Source of the DNA: a virus
Lineage: Duplodnaviria; Heunggongvirae; Uroviricota; Caudoviricetes
IMG/VR virus record: IMGVR_UViG_2778261461_000004
Direction: 5' to 3' (one strand)
Length of the DNA: 11,925 bases
The notes below the pieces were generated by a model that saw only the letters and a program-made list of their open reading frames with translations, made no database searches and was not told the origin of the DNA. How positions within the stretch are numbered: the first letter of the stretch is position 1; each line of letters begins with the position of its first letter. Positions 1-11,925 of this stretch are shown here, piece by piece. The position numbers and the translations under genes were made by a program.

Positions 1-1284
1 TTACAGACTTCTGGAAGGTTGCGCAGCTCTTACAACACGCGGTTGATCTTCCGCAGCGTCTTCCAGCGCACTTAAATCACGGTCTTTCACCTCTGGCATT
101 TTCAGCGCAGAGATTAAACCAATCACTGAATATGCCATGATCATAATGGCGATCGGATACCAGGATTCCGTCATGGTGCAGAAAATACCCGCCAGGATAG
201 GACCAAAACCGGAAGCGATAAGACCACCAATTTCTTTAGAAATAGCCATCCGGGTAAAGCGGTTTTTACAGCCGAACATTTCTGCCATGGTAATGTTTTC
301 CAGAGCAAATAATCCCAGCACCGCACAGTTATGAATCACAATCAGTGCAACCATAATGGTGCTCGGGGCATAGCTTTTATCTACAATGATAGAAAGCATT
401 GGCCATGCCAGCACAATCGCGGAGGTATTCATAATAATATACGGGATCCGGCGACCAATTTTATCGGATAACCAACCAAGGAACGGAATGGTCATAAAGC
501 CGAGAATCGAACTGATCATCAATGCATCTGTTGGAATTGCTTTGTTAAACAATAACGTCTGCACTAAATAGCCTGCAAGGAAAGTCTGAATTAACCCGGA
601 GTTACCCGCCTGACCAAAACGCAGCCCTGTTGCCAGCCAGAAGGATTTGCTCTGGAACATGCTACCAGCAGGTGCAGGTTTTGCTGTCGGTTGGTTACTG
701 TCGTTAACCTTCTCAAAGACCGGGCTTTCTTTCAGATTCATACGCAACCAGATAGCAAAGACCATCACGACAACGCTCGCCAGGAACGGTATACGCCATC
801 CCCACGCCAGCAGTTCCTCTTTACTGAGAATGAAGAACATAAAGGCCCAGATTGCCGTTGCGCTCAAGGTTCCGCAGTTAGTTCCCATAGCCACAAATGA
901 GGAGATAATTCCGCGCTTACCTTTTGGCGCATATTCCGCCAGCATCGTACCGGCACCGGAAATTTCCGCACCTGCACCCAACCCCTGAATAATACGCAAC
1001 GTCACCAGCAAGATGGGTGCAAAAACACCAATCTGTGCATAGGTCGGTAACACACCAATTAAGGTGGTACAGATCCCCATCATGGTGATGGTAATAAAGA
1101 GCACTTTTTTACGCCCTATTCTGTCGCCCATTTTGCCGAAAATAAATGCTCCGACAATACGCGCCACATAACCTGCACCGTAGGTTCCCATTGCCAGAAT
1201 TAACGCCATTGCCGTTGATGATTCAGGAAAAAATATTTCATGAAACACTAACGCTGCGCCGAGCGAATATAACTGGAAATCCAT
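1..1284 (-). CDS. ydfJ: MFS transporter of the metabolite:H+ symporter (MHS) family, YdfJ-like; N-terminus appears truncated at the prophage junction
   Basis: 427-aa ORF with multiple hydrophobic segments and the MHS-type motif GDRIGRKK after the second helix. The ORF begins MDFQLYSLGAALVFHEIFFP, which corresponds to the conserved W-Y-D-F region that in paralogs such as ShiA sits about 30 residues into the protein, so the first part of TM1 seems missing. Stop codon is at 1..3. Confidence 0.85.
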   Translation of the reverse strand: MDFQLYSLGAALVFHEIFFPESSTAMALILAMGTYGAGYVARIVGAFIFGKMGDRIGRKKVLFITITMMGICTTLIGVLPTYAQIGVFAPILLVTLRIIQGLGAGAEISGAGTMLAEYAPKGKRGIISSFVAMGTNCGTLSATAIWAFMFFILSKEELLAWGWRIPFLASVVVMVFAIWLRMNLKESPVFEKVNDSNQPTAKPAPAGSMFQSKSFWLATGLRFGQAGNSGLIQTFLAGYLVQTLLFNKAIPTDALMISSILGFMTIPFLGWLSDKIGRRIPYIIMNTSAIVLAWPMLSIIVDKSYAPSTIMVALIVIHNCAVLGLFALENITMAEMFGCKNRFTRMAISKEIGGLIASGFGPILAGIFCTMTESWYPIAIMIMAYSVIGLISALKMPEVKDRDLSALEDAAEDQPRVVRAAQPSRSL

Positions 1285-1887
1285 AATTCACAGGTGTTTT
1301 TTCCCATCCTGTGGTTTCCTTGGCGTTTTCTAGGTTTTTTCAGATAGTTGCATTTTTTAAAAAGCATCCTAAGTTCGATCTCAGTGTCTATCTGGGGCCT
1401 ATTTCTGTCCCATATATGCCCCAAAAAAACTCCCCAACAGATAAGTAGTTTTTTCATGGATTTATGCGTAAAATCAAGAACGGCTGGAAATCATTCAATA
1501 CTCACACTATCGAAAAATTTACCAGCCAACCGCAGCACGTTCTTGCATAAGGCGTGTCTGCGTTTTTTCAACTATTCAGATACATCACTCCCATCACAGT
1601 CATTCCTCCGCATCAAAGGCATATAGGCTATATCACCTTGATATTTTTCTTTTTCAGATAAAAACTGTTATCTATGTATACTTTTAAACCCAATCCGTGT
1701 AGAGTCTCTGCATAAGATAGTTTGCAGTTGCCGCTTCAGCTTGCGCCATAAACCGCCTGATTTTTGCTGCCACCTGCTAGCATTCCTGTATACCTGAAAC
1801 GACAATGTTTATCTACGAACTTTAAAAACACCCAAGATAAAAATTGTCAACTATATCATATATAACACATTACTAATTCGAGGCTAT

Positions 1888-2001
1888 ATGAACAGCATAC
1901 TGATAATCACTTCTCTCCTTATCATATTCAGCATTTTTAGTCATGCCCTAATAAAATTAGGGATTGGCATATCCAATAACCCAGACAAAACCGATGTATA
2001 A
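1888..2001 (+). CDS. Hypothetical 37-aa small hydrophobic protein ([37 protein letters not shown])
   Basis: ATG at 1888 preceded by GAGG (cgaggctatATG), TAA at 1999..2001. One predicted transmembrane helix followed by a polar tail. Too short for the supplied ORF track. It ends 68 nt upstream of ydfK. No homology evidence available. Confidence 0.25.
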
Positions 2002-2069
2002 GTCAACATATCCTGAATCAGACATACAATATCGCAATGAAAATCAATAATATTTTAAGGAATATCTTC

Positions 2070-2303
2070 ATGAAATCAAAAGACACCCTAAAGTGGTTCC
2101 CTGCGCAGCTTCCTGAAGTAAGAATTATCCTAGGGGATGCTGTAGTGGAAGTAGCAAAACAGGGAAGACCTATTAATACCAGAACATTGCTTGATTACAT
2201 TGAAGGAAACATAAAGAAAAAATCATGGCTGGATAACAAAGAATTATTACAAACAGCGATATCAGTTCTTAAAGACAACCAAAATTTAAATGGTAAAATG
2301 TAA
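2070..2303 (+). CDS. ydfK: Cold-shock-induced small protein YdfK/YnaE family
   Basis: Translation MKSKDTLKWFPAQLPEVRIILGDAVVEVAKQGRPINTRTLLDYIEGNIKKKSWLDNKELLQTAISVLKDNQNLNGKM matches my recollection of YdfK (77 aa). AAGGAA lies 8 nt upstream of the ATG at 2070. The track's 2037 start has no comparable RBS. Confidence 0.8.
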   Translation: MKSKDTLKWFPAQLPEVRIILGDAVVEVAKQGRPINTRTLLDYIEGNIKKKSWLDNKELLQTAISVLKDNQNLNGKM

Positions 2304-2620
2304 TATAATAAACTTACTTTTTTATCATTTTTCCACTTTAACAACATTTTGCTCCACTTTTCCACGTCCAAACAACTTGAAATCTGGTTAAAATAACACG
2401 CAACACTATTCTTCTTCCTTGAGCCCGCCCGGAACTCGAAAAACAAACCAAGTTAAAGCCATTTTTCACAAAATCGATTTTGGGTCTCACCAAAAATTAC
2501 GGGGTTGCATACGCATTCGTTTATTTTCGAACGTGTACATACAAATATGCACAAAAATAATCATAATTATTTTCTGAGATGCATTATGATATGAACACCA
2601 ATTTCGAATAGAGTCTCACT

Positions 2621-3211
2621 ATGTCTCGAATTTTTGCTTACTGTCGGATATCAACGCTGGATCAGACCACCGAAAATCAACGCCGGGAAATCGAAAGTGC
2701 AGGTTTTAAAATCAAACCTCAGCAAATAATCGAAGAACACATTAGCGGCTCAGCAGCAACCAGTGAGCGTCCTGGTTTTAACCGGTTGCTTGCTCGCCTG
2801 AAATGTGGTGATCAATTGATTGTGACAAAACTGGATCGCCTTGGTTGTAATGCAATGGATATCAGGAAAACAGTGGAACAACTGACCGAAACAGGTATCA
2901 GAGTGCATTGCTTAGCATTGGGTGGCATTGACCTGACCAGTCCAACAGGAAAAATGATGATGCAAGTAATTTCAGCAGTCGCTGAATTTGAACGAGACCT
3001 TTTACTTGAACGCACTCATTCCGGGATAGTAAGAGCCCGCGGCGCAGGGAAACGTTTTGGTCGACCACCTGTGTTAAATGAAGAACAGAAACAGGTGGTA
3101 TTCGAACGAATTAAGTCAGGTGTAAGTATAAGTGCCATTGCCCGGGAATTCAAAACCTCGCGGCAAACCATTTTAAGAGCCAAAGCAAAACTTCAGACAC
3201 CTGACATATAA
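2621..3211 (+). CDS. pinQ: Site-specific DNA invertase, serine recombinase (Pin/Gin/Hin/Cin family)
   Basis: 196-aa ORF with the resolvase N-terminal catalytic motif ([15 protein letters not shown], catalytic Ser in CRIST) and a C-terminal HTH ([22 protein letters not shown]). Size and position next to a tail-fibre assembly gene match Pin-type invertases. Confidence 0.9.
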
Positions 3212-3308
3212 AAAATAATCTCGGTGTGAGATGCTTTACGTGTTCCAAGCCCCCTTCCTTGCCGTAAATGGAAAGATACATCTAATTATAGAATTTATAT
3301 GTTTTACC

Positions 3309-3745
3309 CTACGGCAGTGCTGGCCATTCAATATCCTGTGCAGTTGACGTATCAACACGGTTCAGCAATACCCGATACTTTTTCCATGCTTCCAGCAACG
3401 AGATTTCTTCCTCCGTTGCAATTTCCAGATCTGCAGCATCCTGAAGCGGCGCAATATGCTCACTGGCTACCTGCATCAGGTTGTTTTTTGTTTCTTCCGC
3501 CTCCCGGATCCGGAACAGTTTTTCTGCTTCCGTATCCTTCACCCAGGCTGTGCCGTTCCACTTCTGAAACTCCCCTTCCGGCGATAACCAGGTAACATTT
3601 TCCGGTAACGGACCGAGTTCAGAAATAAATAACGCGTCGCCGGAAGCCACGTCATAGACGGTTTTTCCCCGATGATCTTCAACGAGATGCCACGATGCCT
3701 CATCACTGTTGAAAACAGCCACGAAGCCTGCCGGAATATCTGGCG
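3309..3745 (-). pseudogene. tfaQ: Tail fibre assembly protein (Tfa) remnant, 5'-truncated
   Basis: Translation from [35 protein letters not shown] to DIEWPALP matches the C-terminal roughly 140 residues of lambda-type Tfa proteins. The N-terminal ~55 residues are absent and in-frame stop codons lie immediately upstream. No ATG is available; the track's start is a GTG at 3722 that corresponds to an internal Val of intact Tfa. Confidence 0.8.
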
Positions 3746-5086
3746 GTGCAATACCCAGTCTGATTCTGTCGCCGCTCCACCACGAATCTGAATTTTCCAG
3801 GCCTCAGCCTCCTTAACAGGGTCAATCCACGGCATCACTGGTCCGGAATACACCGCGGTATACAGTGAAGAACGGTCAAGATCGCGGGGTAACCTGATAA
3901 CACCGGATGCCACAGCCTGTTTCAGCCATGCACGATACATCGGGCGGGTTACGGCACCAATAAACCAGTCCTGCAGGATCAGGTAGCCATCAGTAGACTC
4001 AACCAGTTCCTGACGCTGGGCGCTGTAAGTGCCGTTATAGTTTCGTGCCGTACTGGAAAAACTCAGACGACTGCCCGCCGCCACGGCACGCAACTGACCA
4101 TTACGAAAAGTTTCAAGGTTAGGATTGGGACGATCCGACTTCACCATTCCGATTTCTTCGCCGGGTTTCAGATCGTCGTAAATAATGCCTGGCTGAATGG
4201 TAAGCTCGCGTTCATTCTCCTTGCTGTCATTACCATCCGTTTCATAGCTCTGTCCGTCGCCTTTCCGGATGTACATCCCCAGAGCAGCGGCGATCCTTGC
4301 TGCAGTCAGCTCAGAATCTTCATACTCTTTCAGGGCGCTGAGGCGGATCAGCACACCGGACAATAAAGACGTCCCGCGCATCTGGTGCAGACGGCGAACA
4401 AATTTAAGATGCAGCATTCGCTCTGCATCCACTTCTTTGGTTTCCATCTGCCGTCCGGATACAGGACGACTTTTATACACCAGATATTTTTCGGGACGCC
4501 CCCAGTCATCAACAAACACGCCCTGATTCAGCCTGTTGCTCTCATCACTGGTCATGGGAATAAAGTCCGGCTCGAGCGCCTCCAGCCAGAAATGAACACC
4601 GGCAGAAGGCGTCAGGCTGTTTATGCGCCCGGAAACCATCTGGGCAAACACCTCACCATCGCGCAGCCAGGTACGCAGCATCAGACGTTCCAGCATCGGA
4701 CGGGTAAACTGCCCGGTGACTTCCGGACTGACAGACCATTCACTCCATCGGGTGCGTATCTCCGCTGCCAGGTCACGGGCAATGGCACCATTGCGTAATA
4801 CCGGATGTGGCTCGACAATAATCCCGTTTTTCCCCACCACCCGTTCTTCCAGCTTGTCAAATACACCAATGACCAGATCGTGGTTGTTATCAAGGTAACG
4901 GGCCTGCTCACGTAACGACACGGCCCCGTACTGGCTTAACTGGTCGGCAGTTCGGTTCTCCCGTCGGGCTTTGTGTGTCCGCGTCGTTTTTACGGCCTCA
5001 TAAGCCTGGATCACCGCTCGGGAACGCAGCCTTGCCGCTTTCCATCCTGGTGAAAAAACGCCAATCACATCATCAAGAATTGCCAT
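3746..5086 (-). pseudogene. Phage portal protein (lambda gpB-like family), 3'-truncated and read through into out-of-frame tfa sequence
   Basis: The track ORF 3539..5158 contains a portal-like sequence from MAILDDVIGVFSPGWKAARLRSRAVIQAYEAVK onward, with the ATG at 5084..5086 overlapping the gpW-like stop (TGATG). About 447 codons are portal-native, against roughly 500-540 for intact homologs. The last ~70 codons of the track ORF are tfa DNA read in another frame. Confidence 0.7.
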
Positions 5087-5298
5087 CAGAACCTCGCCAG
5101 CCGGTACCCGGGATGCCCCCGTCGTCGTGTAATCAGAGCCGCAAGGCGGCGCTCCCACTCCTGCCGCCCCTGCCGGATCTCAGATAAGTTTTCCATGGTC
5201 ATCTGCTGACCATTAAAAGTGACGGATTTTCCGTCCAGCACCGCCATTTCAGCTTCCGTATAACGCTGAATCATGGCTTCAATATCATTCTGATTCAT
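5086..5298 (-). CDS. Head-tail joining / head completion protein, gpW-like
   Basis: 70-aa protein (MNQNDIEAMIQRYTEAEMAVLDGKSVTFNGQQMTMENLSEIRQGRQEWERRLAALITRRRGHPGYRLARF) between terminase large subunit and portal, as in lambda A-W-B order. The C-terminal RRRG.PG motif resembles lambda gpW. The ATG at 5298 overlaps the TerL stop as ATGA, with GGAGG 6 nt upstream. Confidence 0.6.
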   Translation of the reverse strand: MNQNDIEAMIQRYTEAEMAVLDGKSVTFNGQQMTMENLSEIRQGRQEWERRLAALITRRRGHPGYRLARF

Positions 5299-7397
5299 AA
5301 CCATCCTCCGGAAGTCAGCCAGGGGTTAACATCGTCAGTTACTGTTTTCTTCCGTTTTTGTTTTTTAACAGGCGTGGATACCGGTTCCGGTGTGGGTGAC
5401 GGTTCGGTGCTGTCCGGGACACACTCCAGCCAGGTTTCCCGGCTCGCCCACTCCGGTGCATCCGGCCAGCGGATCTTTTCGTATCCATGCAGAATGACCA
5501 GAGCCTCGGCATACACCATCAGGTCAAAAGCTTCGTTGGCACCGCGACCCGGCTTACTCCATTTCCCGTCACTGCTCCGCTCTTCATACGTCAGTTCGTC
5601 GTAAAACCAGCTCCCCAGCCAGTCAGGGAAATGCACATAGCCGGGACCTGGCGAGTCACGCCATAACGCGTTATTCACCCGGTCTTTCAGGGCATCCGTC
5701 TGAAGAAGCCAGAGCGGTACATCACCTGCGGCCTGCGCCCGTCGGCCCGTTCGTCCGGTGTTATCAGGGAATGTACGGGTGATCAGTTTTGCGCGCCGGA
5801 TGCTGTCGCCCTTAAACAGGTAAATACGTTTACCAAGGCCATCACGACGGCAACGACGCCAGAATTTATAGGCATTATCAGTGACCCCGTCTTCACCGCC
5901 GGAGTCCACCGCCATTGCCATCAGTCGTATTTGTTGAGAAGGATCGGAGGCCAGCGGCCAGCTTTTATGAAAAACATCCGTCAGCAGGACATCCCAGTCT
6001 TCCGGATAGCTGGCCGGATCAATTCGCTGGCTCTCCCCGTCGCTGTCACCGCGCAATGACTGCGTGATGTTGTAACGATCAATAATCCAGCGTTCGCCAC
6101 GGCTGCCATAGCCCGTTACCTGAACCACAAAACGGCGATGACGTCCCGCCTGCACATCCACTGTCGCCACAAGGAAATTAACGCCATCCGGCACACTGCG
6201 GGAAGGAACTGGCTCTGCCCGCTGCTCAAGCAGTTCACTTTTTCGTTGCTCCATGCTGGCGCGGGGAAGATAAGGTAATCCCCAGTCGGTATTGATAACC
6301 GTCTTGAGTGTTTCTTCACTTCCGGTTGTCTCGTATTCCTGTTCTGCAGTAAGCAGTTTGTAAACGAGTTGCGAGAGTGTCTGGTAAGCAGCTGCCGGAC
6401 CCTCCATCCAGAATGACGCAATACGTGAACGCCTGGGATCACCATAACGACTGCCATCCGCATTGATGGATTCACCATCCCGCAACCAGACCCCACGTCC
6501 GTTCAGCTCACGTTTTTGTTCAGGCATAATCCGTCCTGAACAGAAAGGACACTGAATATAAGCCGCCTCACTTGCCAGCACGGGATCGGCAATATCACGG
6601 AAACCAGCAACCACATCGCCGCAGGGCTGAAAATACTCACCACAGTGTGGACATGGCCAGTACCAGCGACGGCGATCACCACGGTTATAGAGCGACAGGA
6701 TCCCCGTGGTTGGTGGAGCCTCATGCGGTGAAGTCCGTCGCCATTTCACATCCTTCACATCCCTGCCGGGGGAACTCTCCACCAGCGTCATACCGCTGGA
6801 CATAAATGTGGTGGTACGTTTTGAGGCAAGAGAGAAGGCATCCCCCTCGCCATCAATATCTTCCGGAAAACGGTCATAATCCGTCAGCGCGACGCATTTA
6901 TAATCTGATGAGGACATGATATTGACTGACGGCCAGCCGATTTTCAGGTAGTTGCCAGCAAGGAATGTTCTGTCATAAACGTTGTTGTCATTTTTGTTCG
7001 GACTCAGGCGACTGACCACTTCCGGGCTGACGCGAAACGTTCTGGCGAGTCGTTTTTTGGAGTGTTCGCGGGCTTTTTCCTCTGTCATCTGAATGATCAG
7101 CATATCCGCAGGATCGCAAATCACGTTGTAAATCACCCAGCCGTCAATCAGGCCGATAGTCTTGCCGGTTCGTGCCGGGCCAACAAATATCACTGCGTCG
7201 TATTCACGCGAGGCCAGGCAGTTCATAGGCTCAATAACATACGGTGCCACCAGCGGATCCCACGGGACTGAGTTCCCTGCCCCCATGGGCACCCGCATAT
7301 ACTGAGCAACGGCATCAGCAACCCGCATTCGTCTCGGTGCGCGAAGGATATAACCTGAATCGGTTCGTGCTGCCTTTGCGGTTTCCTGATTCAGCAT
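5295..7397 (-). CDS. Terminase large subunit (lambda gpA family)
   Basis: 700-aa ORF with a Walker A-like motif VGPARTGKT near the N-terminus, directly downstream of a Nu1-like small subunit. Strong RBS GGAGGAG upstream. The start overlaps the TerS stop (TAATG). Confidence 0.9.
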   Translation of the reverse strand: MLNQETAKAARTDSGYILRAPRRMRVADAVAQYMRVPMGAGNSVPWDPLVAPYVIEPMNCLASREYDAVIFVGPARTGKTIGLIDGWVIYNVICDPADMLIIQMTEEKAREHSKKRLARTFRVSPEVVSRLSPNKNDNNVYDRTFLAGNYLKIGWPSVNIMSSSDYKCVALTDYDRFPEDIDGEGDAFSLASKRTTTFMSSGMTLVESSPGRDVKDVKWRRTSPHEAPPTTGILSLYNRGDRRRWYWPCPHCGEYFQPCGDVVAGFRDIADPVLASEAAYIQCPFCSGRIMPEQKRELNGRGVWLRDGESINADGSRYGDPRRSRIASFWMEGPAAAYQTLSQLVYKLLTAEQEYETTGSEETLKTVINTDWGLPYLPRASMEQRKSELLEQRAEPVPSRSVPDGVNFLVATVDVQAGRHRRFVVQVTGYGSRGERWIIDRYNITQSLRGDSDGESQRIDPASYPEDWDVLLTDVFHKSWPLASDPSQQIRLMAMAVDSGGEDGVTDNAYKFWRRCRRDGLGKRIYLFKGDSIRRAKLITRTFPDNTGRTGRRAQAAGDVPLWLLQTDALKDRVNNALWRDSPGPGYVHFPDWLGSWFYDELTYEERSSDGKWSKPGRGANEAFDLMVYAEALVILHGYEKIRWPDAPEWASRETWLECVPDSTEPSPTPEPVSTPVKKQKRKKTVTDDVNPWLTSGGWL

Positions 7398-7891
7398 TAC
7401 TCCTCCTGCTGTAATTCCTCCTCATCATCCGCACCTGCTTCAGTCACCCGCAGGGCTATCTGATCGCGCAGATCATCAATAATGGACTGAACACGGCTCA
7501 CAGCGGCAGGCTGCAGACCGCAGTCACGTTCAAGAATATCCGGTAATGTCTCCAGCACCTGCACGACCGCTTTTGCCCAGATGGCAAACTCCCGTCTGAC
7601 ATCACTGGCCGGAATGAGTTGTGCCGTTTCCTGTTCGAACTTAAGACGCTCACGTTCAGACTGATACCAGGCTTTGCGCTCATGCGCGTCCATTTCGCCT
7701 TCTGCAACCGGCGGTGGTAATGCCAGAAATGCCGACACAATATCAACCACCCGATAAAGCTTGAGGTTGCTTTCATGCCCCCCTGCAACGGGTAGATTTT
7801 GCAGCCTTGCCGCAGCAGTCTGGCGATGTACACCTGACAATGCCGCCAGTTGACTGATATTCAGCGTCAGATTTTTTAACTCTCGATCCAT
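7397..7891 (-). CDS. nohA: Terminase small subunit, Nu1-like (NohA/NohD family)
   Basis: 164-aa ORF. The N-terminus NLTLNISQLAALSGVHRQTAAARL is HTH-like, as in Nu1-type DNA-binding small subunits. The C-terminus is acidic (EAGADDEEELQQEE). It sits about 180 bp downstream of the cos-like sequence, with GGAG upstream of the ATG. Confidence 0.8.
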   Translation of the reverse strand: MDRELKNLTLNISQLAALSGVHRQTAAARLQNLPVAGGHESNLKLYRVVDIVSAFLALPPPVAEGEMDAHERKAWYQSERERLKFEQETAQLIPASDVRREFAIWAKAVVQVLETLPDILERDCGLQPAAVSRVQSIIDDLRDQIALRVTEAGADDEEELQQEE

Positions 7892-8039
7892 ACCCGCTCC
7901 AGAATGTTTTAAACATGCATCTTGCGAACAACTTTAGGCAAACGGTGTTAGCGATGAACAAAAAACAATCAGAATCGACACCATAAAAATAAAACCACTG
8001 TAATACCAATCAATTACAGTAGTGGTGATGACGAATAAA

Positions 8040-8112
8040 ATTTCAAAAACTAGCCTTTTTCCGCGACGCTCCCGCCCCGTGGCAGGGACCCCCACTGGGA
8101 GGACCCGACAGC
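8040..8112 (-). other. Candidate cos site (cosN-like core about 8061..8082, with adjacent cosB-like sequence toward terS)
   Basis: Read on the minus strand the sequence is CCACGGGGCGGGAGCGTCGCGGAAAAAGGC...GAAATTTTATTCGTCAT. This resembles, from memory, lambda cosN (GGGCGGCGACCTCGCGGG) and the downstream GAAAATTTT and TTCGTCAT elements. Position relative to the terS start is about the same as cosN to Nu1 in lambda (~190 bp). Confidence 0.5.
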
Positions 8113-8443
8113 CTGACAACCGTGACGAGCATCTGAAACAGAGCTTTACATAATGGCATGGGGATAATTCAGAAGGACATCACAGCATGCCCACACAAAT
8201 TAGTGTGAGTGTCCTGTTTCTTACTACGCGCAGGACTGACGAGCATGAGGGGAAAATACGCGAACCGAAATGCCTTATCTTCAGAAATGCAGCCGGCATC
8301 CGAACTGGACGATATTGTAAATTCACCTAAATACGAGGCATTGCTGTAGTTGAATTGCAGTACTGTATTAGCCTTACAGTGACAGAATACGATATTGACT
8401 CTGTCACTTGTGAAATGGTCAGAATGGTTAGCAGTTATGGTGA

Positions 8444-8650
8444 TCAGTCAACCACCAGGGAATAATCCTTCGTATTCTTATCGTGCTTTACTAACGCGGC
8501 CTCAATTGCCCTGAATGCTTCCAGAGATACTTGATGTTCTATACATGCAATTACAACATCCGGGTAACCCATCGAAATGGTGCTATTAAGCATAGTTTTT
8601 ACACGAACCTGCTCCTGGGAGGGGGCATCAGTGTATTGATCTTTATGCAT
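8444..8650 (-). CDS. Hypothetical 68-aa prophage protein, possibly DUF3950 (YlcI/YnfO-like) family
   Basis: [71 protein letters not shown] with GGAG 7 nt upstream of the ATG. Family assignment is from recollection only and is uncertain. Confidence 0.55.
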
Positions 8651-8857
8651 TTTGTCGCTCCATTCGTTTGCTCTTCACTTGCGGCCAAAAATATAACGTC
8701 AAATCACTCAGCATGAAAGAGTGAAAGTTTCAGCGCGTTTCCCTTACATAATCTGTCGTTTGTATTCTCTTCAGGCATACCGGAAAGACTAGGTATTGTC
8801 ACATAACCAATACCATCGACAATCGAGATTTATATCTATTCGGTAATGTTTAAATAT

Positions 8858-8880
8858 AAAAAAACCCCGTAAAAACGAGG
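8858..8880 (-). terminator. Rho-independent terminator downstream of gnsB
   Basis: On the minus strand: stem CCUCGU / ACGGGG (with one G-U pair), a short U-rich loop, then a run of 7 U. Located 65-90 nt downstream of the gnsB stop. Confidence 0.55.
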
Positions 8881-8945
8881 TTTATGGGTAATTTGTATTG
8901 TTGAATAGCATCTGATGAGAAATTGATGCTAATACTATAAACATG

Positions 8946-9119
8946 CTAGATTAAATCAATCTTGATATCATAGCTTTCAAGACCAGTCATTTTTTCCCGT
9001 GCAGTAAACTGGATACTGGTAACTTCTTTCCCGGTCTTTTTCTTAAGCTCAATGATTTTTTTTGTTATATATTCAGAAATATCTGCTTCTGTTTTTGTTT
9101 TTAACTCTTCAATGTTCAT
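8946..9119 (-). CDS. gnsB: Gns family protein (GnsA/GnsB)
   Basis: 57-aa translation MNIEELKTKTEADISEYITKKIIELKKKTGKEVTSIQFTAREKMTGLESYDIKIDLI matches the Gns family. AAGAGGAA lies upstream of the ATG at 9119 (alternative ATG at 9122). The track's longer 88-aa start at 9212 is not supported by an RBS. Confidence 0.8.
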   Translation of the reverse strand: MNIEELKTKTEADISEYITKKIIELKKKTGKEVTSIQFTAREKMTGLESYDIKIDLI

Positions 9120-9291
9120 CATTTCCTCTTTTAGTCTGTTATGACTGTCCTGGTACACAGTAGTGTCAATTATATGGAGCAAACGTATAAAAGATAAGAT
9201 GAAACATCGCAATAATCAACATACGACGGTCTAAATTTCACACAAACAGATAAAGATGATTATCATTTATTATCAATGCATTAGAATCAAA

Positions 9292-9522
9292 TCAATTCAA
9301 GAGTCTCATTGCTGCTTCCAGAATTTCTTCTGAAGTTACATGTCGATCCGCTGCTACATAAATGACTTTATGATCTCCGGTCAGAGATGGAAACCCTGCG
9401 GCCATTACAGTAAGGTGTGTTTTTTCGCCATTTGGATATTCACGCATGATGGTGTTAACTCCAGTCATCGCTGGCACTACCACTGCTGGTTCAGAGTTAA
9501 AAAAAACTATGATTTTTTTCAT
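9292..9522 (-). CDS. Hypothetical 76-aa protein (possibly YnfN-like, by position)
   Basis: ORF MKKIIVFFNSEPAVVVPAMTGVNTIMREYPNGEKTHLTVMAAGFPSLTGDHKVIYVAADRHVTSEEILEAAMRLLN from the ATG at 9522. The track's extension to 9564 starts at a TTG inside a terminator. Weak RBS. Lies between gnsB and cspI, as ynfN does in K-12 Qin by my recollection. Confidence 0.5.
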   Translation of the reverse strand: MKKIIVFFNSEPAVVVPAMTGVNTIMREYPNGEKTHLTVMAAGFPSLTGDHKVIYVAADRHVTSEEILEAAMRLLN

Positions 9523-9565
9523 GATGTTACCGTAGTATGTGAGTATCCATCGAATAGATACCAAG

Positions 9566-9587
9566 CAAAAAAGCTCCCGAAGGAGCC
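9566..9587 (-). terminator. Rho-independent terminator with UUCG tetraloop
   Basis: On the minus strand: GGCUCC-UUCG-GGAGCU followed by UUUUUU. The plus-strand A-run makes it potentially bidirectional. About 200 nt downstream of the cspI stop. Confidence 0.6.
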
Positions 9588-9793
9588 TTCATTTTCACTT
9601 TTTTAAATCCAACGACAGACGGCTGGCATTTAAGTATTGTGAAATATTATCAAATGTAATCATCATTGATTTACAAAAGATACATTTTGCCCCGAAAGGA
9701 TTCATGTCAGAAACATCAAAAGATGATGTTCTATACTGGGAACCATGACAACACGGGCATCTAAAGTGAATATGGTTTGTAATATTGTCTACC

Positions 9794-10006
9794 TCAAAGC
9801 GCCACTACATGAACAGCGGCAGGACCTTTAGGTCCGTTCTCAATACCAAATTCAACTTCCTGATTCTCAGTTAATGTTTTGAAATCGTTGCTCTGAATTG
9901 CTGAGAAATGGACAAACACATCTTTGCTGCCATCTTTCGGCGTGATGAAACCAAAACCTTTTTCAGGGTTAAACCATTTCACTAAACCAGTCATTTTGTT
10001 AGACAT
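9794..10006 (-). CDS. cspI: Cold shock protein, CspA family
   Basis: 70-aa [73 protein letters not shown] with RNP1-like KGFGFI and RNP2-like VFVHF motifs. AAGG RBS upstream. Followed upstream by a long untranslated region, as is typical of csp genes. Confidence 0.9.
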
Positions 10007-10369
10007 AATTATTACCTTTTGAAGAAATTAGCCCTTGGGCAGAATGGTCCGAAAAAAAATATCAGAGAGAAAAACCAACAAGGAAATCTCAAGAGGTACA
10101 AATAATAAAATTATAACAATGACTGCTTCAGATAAATTTGTAACAAACCAGAACACCATTAACGCATGATTAACCACCCATAGCAAGGATTACTTTTGTA
10201 AAGAAAAACACAGCAATGAAAGAATAGCTTTATTTATTAATAATAACGTGTCATTCTGATTAAGACCTTTTATCTTACCCTTAAGATTTCAGGAATTTTG
10301 GCTCATGGAAGAGTCCTTTTTATTTAAATTTTACATTCCGCGATGTAAATGTTCCGATTTAATATTACC

Positions 10370-11393
<1,024 letters not shown>

Positions 11394-11397
<4 letters not shown>

Positions 11398-11705
11398 AGA
11401 TATTTATGATGAGGACGCTCGTGCTTATTGGCAGGATTTTCAATCTTAAAGGAGTACTGATGCTGCAGATAAGACTCAACTTTTTCTGACAATTTTTCTG
11501 CTACTTCCAGGAAGACTTGCCGGACGCTCATTCTGGCTGCTGCCTCATAAAACTCCAGCGCAGCTCCTTCAACACGGTCCATGGCGACATCCAGGCCAAA
11601 AATTTCACCGTCAAAGCGTTCTTTGTCCTGTAAGGCTACAGTTACCGTAACTTTATTCTCAAAATTACGGACTCCTTTCACAACCAGTTCATAGTCTTGA
11701 GTCAT
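11394..11705 (-). CDS. ydfR: Uncharacterised prophage protein between holin and endolysin (YdfR-like, DUF1327 by recollection)
   Basis: 103-aa ORF with strong RBS GAGGAGAG 7 nt upstream of the ATG. Sits between holin and endolysin genes, as ydfR does in K-12 Qin. Confidence 0.65.
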
Positions 11706-11709
11706 TGGA

Positions 11710-11925
11710 TTACTCTCCTCTCGCAGCCTTACGCCTGTCTTCTTTAATCTTGAAATAAAGATTTGTCAGATACGTCAGCATGCCAAATACCAGACTACCC
11801 AATACACCTATTGCCGCCCACTGTGAGGGCGTGACTTTATCGAGCAACTGTAAAAACCAGTAGCCAGCACTGCCTGCAGAGGTGCTGTAGGCGATGCCCG
11901 TTGTTAACTTATCCATGGATTTCAT
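11710..11925 (-). CDS. essQ: Class II holin, S21-type pinholin, with dual-start motif
   Basis: 71-aa [74 protein letters not shown] with two TM segments and a charged C-terminus. The Met1-Lys-Ser-Met4 start resembles the antiholin/holin dual start of phage 21 S. The ATG is the last three bases of the window, so upstream signals are not visible. Confidence 0.85.

Follow-up and report, generated by a model that had tools for sequence, protein, structure and literature searches.

What happens to a host gene when a prophage sits at its 5' end? The stretch of DNA analyzed here (the window, 11,925 nucleotides) begins with a reading frame for the transporter YdfJ that appears to start too late, followed by AT-rich DNA of phage character. 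A preliminary description of this DNA proposed that a prophage had integrated within, or had replaced, the 5' end of ydfJ, leaving a shortened ORF severed from its native upstream sequence. We asked where the junction lies, whether the missing part of ydfJ was lost or only displaced, and whether the shortened gene is likely to be expressed. The comparisons described below make us nearly certain that positions 1276-1290 are the attR (right-hand) junction of a defective Qin-type lambdoid prophage, Campbell-inserted in ydfJ. The junction is already known from the annotation of K-12 and from the literature (PMC6379469, PMC3032704, PMC8112680).

The ydfJ reading frame in the window lacks 28 codons

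The window is 100% identical to positions 1722812-1734736 of the chromosome of E. coli strain C1 (NZ_CP195942.1). Its first feature, ydfJ' (1..1284, - strand), is a 427-aa ORF that begins MDFQLYSLGAALVFHEIFFP and that, from the ORF list, RefSeq and profile starts, encodes an MHS-family MFS transporter without codons 1-28. RefSeq labels the strain C1 gene 'MHS family MFS transporter YdfJ, incomplete; missing N-terminus'. The preliminary description had placed the start of this ORF about 30 residues into the MHS family, and the family profiles bear this out. The NCBIfam ShiA (shikimate-transporter) profile is entered at position 37 by the short ORF (its residue 2) and at position 12 by intact YdfJ. 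The corresponding starts are 40 (again residue 2 of the short ORF) and 22 in the ProP profile, and 7 (residue 1 of the short ORF) and 1 in the MHS subfamily profile TIGR00883. The 427-aa ORF scores 453.5 bits against TIGR00883, above the curated cut-off of 443.45 (462.9 bits for the intact protein), and by its profile start positions it does not have the complete N-terminus and TM1 of the family. The 28 residues that it lacks contain AAVSGWLGTALEF, where the first hydrophobic segment begins. A Kyte-Doolittle scan of YdfJ gave only a soft profile. At E <= 1e-5, YdfJ had no match among PDB chains and hence no structure on which to place TM1. As far as the profiles indicate, the ORF in the window is ydfJ minus its N-terminal tail and roughly half of TM1.

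Prophage-free strains have an intact ydfJ

Window positions 1-2700 were used as a megablast query against 5,426 complete E. coli genomes. The matches fell into classes that end at 1290, at 1423 or at 1562/1566, or that are full-length. The class ending at 1290 includes GD33, Z247 and ECE313, which have no prophage at this site and carry a 1368-nt ydfJ (455 aa) in the gene order ydfI, ydfJ, rspB, rspA. Intact YdfJ, translated from GD33, begins MTIEKHERSTKDLVKAAVSGWLGTALEF and continues with MDFQLYSL. The ORF in the window is exactly 28 codons shorter and starts at Met29 of the 455-aa protein; its 1284 nucleotides are identical to those of the intact GD33 allele. In the alignment, identity between the window and the empty site stops after 1286. 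Across the breakpoint, the window reads CTGGAAATCCATAA followed by TTCACAGG, and the empty site reads CTGGAAATCCATAA followed by ATTCAAGC. None of the three prophage-free genomes has a ydfJ that begins at the methionine used in the window behind the same upstream sequence: their genes are 28 codons longer, and their upstream sequence diverges from the window from 1287 on. The gap between rspB and ydfJ in empty-site strains is only 57 nt long, which suggests that ydfJ is transcribed together with rspAB there.

The empty site is the less common state. In a search with 200 bp centred on the attB junction, counting as matches those that covered at least 80% of the query, an uninterrupted attB was found in 2,009 of the 5,426 complete genomes; about 63% are without one. 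Among the other matches, the majority are interrupted at the core (query positions 87/90 or 105). By megablast against the same genomes, 1,985 carry the Qin-type arm through ydfK and pinQ.

The att core and the two ends of the prophage

The att core (overlap/crossover) is an exact 11-bp sequence, GAAATCCATAA, at 1276..1286. Read on the - strand, as TTATGGATTTC, it includes the ATG from which the shortened ORF starts (1284-1282). It is found once in the window and is the only stretch common to attR (window), attL (locus L005, 25217-25227), attB (GD33) and attP (phages mEp460_ev081 and HannyBb). In strain C1, the copies at window 1276-1286 and L005 25217-25227 form a direct repeat, 20,129 bp apart. 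Thus the matching repeat anticipated at the other prophage end is present in the same genome. The core itself had been expected at 1285..1320, about 10 bp too far to the right.

The core lies within an extended, imperfect att, CTGGAAATCCATAATTCA, at 1273..1290. Alignment with attB and attP identifies this sequence as a hybrid attR, in which CTG is the host side and TTCA, without the extra A of attB, is the phage side. The corresponding attB is CTGGAAATCCATAAATTCA (19 bp) and attP is CTTGAAATCCATAATTCA (18 bp), with one mismatch and one indel allowed. These limits agree with the '18- or 19-bp att sequence' of prophages at ydfJ (PMC8112680, S7 Fig legend), for whose experimental definition the attP region was amplified by PCR.

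The far end of the prophage lies outside the window and could be followed in the strain C1 chromosome. The order there is ydfI, ydfJ', ynfT, ydfK, pinQ, tfa/portal remnants, terminase, lysis and cold-shock genes, xis, int, and rspB-rspA. The integrase (L005 23899-25179, 426 aa) contains Arm-DNA-bind_2 (E 1.6e-23) and Phage_integrase (E 3.9e-18) domains and is 99% identical to the integrase of phage mEp460_ev081. The excisionase gene is directly upstream of it, next to attL. Directly after int, the chromosome reads CATGACTCTTGAAATCCATAAATTCAAGCGCAG and goes on with the 84 nt that ydfJ' lacks and then with the spacer to rspB. The ydfJ fragment translates to MTIEKHERSTKDLVKAAVSGWLGTALEFMDFKSHAC, which is exactly YnfP (b4534) of K-12, an entry in a survey of small proteins (PMC6001520). 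In the 36-aa ynfP ORF, the first 28 codons of ydfJ are fused to 5 phage codons.

In the free phages mEp460_ev081 and HannyBb, int, the P arm, the core and the P' arm are unbroken and read CTCTTGAAATCCATAATTCACAGGTG. Their attP equals the left half of attL plus the right half of attR. Likewise, the attB of GD33, Z247 and ECE313 is obtained when the host-side half of attL is joined to that of attR at a single core. Together, attL and attR rebuild both parental sites exactly. The sequences demonstrate the junction, the core, attB, attP, attL, the integrase and the absence of a deletion, and nothing that we found contradicts the junction.

Two other accounts of the shortened ORF must be weighed against these findings. 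One holds that there is no truncation: the methionine at 1284 would be the real start of ydfJ, the longer ORF elsewhere an extension made by annotators, and the AT-rich DNA an ordinary promoter region. ATG is indeed the first codon of the ORF, and the K-12 RefSeq record treats the ORF as an ordinary CDS. However, the family profiles also cover the extra 28 residues (TIGR00883 from 1, ShiA from 12), and in every occupied genome that we inspected the short form carries the PGAP label 'missing N-terminus'. Moreover, the sequence upstream of 1286 is wholly different in occupied and empty strains, and in occupied strains it is phage attP DNA. The empty-site alignment, the intact translation, attP and the profile starts refute this account, and its probability is negligible. 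The other account is that the 5' end of ydfJ was replaced or deleted, by illegitimate recombination or by a deletion after integration. The prophage is clearly decayed, with an 18-kb internal deletion (see below), and further deletions would be plausible. But the second copy of the core, at the other end, is followed immediately by the missing 84 nt in unchanged form, and attL and attR reconstruct attB and attP exactly. With the 5' fragment present next to rspB, replacement or deletion is refuted and retains almost no probability. Thus integration within the 5' end of ydfJ, as the preliminary description had it, is upheld, and the alternative wording that the end had been 'replaced' is not, since the 84-nt fragment survives as part of the ynfP ORF.

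Several features in and around the att sites deserve mention. The core has a variant, GAAGTCCATAA, in strain A0 34/86 (L014), a synonymous GAT>GAC change at Asp30. An inverted repeat, CACAGG(N14)CCTGTG, adjoins the core on the phage side (1289-1314) and is the first hairpin in the fold; it is kept, with substitutions, in other ydfJ prophages. It could be a site for Int or an accessory protein, or it could have arisen by chance. In phage mEp460_ev081 (L007), the 3' end of int, 127 bp upstream of the core and its flank, contains a 21-nt sequence that is 86% identical to them (2862-2882 and 2989-3009; TGAAAACAATAATGCACAGGT vs TGAAATCCATAATTCACAGGT). This core-like sequence could be a secondary site or a chance match. 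A search of attP for repeats that might be Int arm-type sites found short two-copy families only, possibly chance.

The phage arm and the decay of the prophage

The expectation of AT-rich, phage-like DNA upstream of the ORF was borne out. GC content drops from 0.43-0.52 within ydfJ to 0.31-0.39 across 1200-2400, and positions 1287-1900 are, over their whole length, 98-99% identical to the free lambdoid phages mEp460_ev081, PhiR42_1, HannyBb and Tritos, in which this sequence comes directly after int and the core. Phage alignments delimit a P' arm of attP that is specific to phages of the ydfJ site (1287..1466): phages of other sites (2H10, Turner and Kati) do not match until about 1467 or 1512, and other prophages at the same site have the P' arm in common up to 1423 or 1562/1566. 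The attR arm (1287-1566) is a mosaic across loci L003, L010 and L012, with matches in non-Qin prophages of this site that extend only to 1423 in O103 RM8385 and to 1562/1566 in O157:H7 and Res13. Because the arm next to attR is mosaic, the int/att module is exchanged between lambdoid phages that otherwise differ. The O103 RM8385 prophage carries nleC, and a DinI-like gene comes next after the shared arm.

The distal part of the arm is of wider distribution. Positions 1461..1566 are 87.8% identical to HK97 20943-21048, a segment just downstream of the annotated sib retroregulation site of HK97 that barely overlaps sib. This segment is a common lambdoid b-region module. We considered a sib-like hairpin or terminator in the phage arm and rejected it, as the folds of 1287-1520 (+; z = -0.34) and 1240-1520 (-; z = -0.75) were no better than those of shuffled sequences.

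The first prophage gene is ynfT (1888..2001, +), annotated in the RefSeq entry of the identical record, which encodes a small protein of the YnaM/YnfT family. Its peptide is listed in PMC6001520, in a table that gives it as identical to YnaM of the Rac prophage; ynfT/ynaM is a small-protein gene duplicated in two different K-12 prophages. Next come ydfK (2070..2303, +; RefSeq), a cold-shock-induced prophage gene, and pinQ (2621..3211, +; ORF list and annotation), the serine DNA invertase of the prophage. No Rfam family matched window 1-3342. Beyond it, IS009 (RF02111) matches at 3343-3541 (-) with 220.9 bits against a gathering score of 117, inside the tail-fibre-assembly remnant. The cspA thermoregulator (RF01766) matches at 9767-10152 (-) with 112.8 bits and covers the 5' UTR and the start of cspI (ORF 9794..10006).

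The decay of the prophage is evident from a deletion joint at 3752-3753, with a 2-bp overlap. The complete prophage of strain KE58 contains 18,020 bp (L004 20402-38421) that are absent here; they begin at the portal C-terminus, span the head, tail and tail-fibre genes and end at the N-terminus of tfa. The joint created an artificial fused ORF at 3539..5158.

Relationship to Qin and to other elements at ydfJ

Among the closest known elements is the Qin prophage of K-12. In the MG1655 RefSeq record, 'cryptic prophage Qin' occupies 1632277..1652745, and its first base corresponds to window 1276. Qin is flanked by ydfJ (b1543, the same 1284-nt ORF) at one end and by ynfP (b4534)/rspB at the other. 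The two elements share the integration site, the core, the first prophage base and the truncated ydfJ, which differs by 1 synonymous nucleotide. They also share the right arm ynfT-ydfK-pinQ-tfaQ (99.3% identical over window 1-3753) and the lysis/cold-shock module gnsB-cspI-rzpQ-rrrQ-essQ (96.5% identical over window 8941-11925). In contrast, the terminase genes and portal remnant of window 3754-8940 are missing from K-12 Qin, where stfQ/nohA/ynfO/ydfO take their place. In addition, intQ of K-12 is a pseudogene disrupted by IS2, whereas the integrase of strain C1 is full length. Judging from this pattern of identity, the element in the window is a differently decayed relative of K-12 Qin and not the K-12 element itself.

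The active form of the integrated element is represented by the free temperate phages mEp460_ev081, HannyBb, Tritos and PhiR42_1. These phages have the matching attP, a 99%-identical integrase, the excisionase and the ynfT/ydfK/pin module. Their genomes are complete (45-49 kb), whereas the strain C1 prophage is about 20.1 kb and is missing 18 kb of head and tail genes. The PPydfJ prophages of STEC and EPEC (Nakamura et al. 2021, PMC8112680) likewise have their attB in ydfJ, and the O157:H7 and O103 genomes that we examined have the same junction sequence as the window. They differ in carrying T3SS effector loci such as nleC, in having a DinI-like gene beside attR and in often forming tandem clusters, and their P' arm is common with the window only up to 1423-1566.

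The site itself has been described before. Qin was placed at the 5' end of ydfJ, with loss of the promoter and of 28 N-terminal codons (PMC6379469), and ydfJ was listed as a prophage integration site, the site of Qin in E. coli W, K-12, B and Crooks (PMC3032704). Other lambdoid elements of K-12, Rac at ttcA and e14 at icd, also entered coding sequences by the Campbell mechanism; e14 duplicates the 3' end of icd, and Rac alters the N-terminus of TtcA (PMC6379469). Unlike these cases, the phage arm at ydfJ provides a stop codon and no replacement N-terminus, and the result is plain truncation.

Is the truncated ydfJ expressed or functional?

A TGA stop from the phage arm (1288..1290, -) is in frame, two codons upstream of the ATG. 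When the 60 nt upstream are translated in frame they end in KKHL*I before the methionine; the phage arm contributes TGA-ATT. The in-frame TGA at 1290-1288 rules out an N-terminal extension into phage DNA. No Shine-Dalgarno-like motif is present at a usable distance in the 20 nt that precede the ATG (GGGAAAAAACACCTGTGAATT), and within 15 nt of it there is no AGGAGG-like motif. A consensus scan of the - strand from 1285 to 2051 found no sigma-70-like site. The scan is crude, and weak, non-sigma-70 or read-through transcription may escape it; overall it gave 8 sites against 6.9 expected from shuffled sequences, no excess. Because the phage arm has no Shine-Dalgarno sequence or promoter-like site, the truncated ydfJ is probably a silent or very weakly expressed remnant, and we infer that it has lost its transport function.

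Two hexamer pairs have been reported as constitutive RpoD promoters of the 'ydfI / ydfK' spacer (PMC3946193), and both map inside the ydfJ coding sequence. Neither qualifies as a promoter of ydfJ'. ATGCCA-17-TTTAAG (71-99, -) is at the 3' end of ydfJ, faces ydfI and could serve ydfI only. TTCCCA-16-GATAAT (882-909, +) is antisense to ydfJ.

A contrary possibility is that the shortened YdfJ is still made and useful, through read-through of the late operon or a weak promoter in the phage arm, and that the insertion rewires the transporter. We regard this as unlikely. Consistent with such a role, the 427-codon ORF is uninterrupted in all 10 of the occupied strains sampled, with a pN/pS of 0.02. 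Genes from essD through the portal and tfa remnants lie upstream on the same (-) strand, and antiterminated late transcription could reach ydfJ'-ydfI. That ydfJ is still entered as a CDS, 'putative transporter', in the RefSeq record of K-12 counts against a dead remnant. In addition, one preprint includes ydfJ among the genes differentially expressed after DicC induction in K-12, and some ydfJ transcript must therefore be present there. However, roughly half of TM1 and the conserved segment preceding the E-x-x-D-F motif are absent, and production of the protein would have to contend with the missing Shine-Dalgarno sequence, the stop codon two codons upstream and a - strand without a promoter-like site from 1285 to 2051. 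The pN/pS of empty-site strains (0.015) is the same as that of occupied strains in this small sample, in which the polymorphism mostly predates the insertions. An intact ORF and a low pN/pS are explained equally well by recent, repeated insertions of different phages, with different prophages in different lineages, into old polymorphism. The ydfJ' allele of O157:H7 has the substitutions M237I and L289P, possibly a sign of relaxed constraint there.

Less probable still is that the ydfJ insertion is a reversible genetic switch or, in a related version, that the 427-aa remnant is itself kept by selection. Strain C1 has lost the head and tail genes of the prophage but keeps an intact int and xis. 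On excision, a full-length ydfJ would be rebuilt precisely behind rspAB, and with it the rspA-rspB-ydfJ-ydfI string. A switch of this kind would resemble the 'active lysogeny' described at comK in Listeria. The undecayed ORF in 10 of 10 lysogens and the occupancy of about 63% may be compatible with either version. We continue to favor a truncated gene that is silent or nearly so.

Integration model and implications

In the integration event, the lambda-type tyrosine integrase of the phage brought together attP (P arm, GAAATCCATAA, P' arm) and the same 11 bp of ydfJ, at codons 29-31. Recombination at the shared 11 bp accounts for the duplicated core at the two prophage ends. The insertion splits the rspA-rspB-ydfJ-ydfI gene string in two: codons 1-28 remain beside rspB at the far end, and codons 29-455 remain beside ydfI in the window. 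The truncated ydfJ is cut off from its upstream operon context, with 20 kb now between rspB and ydfJ'. A 427-codon, ATG-initiated ORF survives only by accident, because the core holds ATGGATTTC (Met29-Asp-Phe). Precise excision would restore ydfJ.

Few hotspots of lambdoid integration in E. coli are as busy as ydfJ, which in STEC is occupied by effector-carrying prophages. Both points are already documented; the latter, including prophage clusters at ydfJ, comes from the work on STEC cited above (PMC8112680). Beyond correct annotation, the importance of the junction is therefore small. For annotation, the consequence is that the 427-aa 'YdfJ' of K-12-like genomes, which serves as a reference sequence for this transporter, is a prophage-truncated form. 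The native YdfJ is a protein of 455 aa, encoded directly downstream of rspAB, and an empty-site strain is advisable for studies of YdfJ transport or of the rspAB-ydfJ-ydfI cluster.

Follow-up and report, generated by a model that had tools for sequence, protein, structure and literature searches.

ynfT, a 37-codon prophage gene upstream of ydfK: evidence for selection on a small, probably membrane-embedded peptide

Does the 37-codon open reading frame located between the end of an Escherichia coli prophage and the cold-shock gene ydfK encode a functional peptide, and what kind of peptide could it be? We studied this question in a window of 11,925 nucleotides (the whole stretch of DNA that was analyzed; IMG/VR record IMGVR_UViG_2778261461_000004), which represents the left end of a Qin-type E. 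coli lambdoid prophage. The segment 1700-2320 of the window is 100% identical to many non-K-12 strains, e.g., strain 042.

Identity and prophage setting of the frame

The frame occupies positions 1888..2001 of the plus strand in the ORF listing; it starts with ATG, ends with TAA and encodes 37 amino acids. A Shine-Dalgarno sequence, GAGG (1880..1883, plus strand), can be read 4 nt upstream of the ATG, and GAGG(A) is found in the Salmonella homologues. It should be noted that an open frame is, by itself, not beyond chance here: the first 4.5 kb of the window alone are overlapped by 47 ORFs with a length of 30 aa or more.

In RefSeq, the CDS "ynfT, YnaM/YnfT family protein" of E. coli 042 corresponds precisely to 1888..2001 of the matching stretch, and the K-12 MG1655 counterpart is ynfT, b4748 (1632890..1633003). 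The peptide matches the Pfam family PF23676 "YnaM" over residues 1-37 with 96.2 bits (cut-off 27), the NCBIfam family NF041477 with 63.9 bits (cut-off 35), and phrog_35882, a PHROG without assigned function, with E = 3e-20. It is assigned to the YnaM/YnfT family by a full-length profile score above the curated cut-off, and as a 37-residue prophage product encoded just upstream of ydfK or ynaE. YnaM of the Rac prophage is identical to YnfT at the protein level, the two copies being separated solely by synonymous DNA differences, and its gene has the same position, ahead of ynaE (the paralogue of ydfK) at the end of the prophage. The 37-codon frame is the known E. coli prophage gene ynfT, with ynaM as its identical twin.

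The first-pass annotation of this DNA described a 37-codon ORF with a plausible ribosome-binding site, and both exist as described. Its statement that the ORF is unannotated is wrong, because ynfT is present in RefSeq (ynfT/b4748), Pfam, NCBIfam and PHROGs, as well as in EcoCyc-derived gene lists, and the protein was already detected in 2018 (PMC6001520). Since the ORF had been both annotated and experimentally detected, our finding is a rediscovery; what is new is the prevalence of the module, the intact frame in all reliable copies, and a dN/dS of about 0.1 in comparison with Salmonella.

The prophage boundary lies to the left of ynfT. The truncated ydfJ occupies positions 1-1284 of the minus strand (ORF listing, RefSeq), and the approximate prophage/host junction on the att side was placed at 1273..1285, where phage homology starts beside ydfJ. 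The blastn homology to the free phage mEp460 begins at position 1273, and the K-12 Qin feature starts within the 3' end of ydfJ. To the right are ydfK (2070..2303, plus strand; Pfam PF27475, cold shock protein YdfK), which follows ynfT as its partner in the module, then pinQ (2621-3211, plus strand) and, beyond pinQ in the gene order, tfaQ and tail-fibre genes on the minus strand. The reported location of the ORF, between the prophage end and ydfK, is thus confirmed by the extent of the mEp460 homology and by the ydfK coordinates. In free phage mEp460 the gene order is exo-xis-int-att-ynfT-ydfK-pin, and in every context examined ynfT was found in prophages or phage-tail-like gene clusters.

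Translation, predicted shape and selection

Ribosome profiling or a translational fusion had been proposed as a check of translation, and both kinds of evidence were already positive in the literature. By chromosomal SPA tagging, VanOrsdel et al. (2018) detected the exact peptide from each of its two K-12 copies (PMC6001520). The peptide is tabulated there twice, as ynaM of Rac (between ynaE and ttcC) and as the ydfJ-ydfK copy at 1632890-1633003, which is named ynfQ in that table and ynfT in the present RefSeq; ynaM and ynfQ are among 13 detected small proteins also positive in the tetracycline ribosome-profiling screen (PMC6001520). The SPA-tagged protein accumulates from the native locus at comparatively high levels in ordinary LB growth (PMC6001520; bioRxiv 10.1101/511675). 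Weaver et al. found a YnaM-SPA level higher than that of most newly found small proteins, and neither retapamulin nor Onc112 gave a peak at the YnaM start codon (bioRxiv 10.1101/511675); the duplicated Rac and Qin copies make read mapping ambiguous. A 2024 y-ome paper classed ynfT as uncharacterised, and the literature searched contained no experiments on the function, localisation, topology or partners of YnfT.

The claim that the ORF encodes a single-pass hydrophobic peptide with a short polar tail is borne out by two predictions. The best 19-residue Kyte-Doolittle window covers residues 4-22 (mean 2.52), and the AlphaFold2 model consists of one helix, residues 2-30 (pLDDT 88.7), so that codons 4-22 (1897..1953, plus strand) are predicted to encode a transmembrane helix. 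The juxtamembrane segment and polar tail (codons 25-36; 1960..1995, plus strand) were delimited in alignments of E. coli and Salmonella copies: their amino acids, including SNNPDKTD of the tail, are invariant between the two types despite 6-7.5 synonymous differences, in a part of the gene on which the searches were seeded. The conserved small residues S15, S18, G25 and S29 recur on one face of the helix. By analogy with other bacterial small membrane proteins, a larger partner may pack against, or touch, this face and the invariant tail.

We searched for homologues using YdfK as a bait, a degenerate DNA pattern and tblastn; the hits of the latter two were anchored on the tail, codons 25-36 of ynfT. 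Of 5426 complete E. coli genomes, 2804 have the ynfT-ydfK module, with one to three copies each, and a called YnaM/YnfT CDS accompanied all 60 of the E. coli genome hits sampled evenly down the ranking. Among viral contigs, the 37-codon frame is intact and equally spaced in all 70 loci that were found via YdfK alone and had upstream sequence. Outside E. coli genomes, homologues were found in the free lambdoid phages mEp460, Tritos and 2H10, in Salmonella phage 118970_sal3, which has baseplate J-type tail genes, and on large Salmonella plasmids bearing tail-like genes; the Salmonella homologues are likewise 37 aa long. An exhaustive HMMER search of 1.84 billion protein representatives yielded four matches to YnfT, all of them trivial variants or fragments. 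Because the family is extremely narrow, the comparative power comes essentially from two sequence types, those of E. coli and Salmonella.

The frame is intact in every reliable copy examined. The first-pass annotation had named, as evidence against a gene, orthologous regions with a disrupted frame in conserved surroundings, and the sole cases of this kind were two loci of the genome collection (L011 and L013), in which the ynfT frame is broken by indels upstream of apparent divergent ydfK paralogues. We considered these loci as pseudogenes and rejected this interpretation: ydfK is frameshifted in both records, too. Across the whole module, their DNA shares 96% and 92.5% identity with ordinary copies, with no better match among RefSeq complete genomes, and they most likely represent error-rich assemblies.

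Comparison of synonymous and nonsynonymous variation, another proposed check, pointed in the same direction. Against three Salmonella-type copies, with the window copy as the reference, the Nei-Gojobori dN/dS is 0.07-0.10 for the whole gene, and 0.13-0.18 for codons 2-22, which were unconstrained by any search. The differences at codon positions 1/2/3 are 4/4/14, 4/5/17 and 6/5/16, respectively, i.e., third positions hold 14-17 of the 22-27 differences. Within E. coli, where the ORF and the flanking DNA are highly conserved, ten alleles have eight synonymously variable codons versus two amino acid changes, S18G and H19Y. As the dN/dS is about 0.1, and stays low over the search-unconstrained codons, selection acts on the peptide itself; these alignments indicate clear purifying selection on YnfT, tail included. 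Judged by sequence comparison, the evidence for ynfT as a coding gene is far beyond chance.

Transcription and the link to ydfK

The ORF was said to lie upstream of the cold-shock gene ydfK, and this is correct: the two genes are 68 nt apart in the window. Across loci, ydfK follows ynfT after 68-74 nt in 117 out of 120 cases (68 nt in 102, 73-74 nt in 15). The spacer (2002..2069, plus strand) is AT-rich (28% G+C) and holds the Shine-Dalgarno sequence of ydfK, AAGGA. In one RNA-seq study, ynfT was up 5.7-fold and ydfK 5.3-fold, together with cspI, cspG, cspB, ymcE, deaD and rhlE (PMC13058169). This co-induction with cold-shock genes fits a single operon of the cold stimulon, in which ynfT and ydfK would be co-transcribed. 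Small ORFs adjacent to and co-regulated with cold-shock genes have precedents in ynfR of Qin (PMC6001520), ymcF and ymcE; YnfT has no homology to their products, and its own co-induction is known at the RNA level.

The two genes are nevertheless separable in genome comparisons. Homologues of ydfK with 55-64% identity have no ynfT-like ORF upstream (Enterobacter, plasmid-like E. coli and Salmonella contigs, and a Limnobaculum prophage), and, conversely, one Salmonella plasmid lineage carries ynfT without ydfK, the homology ending at the ynfT stop codon (three loci that represent one element). A ynfT-only match in strain PK6 was rejected as another such case, since an ISKox3 insertion lies between ynfT and ydfK in this strain.

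The homology between E. coli and Salmonella copies begins only about 55-70 nt upstream of the ynfT ATG, which implies that the promoter would be close to the gene. The conserved upstream block (1817..1887, plus strand; alignments and repeats) is presumed to be a 5'UTR and/or promoter. Within it lie the motif AGATAAAAATTGTC (1835-1848, plus strand) and a -10-like TATAAC (1861-1866, plus strand); this proximal TATAAC/CATAAT element is positionally conserved between E. coli and Salmonella and has no good -35. The promoter scan called no consensus sigma-70 promoter in 1817..1887. It did find a candidate sigma-70 promoter farther upstream, TTCAGA-18-TATACT (1653..1682, plus strand), overlapped by a second copy of the AGATAAAAAYTGT motif (1656-1675, plus strand); transcription from this site would produce a 5'UTR of about 200 nt, and in alignments the site is not conserved in Salmonella. 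Genomic SELEX peaks of RNA polymerase holoenzyme, converted from older K-12 coordinates, fall at about 1645-1747 of the window and thus span this candidate (PMC5493296). In Salmonella, an element GAACTT-N16-TCAAA upstream of the homologue is a possible sigma-E promoter. A sigma-70 promoter proposed for ydfK, TTCCCA-16-GATAAT (PMC3946193), was not retained, as it maps to 882-909 of the window, inside ydfJ and 1 kb away.

We also analyzed the potential of the region for RNA-based regulation. Positions 1398-2700, scanned on both strands, gave no intrinsic terminator; the number of promoter-like sites is at chance level (seven found versus 5.6 expected). The only antisense site that would read through ynfT, at 2079-2052 of the minus strand, has the -10 element TAAAAT, which is CAAAAT in Salmonella; this change fits the maintenance of the ydfK Shine-Dalgarno sequence instead. 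There was no Rfam family at threshold, no excess of folding stability over shuffled sequence (z = +0.14, -0.24 and -0.33), no covariation (alifold term +1.53, one compensatory pair among 45 predicted) and no cspA-type cold box, so the leader of ynfT-ydfK does not qualify as a riboswitch or RNA thermometer by Rfam, covariation or excess stability. No attenuator, terminator or Shine-Dalgarno-sequestering structure that couples ynfT to ydfK was found. An invariant hairpin pairs the ydfK Shine-Dalgarno sequence (2059-2063) with 2096-2100; it shows no variation and does not involve ynfT. The Shine-Dalgarno sequence of ynfT is accessible, with no sign of a long structured leader. Both genes are absent from the Term-seq supplements of PMC7815308.

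Probable role of the peptide and alternative explanations

The explanation that we favor, and consider somewhat better than an even bet, is that YnfT is a non-toxic, single-pass small protein of the inner membrane that belongs to a cold-inducible prophage moron and acts on a partner. An AT-rich cassette of two genes, ynfT followed by ydfK, occupies the att-proximal end of tailed prophages, lambdoid and others, in E. coli, Shigella and Salmonella; it is expressed in the lysogen and induced along with the cold-shock stimulon. In the favored explanation, the product with a function would be the peptide itself, beyond the mere act of translation. The peptide is predicted to insert in the inner membrane by one helix (approximately residues 4-22, extending to about residue 30), leaving a short polar tail, and the helix face with S15, S18, G25 and S29, together with the tail, may pack against a larger membrane-associated partner. 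Such a partner could be the AriR-like YdfK or some host protein that is conserved in both E. coli and Salmonella. Several E. coli small proteins with a single helix, i.e., AcrZ, MgtS, MgrB, CydX and KdpF, modulate larger membrane proteins. Like YnfT, they are about 30-50 aa long, with one helix and a short polar tail, and were detected only by tagging or ribosome profiling; unlike them, YnfT is prophage-borne and extremely narrow in distribution, and it has no sequence homology to any of them.

The first-pass annotation suggested that ynfT could be an upstream ORF involved in ydfK regulation. According to such a model, translation of ynfT in the leader would control ydfK, e.g., by keeping transcription from ending prematurely, through Rho or otherwise, or by stabilizing the mRNA in the cold, and the peptide would be secondary; we consider it unlikely, although it is consistent with the constant position and the near-equal co-induction of the two genes. 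In two later papers, prematurely ended "leader" transcripts of ydfK and ynaE are credited to Raghavan et al. 2011, and one of these passages has the leader RNAs binding to, or co-precipitating with, Hfq (PMC5089854, PMC4152368). The reported "leader" RNA presumably is, or contains, the ynfT mRNA. The leader of mdtJ, another on the Raghavan list, was later shown to hold a regulatory upstream ORF, mdtU. Lying upstream of mdtJI, mdtU resembles ynfT in its location within a region that is described, at least in such passages, as a prematurely terminated "leader". The differences on the side of ynfT are a strongly conserved peptide, a search for coupling structures that found none, and the separability of ynfT from ydfK. 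If translation alone mattered, such strong purifying selection over the entire peptide, tail included, would be atypical; the interval between the ORF and the ydfK start has no terminator, unusual stability or covarying structure; ydfK has its own Shine-Dalgarno sequence and is not overlapped by ynfT. The ydfK homologues without such an ORF, and the plasmid lineage that kept ynfT without ydfK, do not agree with an obligate association. A regulatory role for ydfK is compatible with a function of the peptide and is possible, but it would be insufficient as an explanation. We also consider improbable a model in which the leader transcript serves chiefly as a non-coding regulator (thermosensor, riboswitch-like element or Hfq-dependent sRNA) and the ORF is incidental or a second function. 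The short leader-derived transcripts and the Hfq co-immunoprecipitation mentioned in the citing passages would agree with it, as would the high conservation of both ORF and flanks within E. coli; on the other hand, the codon-position pattern and the dN/dS values point to selection on the protein, which is made, and the structural signs of a functional RNA are missing from the leader as analyzed above (Rfam, stability, compensatory changes, cold box).

The similarity in shape to type I toxins, also noted in the first-pass annotation, did not translate into support for a toxin. YnfT would in that case be a membrane-damaging peptide repressed by an antisense or overlapping small RNA, and we regard this as very unlikely. 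As a small hydrophobic single-helix peptide of a prophage, YnfT resembles Hok, Ldr, Ibs, TisB, ShoB, DinQ, ZorO and PepA1/PepG1, which are small hydrophobic helical peptides, often on mobile elements; it has a very weak resemblance to PepG1 (E = 0.055), the antisense promoter-like site reads through the gene, and an Hfq-bound RNA was reported, in the citing passage, from the ydfK/ynaE leader region. However, the PepG1 score is 13.1 bits versus a cut-off of 70, no toxin family of Pfam or NCBIfam is matched (YnaM is the sole Pfam hit), and PADLOC gives nothing. The search for an antisense or overlapping small RNA that had been proposed was negative at the level of sequence: there is no minus-strand terminator and no Rfam family, promoter-like sites do not exceed chance, and the antisense -10 is lost in Salmonella. 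An accessible Shine-Dalgarno sequence, with no long structured leader, also argues against a toxin. Accumulation in ordinary growth, as seen for the tagged protein, is unlike typical type I toxins and speaks against tight repression. Thus, both a type I toxin and a pure leader peptide are unlikely, because no antisense RNA, terminator, conserved structure or toxin match was found and the protein accumulates; YnfT probably does not damage the membrane. A peptide that is expressed in the lysogen and blocks DNA entry or receptor function of incoming phages (superinfection exclusion or another anti-phage activity) is a further alternative, which we judge to be quite unlikely. Its location is typical of a moron, beside tail-fibre genes and att, with a prophage or tail-like cluster in all contexts examined; it is expressed in lysogens with defective prophages, and YnfT is predicted to be membrane-embedded. 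On the other side, PADLOC has no match, the peptide hardly varies between settings with different tail fibres and phage types (lambdoid versus baseplate J-type), and co-regulation with cold shock would be unexpected for exclusion genes.

The preferred explanation, a non-toxic inner-membrane peptide acting on a partner, concerns two y-ome genes of E. coli, ynfT and ynaM, that occur in about half of the complete genomes, are under clear purifying selection, and adjoin one of the most strongly cold-induced genes. The options are now narrower: the peptide is selected and separable from ydfK, no toxin signature was found for it, and it is encoded next to a neighbor with a modeled AriR-like fold. 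For those who work on small proteins or cold shock, what ynfT does would be an incremental problem.

The neighbor itself may provide a hint. The structure model of YdfK is a three-helix bundle (pLDDT 80.6), the best PDB match of which is E. coli YmgB/AriR, 2OXL (probability 1.00, TM 0.66/0.81, 2.0 Å over 59 columns, E = 0.045); there is also a weak similarity to the YcgZ profile (E = 0.011). This modeled AriR-like fold suggests, speculatively, a link to low-temperature envelope signaling. In a more elaborate variant, to which we give little weight, YnfT and YdfK would form a two-part cold-inducible prophage device, or the ynfT mRNA would have a dual function, encoding the small protein and serving as the Hfq-bound "leader" sRNA. 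In the device version, YnfT would recruit or cooperate with the AriR/YmgB-like YdfK at the inner membrane and retune a host envelope-signaling system, by analogy with YcgZ, YmgA and AriR, which act on Rcs.

Sequence elements around ynfT, ydfK and pinQ

The K-12 gene at 1632890-1633003 is listed as ynfQ in the table of VanOrsdel et al. 2018 (PMC6001520), and its current RefSeq name is ynfT (b4748). It should be noted that this renaming can conceal earlier work from text searches.

Upstream of ynfT, the AGATAAAAAYTGTY motif is present in two direct-repeat copies (window 1656-1675 and 1835-1854), together with an inverted copy (window 1801-1814) that lies 20 nt from 1835-1848 and is 93% complementary to it. 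Of these, the one at window 1835 is the block that is conserved in the Salmonella homologues. The motif may serve as a binding site for a protein or form a hairpin in the 5'UTR. In 17 of the 18 Salmonella-type ynfT copies we found the element GAACTT-N16-TCAAA, e.g., at 3373-3399 of the locus L015, which corresponds to -62 to -36 relative to the ynfT homologue, and likewise in L016 and L021. This element, a putative sigma-E promoter, agrees with the sigma-E promoter consensus. At this spacing, the element is absent from all 102 E. coli-type copies, owing to an insertion of approximately 8 bp. Downstream, a promoter scan predicted TGTACA-16-AATAAT on the plus strand upstream of pinQ (window 2534-2561), and the sequence is identical to that of the constitutive RpoD promoter listed for pinQ and pinR by Shimada et al. 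2014.

The Shine-Dalgarno sequence of ydfK (GGAAU, window 2059-2063) can pair with GUUCC (2096-2100) in ydfK codons 9-11. This potential hairpin is invariant and is shared by the E. coli type and the Salmonella type; its paired segments show no covariation, so that the comparison speaks neither for nor against it. A sub-threshold Rfam match to the Shigella sRNA CssrB on the minus strand (window 1531-1668; 23.8 bits versus the gathering score of 76, E = 0.027) is probably due to chance.

Records of doubtful origin or quality

Genes encoding YdfK with 99-100% protein identity to that of E. coli were found on contigs labelled Caldithrix, Alistipes, Draconibacterium and Chryseobacterium (L002, L004, L007 and L010); L002, L004 and L007 also carry an identical ynfT, and L010 consists of 228 bases only. 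These findings are almost certainly the result of contamination or mis-binning. Numerous small indels are scattered across ynfT and ydfK in E. coli ECGI0523 (CP178306; L011 2711-3015) and S. flexneri SFBU0723 (CP182557; L013 2690-3010). No RefSeq genome shares these indels, and the pattern looks like sequencing error and not like gene decay.

Predicted fold of YdfK and gene contexts of its homologues

The AlphaFold2 model of YdfK, encoded at window 2070-2303 (+), consists of three helices (pLDDT 80.6). The top Foldseek match of the model is E. coli YmgB/AriR (PDB 2OXL_A; probability 1.00, E = 0.045), with TM-scores of 0.66/0.81 and an rmsd of 2.0 Å over 59 columns at 15% identity, and the NCBIfam profile of YcgZ matches YdfK weakly (E = 0.011). 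The small regulators YcgZ, YmgA and AriR share a fold to which the prophage protein YdfK may also belong.

In E. coli PK6, ynfT and ydfK are separated by an inserted ISKox3 transposase element (L215 2519-4258); both ORFs are intact, and pinQ contains an internal stop. The distant ydfK homologues (L204-L212; 55-64% identity) occupy other gene contexts. In Enterobacter and on E. coli/Salmonella contigs, they adjoin a gene for a 2860-aa protein of glycosyl hydrolase family 94 (GH94), and gnsAB-family, anti-restriction or ynfU genes occur in the vicinity. In Limnobaculum, their neighbours are a gene for a BON-domain protein and a phage lysis cassette.

Follow-up and report, generated by a model that had tools for sequence, protein, structure and literature searches.

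The pinQ gene of the Qin prophage is probably a relic of a Tn3-type resolvase module and not a Din-family invertase gene

In the Din family of serine recombinases, which includes Gin of Mu, Cin of P1 and D6, Pin of e14 and Hin, two inverted 26-bp crossover sites of 12-2-12 organisation (consensus about TTATCNAAAACC) flank an invertible segment, and a Fis-bound recombinational enhancer lies within the 5' part of the invertase gene. The Din-type segment carries alternative tail-fibre C-termini together with tfa genes in opposite orientation. In the resolvase systems of Tn3 and gamma-delta, a tripartite res array is found directly upstream of the resolvase gene and overlaps its promoter, the transposase gene tnpA is divergently oriented, and directly repeated res sites are normally required for recombination. 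The spacings of gamma-delta res are 28/34/25, and the terminal inverted repeats of Tn3-family transposons measure about 38-40 bp and begin with GGGG at their outer end.

PinQ of the Qin cryptic prophage is named a DNA invertase in public annotation; it is a serine recombinase similar in length to the Din invertases and, like several of these, is encoded beside tail-fibre genes. In Escherichia coli K-12, PinQ has been reported to inhibit phage T2 through inversion, in trans, of the 1797-bp P segment that belongs to the e14 prophage (Kirigo et al., NAR 2025, PMC12529663). The window examined here, meaning the whole stretch of DNA that was analysed (11,925 bases), comprises the right-hand end of Qin, a cryptic lambdoid prophage of E. 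coli, and it differs from strain C1 (NZ_CP195942.1) by 1 nt in 11,925. Of 5,426 complete E. coli genomes, more than 4,800 carry the ydfK-pinQ-tfa module that it contains, and the median copy number is two. The features around the module are the following, in gene order.

1-1284, minus strand: ydfJ', the host gene interrupted by the prophage.
Between ydfJ' and ydfK: ynfT.
2070..2303, plus strand: ydfK, cold-shock protein gene, as annotated in the near-identical strain C1.
2621..3211, plus strand: pinQ, encoding a 196-aa small serine recombinase whose domains are Resolvase and HTH_7.
3309..3752, minus strand: remnant of tfa (tail fibre assembly) that lacks the N-terminus (Pfam Caudo_TAP, E 1.4e-43), annotated as partial in strain C1.
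3753..5086, minus strand: portal gene remnant, given as context and lying outside the recombinase module.
After the portal fragment: terminase genes, then gnsB, ynfN, cspI and lysis genes.

The initial annotation read this region as a Pin-family invertase orphaned from its invertible tail-fibre segment. It was right that the neighbouring tail-fibre region has been reduced to one truncated tfa, as homology to the full-length tfa of mEp460 ends at 3753 and the junction at 3752/3753 fuses the tfa remnant to the portal fragment, the head, tail and fibre genes between them having been deleted. The Qin prophage of K-12 has the same module (ynfT-ydfK-pinQ-tfa) and a nearly identical upstream region but has suffered a different internal deletion, which leaves it with a full-length tfaQ and part of stfQ. 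The ydfK gene is the constant upstream neighbour of pinQ in the lambdoid copies (phages, K-12 Qin and K-12 Rac) and lies outside the transposon relic described below. A promoter and terminator scan called no terminator between pinQ and tfa and otherwise gave nothing decisive.

Sites of the Din type were searched for with a half-site matrix built from real gix sites of Mu, cix sites of D6 and pix sites of e14, with hix sites added, on which true sites score 26-29.5 bits and hixR scores 18. In agreement with the initial annotation, which had found no convincing pair of crossover sites, no Din-type site pair was detected in the window, where the best score of 7.5 bits is below the mean of the best scores in shuffled windows (9.7, sd 2.4); the matrix scan likewise gave no inverted crossover sites around an intact invertible segment in the window, an arrangement that would have spoken against an orphaned enzyme. 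The same scan of five intact phages, of K-12 Rac and Qin, and of 20 kb around the strain C1 locus gave best scores of 6-12 bits, none of them above the shuffled background, and generic inverted-repeat searches of the window and its relatives returned only short pairs of low identity and no long repeats. Two candidates proposed earlier did not hold up. The sequence AAACCAAG at 2436-2462, put forward as a weak crossover site, scores negatively on the Din matrix in every register (best -5.6), and the imperfect repeat TTTACG...CGTAAA at 3236-3269 consists of two 6-nt arms 22 nt apart, which is at chance level and was not called as a terminator; its left arm falls inside the vestigial transposon terminal repeat described below.

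The absence of a segment would be explained if pinQ were a Pin-family invertase gene whose neighbouring invertible tail-fibre segment was deleted during prophage decay, a reading that is in keeping with the position of the gene next to tail-fibre genes, as for gin, cin and pin, with the large deletion of the tail region of this prophage and with the public annotation as a DNA invertase. The intact relatives of the module speak against it. In the functional phages HannyBb, mEp460_ev081, 2H10, Tritos and Kati, as in K-12 Rac, the recombinase is 99-100% identical to the window protein, and the five phages share a layout in which J-lom-stf-tfa is convergent with pinQ, and pinQ stands after ydfK and is followed by attP/int. 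The five phages and K-12 Rac each carry a single copy of stf and of tfa, or a single fibre module of another type, and no second, inverted set; no suitable inverted repeat was found in the phages, and K-12 Rac has a full-length stfR-tfaR-pinR without an invertible segment. Because these intact phages and Rac also lack one, the missing adjacent segment is the normal state of the module and not a product of decay in the window. No flanking inverted repeats were found at the locus of Erwinia phage LS-2018a (61% homologue) or on a faecal contig (44% homologue). Together with the protein relationships and the vestiges flanking the gene that are set out next, these observations leave the lost-segment reading, and with it the orphaned Pin invertase of the initial annotation, hardly credible.

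At the protein level, PinQ is 35-38% identical to PinE, Gin and Cin(D6), as opposed to 61-84% identical to resolvases whose genes adjoin Tn3-family transposase genes and are divergently transcribed from them. Its Resolvase (PF00239, E 2.5e-36) and HTH_7 (PF02796, E 3.8e-11) domains are readily recognised, and the best sequence match among PDB entries is Gin (105.4 bits, compared with 82.7 bits for gamma-delta resolvase), although PinQ differs from the Din invertases by insertions of 4 and 2 residues and by its recognition helix. This helix, KTSRQTILR, is the same as in the Tn3-linked resolvases, whereas the invertases have VSTLYK; the features that mark Din membership, a shared helix (V/L)STLYK and a close sequence relationship, are thus absent in PinQ. 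In a scan of one genome per species, homologues 57-78% identical to PinQ were found in Shewanella, Erwinia, Photorhabdus, Mycoavidus, Oxalobacteraceae, Sphingobium and Parasedimentitalea, and wherever the neighbour could be read it was a divergent Tn3-family transposase gene, the arrangement known from Tn3 and gamma-delta. This was seen at locus L023 (DDE_Tnp_Tn3, E 1.4e-148, with DUF4158) and at L026 and L029 (DUF4158 N-termini). The homologues at L042-L045 adjoin a divergent gene for a 994-aa transposase. The label 'DNA invertase from lambdoid prophage Rac' has nevertheless spread over thousands of proteins, including true resolvases of plasmid transposons.

The closest relative of this kind is an E. 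coli plasmid protein, the TnpR P0014, which is 84% identical to PinQ and is encoded beside a 994-aa Tn3-family transposase. This element of Escherichia and Klebsiella plasmids is a minimal transposon with the structure IR-tnpA-res-tnpR-IR that matches 1,276 plasmid records, and its perfect 40-bp terminal repeats (GGGGTCCGCTTGGAAAACGGAAAATATCCCACGCTAAGAC) follow directly on the stop codons of tnpA and tnpR, with flanks that diverge immediately outside. When it was compared with the window by blastn, 82% identity was found over 2541-3250, that is from res site II through the gene to 39 nt past the stop codon. The plasmid transposon and the window have the same recognition helix and the same six-half-site layout, but the transposon differs in having tnpA, perfect repeats, strong half-sites and an arginine at position 76 of the recombinase, a residue that is considered further below.

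The upstream array, of which the Erwinia phage LS-2018a locus gave the first hint, is clearest in seven diverged relatives, where six TGT(A/C)CGAAA half-sites occupy fixed positions relative to the ATG, all within the 120 nt that precede it. The pair at -115(+)/-101(-) forms site I, a 12-2-12 dyad, the pair at -75(+)/-55(-) forms site II, a 32-bp dyad, and the pair at -37(-)/-24(-) forms site III, a direct repeat. This layout is what would be expected of a Tn3-type res lying between tnpA and tnpR, and as in Tn3 and gamma-delta it is a tripartite array directly upstream of its own recombinase gene that overlaps the promoter. The half-site core TGTCCGA resembles the half-sites of gamma-delta res, while the res of the PinQ clade differs from that of gamma-delta in the direct repeat at site III and in spacings of 26/32 bp instead of 28/34/25. 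The DNA upstream of pinQ in the window aligns colinearly with the res arrays of the relatives, and the corresponding positions are these.

2508..2533, no strand: vestigial res site I, the crossover-site position, CATACGCATTCG TT TATTTTCGAACG in 12-2-12 spacing, colinear with site I of eight relatives (in the plasmid transposon, TGACCGAAAATGACCGGTTTCGGACA).
2548..2579, no strand: vestigial res site II, TGCACAAAA-N14-TTTTCTGAGA, 32 bp, placed by the colinear alignment.
2585..2590, plus strand: TATGAT between res sites II and III, predicted -10 box for pinQ.
2588..2610, no strand: vestigial res site III, composed of the directly repeated half-sites GATATGAACA and ATTTCGAATA.

The TATGAT of the window occupies the same alignment columns as the TATAAT or TATGAT of the relatives and is likely to be the -10 box of the pinQ promoter. 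The half-sites themselves have decayed to different degrees. The site I dyad scores 9.8 bits, compared with 25.5-30.5 bits in functional res, a value that shuffled windows also reach (mean 7.5, max 17.6); taken alone, the dyad is at chance level. The site II half-sites score 4.0 and 1.8 bits, compared with 11-16 in the relatives. The proximal half-site of site III scores 8.0 bits in the window, 13.6 in K-12 and the phages and 16.3 in the transposon copies, the window having an additional A>T change that converts TATACGAAAT, as seen in K-12, to TATTCGAAAT. When all six positions are taken together, no other placement in the window (23,550 in all) reaches their sum of 22.9 bits; the null has a mean of -101 (sd 19), and the next best placement scores -21. 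Six-half-site sums for the loci compared are as follows.

Intact res (L023, L042): 74-86 bits.
Plasmid transposon: 74 bits.
Lambdoid allele L048: 55.2 bits.
Phage 2H10: 46.6 bits.
L047: 40.3 bits.
K-12 pinQ/pinR and the other phages: 28.5 bits.
Window: 22.9 bits.

From its position and its joint score, the array in the window appears to be a real but decayed res, and that it still functions is doubtful. A further isolated half-site, TGACCGAAAC, is found inside pinQ (2883, 11.2 bits) and was treated as a chance occurrence, being a single match without a partner. Separately, a perfect 14-bp palindrome, CAAAATCGATTTTG, is present at 2469-2482, outside the res alignment; about 0.7 palindromes of this kind are expected per window.

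Downstream of pinQ, a second vestige was found at the position where the plasmid transposon ends.

3219..3254, no strand: vestigial right terminal inverted repeat of the Tn3 family, outer end CCCCC at 3250-3254, colinear with the plasmid transposon.

This repeat and that of the plasmid transposon agree in 28 of 36 positions, with a gap of 3 nt, and both are equally far from the stop codon. As an isolated local alignment it scores 43, which equals the best of 30 shuffles and is not significant alone; it was kept as a vestige because it is colinear with the blastn homology, which runs into it as far as 3250.

Taken together, the recognition helix, the transposon-linked relatives, the res array and the terminal repeat point to pinQ being a relic TnpR-type resolvase gene, derived from a Tn3-family res-tnpR-IR module carried in lambdoid phages, and we consider this probable and membership in the Din family of invertases correspondingly doubtful. 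According to this proposal, a minimal Tn3-family transposon (IR-tnpA-res-tnpR-IR) would have entered between tfa and ydfK of an ancestral lambdoid phage, and tnpA and the left end would have been lost later. What would remain in every lambdoid copy is a decayed res (2508-2610 in the window) overlapping the promoter, tnpR itself (pinQ or pinR) and a decayed right repeat (3219-3254), and an invertible tail-fibre segment would never have been present. Since no tnpA remnant was found in the window by tblastn with the plasmid transposase, we only infer this insertion history, and as the divergent transposase gene is absent, the window is regarded as holding a relic and not a transposon. The Fis-bound enhancer that the initial annotation expected in the 5' coding region would not apply here, because PinQ would not be a Din-family invertase. 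A literature search, which was not exhaustive, found no earlier description of PinQ or PinR as Tn3-type resolvases.

The state of the recombinase itself bears on what such a relic could still do. The window protein is identical to K-12 PinR (b1374, Rac) and differs from K-12 PinQ (b1545, Qin) at two residues, R3Q and V159A. The reading frame at 2621-3211 is open, as had been noted before, and the codons that matter most for catalysis are the following.

2651-2653, plus strand: codon 11 (tca), the catalytic serine Ser11, present.
2846-2848, plus strand: codon 76 (TGT), Cys, in KLDRLG-C.

The initial annotation had named a substitution at the catalytic serine as the change that would count against an intact enzyme; the serine is retained, and it is another member of the catalytic set that is altered instead. 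Position 76 corresponds to Arg71 of Tn3 and gamma-delta resolvase; the other 13 proteins in the alignment all have Arg here, and so do 112 of the 120 best homologue clusters. Among these 120 clusters, Cys76 is found only in those of PinQ/PinR and in P0009, an 85%-identical lambdoid allele, and K-12 PinQ and PinR also have Cys76. In PDB alignments the catalytic Y, R, S and R68 of the Tn3/gamma-delta resolvases have their counterparts in PinQ, with Arg71 replaced by Cys. The catalytic set (Tn3 numbering Y6, R8, S10, D36, R68 and R71) is therefore incomplete, Y7, R9, S11 and R73 being kept; the D36 position is Glu across the whole PinQ clade, whereas loss of the R71 equivalent is confined to the PinQ/PinR alleles and P0009. 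In Tn3 resolvase, the changes R71A and R71K have been shown to abolish recombination and to slow strand cleavage about 1000-fold or more, and such R71 mutants still bind site I and were termed 'not inert' (Olorunniji and Stark, PMC2794168).

The frame has nevertheless remained open in two diverged Cys76 lineages. Between these, those of the window and of L047, dN/dS is 0.35 at a dS of 0.23, while comparisons with the Arg76 transposon copies give dN/dS of 0.14-0.19. These values suggest relaxed yet persisting constraint on PinQ, and because the constraint persists, some function of PinQ, possibly a non-catalytic one, is likely; they argue against a pure relic and for a protein that would still do something. 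Mosaic alleles, in which a plasmid-type N-terminus including Arg76 is joined to a PinQ-type C-terminus, also exist.

One function to be weighed is that of a working resolvase, with PinQ acting at its own res to resolve phage or prophage multimers or to recombine co-resident Rac and Qin copies. It would agree with the retention of the res layout at all six positions, with the existence of lambdoid Arg76 alleles that have a better res (L048 and 2H10), and with the many E. coli genomes that have two or more copies, including two genomes with copies on opposite strands about 200 kb apart. These last copies are inverted, whereas direct repeats of res are what resolvases of this type normally need. 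For the window, recombination at its own site is very unlikely because of Cys76, a crossover site at chance level and the single copy of the pinQ module in the near-identical genome of strain C1, and as a general account of PinQ a working resolvase seems very improbable to us.

The main rival to the resolvase-relic reading is the published model in which PinQ is an active invertase that acts in trans on Din-type segments such as P of e14, giving chimeric tail-fibre proteins that block T2 adsorption. In that work, overproduction of K-12 PinQ from pCA24N-pinQ gave 88% inversion of the e14 P segment by qPCR, compared with about 30% in the wild type, T2 survivors overproducing PinQ carried the 1797-bp P inversion, and deletion of pinQ lowered both P-segment inversion and T2 survival (PMC12529663). 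The effect of PinQ was lost in stfP, stfE and e14 deletion strains, and Fin/Hin and the action of Pin on Mu G were cited as precedents for cross-acting invertases (PMC12529663). Set against this, the P segment is locked when pinE is deleted, even though the strain still has pinQ and pinR, and the study contained no PinQ overproduction in a pinE deletion, no in vitro assay and no catalytic mutant (PMC12529663). The protein has Cys at the position equivalent to R71 and a resolvase-type recognition helix, the pix half-sites score 2.4-3.8 bits on a PinQ-clade matrix compared with 10-16 for cognate sites, and no PinQ-type dyad was found in the e14 region with this matrix. In strain C1, no e14 was found at icd, which is directly followed by iraM, and no Din-type site was found within 20 kb of the gene.

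The initial annotation had proposed that the enzyme either is retained without a substrate or acts on a distant site. Its first part stands as far as no usable substrate was found adjacent to the gene; the second is what has been claimed for K-12 PinQ on e14 (PMC12529663), and in strain C1 both the e14 target at its usual site and a partner res are unavailable, since e14 is missing from icd and the module is present once. We regard direct catalysis of e14 inversion by PinQ as unproven, and the trans effect that was reported may reach the P segment indirectly; given the same report (PMC12529663), the Cys76 protein may on the other hand retain recombinase activity or have relaxed specificity. 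On balance, the trans-acting invertase is in our view improbable, though less so than a working resolvase.

If PinQ is instead the relic resolvase that we consider probable, its residual activity would most likely be DNA binding, either in autoregulation at the remaining proximal half-sites or in binding the res of related plasmid transposons. A more specific proposal is that PinQ and PinR would be exapted resolvases, their catalysis crippled since the Arg-to-Cys change, which purifying selection has maintained in lambdoid prophages as a sequence-specific DNA-binding autorepressor or as a repressor or competitor at res of the related transposons that are common on Escherichia and Klebsiella plasmids, in which case the e14 phenotype would arise indirectly, through PinE or through selection; this we put forward only tentatively, as somewhat unlikely in this full form. 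As to the present role of the protein, we tend to prefer residual DNA binding or autoregulation, or the absence of any role, to recombination.

The pinQ gene and its lack of a neighbouring substrate are already known from the textbook annotation of K-12, and the useful results here are the reclassification and Cys76. The 'invertase' label misdirects searches for invertible segments, and as the anti-phage model of 2025 depends on direct inversion of e14 by PinQ, the resolvase-type helix and Cys76 make a re-test of it worthwhile. The series that leads from the plasmid transposon through the Arg76 lambdoid alleles with a better res to the Cys76 proteins PinQ and PinR would represent a transposon module that is decaying, or being repurposed, in prophages.

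In strain C1 (NZ_CP195942.1), whose genome is nearly identical to the window, the usual integration site of e14 (locus L050, 7551-9228) carries an intact icd followed directly by a frameshifted iraM, and e14, hence also the P segment and pinE, is missing from that site. In two E. coli chromosomes (loci L016 and L022 in one, L017 and L034 in the other), the pin modules of Rac and of Qin are separated by about 200 kb and occupy opposite strands; the Qin copy of strain ECGI0523 is frameshifted. PinQ sequences with 97-100% identity were also recovered from assemblies assigned to Alistipes, Draconibacterium, Caldithrix and Nocardioides (L015, L018, L019 and L039); these are probably contaminants of E. 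coli or phage origin in those assemblies or metagenome bins.

The Din-type invertase of phage HK225 (L010) shares 35.5% identity with PinQ; one weak pix-like site (about 5913-5938, 14.9 bits) lies just 5' of its gene, and the annotation shows no invertible segment. In contrast to the PinQ phages, HK225 may carry a true orphaned Din invertase.

In the window, a deletion has fused a portal gene fragment to a tfa fragment (junction 3752/3753), creating a chimeric ORF of 539 aa (3539-5158, minus strand) in which the portal frame leads into tfa read in an alternative frame. The deletion in K-12 Qin is different: it spared all of tfaQ, some of stfQ, and nohA. Two matches to RNA families were also recorded, the first inside the tfa coding remnant and the second upstream of cspI:

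3343-3541, minus strand, Rfam IS009 (RF02111), 220.9 bits, E 1e-54

9767-10152, minus strand, cspA-type thermoregulator 5' UTR (RF01766), 112.8 bits

Because ydfK, ynfT, ynfN and ymcF are present alongside this cspI 5' UTR, the prophage remnant is rich in cold-shock genes. The spacer between ydfK and pinQ holds a perfect 14-bp palindrome, CAAAATCGATTTTG (window 2469-2482), a short way 5' of the vestigial res; it is kept in the phages, with a longer and imperfect version in phage 2H10.

In Erwinia oleae (L027, 1268-2652), two resolvase genes of the PinQ clade, with products of 198 and 194 aa, lie head to head in an unusual double resolvase layout, and the 203-bp spacer between them is occupied by half-site arrays. 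Mosaic alleles occur in lambdoid elements (L046, L048, and proteins P0004-P0008), where residues 1-76, including Arg76, are identical to TnpR of the plasmid transposon and the remainder to PinQ; the point at which L048 changes from one to the other falls inside res site II. Such mosaics imply that plasmid transposons and prophages have exchanged DNA by homologous recombination.

Follow-up and report, generated by a model that had tools for sequence, protein, structure and literature searches.

The 11,925-nt stretch of Caudoviricetes DNA analysed here (IMG/VR record IMGVR_UViG_2778261461_000004), hereafter the window, contains the joint of a large deletion that fused a portal gene without its 3' end to a tail-fibre assembly gene (tfaQ) without its 5' end. 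We consider, with a probability of about 0.9, that a single illegitimate deletion of 18,545 bp in an mEp460-type prophage at the Qin site explains this joint. Both genes are already annotated as pseudogenes by RefSeq/PGAP, and the feature is of a known kind, i.e., ordinary prophage decay. A preliminary description made from the letters alone had proposed such a joint and had suggested that its breakpoints be mapped by BLASTN, that short microhomology be looked for and that the locus be compared across related strains.

The window differed from the chromosome of E. coli C1 (NZ_CP195942.1) at one position in 11,925; this position (8686) is intergenic and lies between the gene for a 68-aa hypothetical protein and gnsB. 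The phage genes of the window are on the minus strand and, read in phage orientation, the C1 annotation begins with essD, ydfR, rrrQ, rzpQ, cspI, ymcF, ynfR, ynfN, and gnsB, continues with a hypothetical gene, a DUF1441 gene, the large terminase gene, a 70-aa W-like gene, the portal pseudogene, and the tfa pseudogene, and ends with pinQ, ydfK, ynfT (opposite strand), and a 5'-truncated ydfJ. The last of these (1..1284, minus strand; "missing N-terminus" in PGAP) was truncated by prophage integration in the same arrangement as in K-12, and its end is the right-hand boundary between prophage and chromosome, where the "cryptic prophage Qin" feature of K-12 starts. The locus is the Qin integration site of K-12, whose placement at ydfJ is supported by Ramisetty & Sudhakari 2019 (PMC6379469). 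In C1, a lambdoid prophage occupies the 5' end of ydfJ beside ynfT, ydfK, and pinQ, in an order identical to that of K-12, and only the arms, not the whole element, are homologous to K-12 Qin.

Four genes around the joint remain intact. The serine recombinase gene pinQ (2621..3211, plus strand; Pfam Resolvase and HTH_7; PGAP WP_000086527.1) was kept on the right side of the deletion, where it is convergent with the tfaQ remnant and 98 bp from it. Upstream of the portal gene lies the 70-aa W-like gene (5086..5298, minus strand; PGAP CDS WP_001072975.1 in C1), whose product had no match in a Pfam search; it stands in the place of lambda W (head-tail joining), and the annotations of mEp460 and Ayreon name it head-tail adaptor/W. 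It is preceded by an intact ORF for a large terminase subunit of gpA type (5295..7397, minus strand; 700 aa; Pfam GpA_ATPase and GpA_nuclease; PGAP) and by the DUF1441 gene (7397..7891, minus strand; Pfam PF07278), which is annotated as the small terminase subunit in mEp460 (gp01).

The portal remnant (3752..5086, minus strand) begins with an ATG at 5086 and comprises 1335 nt, or 445 of 502 codons, the C-terminal 57 codons being gone, as seen in the translation and in PGAP, which lists it as a pseudogene "missing C-terminus" in C1. Its product matched the Pfam family PF05136 (Phage_portal_2) at 276.2 bits against a cut-off of 32.9, with residues 35-372 aligned to positions 3-354 of the 354-position profile, so that it agrees with lambda-family portals in its profile match and falls short of them in length (502 aa in mEp460 and XH988). 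As the preliminary description had noted, the portal coding sequence runs unbroken from 5086 into DNA that encodes Tfa in a different frame. The resulting ORF (5086..3539, minus strand) has 515 codons with its stop at 3541-3539; residues 1-445 are portal (3752-5086), and the translation continues as an out-of-frame tail of 70 codons through tfaQ DNA (3539..3751, minus strand).

This chimeric ORF is probably without function. A Pfam search with the 70-residue tail matched no family, and when the tail was compared with 5.8 billion proteins it retrieved mostly frameshifted tfa products of ~114 aa, along with a few short stf::tfa fragments; no further long fusions came from this search, in which clustering at 90% hides chimeras inside portal clusters. 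The many database proteins of ~114 aa begin with the N-terminus of TfaQ and then pass into an out-of-frame tail identical to that of the chimera, and they stem from a frameshift in tfa, or from homopolymer errors in the sequencing, across a large number of E. coli assemblies. No stop codon interrupts the alternative frame of tfaQ over at least 70 codons.

On the other side of the joint, the tfaQ remnant (3309..3751, minus strand; stop codon at 3311-3309) comprises nt 134-576 of 576, as given by the tfa-frame translation and by PGAP, which lists a pseudogene "missing N-terminus". Its start codon is gone together with the first 133 nt, and it is because this loss amounts to 44 codons plus one base that the frame changes at the joint. 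Read down from 3752, the tfa frame encodes the C-terminal 147 residues of the tail-fibre assembly protein, ending in EWPALP and the stop, and the entire domain of Pfam family PF02413 (Caudo_TAP) is kept (148.3 bits against a cut-off of 22.1). The remnant therefore has the TfaQ profile match without being a complete gene with its own start and N-terminal 44 residues. The preliminary description had placed the first homologous residue around 3745, which is close to its actual position (Ile45, at 3752-3750), and its remark that stops in the tfa frame occur just upstream holds for the codons at 3806-3804, 3815-3813, and 3824-3822.

The joint could be resolved to the base through a complete relative. 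The prophage at the Qin site of strain XH988 (NZ_CP019355.1) has the same locus and gene order, with 99.98% and 99.65% identity to the left and right of the joint, respectively, and BLASTN of the reverse-complemented window against this locus (L010) gave three blocks. Positions 1-3568 of the reverse complement correspond to L010 72-3639 (98.9%), positions 3565-8174 to L010 4897-9506 (99.98%, with 1 mismatch in 4,610 bp), and positions 8173-11925 to L010 28050-31802 (99.65% over 3,753 bp). The first gap between blocks (L010 3640-4896) is an IS3 element upstream of the DUF1441 gene that is present in XH988 and not in the window. The second gap is the deletion itself (L010 9507-28051), whose 18,545 bp agree with the 15-20 kb estimated in the preliminary description. 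This segment, which the XH988 prophage keeps as part of a complete set of head and tail genes, runs from the portal C-terminus to the 5' end of tfaQ. Between the 1509-nt portal gene and the 576-nt tfaQ, XH988 has a ClpP-protease/major-capsid fusion gene, head completion genes, tail genes, the tape measure gene, J, lom, and a 3.4-kb stf. We use XH988 as a structural reference; it is not a proven ancestor.

The two outer BLAST segments overlap by two bases, the dinucleotide TA at 3752..3753 (minus strand), which is common to both parents, as direct reading and alignment also showed. The parental sequences read ...GGGTA/CGTG in portal and ...CGATA/TTGC in tfaQ or, at greater length, ...GACTGGGTA/CGTGCAGG and ...ACCGATA/TTGCACC (the slash marks the joint). 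The joint falls between 3752, the last portal base, and 3751, the first tfaQ base, with the crossover within the 2-bp TA, and the PGAP boundary between the two C1 pseudogenes is at the same base. A natural end of both genes at this point was rejected, as the complete portal gene has 1509 nt (502 aa) in mEp460 and XH988 and the complete tfaQ has 576 nt (191 aa) in XH988 and K-12.

The terminase-portal segment of the window is also represented among complete, free-living infectious phages. mEp460 (NC_019716), phi458, and Ayreon are 98.4-98.8% identical to window positions 3752-7891 (mEp460 98.6%), and mEp460 has small terminase, large terminase, W-like, and portal genes in the same order as the window, with a portal of 502 aa (1509 nt). 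These phages differ from the window in integrase and integration site, and in mEp460 the side tail fibre gene is not followed by an annotated tfa or pin gene.

Both flanks of the joint are collinear with one XH988 prophage at the same chromosomal site, which bears out the reading as a single large deletion joint. We propose that a lambdoid prophage with an mEp460-type packaging/head module inserted into the Qin site at the 5' end of ydfJ and that one RecA-independent illegitimate deletion would then have removed the 18,545 bp, its ends being joined at the 2-bp coincidence TA. Such an event would have taken away the last 57 portal codons, the protease/major-capsid fusion gene, the head-completion genes, all tail genes, J, lom, stf, and the first 133 nt of tfaQ. 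It would have left two pseudogenes, with the portal frame continuing for 70 codons through wrong-frame tfaQ DNA, and a remnant that cannot make virions and is now inherited vertically as a cryptic prophage. RecA independence is suggested because there is no extended homology at the joint: the flanks are collinear with one uninterrupted parent and share few bases (2 bp). The molecular route was probably replication slippage or end-joining at short homology, and the deletion likely occurred in the chromosome rather than before integration. By our own calculation (P(k) = (k+1)(1/4)^k(3/4)^2), however, a 2-bp microhomology is expected at about 1/6 of random joints, so that the joint gives no proof that homology guided the event. 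Portal and tfaQ abut directly, with no IS element at the joint; an IS-mediated adjacent deletion was rejected, the IS elements of the relatives (IS3 in XH988; IS1 and ISKpn26 in TST3) lying elsewhere.

Having established the joint, we compared it with Qin of K-12 MG1655 (b1543-b1579 region), which occupies the same integration site with the same 5'-truncated ydfJ and has also lost head and tail genes internally. Mapping of the arms by BLASTN gave 99.3% identity between the K-12 right arm (tfaQ 3' part, pinQ, ydfK, ynfT) and window positions 3753-1, and 95.0% between the left arm (essQ/essD, ydfR, rrrQ, rzpQ, cspI, ynfN, gnsB) and window positions 11925-8809. The endpoints of the two deletions differ. 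K-12 retains tfaQ in full, along with 725 nt or more of stf, whereas the window has lost the 5' end of tfaQ; the stf sequence of K-12 starts at XH988 position 27195, 855 bp to the left of the window's right end. On the other side, the K-12 sequence stops within the lambda Nu1-type gene nohA (at about nt 529) and, as the preliminary description had noted, it has no large terminase or portal (nor W), nohA abutting stfQ with tfaQ intact. Window positions 8808-3754 (hypothetical gene, DUF1441, large terminase, W-like, and portal) had no K-12 counterpart by BLASTN, and ydfO, ynfO, and nohA of K-12 are absent from the window. The nohA side of K-12 matches strain S1 at 98.7% identity until 17 nt short of the nohA end, and at the Qin site S1 carries a lambda-type module made up of nohA, a gene for a 641-aa large terminase, W, and a portal gene of B type. 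Because nohA belongs to a lambda-type module and the corresponding window segment lacks a K-12 counterpart, the two remnants had different mosaic ancestors, and the comparison supports the view that they decayed independently, from different mosaic variants at one site. The preliminary description had likewise suspected independent decay, within the same prophage lineage; common lineage holds for the integration site and both arms and fails for the head module, which differs. At the Qin site we observed two unrelated packaging and head modules, one with DUF1441, a gpA-type large terminase, and an mEp460-type portal (window, XH988), and the other with nohA and lambda A, W, and B, preceded by ydfO and ynfO (K-12, S1, EC09). 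They begin to differ immediately downstream of gnsB, where the mosaic boundary is found.

The comparison across strains yielded a prophage with complete head and tail genes (XH988) and several deletion alleles at the locus. At least 6 other independent deletion alleles, including that of K-12, were found at the Qin site. In H2, portal nt 1263 is joined to tfaQ nt ~441 with TT shared (2 bp); in S1 (NZ_CP010226.1), nt 633 of a lambda-type portal is joined to tfaQ nt ~135 with TAT shared (3 bp); in EC09, assessed like TST3 from annotation tables, portal nt ~618 is followed by the last 270 nt of tfaQ (tfaQ ~306); in SCU-115, portal is joined in frame to the 3' end of stf; and in DSM 103263, the protease gene is joined to the 3' end of stf. 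These five are internal deletions reaching from within or just after portal to stf or tfaQ, and as in the window they spare pinQ and the lysis/cold-shock arm; their differing endpoints strengthen the case for independent decay. Still more candidate alleles were listed when the S1 joint region was used as the query. Among 189 strains, Qin-site prophages were reported to range from 11 to 97 kb (PMC6379469).

These alleles bear on whether the right end of the deletion was placed at random. The S1 joint (TAT/TGCACC) falls within 1 bp of the window's joint (TA/TTGCACC) in tfaQ, at about 3005-3012 of the S1 locus sequence (L009) as compared with 3751-3753 of the window. On the left the two joints involve different genes, and the positions are not homologous (mEp460-type nt 1335 in the window and lambda-type nt 633 in S1). 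This coincidence is suggestive but weak, and it counts against purely random endpoints; with ~4-8 known endpoints, we estimate that one such near-coincident pair would arise by chance with a probability of ~3-6%. That tfaQ nt ~131-135 (CCGATAT/TGCACC) is a recurrent breakpoint for prophage-inactivating deletions appears very unlikely to us.

We hold it to be very unlikely that the deletion was site-specific or driven by a hotspot, with the right end at tfaQ nt ~131-135 made by a recombinase (such as PinQ at pseudo-sites having a 2-bp core) or at a hotspot for a nuclease or topoisomerase. Serine invertases exchange strands at a 2-bp core, within sites of ~26 bp that consist of two 12-bp half-sites; the 2-bp overlap at the joint resembles such a core, and pinQ is only 98 bp away. 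A hotspot would find its support in the near-coincidence with S1 despite the lambda-type portal on the left there, against which stand that chance probability and the other alleles, whose right ends fall in stf or at different points of tfaQ (nt ~441 in H2 and ~306 in EC09). As for PinQ, the breakpoint flanks, read directly, are unlike half-sites, and neither parental breakpoint showed notable repeats or palindromes. With up to 3 mismatches allowed, neither the window nor the complete late region of XH988 contained the 26-bp Gin/Hin/Pin consensus, and the e14 inverted repeat, the sequence on which PinQ was shown to act (PMC12529663), had no match at the same tolerance in the window or the complete XH988 relative. 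A Pin-mediated deletion was rejected on these grounds, no Gin/Hin/Pin or e14-type site being present in the window or the complete relative.

Instead of a deletion in situ, two prophages could in principle have recombined, or a phage genome could have integrated in an already defective state. The portal/tfa query matches at a median of 2 places per E. coli genome and at up to 10, so that partners for ectopic exchange are available; lambdoid prophages are also mosaic, with K-12, S1, and the window carrying different head modules at one site. Both flanks of the joint, however, align to a single contiguous prophage at the same site with 99.65% identity or more, and an exchange between prophages would rearrange or delete chromosomal DNA, whereas ydfJ, ydfI, ydfZ, rspR, ydfG, and dcp are in their normal order; a phage genome that lacked its head and tail genes could not have been delivered by particles of its own. 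We regard such an origin as highly improbable and retain the in-situ deletion.

The joint is inherited in many assemblies. A 120-bp joint probe was 100% identical in 3 of 5,426 complete E. coli genomes, namely C1 from wastewater in Panama and, from pig processing, TST3 (a carcass in Thailand) and TBE6 (a chopping plate sampled before the entry of pigs), and only one half of the probe matched in the remaining complete genomes. The exact 515-aa chimera was found on 91 contigs and in 119 blocks of NCBI, ENA, and Logan assemblies, with identical neighbour genes in all 24 of the contigs that were read. Its presence in three complete genomes and on 91 contigs establishes that the joint is real and inherited. 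An assembly or sequencing artefact (a chimeric contig), for which nothing speaks beyond the general possibility that attaches to unexpected joints, has a negligible chance and is for practical purposes ruled out by the identical joint in three independently assembled complete genomes and by its recurrence, with the same neighbours, in the assemblies of many other runs.

Besides the joint, TST3 and C1 have in common the protein accessions of the large terminase, YdfI, and Dcp; TST3 additionally carries insertions of IS1 and ISKpn26, the latter inside pinQ. A common joint and common accessions, followed by later IS insertions, argue for vertical descent and then further decay, and the pattern indicates a single event, vertical inheritance, and subsequent decay. 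The terminase and DUF1441 genes are still intact ORFs, and the segment is 1 base in 4,610 away from XH988, which suggests that the deletion is recent relative to sequence divergence. The IS3 of XH988 (L010 3640-4896) and the IS1 of TST3 (L014 5638-6335) each lie between the gene for the 68-aa hypothetical protein and DUF1441. The span 11796-12776 of L014 is also listed for the IS insertions of TST3. Among the relatives, an ISVsa5 further occupies an SDR-family oxidoreductase gene at the position of ydfG in C1. The window is without the IS3, IS1, ISKpn26, and ISVsa5 insertions of its relatives.

Why the deletion alleles seen here spare pinQ may be explained by an anti-phage role of its product, since PinQ is reported to block adsorption of phage T2 and to work in trans on the P segment of e14 (PMC12529663, 2025); as a counterpoint, pinQ of TST3 is interrupted by ISKpn26. 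If the breakpoint in tfaQ were truly recurrent, it would point to a sequence- or structure-specific process of breakage or joining in the tail-fibre region beside pinQ. The joint itself is a handy marker by which its E. coli carrier clade can be traced as a lineage. Taken together, the allelic series at the Qin site (the prophage with complete head and tail genes, the window allele, and at least six other deletions) is of modest value and agrees with the published view that cryptic prophages are disarmed again and again but keep some of their genes (PMC6379469). The window's deletion is of little import alone; it is a cleanly mapped case of a lambdoid prophage turning cryptic, by an 18.5-kb deletion that was followed in TST3 by IS insertions.

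Follow-up and report, generated by a model that had tools for sequence, protein, structure and literature searches.

In bacteriophage lambda the cos site is followed by Nu1, A, W and B, giving the order cos, small terminase subunit gene (terS), large terminase subunit gene (terL), small adaptor and portal, with overlapping stop and start codons, and the same order and overlaps are found in the window, by which we mean the entire 11,925 bp stretch of DNA analysed here. Both also encode a TerL with GpA ATPase and nuclease domains, a TerL extension past the nuclease domain, and a portal of the lambda family. Several differences are apparent. First, the two TerL proteins share 24% identity (E 2e-18), and the Walker A motif of lambda gpA is KSARVGYS rather than the GPARTGKT of the window. 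Secondly, Nu1 belongs to the Pfam family Phage_Nu1 whereas the window terS belongs to DUF1441, and the W-like protein of the window has no Pfam gpW match. Thirdly, the TerL proteins end in different motifs, TLADYARALSGEDE in lambda and NPWLTSGGWL in the window, and the lambda head genes C, Nu3, D and E contrast with a ClpP-like protease fused to the major capsid protein in the window's parent phage. Phages mEp460, Ayreon, phi458 and cdtI carry Gifsy-2-like packaging genes, and the packaging region (terS, terL, W and portal) is 96–98.7% identical in nucleotide sequence in phage genome records including mEp460, Ayreon and phi458; cdtI differs from the window in its terS, its cosB and the N-terminus of its TerL. 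All four are complete phage genomes, whereas in the window a deletion has taken out 18.5 kb of head and tail genes.

A further comparison is with the Qin cryptic prophage of Escherichia coli K-12, which we take to occupy the same chromosomal site as the window (the truncated ydfJ) and which presumably keeps only nohA, a Nu1-type terS homologue adjoining a truncated tail-fibre gene. K-12 Qin is not known to have a terL, W or portal gene, and would thus be an older remnant that decayed by another route and from another packaging module than that of the window.

The window lies at the Qin (ydfJ) prophage locus of E. coli, between ydfJ'-ydfK-pinQ and essD, and differs from strain C1 by 1 nt over 11,925 bp. 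The flanking genes annotated in C1 are ydfK, pinQ, tfaQ, gnsB, ynfN, cspI, rzpQ, rrrQ, ydfR and the holin gene essD (essQ in QDFD216), and the early region of the prophage, encoding immunity and replication, is deleted in this strain. The window represents the right half of a prophage of the mEp460/cdtI lambdoid type, and the E. coli lineage that carries it includes C1, TST3 and TBE6. Strains XH988 and AMSCJX03 have a complete late region at the same locus, and alignment to the full-length XH988 prophage shows that 18,543 bp are missing from the window, the gap beginning at portal codon 445 and ending within the tail-fibre assembly gene. The junction, at 3752–3753, joins portal nt 1335 to nt 132 of the tail-fibre assembly gene at a 2 bp microhomology (TA), such that positions 1–1457 of the XH988 locus (L003) correspond to window bases up to 3753, and L003 positions from 20001 onward to window bases from 3752. 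The sequences on either side are nearly unchanged: the 4,610 bp that hold cos, terS, terL, W and the portal remnant differ from XH988 by 1 nt, and the 1,457 bp of the tfa-pinQ side are identical to it. The exact portal/tfa junction is present in 3 of 5,426 complete genomes.

A preliminary description had all structural genes lost from the remnant, which overstates the deletion, as the window still has portal codons 1–445 of 502 and, from the tail-fibre assembly gene, the 3′ 445 nt. The portal remnant (3752–5086, minus strand) matches Phage_portal_2 (E 5e-82) and TIGR01539 portal_lambda (E 6e-126); its reading frame departs from the XH988 portal at residue 446 and continues out of frame to 3539, so as to encode a 515-residue chimera. 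The tfaQ remnant (3309–3753, minus strand) matches Caudo_TAP (E 1.4e-43) and is 100% identical to XH988; in strain C1 it is annotated as a partial gene.

The three packaging genes terS, terL and the W-like gene are all open on the minus strand, and the features ascribed to them earlier (unbroken frames, a ribosome binding site before each, and overlapping stop and start codons) can be read directly from the sequence. The terS/terL overlap is TAATG (GAG TAATG CTG), the terL/W overlap is ATGA (TGG TTATGA ATC), and the W/portal overlap is TGATG (TTC TGATG GCA), the last of these coupling W to the portal remnant that starts at 5086, outside the range first described. Shine-Dalgarno sequences precede terS (GGAG, 5 nt before the ATG), terL (AGGAGGAG, 2–4 nt before the start), the W-like gene (GGAGG, 6 nt) and the portal gene (GAGG, 5 nt). 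This coupling and these binding sites are the usual late-operon layout of working phages, inherited unaltered. No sigma-70-like promoter is seen on the minus strand upstream of terS. We note a terminator-like hairpin downstream of gnsB. The identification of the three genes as a terminase packaging module also stands, with TerL having both GpA_ATPase and GpA_nuclease domains, terS belonging to PHROG 141 and the W-like protein to PHROG 118, although the families expected for the two smaller proteins need revision.

The terS gene (7397–7891, minus strand) encodes a 164-residue protein that matches DUF1441 (141 bits, E 2.7e-41) and PHROG 141 'terminase small subunit' (E 7e-74); the full-length XH988 prophage encodes the identical protein. 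The Phage_Nu1 profile (PF07471) proposed for it gives no match at E values up to 10, whereas lambda Nu1 itself scores 333 bits, and BLASTP against lambda Nu1 finds nothing. There is nonetheless reciprocal similarity at the profile level, as terS matches PHROG 57, to which lambda Nu1 belongs (E 8e-10), and Nu1 matches PHROG 141 (E 5.6e-8). Matches of the N-terminus (residues 3–33) to helix-turn-helix profiles are weak (E 0.02–0.12). By its sequence, terS appears to be a distant relative of Nu1 that occupies the same place, directly upstream of terL and coupled to it through TAATG. The mEp460 terS start is placed upstream of that in the window, with ACG where the window has ATG, and an A5 run versus A6.

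The terL gene (5295–7397, minus strand) encodes 700 residues comprising the GpA ATPase and GpA nuclease domains followed by a C-terminal tail (residues 663–700) that is predicted to be disordered. Both domains are complete, with GpA_ATPase (PF05876) matched over profile positions 2–247 of 247 (240 bits against a cut-off of 25.6, E 3e-71) and GpA_nuclease (PF20454) over 1–294 of 294 (286 bits against a cut-off of 22.5, E 3e-85); the match to PHROG 15 scores 1064 bits. A 700-codon reading frame with two full-length Pfam domains is far above chance. The Walker A motif, previously called Walker A-like, is canonical (GPARTGKT, residues 73–80), and its lysine, K79, is present in 32 of 33 members of the TerL family, lambda gpA being the exception. 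The acidic residues of the nuclease centre (D414, D498, E622 and D625) are invariant in all 33 and present in the window TerL. The protein differs from mEp460 TerL at three residues. One change, M490I, is lineage-specific, the position being M or L in the other 32 of the 33 family members. A sequence search found no solved structure for this TerL; its AlphaFold2 (AF2) model has a mean pLDDT of 88, falling below 50 in residues 663–700.

The Pro/Lys-rich tail noted previously is indeed present (PSPTPEPVSTPVKKQKRKK...GGWL, residues 665–700); it is identical in the mEp460 record and differs by one residue in cdtI. Low-complexity extensions of 10–45 residues past the conserved W..PP.WA motif are found in all 33 family members examined and end in one of a few short motifs, with the lambda TLADYARALSG resembling an L..LA..LG class, so that the tail is a normal feature of its TerL family. 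The lambda TerL C-terminus is its prohead-binding domain (PMC4856287), and by analogy with lambda gpA the tail is most likely a flexible linker followed by a short C-terminal peptide that docks to the portal.

The W-like gene (5086–5298, minus strand) occupies the place of lambda gpW, between terL and portal, and encodes a putative head-tail adaptor of 70 residues when counted from the second ATG (a mechanical list of open reading frames begins two codons earlier, at 5304). It belongs to PHROG 118 'head-tail adaptor' (E 8.5e-37), whereas lambda W is in PHROG 75. The gpW family label did not hold up, as Pfam gpW (PF02831) gives no match at E values up to 10, BLASTP finds no alignment to lambda gpW, and the nearest Pfam family, DUF6148, is below threshold. 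Comparison with lambda W by hhalign is weak (E 0.0047, probability 7%, 33 columns including RRRG.PG[YF]). The AF2 model (pLDDT 79) consists of a helix, a beta-hairpin and a second helix. Identical proteins are annotated as head-tail adaptors in mEp460 and cdtI.

A lambda-type cos site is predicted to be intact 186 nt upstream of terS (cosN to the terS ATG; 190 nt in lambda). A heptamer resembling cosQ, GGGTCCT, lies at 8100–8106 on the minus strand, 22 nt upstream of the predicted nick (23 nt in lambda), and is present at nearly equal spacing in lambda and cdtI; Feiss et al. 2015 (PMC4669245) report strong conservation of the 7-bp cosQ across cos phages of the lambda type. The candidate cosN (8066–8077, minus strand) has a 12-nt cohesive end, GGGCGGGAGCGT, with CG on both sides, and is placed by the start of the cdtI genome record, which begins exactly at the predicted base and is identical over its first 33 nt. 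Relative to the lambda cohesive end, GGGCGGCGACCT, positions 1–6 are the same and positions 7, 8, 9 and 11 differ, placing the differences in the right half, where variation is tolerated. The site thus has the conserved left half, CG flanks and cosQ heptamer that characterize lambda-like cos sites (PMC4669245). The presumed cosB region (7892–8065, minus strand) lies between cosN and terS and contains an inverted repeat with 11-bp arms at 7994–8023. In cdtI the cosB stretch diverges and the TerS is different, with cosQ and cosN unchanged; this fits a specificity of TerS for cosB, to which it presumably binds.

The explanation that we consider very probable for the intact packaging genes is an ordinary one, that a very recent 18.5-kb deletion took the head and tail genes and left no time for decay. 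One illegitimate recombination at the TA microhomology would have removed 18.5 kb containing the capsid, tail and tail-fibre genes; cosQ-cosN-cosB, terS, terL, the W-like gene and most of the portal gene would have been spared by lying outside the deletion, upstream of the breakpoint, and because the deletion is so recent almost no mutations have accumulated. The population data agree. The TerL allele with I490 is on 107 contigs and the chimeric portal frame on 91, all 24 of the I490 contigs that were read carry the deleted architecture, and only 1 nt varies over 5,001 bp among six sampled carriers; the window-type remnant is one shallow lineage. The remnant terminase is probably silent and without function, because no proheads can be made, the immunity and replication region is gone, and there is no sigma-70-like promoter before terS.

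The preliminary description offered a recent deletion or selection for retention as the source of this integrity, and it is the first of these that the data favor. Selection could act if cos-terS-terL-W packages the remnant or the adjacent chromosome into proheads of a related helper, or cleaves the cos sites of incoming relatives, and such roles would be consistent with the intact cosQ, cosN and cosB region at lambda-like spacing, with the presence of all TerL catalytic and Walker residues, and with retention of the cassette in three independent deletion lineages, about 100 contigs being sampled in that of the window. We nonetheless regard selection as improbable. Fewer than 0.1 mutations that break a reading frame are expected over the window's divergence, and selection is therefore not needed to explain integrity. 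The two other lineages are as young: strain H2 has an independent deletion at portal nt 1263 with AA microhomology and is 1 nt from an intact prophage, and QDFD216-type strains have ISEc31 at portal nt 1176 and are 0 nt from an intact prophage. As all three are within 0–1 nt per 4.5 kb of intact prophages, the intactness of the cassette is uninformative, and such deletions are recurrent and all young. Nor is terL protected from deletion. Fusion frames join TerL residues 1–523, 1–468, 1–430, 1–396 or 1–340 to tail protein L, portal, capsid, J or other downstream sequence; one terL-truncating deletion is on 87 contigs, about as common as that of the window, and a dusA-site remnant in AR434 has lost the terminase and kept a portal fragment. 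The codon differences between terL alleles (20 synonymous, 5 nonsynonymous) reflect purifying selection in phages and not in the remnant, where 0–1 substitutions since the deletion are too few for a dN/dS estimate and the sole change, TerL M490I, is nonsynonymous. The lack of a minus-strand promoter-like site upstream of terS, the hairpin downstream of gnsB and the deleted early region of C1 also count against selection. The persistence in deeply diverged host lineages, with purifying selection on branches after the deletion, that would mark a selected or domesticated module is not seen, the junction being rare, its carriers near-identical, and terL broken in other lineages.

The three deletion lineages that keep terS-terL-W all end within 160 bp of one another in the portal gene (nt 1176, 1263 and 1335), a clustering that might point to a hotspot or to selection, although the search query favored endpoints near that of the window and protein-level data show endpoints elsewhere, including inside terL.

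It is a long shot, less likely still than selection, that the cassette continues to function. Q antitermination and portal-compatible proheads would come from a lambdoid relative that is either resident or superinfecting, cosN (at 8077) would be cut by the terminase of the remnant or of the helper, and the chromosome would be packaged one way, towards pinQ, ydfK, ydfJ and beyond. A defective prophage would then give rise to a cos-type counterpart of lateral transduction or of lambda 'doc' particles, and there would be a reason for the repeated retention.

Cos, terS, terL and an adaptor gene without capsid or tail genes give the locus a superficial likeness to satellites that redirect helper virions (background on PICIs in PMC9026076), but a phage satellite (PICI or capsid-forming-PICI-like) with packaging genes of its own, rather than a decayed prophage, is very unlikely indeed. 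The locus is base-for-base collinear with full-length prophages at the same attachment site and differs only by deletions with identifiable junctions, its portal and tfa genes are visibly truncated, its flanks are ordinary Qin genes (essD, rrrQ, rzpQ, cspI, gnsB and pinQ), and no satellite-specific genes are seen in the region annotated in C1. That the portal/tfa junction is an assembly artefact hiding a complete prophage has next to no chance of being correct. Nothing speaks for it except that assemblies can in general collapse between repeated prophages, and three genomes finished independently share the junction, as do at least 24 contigs that come from separate assemblies and separate sets of reads.

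With a recent deletion as the preferred reading, the importance of this remnant is small beyond annotation. The by-products are precise maps of the deletion and of a cos site of the lambda type that is predicted to be intact, a corrected family assignment for terS and for the W-like gene, and a picture, drawn from across the TerL family, of the C-terminal tail as a likely linker and docking peptide. Full-length relatives show the remnant to be too young for decay, and the age of a deletion needs to be established before intact, coupled genes in a prophage remnant are read as a sign of domestication.

The window is the Qin prophage locus of E. coli, and it differs from that of strain C1 by 1 nt across all 11,925 bases. 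The gene order is a truncated ydfJ, ynfT, ydfK, pinQ, a partial tfa, a partial portal gene, W, terL, terS and cos, followed beyond cos by a 68-aa ORF, gnsB, ynfN, cspI, rzpQ, rrrQ, ydfR and essD. Full-length prophages occupy the same site in strains XH988 and AMSCJX03, and from the portal to tfaQ these encode a 502-aa portal protein, a ClpP-protease/major-capsid fusion, tail genes, J, Lom and a tail fibre. The packaging module is also found in phage records including mEp460, Ayreon, phi458 and vB_EcoS-569R4, at 96–98.7% nucleotide identity. The window up to 3753 matches positions 1–1457 of the XH988 locus with no mismatches, and from 3752 it matches 20001–24610 with one; 18,543 bp are missing relative to XH988, and the dinucleotide TA is the sole sequence common to the two sides of the junction. 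Pin invertase-mediated deletion was considered because pinQ adjoins, and no Pin crossover site was recognised by eye at the junction, where the microhomology is only 2 bp.

The deletion leaves portal codons 1–445 of 502, after which 70 codons are read out of frame through the tfa remnant to give a 515-aa chimeric ORF (3539–5086, minus strand). The loss of all structural genes, as stated in the preliminary description, is thus inaccurate, because this much of the portal remains. The chimera is called as a protein by some pipelines (91 contigs), and is a convenient exact marker of the deletion lineage. Strain C1 has additionally lost the immunity and replication region, and its blc is interrupted by an IS3; the element cannot be a working phage. 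This second large deletion, outside the window at about 26400–28600 of the C1 sequence, joins a partial hypothetical gene to a partial exonuclease gene, and in strain TST3 of the same lineage pinQ is additionally split by ISKpn26.

The packaging module lies on the minus strand, with uninterrupted ORFs for terS (7397–7891, 164 aa), terL (5295–7397, 700 aa) and a W-like gene (5086–5298, 70 aa), and with a fourth gene absent from the earlier gene list, the portal remnant, starting at 5086. Direct reading of the junctions bears out the intact frames, the ribosome binding sites and the TAATG, ATGA and TGATG overlaps that had been described: terS and terL overlap as ...GAG TAATG CTG, terL and the W-like gene as ...TGG TTATGA ATC, and a third overlap, TTC TGATG GCA, couples the W-like gene to the portal. 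The second of these overlaps places the real start of the W-like gene at its second ATG (5298), which follows a GGAGG at a distance of 6 nt, and a Shine-Dalgarno-like GGAG or GAGG precedes every start of the module. The Walker A-like motif noticed in TerL is a canonical GPARTGKT at residues 73–80.

TerL matches the Pfam profiles GpA_ATPase (E 3e-71) and GpA_nuclease (E 3e-85), both end to end, and shares 24% identity with lambda gpA (E 2e-18). In a 33-member alignment D414, D498, E622 and D625 are among the family-invariant residues that it keeps, and the Walker A lysine, K79, is common to 32 of the 33. The Phage_Nu1 and gpW profiles, proposed in the preliminary description as checks, matched neither small protein. 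TerS gave no match to Phage_Nu1 even at E up to 10; it does match Pfam DUF1441 (E 2.7e-41), belongs to PHROG 141 'terminase small subunit' (E 7e-74), and cross-matches PHROG 57, that of Nu1 (E 8e-10), with lambda Nu1 reciprocally matching PHROG 141 (E 5.6e-8). Despite the failed profile, these sequence relationships identify it as a small terminase. The 70-aa protein is assigned to PHROG 118 'head-tail adaptor' (E 8.5e-37) and matched neither the Pfam gpW profile nor, by BLASTP, lambda gpW; a profile comparison with lambda gpW pairs the C-terminal helix and an RRRG.PG[YF] motif, but weakly (E 0.0047, probability 7%). Its AF2 model (pLDDT 79) is a helix, beta-hairpin and helix, the topology of gpW, and fold searches did not retrieve gpW. 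It is a W-like adaptor by position and annotation, with membership of the gpW family not proven. The fourth gene encodes a lambda-family portal (Phage_portal_2, E 5e-82; TIGR01539, E 6e-126), the only module protein named by NCBIfam profiles. Sequence searches of the PDB with TerL, TerS and the W-like protein gave nothing meaningful, and a literature search for mEp460, DUF1441 and cdtI yielded incidental mentions only. The functional labels first given to the module are nonetheless essentially right, given the gene positions, the annotation in phages and the PHROG and DUF1441 matches.

The long C-terminal tail of TerL, originally left unassigned, has exactly the same sequence in the record of mEp460 and one residue changed in that of cdtI, and is not a product of decay. 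The AF2 model of TerL is confident, with two domains and a mean pLDDT of 88, and residues 663–700 fall below 50 and are without secondary structure. In an exhaustive representative search of TerL homologues, all 33 family members examined (24–86% identity) have an extension past the conserved W..PP.WA motif, of 10–45 residues and rich in P, K, E, Q, S, T and R. The extension ends fall into a few short-motif classes: an aromatic W..G..W[LI] class (NPWLTSGGWL in the window, and also NPWIRSGRGQWL, AWLGERKGWLKR and SWLPSLDNWIR), an L..LA..LG class (e.g. SLAELAAKLG and TLEELAALLG) resembling the lambda end TLADYARALSGEDE, and an arginine-rich class. The C-terminus of lambda TerL is the prohead-binding domain, and a nonsense mutation five codons from the end, at the fifth-to-last codon, leaves it unable to dock on the portal (PMC4856287). 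By analogy, the tail is best read as a flexible linker carrying a putative portal-docking peptide.

The minus-strand sequence upstream of terS is ...CGGGTCCTCCCAGTGGGGGTCCCTGCCACG|GGGCGGGAGCGTCGCGG...., in which we recognise an apparently intact lambda-type cos site (8066–8106, minus strand). The cosQ heptamer GGGTCCT lies 22 nt upstream of the cohesive end (23 nt in lambda), the 12-mer GGGCGGGAGCGT has CG on both flanks, and the terS ATG is 186 nt downstream of the cohesive end (190 nt in lambda). Compared with lambda GGGCGGCGACCT, the 12-mer is identical at positions 1–6 and differs at 7, 8, 9 and 11. The cdtI genome record has GGGCGGGAGCGT as its very first bases and shows no difference over its first 33 nt, and its last bases match the left side. 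Among lambda-like cos phages, Gifsy-1 included, cosQ, the left half and the flanks are conserved and the right half is variable (Feiss et al., PMC4669245), exactly the pattern seen here. Inside the presumed cosB region there is an inverted repeat with 11-bp arms (ACTACTGTAAT...ATTACAGTGGT; 7994–8023, minus strand) with a T-run after it, which is flagged by a terminator scan and may be a TerS or IHF binding feature.

This part of the module is mosaic. Between cdtI 1–800 and window 7300–8077 the cosN–terS stretch diverges, with cosQ and cosN themselves identical; cdtI encodes another TerS, of 179 aa, and the first 20 or so residues of its TerL differ as well, and from TerL residue 21 onwards TerL, W and portal are 88–100% identical. 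In lambda, the TerL N-terminus is the partner of the cosB-binding TerS, and the C-terminus works with the portal. The cdtI pattern agrees with this domain map, and the boundary inside terL fits a putative exchange of a TerS/cosB specificity unit. In mEp460 (1–80, compared with window 7840–7925) the terS ATG of the window is ACG and an A6 run is A5, which brings an upstream ATG (MFKTFW...) into frame, for a TerS of 172 aa whose core is unchanged. Upstream of cos, a stretch of about 270 bp (window about 8358–8622) carries three different IS elements in different strains: XH988 has an IS3 at about 8358–8361, TST3 and TBE6 have an IS1 at about 8400, and QDFD216 has an IS3-family element at about 8618–8622; this zone may be insertion-tolerant or a preferred IS target. 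The late region is a composition mosaic, with 33–38% GC over the gnsB, ynfN, cspI 'moron' block (about 8500–10400) and 52–56% in the packaging genes.

The integrity of the module had been attributed to either a recent deletion or selection for retention. Over cos, terS, terL, W and portal (4.6 kb) the sole difference from the intact relative is T versus C at 5928, which makes TerL M490I; the other 32 family members have M (27) or L (5) at this position. Residue 490 lies in a beta-strand that ends at the invariant D498. The I490 allele (P0121), identified by a word-indexed search of TerL homologues that returned only proteins at least 99% identical, is on 107 contigs, and each of the 24 that were read shows the deleted architecture; the chimeric portal ORF is on 91. 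Six sampled carriers equal the window over 5,001 bp except for a single base, and the exact junction is present in 3 of 5,426 complete genomes. These near-identities bear out a recent deletion. If the whole divergence, 2.2e-4 per site, accrued after the deletion, about 0.6 substitutions are expected in the 2.8-kb module. A stop codon arises from about 1 in 20 random substitutions, and indels occur several-fold less often than substitutions, giving an expectation of <0.1 ORF-breaking events, and module intactness therefore needs no selection. dN/dS is not computable for a remnant with one substitution only, and terL is disrupted in other lineages, as described below. A very recent illegitimate deletion of 18.5 kb, in a lambdoid prophage that is common and well annotated, accounts for the integrity of the module.

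Two more deletions at this locus, each independent, give the same picture. In strain H2, portal nt 1263 is joined to the last 137 nt of tfa with an AA microhomology, and its module is 1 nt from that of the intact AMSCJX03 prophage, the derived residue being in AMSCJX03 and not in H2. In QDFD216, MIN9 and 50EVAW an ISEc31 lies at portal nt 1176, with 0 nt of difference from XH988. The terminase-side endpoints of the three deletions, at portal nt 1176, 1263 and 1335, fall within 160 bp (window 3752–3911), one at ISEc31 and two at 2-bp microhomologies. A hotspot or selection behind this cluster is unproven: the DNA search puts first those records that cover most of the arrangement found in the window and therefore favours endpoints near 3752, and protein-level matches have endpoints at TerL residues 199–523 too. 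The clustering may be at least partly ascertainment, with a real hotspot possible.

The exhaustive representative search also recovered ORFs with N-termini 94–100% identical to the window TerL that then switch to other sequence. TerL residues 1–523 are joined to tail protein L sequence, 1–468 in frame with the portal C-terminus, 1–430 to capsid sequence, 1–396 to J sequence, and 1–340, 1–320, 1–210 and 1–199 to other sequence. Most of these fusions are on 1–10 contigs, and one is on 87, about as common as the window lineage. A dusA-site remnant in strain AR434 keeps a portal fragment and has lost terS, terL and W. Thus terL is not protected in the population; the 20 synonymous and 5 nonsynonymous codon differences between terL alleles reflect purifying selection while the gene serves phages, not in the remnant.

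The minus strand upstream of terS showed no sigma-70-like promoter, and a terminator-like hairpin follows gnsB (8883–8862). By analogy with lambda, terS and terL would rely for their expression on late transcription antiterminated by Q. That a helper might exploit the intact cos and terminase, packaging the ydfJ-side chromosome in one direction, is very improbable. There are no capsid genes, and the terminase is therefore without anything to fill; we infer that the cos-terS-terL-W cassette is silent cargo. An intact module in a young deletion prophage is ordinary and already known.

Follow-up and report, generated by a model that had tools for sequence, protein, structure and literature searches.

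A probable lambda-type cos site of the mEp460/Ayreon/phi458 packaging module in a Qin prophage remnant of Escherichia coli

The intergenic region upstream of terS in the 11,925-bp stretch of DNA analyzed here (the window) very probably holds the lambda-type cos of the mEp460/Ayreon/phi458 packaging module, kept in a remnant at the Qin locus that lacks the stretch from the portal C terminus to tfaQ. The finding is ordinary: the same module is found in cultured phages and in about a quarter of complete E. coli genomes, this class of cos has been described by Feiss and co-workers, and earlier papers have covered the cos sites of the cryptic prophages of K-12 and what follows from them. A lambda-like cos has also been inferred in relatives with a Gifsy-2-type head (mEp213, LLS), citing Vahanian et al. 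2017 (PMC12315714).

Sequence comparison showed that the window is 100% identical to positions 1722812-1734736 of E. coli strain C1 (NZ_CP195942.1), inside the locus of the Qin prophage, which ydfJ and rspB border. The flanking genes of Qin (ydfK, pinQ, tfaQ, gnsB, cspI, rzpQ, rrrQ, and ydfR) are present, which identifies the element as Qin, and outside the packaging module the gene order is the same as in K-12 Qin. On the minus strand, essD, ydfR, rrrQ, and rzpQ (lysis) are followed by cspI, ymcF, ynfR, ynfN, and gnsB; then come a ybcW-like ORF (8650-8444), the intergenic region flagged in the preliminary description, terS (7891-7397), terL (7397-5295), a W-like adaptor gene (5304-5086) and, at the end, a truncated portal gene fused to a remnant of tfaQ. 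Beyond this remnant, the plus strand carries pinQ, ydfK, ynfT, and a 5'-truncated ydfJ. The annotated element of strain C1 is about 20 kb long and retains integrase, excisionase, Q, lysis genes, cos, terS, and terL. Its annotation lists neither a repressor nor a replication gene, and places an IS3 between Q and the lysis genes.

The cosQ sequence GGGTCCT is found at 8106-8100 on the minus strand (-29 to -23 relative to the predicted nick) and would be, by homology, a packaging-termination signal. These 7 bp are identical in lambda, 21, phi80, N15, and Gifsy-1 (the window copy is 1 bp nearer the nick) and invariant across 52 distinct relatives of the cosB class described below as class A, while their flanks vary; the conservation of cosQ has been described before (PMC4669245). 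The predicted cosN (8061..8082, minus strand) is placed 22 nt downstream of cosQ and contains the 12-nt cohesive-end sequence GGGCGGGAGCGT at 8077-8066, so that the minus strand reads ...CGGGTCCTCCCAGTGGGGGTCCCTGCCACG/GGGCGGGAGCGT/CGCGGAAAAAGGCTAGTTTTTGAAATTTTATTCGTCATCACC... across the site (slashes mark the predicted nicks). The nicks would fall at 8078/8077 on the minus strand and at 8065/8066 on the plus strand, and, as in lambda-like sites, both are directly preceded by CG (CCACG/GGGCGG on the minus strand, CCGCG/ACGCTC on the plus strand). Compared with the lambda sequence GGGCGGCGACCT, GGGCGGGAGCGT shares 8 of 12 positions, bp 1-6 among them, and departs at bp 7, 8, 9, and 11. Alignment on the nick to lambda, 21, phi80, N15, and Gifsy-1 shows that ACG before the nick and CGCGG after bp 12 are shared as well. 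Among functional natural variants, bp 7-12 of cosN vary freely, whereas cosQ, bp 1-6, and the nick CGs are conserved (PMC4669245, sections 3 and 14), and the differences seen in the window fit the pattern of natural variation reported by Feiss et al. (PMC4669245, section 14).

The composite pattern GGGTCCT-N19-ACGGGGCGG occurs only once in the window (8072-8106, minus strand) and in 0 of 200 dinucleotide-preserving shuffles. The segment from -31 to +44 is 62-64% identical to those of lambda, 21, phi80, N15, and Gifsy-1 (z = 3.3-3.9 over shuffles), and to this extent the alignment to characterized cos regions proposed in the preliminary description succeeds; 3' of +44 it does not, the similarity to the cosB of lambda, 21, and phi80 being no better than that of shuffled sequence (z of -2.1 to -0.4). 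From the predicted minus-strand nick to the terS ATG (7891) there are 186 nt (ATG at +187), compared with 190 nt to the Nu1 ATG in lambda (ATG at +191) and a terS start at +189 in phage 21, in agreement with the lambda-like spacing of about 180 bp claimed earlier. As in lambda-like phages, the site lies directly upstream of terS and terL, both full-length ORFs as had been stated, and the TerL belongs to the GpA family. The exact 20-mer around the nick was found in at least 120 IMG/VR contigs, and the position of cos before terS/terL is kept in at least 120 viral contigs. Among 5426 complete E. coli genomes, 2138 carry the cos-terS module of the window, 1363 of them with a module coverage of at least 80%.

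The boundaries of phage records provide a line of evidence of another kind. The record of phage cdtI (AB285204) begins with GGGCGGGAGCGT and finishes with ...CCTGCCACG, so that both of its ends fall exactly on the predicted nick, and the record of phage Tritos (OV696610) is bounded at the same place (GGGCGGGAGCGT at the start, ...CCTGCCACG at the end); the assembly of mEp460_4F5 breaks 5 nt away from it. The lambda-type cos of the preliminary description is thus borne out by cosQ, cosN, their geometry, and these termini. Tritos, which comes from strain LF82, is a siphovirus that forms plaques (PMC9928086), and no mapping of its ends is described in its paper (PMC9928086). The authors of Ayreon predicted cos packaging from TerL phylogeny only, and a full-text literature search with GGGCGGGAGCGT and its reverse complement returned nothing relevant. 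From homology and the record boundaries, we infer that cleavage would leave GGGCGGGAGCGT as a 12-nt 5' overhang.

All the strings quoted in the preliminary description are present on the minus strand (ACGGGGCGGGAGCGTCGCGG at 8080-8061, GAAATTTT at 8044-8037, and TTCGTCAT at 8035-8028), but the last two do not have the meaning given to them there. GAAATTTT, taken as part of cosB, falls in the A/T block TTTTGAAATTTTATT (8034..8048, minus strand; +30 to +44). This block is conserved in lambda, phi80, N15, Gifsy-1, and Fels-1 and corresponds in offset to TATGAAAATTTTTCA, which the record of phage 21 (M81255) lists as IHF site I2. TTCGTCAT, quoted as part of the same resemblance, is at +43 to +50 here and at +67 to +74 in lambda. 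The resemblance to lambda cosB claimed from these strings therefore has to be abandoned, as the comparison with shuffled sequence 3' of +44 indicates.

A different set of subsites can be proposed by comparison with Fels-1 and Gifsy-2, whose TerS proteins belong to the same family and which show clear R3>-I-<R2-R1> repeats at matching offsets. Since these repeats fit the R3-I1-R2-R1 order with inverted R2 described for lambda-like cosB (PMC9026076), we assigned candidates in the window in the same way. The candidate TerS site R3 (core TCATCACC; 8024..8031, minus strand; +47 to +54) is inside an invariant block of the class-A alignment, and its position matches that of R3 in 21 (+50 to +65) and in lambda. 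The candidate IHF site I1, TACCAATCAATTA (8004..8016, plus strand; +62 to +74), matches 12 of the 13 positions of the consensus WATCAANNNNTTR and lies where lambda and 21 have their I1, with the R3 candidate on one side and the R2 candidate on the other. The putative R2, TCGACACC (7975..7982, plus strand; +96 to +103), is inverted with respect to R3 and R1 and is contained in the conserved block GTGTCGATT. The putative R1, TCATCGCT (7950..7957, minus strand; +121 to +128), sits in the conserved class-A block GTTCATCACTAACACC, where the class consensus is TCATCACT and the Fels-1 counterpart at the same position is GTTCATCATC. The blocks conserved among the 52 distinct class-A sequences include TCGTCATCACCAC (+45 to +57), GTGTCGATT (+97 to +105), and GTTCATCACTAACACC (+119 to +134), and between the first two of them class A has a perfect IHF consensus, TATCAATNNATTA (plus strand). 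Because neither R-site motifs nor IHF-site motifs are in excess over chance in the window, the four assignments are offered as hypotheses.

Contigs sharing the 20-mer that flanks the nick have at least three unrelated classes of cosB downstream of about +33, each followed by its own DUF1441 terS, which starts at +184 to +187 in all three classes. Class A, with 60 loci, includes the cosB of the window. In class B, that of cdtI, neither inspection by eye nor a repeat search gave a convincing R3/R2/R1 triplet.

The small terminase encoded by terS (7397..7891, minus strand; 164 aa) is a Pfam DUF1441 and PHROG 141 protein (PF07278, E = 2.7e-41; phrog_141, E = 7e-74). It is 100% identical to the TerS of Ayreon, phi458, 569R4, and 813R6 and 99% identical to that of mEp460. 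The term "Nu1-like" used for it in the preliminary description holds only in part. As a family name it does not fit: DUF1441 is the only Pfam match of this protein, with no match to Phage_Nu1 (PF07471) in a profile search in which lambda Nu1 itself matched PF07471 at 2.5e-100, and a BLASTP comparison of both proteins gave E = 20. However, the two families are connected by profile methods along almost the entire proteins. The TerS of the window matches the Nu1 PHROG (phrog_57) at 8e-10 and Nu1 matches phrog_141 at 6e-8, while hhalign of small alignments of TerS and Nu1 gave a probability of 71% (E = 3.6e-5, 121 columns) with the N-terminal helix-turn-helix aligned. These matches support "Nu1-like" as a remote relationship. 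No TerS relative was found among solved structures in a PDB sequence search, and DUF1441 receives only passing mentions in the literature searched.

The large terminase encoded by terL (5295..7397, minus strand; 700 aa) is a GpA-family protein with ATPase and nuclease domains (PF05876, E = 3e-71; PF20454, E = 3e-85). It shares 99% identity with the TerL of mEp460_4F5 and phi458 and 24% with lambda gpA. Because of two rare substitutions, described below, it can be called intact at the ORF level only.

Downstream of terL, the prophage is clearly defective, as had been noticed. The portal gene (3752..5086, minus strand; Phage_portal_2, E = 6e-82) is truncated at its 3' end after residue 469 and continues, across a deletion junction at about 3752, into an in-frame fusion with the tfaQ remnant (3309-3752, minus strand). 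All 469 residues are identical to those of the portal of a related viral contig (L016, see below), after which the two diverge, and the fusion partner is 99% identical to residues 45-191 of K-12 TfaQ; RefSeq calls both parts pseudogenes. No protease, decoration, capsid, or tail genes remain in the prophage. The earlier statement that capsid and tail genes are absent is therefore nearly right, except that part of the structural module is retained, namely 85-90% of the portal gene and the intact W-like head-tail adaptor gene (5086..5304, minus strand; phrog_118, E = 1.4e-37), a hypothetical CDS in strain C1. This exact deletion architecture is shared by about 28 of the 5426 complete E. coli genomes.

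A site that is a cos by descent may nevertheless be a dead relic, in which point changes in cosB, and possibly in TerL, stop efficient cutting by any terminase. We regard this as unlikely, but several features point to it. The IHF-like core of the window is TACCAA instead of TATCAA because of a T-to-C change at 8006 (plus strand), that is, TTGGT instead of the TTGAT found in about 56 of 60 relatives and in all live phages examined; 4F5, ev081, and phi458 keep the perfect TATCAA core, and of the roughly 60 class-A loci only L016, L037, and L098 have the change in common with the window. The R1 candidate also departs from its consensus. In TerL, S285F (inside the second CxxC) was seen in only 2 of 45 relatives, and M490I in 0 of 66. 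On the other hand, cosQ, cosN, I2, and R3 match the consensus, the deviations being confined to the IHF core and R1. The function of lambda cos depends only partly on IHF and R1. The latter has been described as having a non-essential accessory role (PMC4669245). Furthermore, L016, a 40.9-kb viral contig, carries both the TTGGT variant and S285F together with full-length terS, terL, and portal genes, and a 739-aa ORF downstream of portal at the expected position of the head genes; it is apparently a complete prophage. Therefore, both changes are older than the deletion and do not necessarily abolish function.

If the cos of the window is active in strain C1, TerS (a DUF1441 protein with an N-terminal helix-turn-helix, remotely related to Nu1) would bind cosB at the R3, R2, and R1 candidates arranged around an IHF-type bend site, and the GpA-family TerL would thus be positioned to nick both strands 12 bp apart. 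The products would have the 5' overhangs GGGCGGGAGCGT and ACGCTCCCGCCC, a prohead would take up the DNA on the side of terS, toward lower coordinates of the window, and cosQ would serve termination at a downstream cos. The remnant can make no prohead and, therefore, the site cannot yield virions alone. Cutting by the resident enzyme on induction would need expression of the resident terminase, which seems unlikely because the early region is missing, with no repressor or replication gene listed and the IS3 lying between Q and the lysis genes. If a phage with matching TerS specificity grew in the cell, its terminase should cut at this cos.

What such a cut could lead to depends on the DNA downstream, since termination in lambda-like phages requires a downstream cosQ and cosN (PMC4669245). 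In strain C1, whose genome has a single copy of this cos and terS, the 58 kb that follow in the direction of packaging (toward ydfJ, marRAB, and lsr) hold no second cosQ-cosN pair. A matching helper should therefore initiate here but not finish, which argues against the helper-mediated cos transduction of a nearby marker that the preliminary description had proposed. The published expectation for a cut of this kind is a dead end: packaging from a lone prophage cos stalls at a full head and gives a tailless, non-infectious particle, whereas a crossover during the stalled packaging gives a recombinant phage (PMC4669245, section 18). The cut could also act as a double-strand-break hotspot where recombination would move the packaging module into or out of an infecting phage. 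Of 19 recombinant junctions between lambda and DLP12, 10 adjoin cos (De Paepe et al., PMC3945230). We infer that, realistically, the site would be a hotspot of breakage and recombination and would supply packaging modules, rather than support cos-to-cos transduction.

The deletions found in K-12, in the window, and in L098 (a variant that keeps cos, terS, and one third of terL) are three independent events, each of which left cos and terS in place and ends in tail-fibre genes. We give little credence to the view that this survival of cos and terS at Qin is non-neutral, with the site kept as a recombination landing pad or as an abortive-packaging decoy. If it were true, infecting lambdoid phages would swap packaging modules via the retained cos in the first case, and in the second the abortive packaging of host DNA would lower phage yield. 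Less probable still is a role as satellite-like hijacker or selectively kept decoy, in which the element would use cos and its own terminase to turn the proheads of infecting phages to its own use or to spoil them. The retention of integrase, excisionase, Q, lysis genes, cos, terS, and terL with the structural genes gone would agree with such a role, as would the repeated retention of cos and terS in independent deletions and the reduction of helper yield by a prophage cos of matching specificity (Feiss et al., PMC4669245, section 18). However, no replication module, satellite-type regulator, or Rpp-like redirecting gene is listed in the annotated element, and an element of about 20 kb that does not replicate cannot form packageable concatemers. 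Next to phage concatemers, one cos in the chromosome hardly counts as a sink, the few genomes that share the deletion architecture give no sign of spread as a unit, and the deletions differ at their left ends, as random decay predicts.

Within cosB there is an 11-bp inverted repeat (7994..8023, minus strand; arms at 8023-8013 and 8004-7994) around the IHF-like core and followed by a T-run. The functional feature of the region could in principle be this hairpin and T-run (8023-7994), acting as a terminator or RNA element for terS, with the cos resemblance being secondary, but this seems very improbable. The repeat, with 91% complementarity in the repeat search, does score as terminator-like (11 pairs, 8-nt loop, T-rich tail), and it is 93% paired in relatives. 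Nonetheless, only 3 of its pairs are GC, the window has 1 terminator-like match when shuffles give 0.9, and the pairing over 37 relatives (93.4%) is like that of shuffles (92.7%), covariation being no better than in them. The data support neither the terminator nor the RNA-hairpin reading of the palindrome, and such a reading would also leave cosQ, cosN, and the termini of the phage records unexplained. Finally, that this is a GC-rich intergenic stretch resembling a cos by chance, with no packaging role, is practically excluded: a cohesive end only 8/12 identical to that of lambda and a cosB unlike that of lambda would suit it, but not a composite pattern missing from all shuffles, phage records that end exactly at the predicted nick, a cosQ invariant among relatives, a position before terS/terL kept in so many contigs, and a cos-terS module so widespread among E. 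coli genomes.

With the lambda-type cos as the preferred reading, positions 7950-8106 could be annotated as a cos (cosQ, cosN, I2, and candidate cosB) for DUF1441-type terminases, and the predicted cohesive end GGGCGGGAGCGT could be used to orient the genomes of mEp460, cdtI, and Tritos-like phages. The site is also a probable recombination or mosaic joint, with cosQ and cosN common to at least three cosB/terS specificity classes and the break at about +33.

The closest known systems are cdtI, Tritos, and the mEp460/Ayreon/phi458 group, all identical to the window in cosQ, spacer length, and cosN (GGGCGGGAGCGT) up to +33. In mEp460_4F5, ev081, and phi458 the cosB is also near-identical to that of the window, whereas cdtI and Tritos have an unrelated cosB after +33 and DUF1441 TerS proteins only 42% identical to that of the window. 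The window differs from the mEp460 group in being a remnant without head and tail genes, in the T-to-C change at 8006, and in the two rare TerL substitutions. With lambda, 21, and phi80 it has in common cosQ, cosN bp 1-6, the nick CGs, and the I2 block (+30 to +44), as well as a terS about 190 bp from the nick, a GpA-family TerL, and the order of the candidate subsites. However, its candidate cosB is more compact than that of 21 (R1 candidate at +121 compared with +150) and unrelated in sequence, its TerS is a DUF1441 protein instead of the Phage_Nu1 of lambda, and its TerL is distant from gpA.

The cos of Gifsy-1 is listed as lambda-like by Feiss et al. (PMC4669245, PMC9026076). Its cohesive end, GGGCGGCAGCGT, matches that of the window at 11 of 12 positions (bp 7 differs) and its cosQ is identical, but Gifsy-1 has a Nu1-family TerS and a lambda/21-like head module, unlike the window; with a TerS of the Nu1 type, it was dropped as a reference for the same TerS family. 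Gifsy-2 and Fels-1 have TerS proteins of the same family as that of the window, at 40-47% identity.

The E. coli PICIs have their own replication and regulation modules. Like the window element, they are chromosomal and non-autonomous and carry a lambda-like cosQ and cosN (PMC6739421, PMC9026076); their rpp gene takes the place of the terS of helper phages, and their cosB lacks repeated R sequences (PMC9026076). The annotated 20-kb element, which has a complete phage terminase (full terS and terL) and no PICI-type genes in its annotation, is not one of them.

The nearest parallels for a cos left behind in a defective prophage are found in K-12. Its Qin prophage, at the same ydfJ...rspB locus, has a cos beside a terS gene and a deletion ending in tail-fibre genes, but there the cosQ-cosN-cosB is identical to that of lambda, the Nu1-family nohA is fused near stfQ, and terL is absent, whereas the window has an mEp460-type module in which terS, terL, and W are intact and most of portal remains. 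DLP12, like the window, retains a cos beside a terS gene in a defective lambdoid prophage, and this cos is a documented hotspot for recombination with infecting lambda (PMC3945230).

Among the viral-contig loci sharing the 20-mer around the predicted nick (L010-L129), we found a single, identical segment running from cosQ through cosN to +33, beyond which the sequences fall into no fewer than three unrelated classes of cosB and terS, represented by 60 (class A, to which the window belongs), 41 (class B) and 16 loci (class C). This arrangement suggests that a mosaic joint lies just 3' of GGCTAGTTTTTG, at approximately position 8044 of the window (+33/+34). Judging from these sequences, the three classes appear to have their termination signals in common and to differ in initiation specificity. 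The mEp460_4F5 record (LR595868; L004 1-30) begins on the 5' side of the predicted nick, 5 nt away from it, and its cosN lacks 3 nt (TCG); both features probably arose as an artefact of assembly where the genome physically ends.

Within cosB, the core of the IHF consensus is perfectly conserved except for a T-to-C change at position 8006 (plus strand), which turns TATCAA into TACCAA. Live phages carry the consensus, and the change is common only to the window, the apparently complete relative L016, the viral-contig locus L037 and L098, a Qin variant that keeps cos, terS and one third of terL. Around this IHF-like core, an 11-bp palindrome followed by a T-run (7994-8023) has the shape of a terminator, yet it is AT-rich, and no convincing covariation was found for it. 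As for the terminase, described as apparently intact in the preliminary description, TerL (terL, 5295-7397) has substitutions at residues 285 and 490: S285F, within the second CxxC motif, is present in 2 of 45 relatives, and M490I, close to the MAMAVDSGG motif, in none of 66, so that the enzyme may not be fully wild-type.

The strain C1 chromosome (1672000-1746736; L142 and L001) was used to read the reach of packaging from the cos of the window. A headful of ~45 kb would span ydfJ, dcp, dgcZ, marRAB, marC and part of the lsr operon, and no terminating cos was found across this span.

Three different deletions are seen at the Qin locus, each with its start among the packaging genes and its end among the tail-fibre genes, and each leaving cos and terS in place: a portal'-tfaQ' fusion in the window (3309-5158), a terL(1-234)'-tail fibre fusion in L098 (5284-9469) and a nohA'-stfQ fusion in K-12 (L009 4886-6368). 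In the window, pinQ (2621-3211, plus strand) is intact, but next to it stf has been lost and only a truncated tfaQ is left. A 2025 paper (PMC12529663) links PinQ-mediated inversion to blocked adsorption of phage T2, a function that may have been lost here. Two Rfam matches scored above the gathering score, both on the minus strand: IS009 (3343-3541, 220.9 bits), within the tfaQ remnant, and the cspA thermoregulator (9767-10152, 112.8 bits), upstream of cspI.

At this same chromosomal locus, K-12 MG1655 carries cosQ, cosN and cosB identical to those of lambda together with nohA, of the Nu1 family (L009 6380-6600), whereas the window has an mEp460-type cos and a DUF1441 terS (7890-8110). By sequence comparison, the Qin variants differ by exchange of the entire packaging module.

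Follow-up and report, generated by a model that had tools for sequence, protein, structure and literature searches.

A small gene preceding cos in a defective Qin-site prophage, assignable to the YbcW/lambdap79 family of lambdoid elements

The 68-codon open reading frame (ORF) at positions 8444-8650 of the 11,925-nucleotide stretch of DNA analysed here (the window) is, to judge from sequence comparison, almost certainly a member of the YbcW/lambdap79 family (PHROG 657), a family that is already known and of which copies identical to the window allele are already present in phage and genome databases. The whole account that we favour, in which this family identity is combined with late expression and a host-directed accessory role, seems to us to stand a little better than even. 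Its functional core (that the product is a non-essential, soluble accessory protein, encoded at the end of the late operon, directed towards the host and binding some host or defence component through its conserved part) is more tentative, and taken by itself we would place it appreciably below even.

A conserved small gene of a known family

The window contains 80 ORFs of at least 40 amino acids, so that the mere existence of an ORF at 8444-8650 proves nothing, and it is conservation that must carry the case. The initial annotation had proposed a small 68-aa gene here, and an ORF beginning with ATG does occupy exactly these coordinates, on the minus strand (the phage late-gene strand), co-oriented with the lysis genes and with terS and terL. 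The phrog_657 profile matches it at E 4.6e-48, with residues 1-68 lying on positions 1-68 of the 68 in the profile, and comparisons of residues 16-68 with the alleles of lambda, PhiR63_1, PhiR30_1 and Tritos give dN/dS values of 0.08-0.15 (0.15 against lambda, from eight synonymous and five non-synonymous changes). It is because of this full-length match, together with the low dN/dS over residues 16-68, that we take the ORF to be real and, as far as sequence can tell, a genuine conserved small gene. The good ribosome-binding site that had been attributed to it is likewise borne out (Table 1), the surrounding sequence ATGGAGCGACAAAATG being the same in lambda, PhiR30_1, PhiR63_1, Tritos and the window, and all of the natural alleles aligned have kept an unbroken frame together with the start codon and the Shine-Dalgarno sequence.

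The protein is identical to those of phages HannyBb and mEp460_ev081, and is 79% identical, without gaps and over 68 of 68 residues, to lambda lambdap79 and Escherichia coli K-12 YbcW. An E. coli genome with RefSeq annotation, used here for reference, is 100% identical in DNA across window positions 7300-9300. The RefSeq entry found at the same locus in other genomes is WP_000548593.1; alleles of the window type are named 'hypothetical protein' in RefSeq, and those of the lambda type 'protein YbcW'. Scans of the ORF against Pfam, NCBIfam and PADLOC assigned it to no family, and the sole Pfam line, for XFP_C (E 0.043), was below threshold and was set aside as noise.

A DUF3950-like affiliation, offered tentatively in the initial annotation, would instead have made the protein a relative of YlcI and YnfO. 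What speaks for it is gene position, for ylcI sits between ybcW and the Nu1 homologue in both DLP12 and lambda. The assignment is nevertheless refuted: no Pfam match to DUF3950 (PF13132) was obtained, even at E ≤ 1, for either the window ORF or K-12 YbcW, when the positive control in the same run, K-12 YlcI, scored 72.8 bits (E 1.9e-20) against a gathering score of 25 bits; an hhalign comparison of the YbcW-family alignment with YlcI gave a probability of 0.2% over 13 columns; and ylcI is on the opposite strand from ybcW, with its DNA absent from the window. We regard the chance of DUF3950 being correct as negligible, and it seems that the neighbouring gene ylcI had been taken for ybcW. The gene order in the K-12 prophage DLP12 is borD, ybcV, ybcW (+), ylcI (-, DUF3950), nohD, and the whole borD-nohD stretch is 98% identical to lambda from 45967 through cos to 857. 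Window positions 8766-8299 are homologous to lambda 47629-48090 and to K-12 (about 83% identical), and the homology to K-12 breaks off some 19 bp before ylcI (at position 4733 of L042, against 4752-4946 for ylcI). Nor did any of five further small ORFs, tested from the interval 7934-8349, match DUF3950.

The protein (7.7 kDa, pI 5.45, GRAVY -0.29) is mildly acidic and not hydrophobic, no transmembrane segment or signal peptide is evident in its sequence, and it is predicted to be mostly helical and soluble. Two AlphaFold2 runs, the second with a divergent homologue added, both gave a pLDDT of 65 and the same three-helix model, a low-confidence one in which helices are predicted at about residues 12-25, 30-38 and 43-61 and the ends are disordered. 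Foldseek searches of the PDB (twice) and of BFVD returned nothing significant, the best hit being a homeodomain at E 4.3, and a sequence-profile search of the PDB (best E 1.4) gave no relative. With a weak model and no structural match, the fold offers no functional clue.

Published work on the lambda protein

The protein had been described as uncharacterised. This is apt in so far as no native function is reported for YbcW or lambdap79 in the literature that we found, but it overlooks a published account of the lambda orthologue, in which it is both dispensable and the activator of a defence system, as well as the expression data for K-12 considered below. Vulcan is an anti-phage defence system of the NIR-domain NADase kind, which depletes NAD+; cells expressing it together with lambdap79 suffer toxicity, and lambdap79 has been named as its activator; and all seven of the lambda-vir escapers of Vulcan that were sequenced had deleted lambdap79, probably via recombination with Qin, yet were viable (2026 preprint, bioRxiv 10.64898/2026.09.04.749371). 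In a CRISPRi map, knock-down of lambdap79 was scored 'essential', the gene being listed as non-essential on the basis of earlier literature; the score may reflect a polar effect on the late transcript as it runs on through cos. K-12 ybcW has served as a neutral insertion site.

Selection, distant relatives and the breadth of the family

Selection on the protein is uneven. As against the constrained core (residues 16-68), residues 1-15 show a dN/dS of about 1.2 in comparison with lambda, in other words change at about the rate of silent sites, and tail and core differ significantly in how much their amino acids have changed (Fisher p 1.3e-4). The N-terminal tail exists as two main alleles and has been replaced outright in some variants. 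In one of these (P0123), 18 unrelated N-terminal residues precede the YbcW core. Another (P0216) is a natural fusion of the N-terminus of YnfN to the C-terminus of YbcW, joined at an 'LEA' common to both, which implies a deletion that took out gnsB. A kinship between YnfN and YbcW, which this fusion might suggest, was looked for by BLASTP, which gave no alignment.

The only true distant homologue found (P0161, 63 aa, 56% identical) retains the core, in the form YPDVV.ACI...YSL.VD. Its gene lies at 273-464 of two Logan contigs (L004 and L005), in a CP4-like island that also carries AlpA, YagK/YfjJ-type, zinc-ribbon and Rep-like genes, there being no terminase among the called genes. The two contigs come from different samples and have an identical end point, 272 bp ahead of the gene. 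A further search with P0161 as the query recovered only P0161 itself.

The family is otherwise extremely narrow, being confined to lambdoid elements of Escherichia and Shigella, and identity among its close members nowhere falls below 74%. When 1.84 billion representatives were searched exhaustively, 218 matches came to light, and most of the 32 that were inspected look like frameshifted or error-ridden reads of lambda control DNA. Many close matches are borne on contigs of about 3.5 kb, which we take to be the nanopore control amplicon. A scan of genome collections did yield matches outside Escherichia, all to the lambda-type allele and mostly on contigs that are short, of low coverage or of the size of lambda (about 48.5 kb); these look like lambda contamination. 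Lambda-derived contigs have been deposited inside the genomes of quite unrelated bacteria, for example Streptomyces, Pseudomonas and Flavobacterium. Because of control DNA and contamination in the databases, the apparent diversity and host range of the family are inflated.

Such narrowness, and the fact that the flanking DNA is conserved about as well as the ORF, would be in keeping with an ORF that has no function of its own, and whose conservation stems from the recent horizontal spread of a DNA module or from overlapping DNA or RNA signals. We think this very improbable: the changes in residues 16-68 are mostly synonymous, no natural allele aligned has lost its frame, start codon or Shine-Dalgarno sequence, the core motif survives in a homologue only 56% identical, and expression of the lambda protein together with Vulcan has a biological effect.

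The window as a prophage remnant

The window is a Qin-site cryptic (defective) prophage from which the head and tail genes have been lost; hence this copy of the gene cannot serve particle assembly. Its recognizable features are collected in Table 1. In the genome annotated by RefSeq at the same locus, the 'portal' ORF is a C-terminally truncated portal gene joined to a tail-fibre-assembly remnant.

The stretch 8946-10006 is a Qin-type accessory cluster (Csp, YnfN, GnsB) on the late strand, closed by the terminator-like element at 8883-8862; two tiny genes, ynfR and ymcF, are also annotated by RefSeq within it. On the lysis side, an ORF at 10420-10716 (-), lying out of frame inside the Rz-like gene and containing a lipobox-like LTSC motif, probably encodes an Rz1-type outer-membrane spanin.

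Table 1. Positions of the features discussed, in window coordinates
Feature	Coordinates	Strand	Basis
ydfJ, MFS transporter	1-1284
PinQ-type serine recombinase	2621-3211	+
Lambda-family portal protein (539-aa 'portal' ORF)	after large terminase on late strand	-
GpA-type large terminase (TerL)	5295-7397	-
Terminase small subunit (terS), DUF1441 type	7397-7891	-	PF07278 E 2.7e-41; phrog_141 E 7e-74
cosN GGGCGGGAGCGT, lambda-like	8077-8066	-	Phage record ends; lambda cos comparison
3' flank common to lambda and DLP12, unannotated	8299-8443	-	Alignments; lambda 47945-48090
68-aa ORF, YbcW/lambdap79 family (PHROG 657)	8444-8650	-	ORF calls; phrog_657; dN/dS
Shine-Dalgarno GGAG	8661-8658	-	Sequence; 7 nt before ATG; invariant in five phages
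5' flank common to lambda and DLP12	8651-8766	-	BLAST and alignments; about 83% identical
Intrinsic-terminator-like hairpin and T-run, after gnsB	8883-8862	-	Scan
gnsB (GnsA/GnsB family), upstream neighbour	8946-9122	-	PF08178 E 2.2e-33; annotation
YnfN	9292-9522	-
CspI/CspG-like cold-shock protein	9794-10006	-
DUF2514 Rz-like protein	10370-10867	-
Lysozyme	10864-11397	-
DUF1327/YdfR protein	11394-11705	-
Holin	11710-11925	-

Position relative to cos and the terminase genes

The ends of phage records, taken with the match to lambda, place cosN at 8077-8066. The Tritos record ends at the equivalent of window position 8078, the cdtI record starts at 8077 and that of mEp460_4F5 at 8082; GGGCGGGAGCGT is identical to lambda cosN at 9 of 12 positions, and the flanking ACG and CGCGG are the same as in lambda, the minus strand at cos reading ...CCACG/GGGCGGGAGCGTCGCGG in the window and ...TTACG/GGGCGGCGACCTCGCGG in lambda. 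The record of mEp460_ev081 (L002) could not be used for locating cos, as it ends within terS and has a terminal duplication of about 98 bp. This duplication, in the stretch L002 45727-45865, is a direct repeat of the cos-proximal region corresponding to window 8055-7958, and has the appearance of an artefact of assembly at the ends of the genome.

Gene order and the position of cosN confirm the location, given in the initial annotation, between accessory (lysis-side) genes and cos. The accompanying phrase 'immediately upstream of cos' is right in that the gene is the last late-strand ORF before cos, but is loosely worded, given that cosN lies 366 bp past the stop codon. A further 174 bp separate cosN from terS, and the gap from the ORF to terS is 552 bp in all. 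The terS gene itself is not of the Nu1 type but is a DUF1441 gene (Table 1) in which Pfam finds no match to Nu1; the arrangement in the window fits the combination of a lambda-like cosN with a different cosB and terS.

The neighbours of the gene vary while its position, at the far end of the right arm of lambdoid prophages, is fixed: no other late-strand ORF comes between it and cos in lambda, PhiR63_1, PhiR30_1, Tritos, HannyBb and mEp460_ev081. The order in lambda and PhiR30_1 is bor, ybcV, YbcW, ylcI, Nu1; in PhiR63_1 it is csp, ynfN, gnsB, YbcW, Nu1; in Tritos, gnsB, ybcV and YbcW are followed by a cos of the window type; and in the window the order is gnsB, YbcW, cos, DUF1441 terS, with HannyBb and mEp460_ev081 alike as far as their records run. 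Of 5426 complete E. coli genomes, 2010 (37%) contain DNA of the ORF; 1000 have a contiguous ybcW-ylcI-nohD (Nu1) arrangement and 369 a contiguous arrangement of the ORF, cos and DUF1441 terS. The check on co-occurrence with Nu1-type terminases that had been suggested is thereby answered: the gene precedes Nu1/A as well as DUF1441/GpA terminases, and is therefore not tied to one terminase family or packaging system.

These observations bear directly on the idea that the protein might be a packaging accessory factor working at or near cos, in terminase assembly, cos cleavage or the termination of packaging. In its favour one may cite the constancy of the pre-cos position in every phage context examined; the co-travelling of the gene with about 150-230 bp of 3' flank containing a conserved hairpin; and a study of lambda coevolution, in which two intergenic mutations downstream of lambdap79 were reported to reduce infection efficiency. 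The hairpin (GTGACAGA...TCTGTCAC, 8407-8379) has invariant 8-bp stems, a variable loop and no U-tract, and the 3' flank also includes an invariant 20-nt block (GTGAATTTACAATATCGTCC, 8326-8307); the predicted fold of the flank is not better than that of shuffled sequences (z -0.8), and an Rfam scan of 7800-9300 gave no family. A pre-cos position that is kept across two cos types is, moreover, compatible either with a packaging role or with simple linkage. Against such a role stand the viable lambda escapers that delete the gene and its listing as non-essential; its pairing with terS genes from two families unrelated to each other and with two distinct cosB regions; the occurrence of its divergent homologue in an island with no terminase among the called genes; the lack of any detectable DNA-binding or terminase-related fold; and the many lambdoid phages that have the same terminases without the gene, which is found in just 40 of 50,697 phage records (the original mEp460 record not being one of the 40). 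The intact copy in the window, in a prophage without head and tail genes, also counts towards a non-packaging role. On balance, we consider a packaging function improbable.

Routes to expression

The initial annotation credited the gene with its own promoter region, a claim for which we found no clear support. A consensus scan detected no sigma-70 promoter on the coding strand in 7800-9300, although there is a weak candidate -10 sequence, TATATT, at 8695-8690 (TAATAT in lambda). The 5' flank common to lambda and DLP12 (Table 1) is extended by weaker homology to about 8815. Further upstream, a PdhR box and an FNR site (TGTTGATGATTTATGTCAAATATT) are present in lambda, PhiR30_1 and Tritos; both the window and PhiR63_1 have gnsB and its terminator in place of this region, and pattern searches for FNR and PdhR found neither site upstream of the ORF. 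The terminator at 8883-8862 separates gnsB from the ORF, the spacer upstream of which is 295 bp long (36% GC), and a scan of the minus strand from 8444 to 8024 revealed no terminator downstream. The most economical route to expression would be read-through of the Q-dependent late transcript, which we propose because of the established biology of lambda.

The published data on K-12 have a different flavour. There, FNR is bound upstream of ybcW, at the site TGTTGATGATTTATGTCAAATATT, in ChIP experiments, and ybcW has been listed among genes activated by FNR and dependent on HU; the spacer between ybcV and ybcW is bound by PdhR, and a pdhR mutant has 8.9-fold less ybcW mRNA; Hha induces ybcW 17-fold; and convergent, overlapping ybcW-ylcI transcripts occur in at least half of RNA-seq samples. 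Taken together, the FNR, PdhR, Hha and overlap data point to expression in the silent prophage, and fit a gene of benefit to the lysogen at least as well as they fit the late-expression account. The gene may thus be one for lysogenic conversion (a 'moron'), akin to bor and csp/gnsB, transcribed from its own promoter in the silent prophage under the influence of host regulators and advantageous to the host cell. Besides the K-12 regulation and transcripts, this reading draws on the intactness of the gene in two defective prophages (DLP12 and the Qin-site remnant of the window), and on the terminator directly upstream and the AT-rich spacer just described, which would suit a separate transcription unit. 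It has to contend, however, with the lack in the window of FNR and PdhR sites and of a sigma-70 consensus on the coding strand; with the lack of a terminator after the gene, the hairpin at 8407-8379 having no U-tract; with the sensing of the lambda protein by Vulcan, from which it is evident that this protein is made in lytic lambda-vir infection; and with the absence of any lysogen phenotype from the literature that we found. We judge it rather unlikely.

A possible host-directed function

Our preferred account, of a late-expressed, host-directed accessory protein, can be put in more concrete terms. The protein would be made in lytic growth from the Q-antiterminated late transcript, reading through the gnsB terminator, with perhaps some additional, low-level independent expression. 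It would act by binding a host protein or a host-defence protein, and not by way of DNA packaging. The constrained core, residues 16-68 (ending in YSLVVD), would be its working surface, and the core of the lambda orthologue is presumably what Vulcan senses, while the 15 N-terminal residues would form a fast-evolving and probably disordered tail. A caveat attaches to the host-directed reading, in that defence systems sense structural proteins too, and being sensed is not equivalent to manipulating the host.

A bolder version, in which the YbcW/p79 core is a late-expressed counter-defence or host-takeover factor that is guarded by Vulcan-type NADases, is a speculation that we think has only a small chance of being true. 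If it were, the variable N-terminal tail might reflect an arms race with sensors, and the family, given its prevalence of 37%, would be a common determinant of which lambdoid phages defence systems see.

Very common among the prophages of E. coli, the family is now a defined trigger of an anti-phage system, and the window copy adds little to this in itself. Alleles like that of the window may nonetheless be useful in finding out what it is that Vulcan recognises, and whether prophage-borne copies alter the activation of defence. The annotation is also corrected, the gene being YbcW/lambdap79 and not DUF3950, and its terS neighbour DUF1441 and not Nu1.

Comparison with known systems

YlcI and YnfO (DUF3950, PF13132) resemble the window protein in being small prophage proteins whose genes, in DLP12, lambda and Qin, fall between cos and the lysis genes, but they are unrelated to it in sequence, are encoded on the opposite strand, and are missing from the window. 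The likeness to the morons of lambdoid late regions (bor, lom and the gnsB/cspI/ynfN cluster) is closer: here too is a non-essential small gene between essential late modules, with changing neighbours, and retained in defective prophages. It differs from them in being on the late strand, in that neither a promoter nor a terminator of its own could be demonstrated in the window, and in having no known host phenotype.

With the phage triggers of abortive-infection systems such as Vulcan, the parallel is that the lambda orthologue suffices for Vulcan toxicity and is deleted in escapers. Triggering, though, is a property reported for the lambda allele, and the status of trigger describes the protein as the defence system sees it and not its role for the phage.

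The closest counterpart is lambdap79 itself (NP_597782.1, lambda 47738-47944), the protein sequence of which is the same as that of YbcW (b0559, NP_415091.1) in the DLP12 prophage of K-12. The two settings differ upstream (a divergent ybcV with FNR and PdhR sites for lambdap79 and YbcW, gnsB with a terminator in the window), downstream (ylcI follows lambdap79 and YbcW, and is lacking in the window), and in the types of cosB and terS (Nu1 in lambda, DUF1441 in the window), and the 15 N-terminal residues, MNKEQSADDPSVDLI in lambdap79 and YbcW, are of another allele in the window protein. In all else the correspondence is close: both proteins are of 68 aa, with 79% identity overall rising to 91% over residues 16-68; both belong to PHROG 657; their genes have the same Shine-Dalgarno and start context and share 116 bp of 5' and 145 bp of 3' flanking DNA; and each gene is the last late-strand ORF before cos.

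Follow-up and report, generated by a model that had tools for sequence, protein, structure and literature searches.

A cassette of cold-shock and host-physiology genes between Rz and cos of a Qin-type lambdoid prophage, very probably a moron region with its own promoters

Genes of the cassette and their place in the prophage

The window (the whole stretch of 11,925 nucleotides that was analysed) is a lambdoid prophage of the Qin type that lies at ydfJ in E. coli and is defective; it has 100% identity to strain C1 and 97% identity to K-12 Qin. A truncated portal gene forms a fusion with a tail-fibre-assembly fragment, and the terminase genes are intact. Between Rz (rzpQ), the last gene of the lysis module, and the cos site lie five genes, all encoded on the minus strand and named here according to PGAP (strain C1) and EcoCyc: cspI, ynfQ, ynfR, ynfN, and gnsB. 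The original prediction for this DNA had placed a cluster of gnsB, a small ORF (ynfN), and cspI between the lysis module and cos, and this arrangement holds, but ynfQ and ynfR had been overlooked. The genes and boundaries of the region are the following.

8066..8078 (approximate, no strand): cos cohesive-end site, where the moron region meets the packaging module, placed by analogy
8444..8650, minus strand: ybcW-like ORF of 68 aa, the final gene before cos (PGAP, identical in strain C1; phrog_657, E 4.6e-48)
8946..9119, minus strand: gnsB, encoding a 57-aa GnsA/GnsB family protein (Pfam PF08178, E 2.1e-33; PGAP)
9292..9522, minus strand: ynfN, a 76-aa ORF (PGAP; phrog_3425, E 1.3e-54)
9527..9592, minus strand: ynfR, a 21-aa ORF annotated in strain C1 and K-12, spanning terminator T1
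9595..9783, minus strand: ynfQ (YmcF-like), 62 aa with two CxxC pairs (Pfam PF23641, E 1.7e-32, positions 1-62 of 62)
9794..10006, minus strand: cspI, encoding a CspA-family cold-shock protein of 70 aa (Pfam CSD, E 1.6e-31; PGAP)
10370..10867, minus strand: rzpQ, a DUF2514 i-spanin-like Rz (Pfam PF10721, E 9.7e-38; strain C1 and K-12 annotation)
about 10420-10674, minus strand: rzoQ-type lipoprotein ORF embedded in rzpQ, with an LTSC lipobox

The GC content is 30-39% over 8650-10450, whereas the lysis genes have 46-50% and the terminase genes 52-56%; this trough is the composition signature of a moron. The cassette occupies the Rz-to-cos slot, which in lambda holds bor; lambda shares the flanking ybcW-like segment (82-85% DNA identity to lambda 47629-47966, at the lambda right end), but there bor fills the slot. 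Since the end of the Tritos genome record maps to window position 8078, beside a lambda-like CCCGCCC/CGTGG junction, cos was set at ~8066-8078; the junction in the window, CCGCGACGCTCCCGCCC/CGTGGCAGGG, parallels the lambda junction CGCGAGGTCGCCGCCC/CGTAACC. Among sequenced phages, mEp460, HannyBb, 2H10, Tritos, and PhiR63_1 have the cluster at this same place, and prophages of Citrobacter, Trabulsiella, and Yokenella carry the cassette in the same slot together with other lysis and terminase modules. Among complete E. coli genomes, about 2112 of 5426 (~39%) are carriers. A search of the cassette for repeats gave nothing relevant.

CspI is 100% identical to K-12 CspI and belongs to the CspA family, having one CSD over residues 5-69 with the motifs KGFGFITP (RNP1) and DVFVHF (RNP2). 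Directly 3' of it, ynfQ begins with an ATT codon 10 nt after the cspI stop, and its Shine-Dalgarno sequence, GAGG, overlaps the cspI stop codon. The product and K-12 YnfQ are identical, the K-12 gene likewise being annotated to start at ATT, and across genera the start of ynfQ/ymcF genes is kept as ATT, or as ATG at the same position. The full-length PF23641 match, the CPCC...CIFC pattern, and the position of the gene behind cspI identify YnfQ as YmcF-like, and the order of a csp gene followed by a ymcF-like gene recurs in K-12 cspG-ymcF, in many genera, and in Morganella phage IME1369_01. The stop codon of ynfQ and the start of the next ORF, ynfR, are 2 nt apart. Because a TAG codon shortens it to 12 codons in CFT073 and mEp460 and the start codon is absent in the Citrobacter-type cassette, the YnfR peptide is not conserved. 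In K-12, YnfR-SPA was detected and was strongly cold-induced, with the tag lying downstream of T1 (PMC6001520).

Homologues of ynfN were found at 46 Enterobacteriaceae loci, nearly always just 3' of csp-ymcF and in most cases at a distance of 70-95 nt. The K-12 copy has T7 where the window has T8, a 1-nt deletion that shifts the frame and removes the first 25 codons, leaving 51 aa. Searches of Pfam, NCBIfam, and PDB sequences gave no family or match for YnfN; its AF2 model (pLDDT 88) has five strands and a C-terminal helix, and a Foldseek search of this model against the PDB returned no match at E <= 0.001. GnsB matches PF08178 over positions 1-54 of 54, is 65% identical to K-12 GnsA, and matches the GnsA crystal structures 4XO1 and 4XO2.

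Promoters, leader, and terminators

The control signals proposed for the cassette are the following.

10255..10320, minus strand: conserved upstream block that travels with the cassette, with the palindrome GACTC-N6-GAGCC at 10300-10315
10158..10186, minus strand: putative sigma-70 promoter of cspI (homology to the cspA promoter and cross-genus alignment)
10007..10152, minus strand: cspI 5'UTR of the cspA thermoregulator type, ~146 nt (Rfam RF01766; alignment with the cspA/B/G/I leaders)
9567..9590, minus strand: T1, intrinsic terminator between ynfQ and ynfN (GGCUCC-UUCG-GGAGCU, then U6)
9169..9219, minus strand: putative gnsB promoter region (phylogenetic footprint)
8852..8883, minus strand: T2, intrinsic terminator 3' of gnsB (stem-loop 8883-8862, then UUUUAUAUUU)

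The original prediction expected a 360-bp leader upstream of cspI carrying cold-shock regulatory elements. The elements are there: Rfam RF01766 matches 9767-10152 on the minus strand over model positions 1-428, with 112.8 bits (gathering score 78; E 8.4e-29), and it was the only structured RNA returned for the cassette by an Rfam search at E <= 1. The length requires correction, as the 363 nt upstream of cspI divide into the 146-nt 5'UTR, then the promoter, an AT-rich upstream region, and a spacer. Transcription of cspI probably starts at ~10152, to judge from the start of the Rfam model, the alignment with cspA/B/G, and the promoter spacing. The putative promoter consists of a -35 element, TTGCTA, at 10186-10181, a 17-nt spacer, and an extended -10 element, TGc-GTTAAT, at 10166-10158; an alignment of nine csp upstream regions, drawn from six genera, shows no variation in the string CTTGC...TCATGCGTTAATG, which lines up with the cspA promoter. 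The comparison with cspA-type 5'UTRs that the original prediction had proposed as a check bore it out: the -35/extended -10 elements, the GGTTTG start region, and the upstream box GCC-NNNN-GGC are common to cspI, cspA, cspB, and cspG.

Within the cspI 5'UTR, which could also be aligned with the cassettes of other genera, the upstream box GCCCAAGGGC lies at 10040-10031 and the cold-box region near the 5' end is shortened. The likeness to the cspA mRNA thermosensor (RF01766) comprises a full-length match and extends to the promoter, the start region, the upstream box, and elements in the coding region, and suggests that this leader may act as a cspA-family RNA thermosensor. Because the leader is, unlike those of cspA/B/G, without ~16 nt of the cold-box segment, and because its RF01766 alignment contains many non-canonical pairs, thermosensing by cspI is something that we infer. 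Cold induction of cspI has been reported (Wang et al. 1999, as cited in PMC7406224).

Further upstream, the palindrome GACTC-N6-GAGCC is found once at each locus, ~300 nt before the csp ATG, in prophages of Escherichia, Citrobacter, Trabulsiella, and Yokenella, and the prophages that share the upstream block have Rz genes of different families. A 5-codon mini-ORF within this block was dismissed, being absent in Trabulsiella and Yokenella. Neither the palindrome at 10300-10315 nor a hairpin at 10320-10372 was called an Rz-proximal or plus-strand terminator, because the folding of both equals that of shuffled sequence (z -0.04 and -0.35).

For gnsB, the candidate promoter has a -35 element, TTGATT, at 9219-9214, a 17-nt spacer, and a -10 element, TATCTT, at 9196-9191; a perfect TATAAT at 9174-9169 is a second -10 candidate. 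In the Escherichia and Citrobacter cassettes the spacing of TTGATw-N17-TATCkT is constant while the sequence of the spacer has diverged, and a generic promoter scan lists TTGATA-17-TATCTT in the Citrobacter cassette. The same kind of scan of the window listed neither the cspI nor the gnsB promoter, and a terminator scan picked up T1 and T2. No promoter fits or is conserved in the ~45 nt between T1 and the ynfN ATG. A plus-strand promoter-like site at 9237-9266 (10/12 match), considered as the possible source of a ynfN antisense RNA, was rejected, as its sequence is not conserved in K-12 and Tritos.

The raw number of terminators in the region was not above chance (5, compared with 3.6 +/- 1.7 in shuffles). 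The two factor-independent terminators that had been predicted at 8858..8880 and 9566..9587 nevertheless stand individually, both folding on the minus strand, the coding strand, with z of about -3, and both being conserved or replaced in diverged cassettes. T1 begins 7 nt past the ynfQ stop codon and has a folding energy of -14.9 kcal/mol (z -2.89) on the minus strand versus -7.6 kcal/mol (z -1.3) on the plus strand. It is unchanged in five close relatives (95-97%) and kept in Citrobacter with wobble or compensatory changes, and at its site Raoultella and Klebsiella have unrelated GC hairpins with a T-run instead. T2 has a 9-bp stem followed by a U-run (-10.8 kcal/mol, z -2.99, minus strand). 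Although a 36-nt indel lies immediately before it, the hairpin does not vary among the window, K-12, CFT073, Tritos, and mEp460, and the Citrobacter-type cassettes have at its site unrelated hairpins with a T-run, one pair of which shows a UA to CG compensation. The further claim that each gene has its own termination signals fails, since the five genes have two terminators between them, and ynfN lacks both a recognisable promoter and its own terminator.

Expression in related prophages and a transcription model

The expression data considered here come from relatives of 96-97% identity, namely Tritos in E. coli LF82 and K-12 Qin. In the LF82 supplementary table the gene labels are offset by one row, and genes were therefore assigned by coordinates and length. 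In the Tritos lysogen, the mean normalised values in LB were 955 for cspI, 274 for gnsB (174 bp), and 51 for ynfN (156 bp), and 8, 6, and 14 for the late genes Rz, endolysin, and small terminase, respectively (PMC9928086, S1 table). Thus cspI and gnsB are ~30-100-fold above the adjacent late genes in a prophage that is 96% identical over the region, and the Tritos cassette genes were reported as morons from RNA-seq (PMC9928086). Across the 10 LF82 RNA-seq samples, ynfN tracks cspI (r = 0.91) at a 7-29-fold lower level, gnsB and cspI are uncorrelated (r = 0.07), and the cspI/ynfN ratio is greatest where cspI is highest. In K-12, cspI, ynfQ, and ynfN changed with AZT by 6.5-, 5.9-, and 5.8-fold and showed an SspA dependence of 38-, 42-, and 51-fold (PMC11228462). 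Mutants of cspB and cspI lose competition in long-term stationary phase (PMC7406224).

Taken together, we consider it very probable that the region is a Qin-type cold-shock moron cassette, in which host-physiology genes have their own promoters under prophage repression and form two minus-strand units. This agrees with the original prediction of independently transcribed morons expressed in the lysogen, which the Tritos RNA-seq, the putative cspA-type promoter, the terminators, and the GC deviation uphold; its interpretation is supported, and its observation is confirmed in part, with minor corrections. Transcription of the first unit would begin at ~10152 from the cspA-type sigma-70 promoter PcspI, and the 146-nt 5'UTR would, by homology to cspA, render the cspI mRNA stable and translatable in the cold and unstable at 37 C. 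The unit would yield CspI and, from the AUU start, the zinc-ribbon-like small protein YnfQ, and T1 (9590-9567) would end most of its transcripts. The few per cent of transcripts predicted to pass T1 would provide YnfR, unconserved and translated across the hairpin, and YnfN; read-through of T1 appears to be the source of ynfN expression. The second unit would start at the gnsB promoter (TTGATT-17-TATCTT), possibly also at the downstream TATAAT, and end at T2 (8883-8862). In the lytic cycle, polymerase modified by Q and arriving from the late promoter would transcribe through the entire cassette.

Alternatively, ynfN may correlate with cspI because it has a promoter that escaped detection and answers to the same regulator.

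One reading that differs from this takes T1 as a possibly regulated attenuator that gates ynfN and not as a simple operon end, and we regard it as conceivable but rather doubtful. The array of csp, ymcF with its AUU start, hairpin, and ynfN is conserved across several Enterobacteriaceae genera with no fitting promoter, and the hairpin lies 5-7 nt past the ymcF/ynfQ stop and is translated as ynfR in E. coli; therefore, read-through into ynfN may be settable by ribosomes or by Csp. If so, read-through of T1 would be set (i) by ribosome occupancy at the end of ynfQ/ynfR or (ii) by RNA melting (antitermination) by the operon's own Csp, which would couple YnfN synthesis to cold shock, and the conserved AUU codon at which ymcF/ynfQ begins would add a second point of control, sensitive to IF3. 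Antitermination by Csp at T1 is not favoured at 37 C, because the LF82 cspI/ynfN ratio is largest at the highest cspI level. A division into three morons, in which cspI, the small ORF, and gnsB would each have a promoter, a long leader, and a terminator, is unlikely. The middle of the cassette has a good terminator on either side, and there are gaps of 172 nt between ynfN and gnsB and of 363 nt before cspI, as such a division would have it; however, the interval between ynfN and gnsB has no terminator (segment 9225-9295 folds like shuffles, z +0.2), the interval between T1 and the ynfN ATG offers no promoter, and the leader takes up only the proximal 146 nt of the gap before cspI. Moreover, ynfQ follows within 10 nt of cspI, so the first unit is at least bicistronic, and ynfN follows cspI in LF82 and responds like cspI and ynfQ in K-12.

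The family name of GnsB in Pfam and PGAP, 'GnsA/GnsB toxin / addiction module toxin', raises another reading, that ynfN-gnsB is a toxin-antitoxin (addiction) module like ymcE-gnsA, which stabilises the prophage and does not serve the host. The pair ymcE-gnsA is among the listed E. coli type II toxin-antitoxin systems (PMC8484670), and ynfN stands at the position of ymcE in the paralogous K-12 cspG-ymcF-ymcE-gnsA cluster, both genes having 76 codons. Against this, YnfN and YmcE do not align at E <= 100, K-12 maintains a frameshifted ynfN beside an intact gnsB, and ~30 of the 46 loci with YnfN homologues have no gns gene within 2.5 kb. In addition, the gnsB transcript in the lysogen is ~5-fold over that of ynfN and varies independently of it, and between the two genes lies a gap of 172-204 nt that contains a separate promoter footprint, itself conserved. 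We consider such a module very unlikely, and YnfN was rejected as a YmcE-like antitoxin, as it has no similarity to YmcE and does not qualify as a cognate antitoxin of the ymcE-gnsA kind. Lastly, the genes lie inside the late operon in its orientation, and generic scans were not above chance, which would suit a cluster that lacks autonomous expression and is merely part of the Q-dependent late transcript, its hairpins being incidental. This is scarcely credible given that the published levels in the Tritos lysogen, where cspI and gnsB far exceed the neighbouring late genes, are the opposite of expression confined to the late transcript, that the K-12 Qin copy is expressed and regulated, and that a putative cspA-type promoter and a UTR of this type are present and conserved.

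Known systems and significance

The essentials of the cassette were already known, as its genes are named and annotated in K-12 and RefSeq, and cspI as a cold-shock gene with a cspA-type leader, the cold-induced YnfR, and the Tritos morons have been published. The K-12 Qin cluster cspI-ynfQ-ynfR-ynfN-gnsB (b1552, b4724, b4749, b1551, b1550) is like that of the window in genes, order, strand, and position after rzpQ, with 97.3% DNA identity over 1.45 kb and the same two terminators and cspI leader. Unlike the window, which has the ybcW-like ORF there, K-12 Qin has ydfO/ynfO between gnsB and nohA, and nohA is a remnant, whereas the terminase genes of the window prophage are intact. Tritos (OV696610), mEp460, HannyBb, and 2H10, which are functional or sequenced lambdoid phages, carry the cassette between a DUF2514 Rz and the genome end (cos) at 96-97% identity; Tritos differs in having an extra gene, ybcV (DUF1398), between gnsB and ybcW. 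The K-12 cluster cspG-ymcF-ymcE-gnsA resembles the cassette in its cspA-type promoter and 5'UTR and in the succession of csp, a ymcF-like gene that begins with ATT 10 nt on, a middle gene, and gns, with DNA identities of 74% over csp and ymcF and 73% over gns. It differs in its middle gene, the unrelated ymcE, which overlaps both neighbours, and it is without a T1-like terminator, ynfR, or ynfN and is not within a recognisable prophage.

Classical lambdoid morons include bor and lom of lambda and the morons of HK97 and HK022, the latter reportedly defined by Hendrix and colleagues. Like these, the cassette is an extra block among conserved phage genes; it has a putative promoter and a terminator of its own and a deviant composition, and, to judge from Tritos, it would be expressed from the repressed prophage. 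It is unlike them in being a multi-gene cold-shock operon with a putative RNA thermosensor, versus a single surface-protein gene, and in consisting of what appear to be two units linked by a leaky terminator.

For specialists, the points of interest are the AUU start that is conserved in ymcF/ynfQ, the terminator before ynfN, which is conserved but apparently leaky, the status of the K-12 reference ynfN as a frameshifted remnant, and the conserved block upstream of the cspI promoter. More broadly, the cassette may serve as a textbook example of a temperate phage that carries, in the Rz-to-cos moron slot, a host-type stress operon that would be under the control of an RNA thermosensor.

Setting and gene content of the cassette

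According to the annotated record, the window lies within a lambdoid prophage of the Qin type, at the ydfJ locus; positions 8400-10900 are 100% identical to the E. coli strain C1 chromosome, and upwards of 2000 further complete E. coli genomes match them at 95-99% identity. In the strain C1 annotation, ydfJ', ynfT, ydfK, and pinQ come first, followed by the fusion of a tail-fibre-assembly fragment with a truncated portal gene, the two terminase genes (large, then small subunit), a ybcW-like ORF, the cassette (gnsB-ynfN-ynfR-ymcF/ynfQ-cspI), and rzpQ, rrrQ, ydfR, and essD, an order found in K-12 Qin across the relevant part (97.3% identity over 1.45 kb). The cassette does lie between Rz and cos, as had been proposed: rzpQ ends at 10370, and the genome record of the temperate phage Tritos, a prophage of E. 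coli LF82 (OV696610), ends at a point mapping to 8078, adjoining a lambda-like cohesive-end junction; the ybcW-like segment shows homology to the lambda right end.

The prophage itself is defective. Its portal pseudogene (3752-5086, minus strand) is fused directly to the tail-fibre-assembly fragment (3309-3752, minus strand), and therefore the head and tail genes have been deleted; the terminase genes (5295-7891) are intact, in contrast to K-12 Qin. The tail-fibre-assembly fragment also contains a full-length Rfam match to IS009 (220.9 bits; 3343-3541, minus strand). At the other prophage end, adjoining the truncated ydfJ, ynfT and ydfK ("cold shock protein YdfK"; 1888-2303, plus strand) form a second cold-shock-associated moron pair. 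Induction of ydfK in long-term stationary phase accompanies that of cspI, cspB, and ynfN (PMC7406224), and an Rfam search found no cspA-type element upstream of ydfK.

The cold-shock cassette is already known, annotated, and published. All of its genes are on the minus strand:

9794-10006, minus strand: cspI; protein identical to K-12 CspI, full cold-shock domain
9595-9783, minus strand: ynfQ (YmcF-like); ATT start 10 nt past the cspI stop
9527-9592, minus strand: ynfR; 21 codons, annotated
9292-9522, minus strand: ynfN; 76 aa
8946-9119, minus strand: gnsB; matches the GnsA/GnsB family over its full length, with 65% identity to GnsA, for which a crystal structure exists

The original prediction had named cspI, gnsB, and a small ORF, which is ynfN, but had missed the annotated ynfQ and ynfR. 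The ATT start of ynfQ/ymcF occupies the same position in Escherichia (including K-12 ymcF), Citrobacter, Trabulsiella, Scandinavium, and Yokenella, and gives way to ATG in a Morganella phage and in Raoultella and Klebsiella. Such conservation of AUU as the start codon of a gene in a cold-shock operon could reflect control of its initiation in an IF3-sensitive manner. The 51-aa K-12 reference ynfN is a frameshift remnant, in which a T8 run has become T7. The intact 76-aa gene is present in the window, CFT073, Tritos, and mEp460, even though the Tritos record annotates the 51-aa form only (5955-6110 in comparison locus L003). The predicted YnfN structure is a confident model, yet no known fold relative was found for it.

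Control signals and proposed transcription units

Upstream of cspI, the original prediction of a 360-bp leader with cold-shock elements was correct in kind but not in length. An Rfam cspA thermoregulator match (9767-10152, minus strand; 112.8 bits against a gathering score of 78, E 8e-29) begins at model position 1, which puts the length of the 5'UTR at about 146 nt. Aligned with K-12 cspA, cspB, cspG, and cspI, the region has the common -35 (TTGC), extended -10 (TGCGTTAATG), GGTTTG start region, GCC-NNNN-GGC upstream box before the Shine-Dalgarno sequence, and conserved 5' coding sequence; about 16 nt of the cold-box segment are missing from cspI. Nine csp upstream regions, drawn from six genera, show no variation in the promoter core. 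The remainder of the 363-nt gap consists of an AT-rich region and a conserved block some 70 nt long (10255-10320, minus strand) that contains the palindrome GACTC-N6-GAG(T/C)C. This block, located about 150 nt upstream of the cspI promoter, is found in single copy at the cassette loci of Escherichia, Citrobacter, Trabulsiella, and Yokenella, and the Rz genes that precede it there belong to different families.

Both predicted terminators are terminator-like hairpins on the coding (minus) strand, each followed by a U-run: T1 (9590-9567; dG -14.9 kcal/mol, z -2.9), between ynfQ and ynfN, and T2 (8883-8862; dG -10.8 kcal/mol, z -3.0), downstream of gnsB. Because terminator-like sites in the region are not above chance (5 versus 3.6 +/- 1.7), the case for them rests on relatives. 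Adjacent bases vary among K-12, CFT073, Tritos, and mEp460, but neither hairpin changes. In a diverged Citrobacter-type cassette (YnfN 75% identical), T1 is kept with loop and wobble changes, and an entirely different hairpin occupies the place of the gns terminator; Raoultella and Klebsiella loci have another GC hairpin and T-run between ymcF and ynfN. Alignment folding gave one compensatory UA<->CG pair for each of T1 and T2, which is supportive, although the samples are small. Translation of the ynfR ORF runs across T1, and the hairpin is conserved although the peptide is not (TAG after 12 codons in CFT073 and mEp460; start codon absent in the Citrobacter-type cassette).

Since ynfQ starts 10 nt past cspI, the first unit comprises at least these two genes. 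T1 begins 7 nt past the ynfQ stop, leaving only about 45 nt before the ynfN ATG, and cassette comparison showed no promoter-like sequence present or conserved in this stretch. In most cases among 46 species-representative genomes, the YnfN homologue follows csp-ymcF at a distance of 70-95 nt and with the same orientation. Upstream of gnsB, the motif TTGATw-N17-TATCkT is constant in sequence and in spacing even as the spacer itself changes; in the window, a perfect TATAAT follows 22 nt downstream of it. Given the proximity of ynfQ to cspI, the lack of a recognisable ynfN promoter, and the conserved motif before gnsB, we read the cassette as two units: (i) cspI-ynfQ from the cspI promoter to T1, with leaky read-through into ynfR-ynfN, and (ii) gnsB from its own putative promoter to T2.

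Expression in related prophages and alternative arrangements

Published data from related prophages bear on this arrangement. In Tritos, which is 96% identical to the window here and whose cassette genes its authors call morons, mean LB values were 955 for cspI, 274 for the 174-bp gnsB, and 51 for the 156-bp ynfN, with 8 for Rz, 6 for endolysin, and 14 for terS (PMC9928086, S1 table). Gene labels in that table are one row off, and gnsB was assigned by length and coordinates: LF82_0907 (174 bp), listed as the moron "YnfN" at 27-fold over background (Table 1/S1), is gnsB, and the row that carries the label "cold-shock protein" belongs to the 156-bp ynfN. The cassette genes are thus not confined to the late transcript in the LF82 and K-12 data, as the original prediction required, and late-transcript-only expression is contradicted by expression in lysogens.

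Three independent units, for cspI, the small ORF, and gnsB, fail on ynfN, which has no recognisable promoter or terminator of its own and whose expression follows that of cspI. Across ten LF82 samples, ynfN correlated with cspI (r = 0.91) at 7-29-fold lower levels, and gnsB did not (r = 0.07) (PMC9928086 data). In K-12, induction and SspA dependence are near-identical for cspI, ynfQ, and ynfN (PMC11228462), a long-term-stationary-phase profile is common to cspI and ynfN (PMC7406224), and YnfR-SPA, tagged downstream of T1, is strongly cold-induced (PMC6001520). It is possible that T1 is a regulated attenuator, acting via ribosome occlusion or Csp antitermination, but this is unsupported, as the LF82 cspI/ynfN ratio peaks where cspI itself does. 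A toxin-antitoxin pairing of ynfN with gnsB fails its defining test: K-12 ynfN is frameshifted beside an intact gnsB, YnfN is unrelated to YmcE, its homologues usually occur without gns, and expression of ynfN is both far lower than, and independent of, that of gnsB. With these corrections, the original observation was essentially right, and its interpretation as an independently expressed moron cluster is supported.

Mobility and relatives of the cassette

In keeping with moron character, the cassette is a GC trough (30-39%, versus 46-56% in the flanks). The same four-gene unit follows the lysis genes in Citrobacter-type prophages with GpA-type or HNH/TerL-type packaging modules, and in Trabulsiella and Yokenella prophages with lambda-type Rz/Rz1. 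Citrobacter-type prophages (comparison loci L011, 2981-3094, L012-L015, and L025) carry a DUF2514 Rz 3' fragment just upstream of the csp cassette besides their own complete DUF2514 gene, and this fragment resembles a scar left by acquisition of the cassette from a Qin-like phage. In a Morganella phage, a csp-ymcF-terminator module follows Q. The K-12 chromosomal cspG-ymcF-ymcE-gnsA is a paralogue, 73-74% identical to the cassette but with a different middle gene. A Scandinavium locus (L042, 1-5225) has a csp-ymcF-ynfN array among non-phage genes (glycine-zipper, YidB-like, and DUF2534), which suggests that the cassette occurs as well in the form of ordinary genes of the chromosome and that it may have originated in a host.
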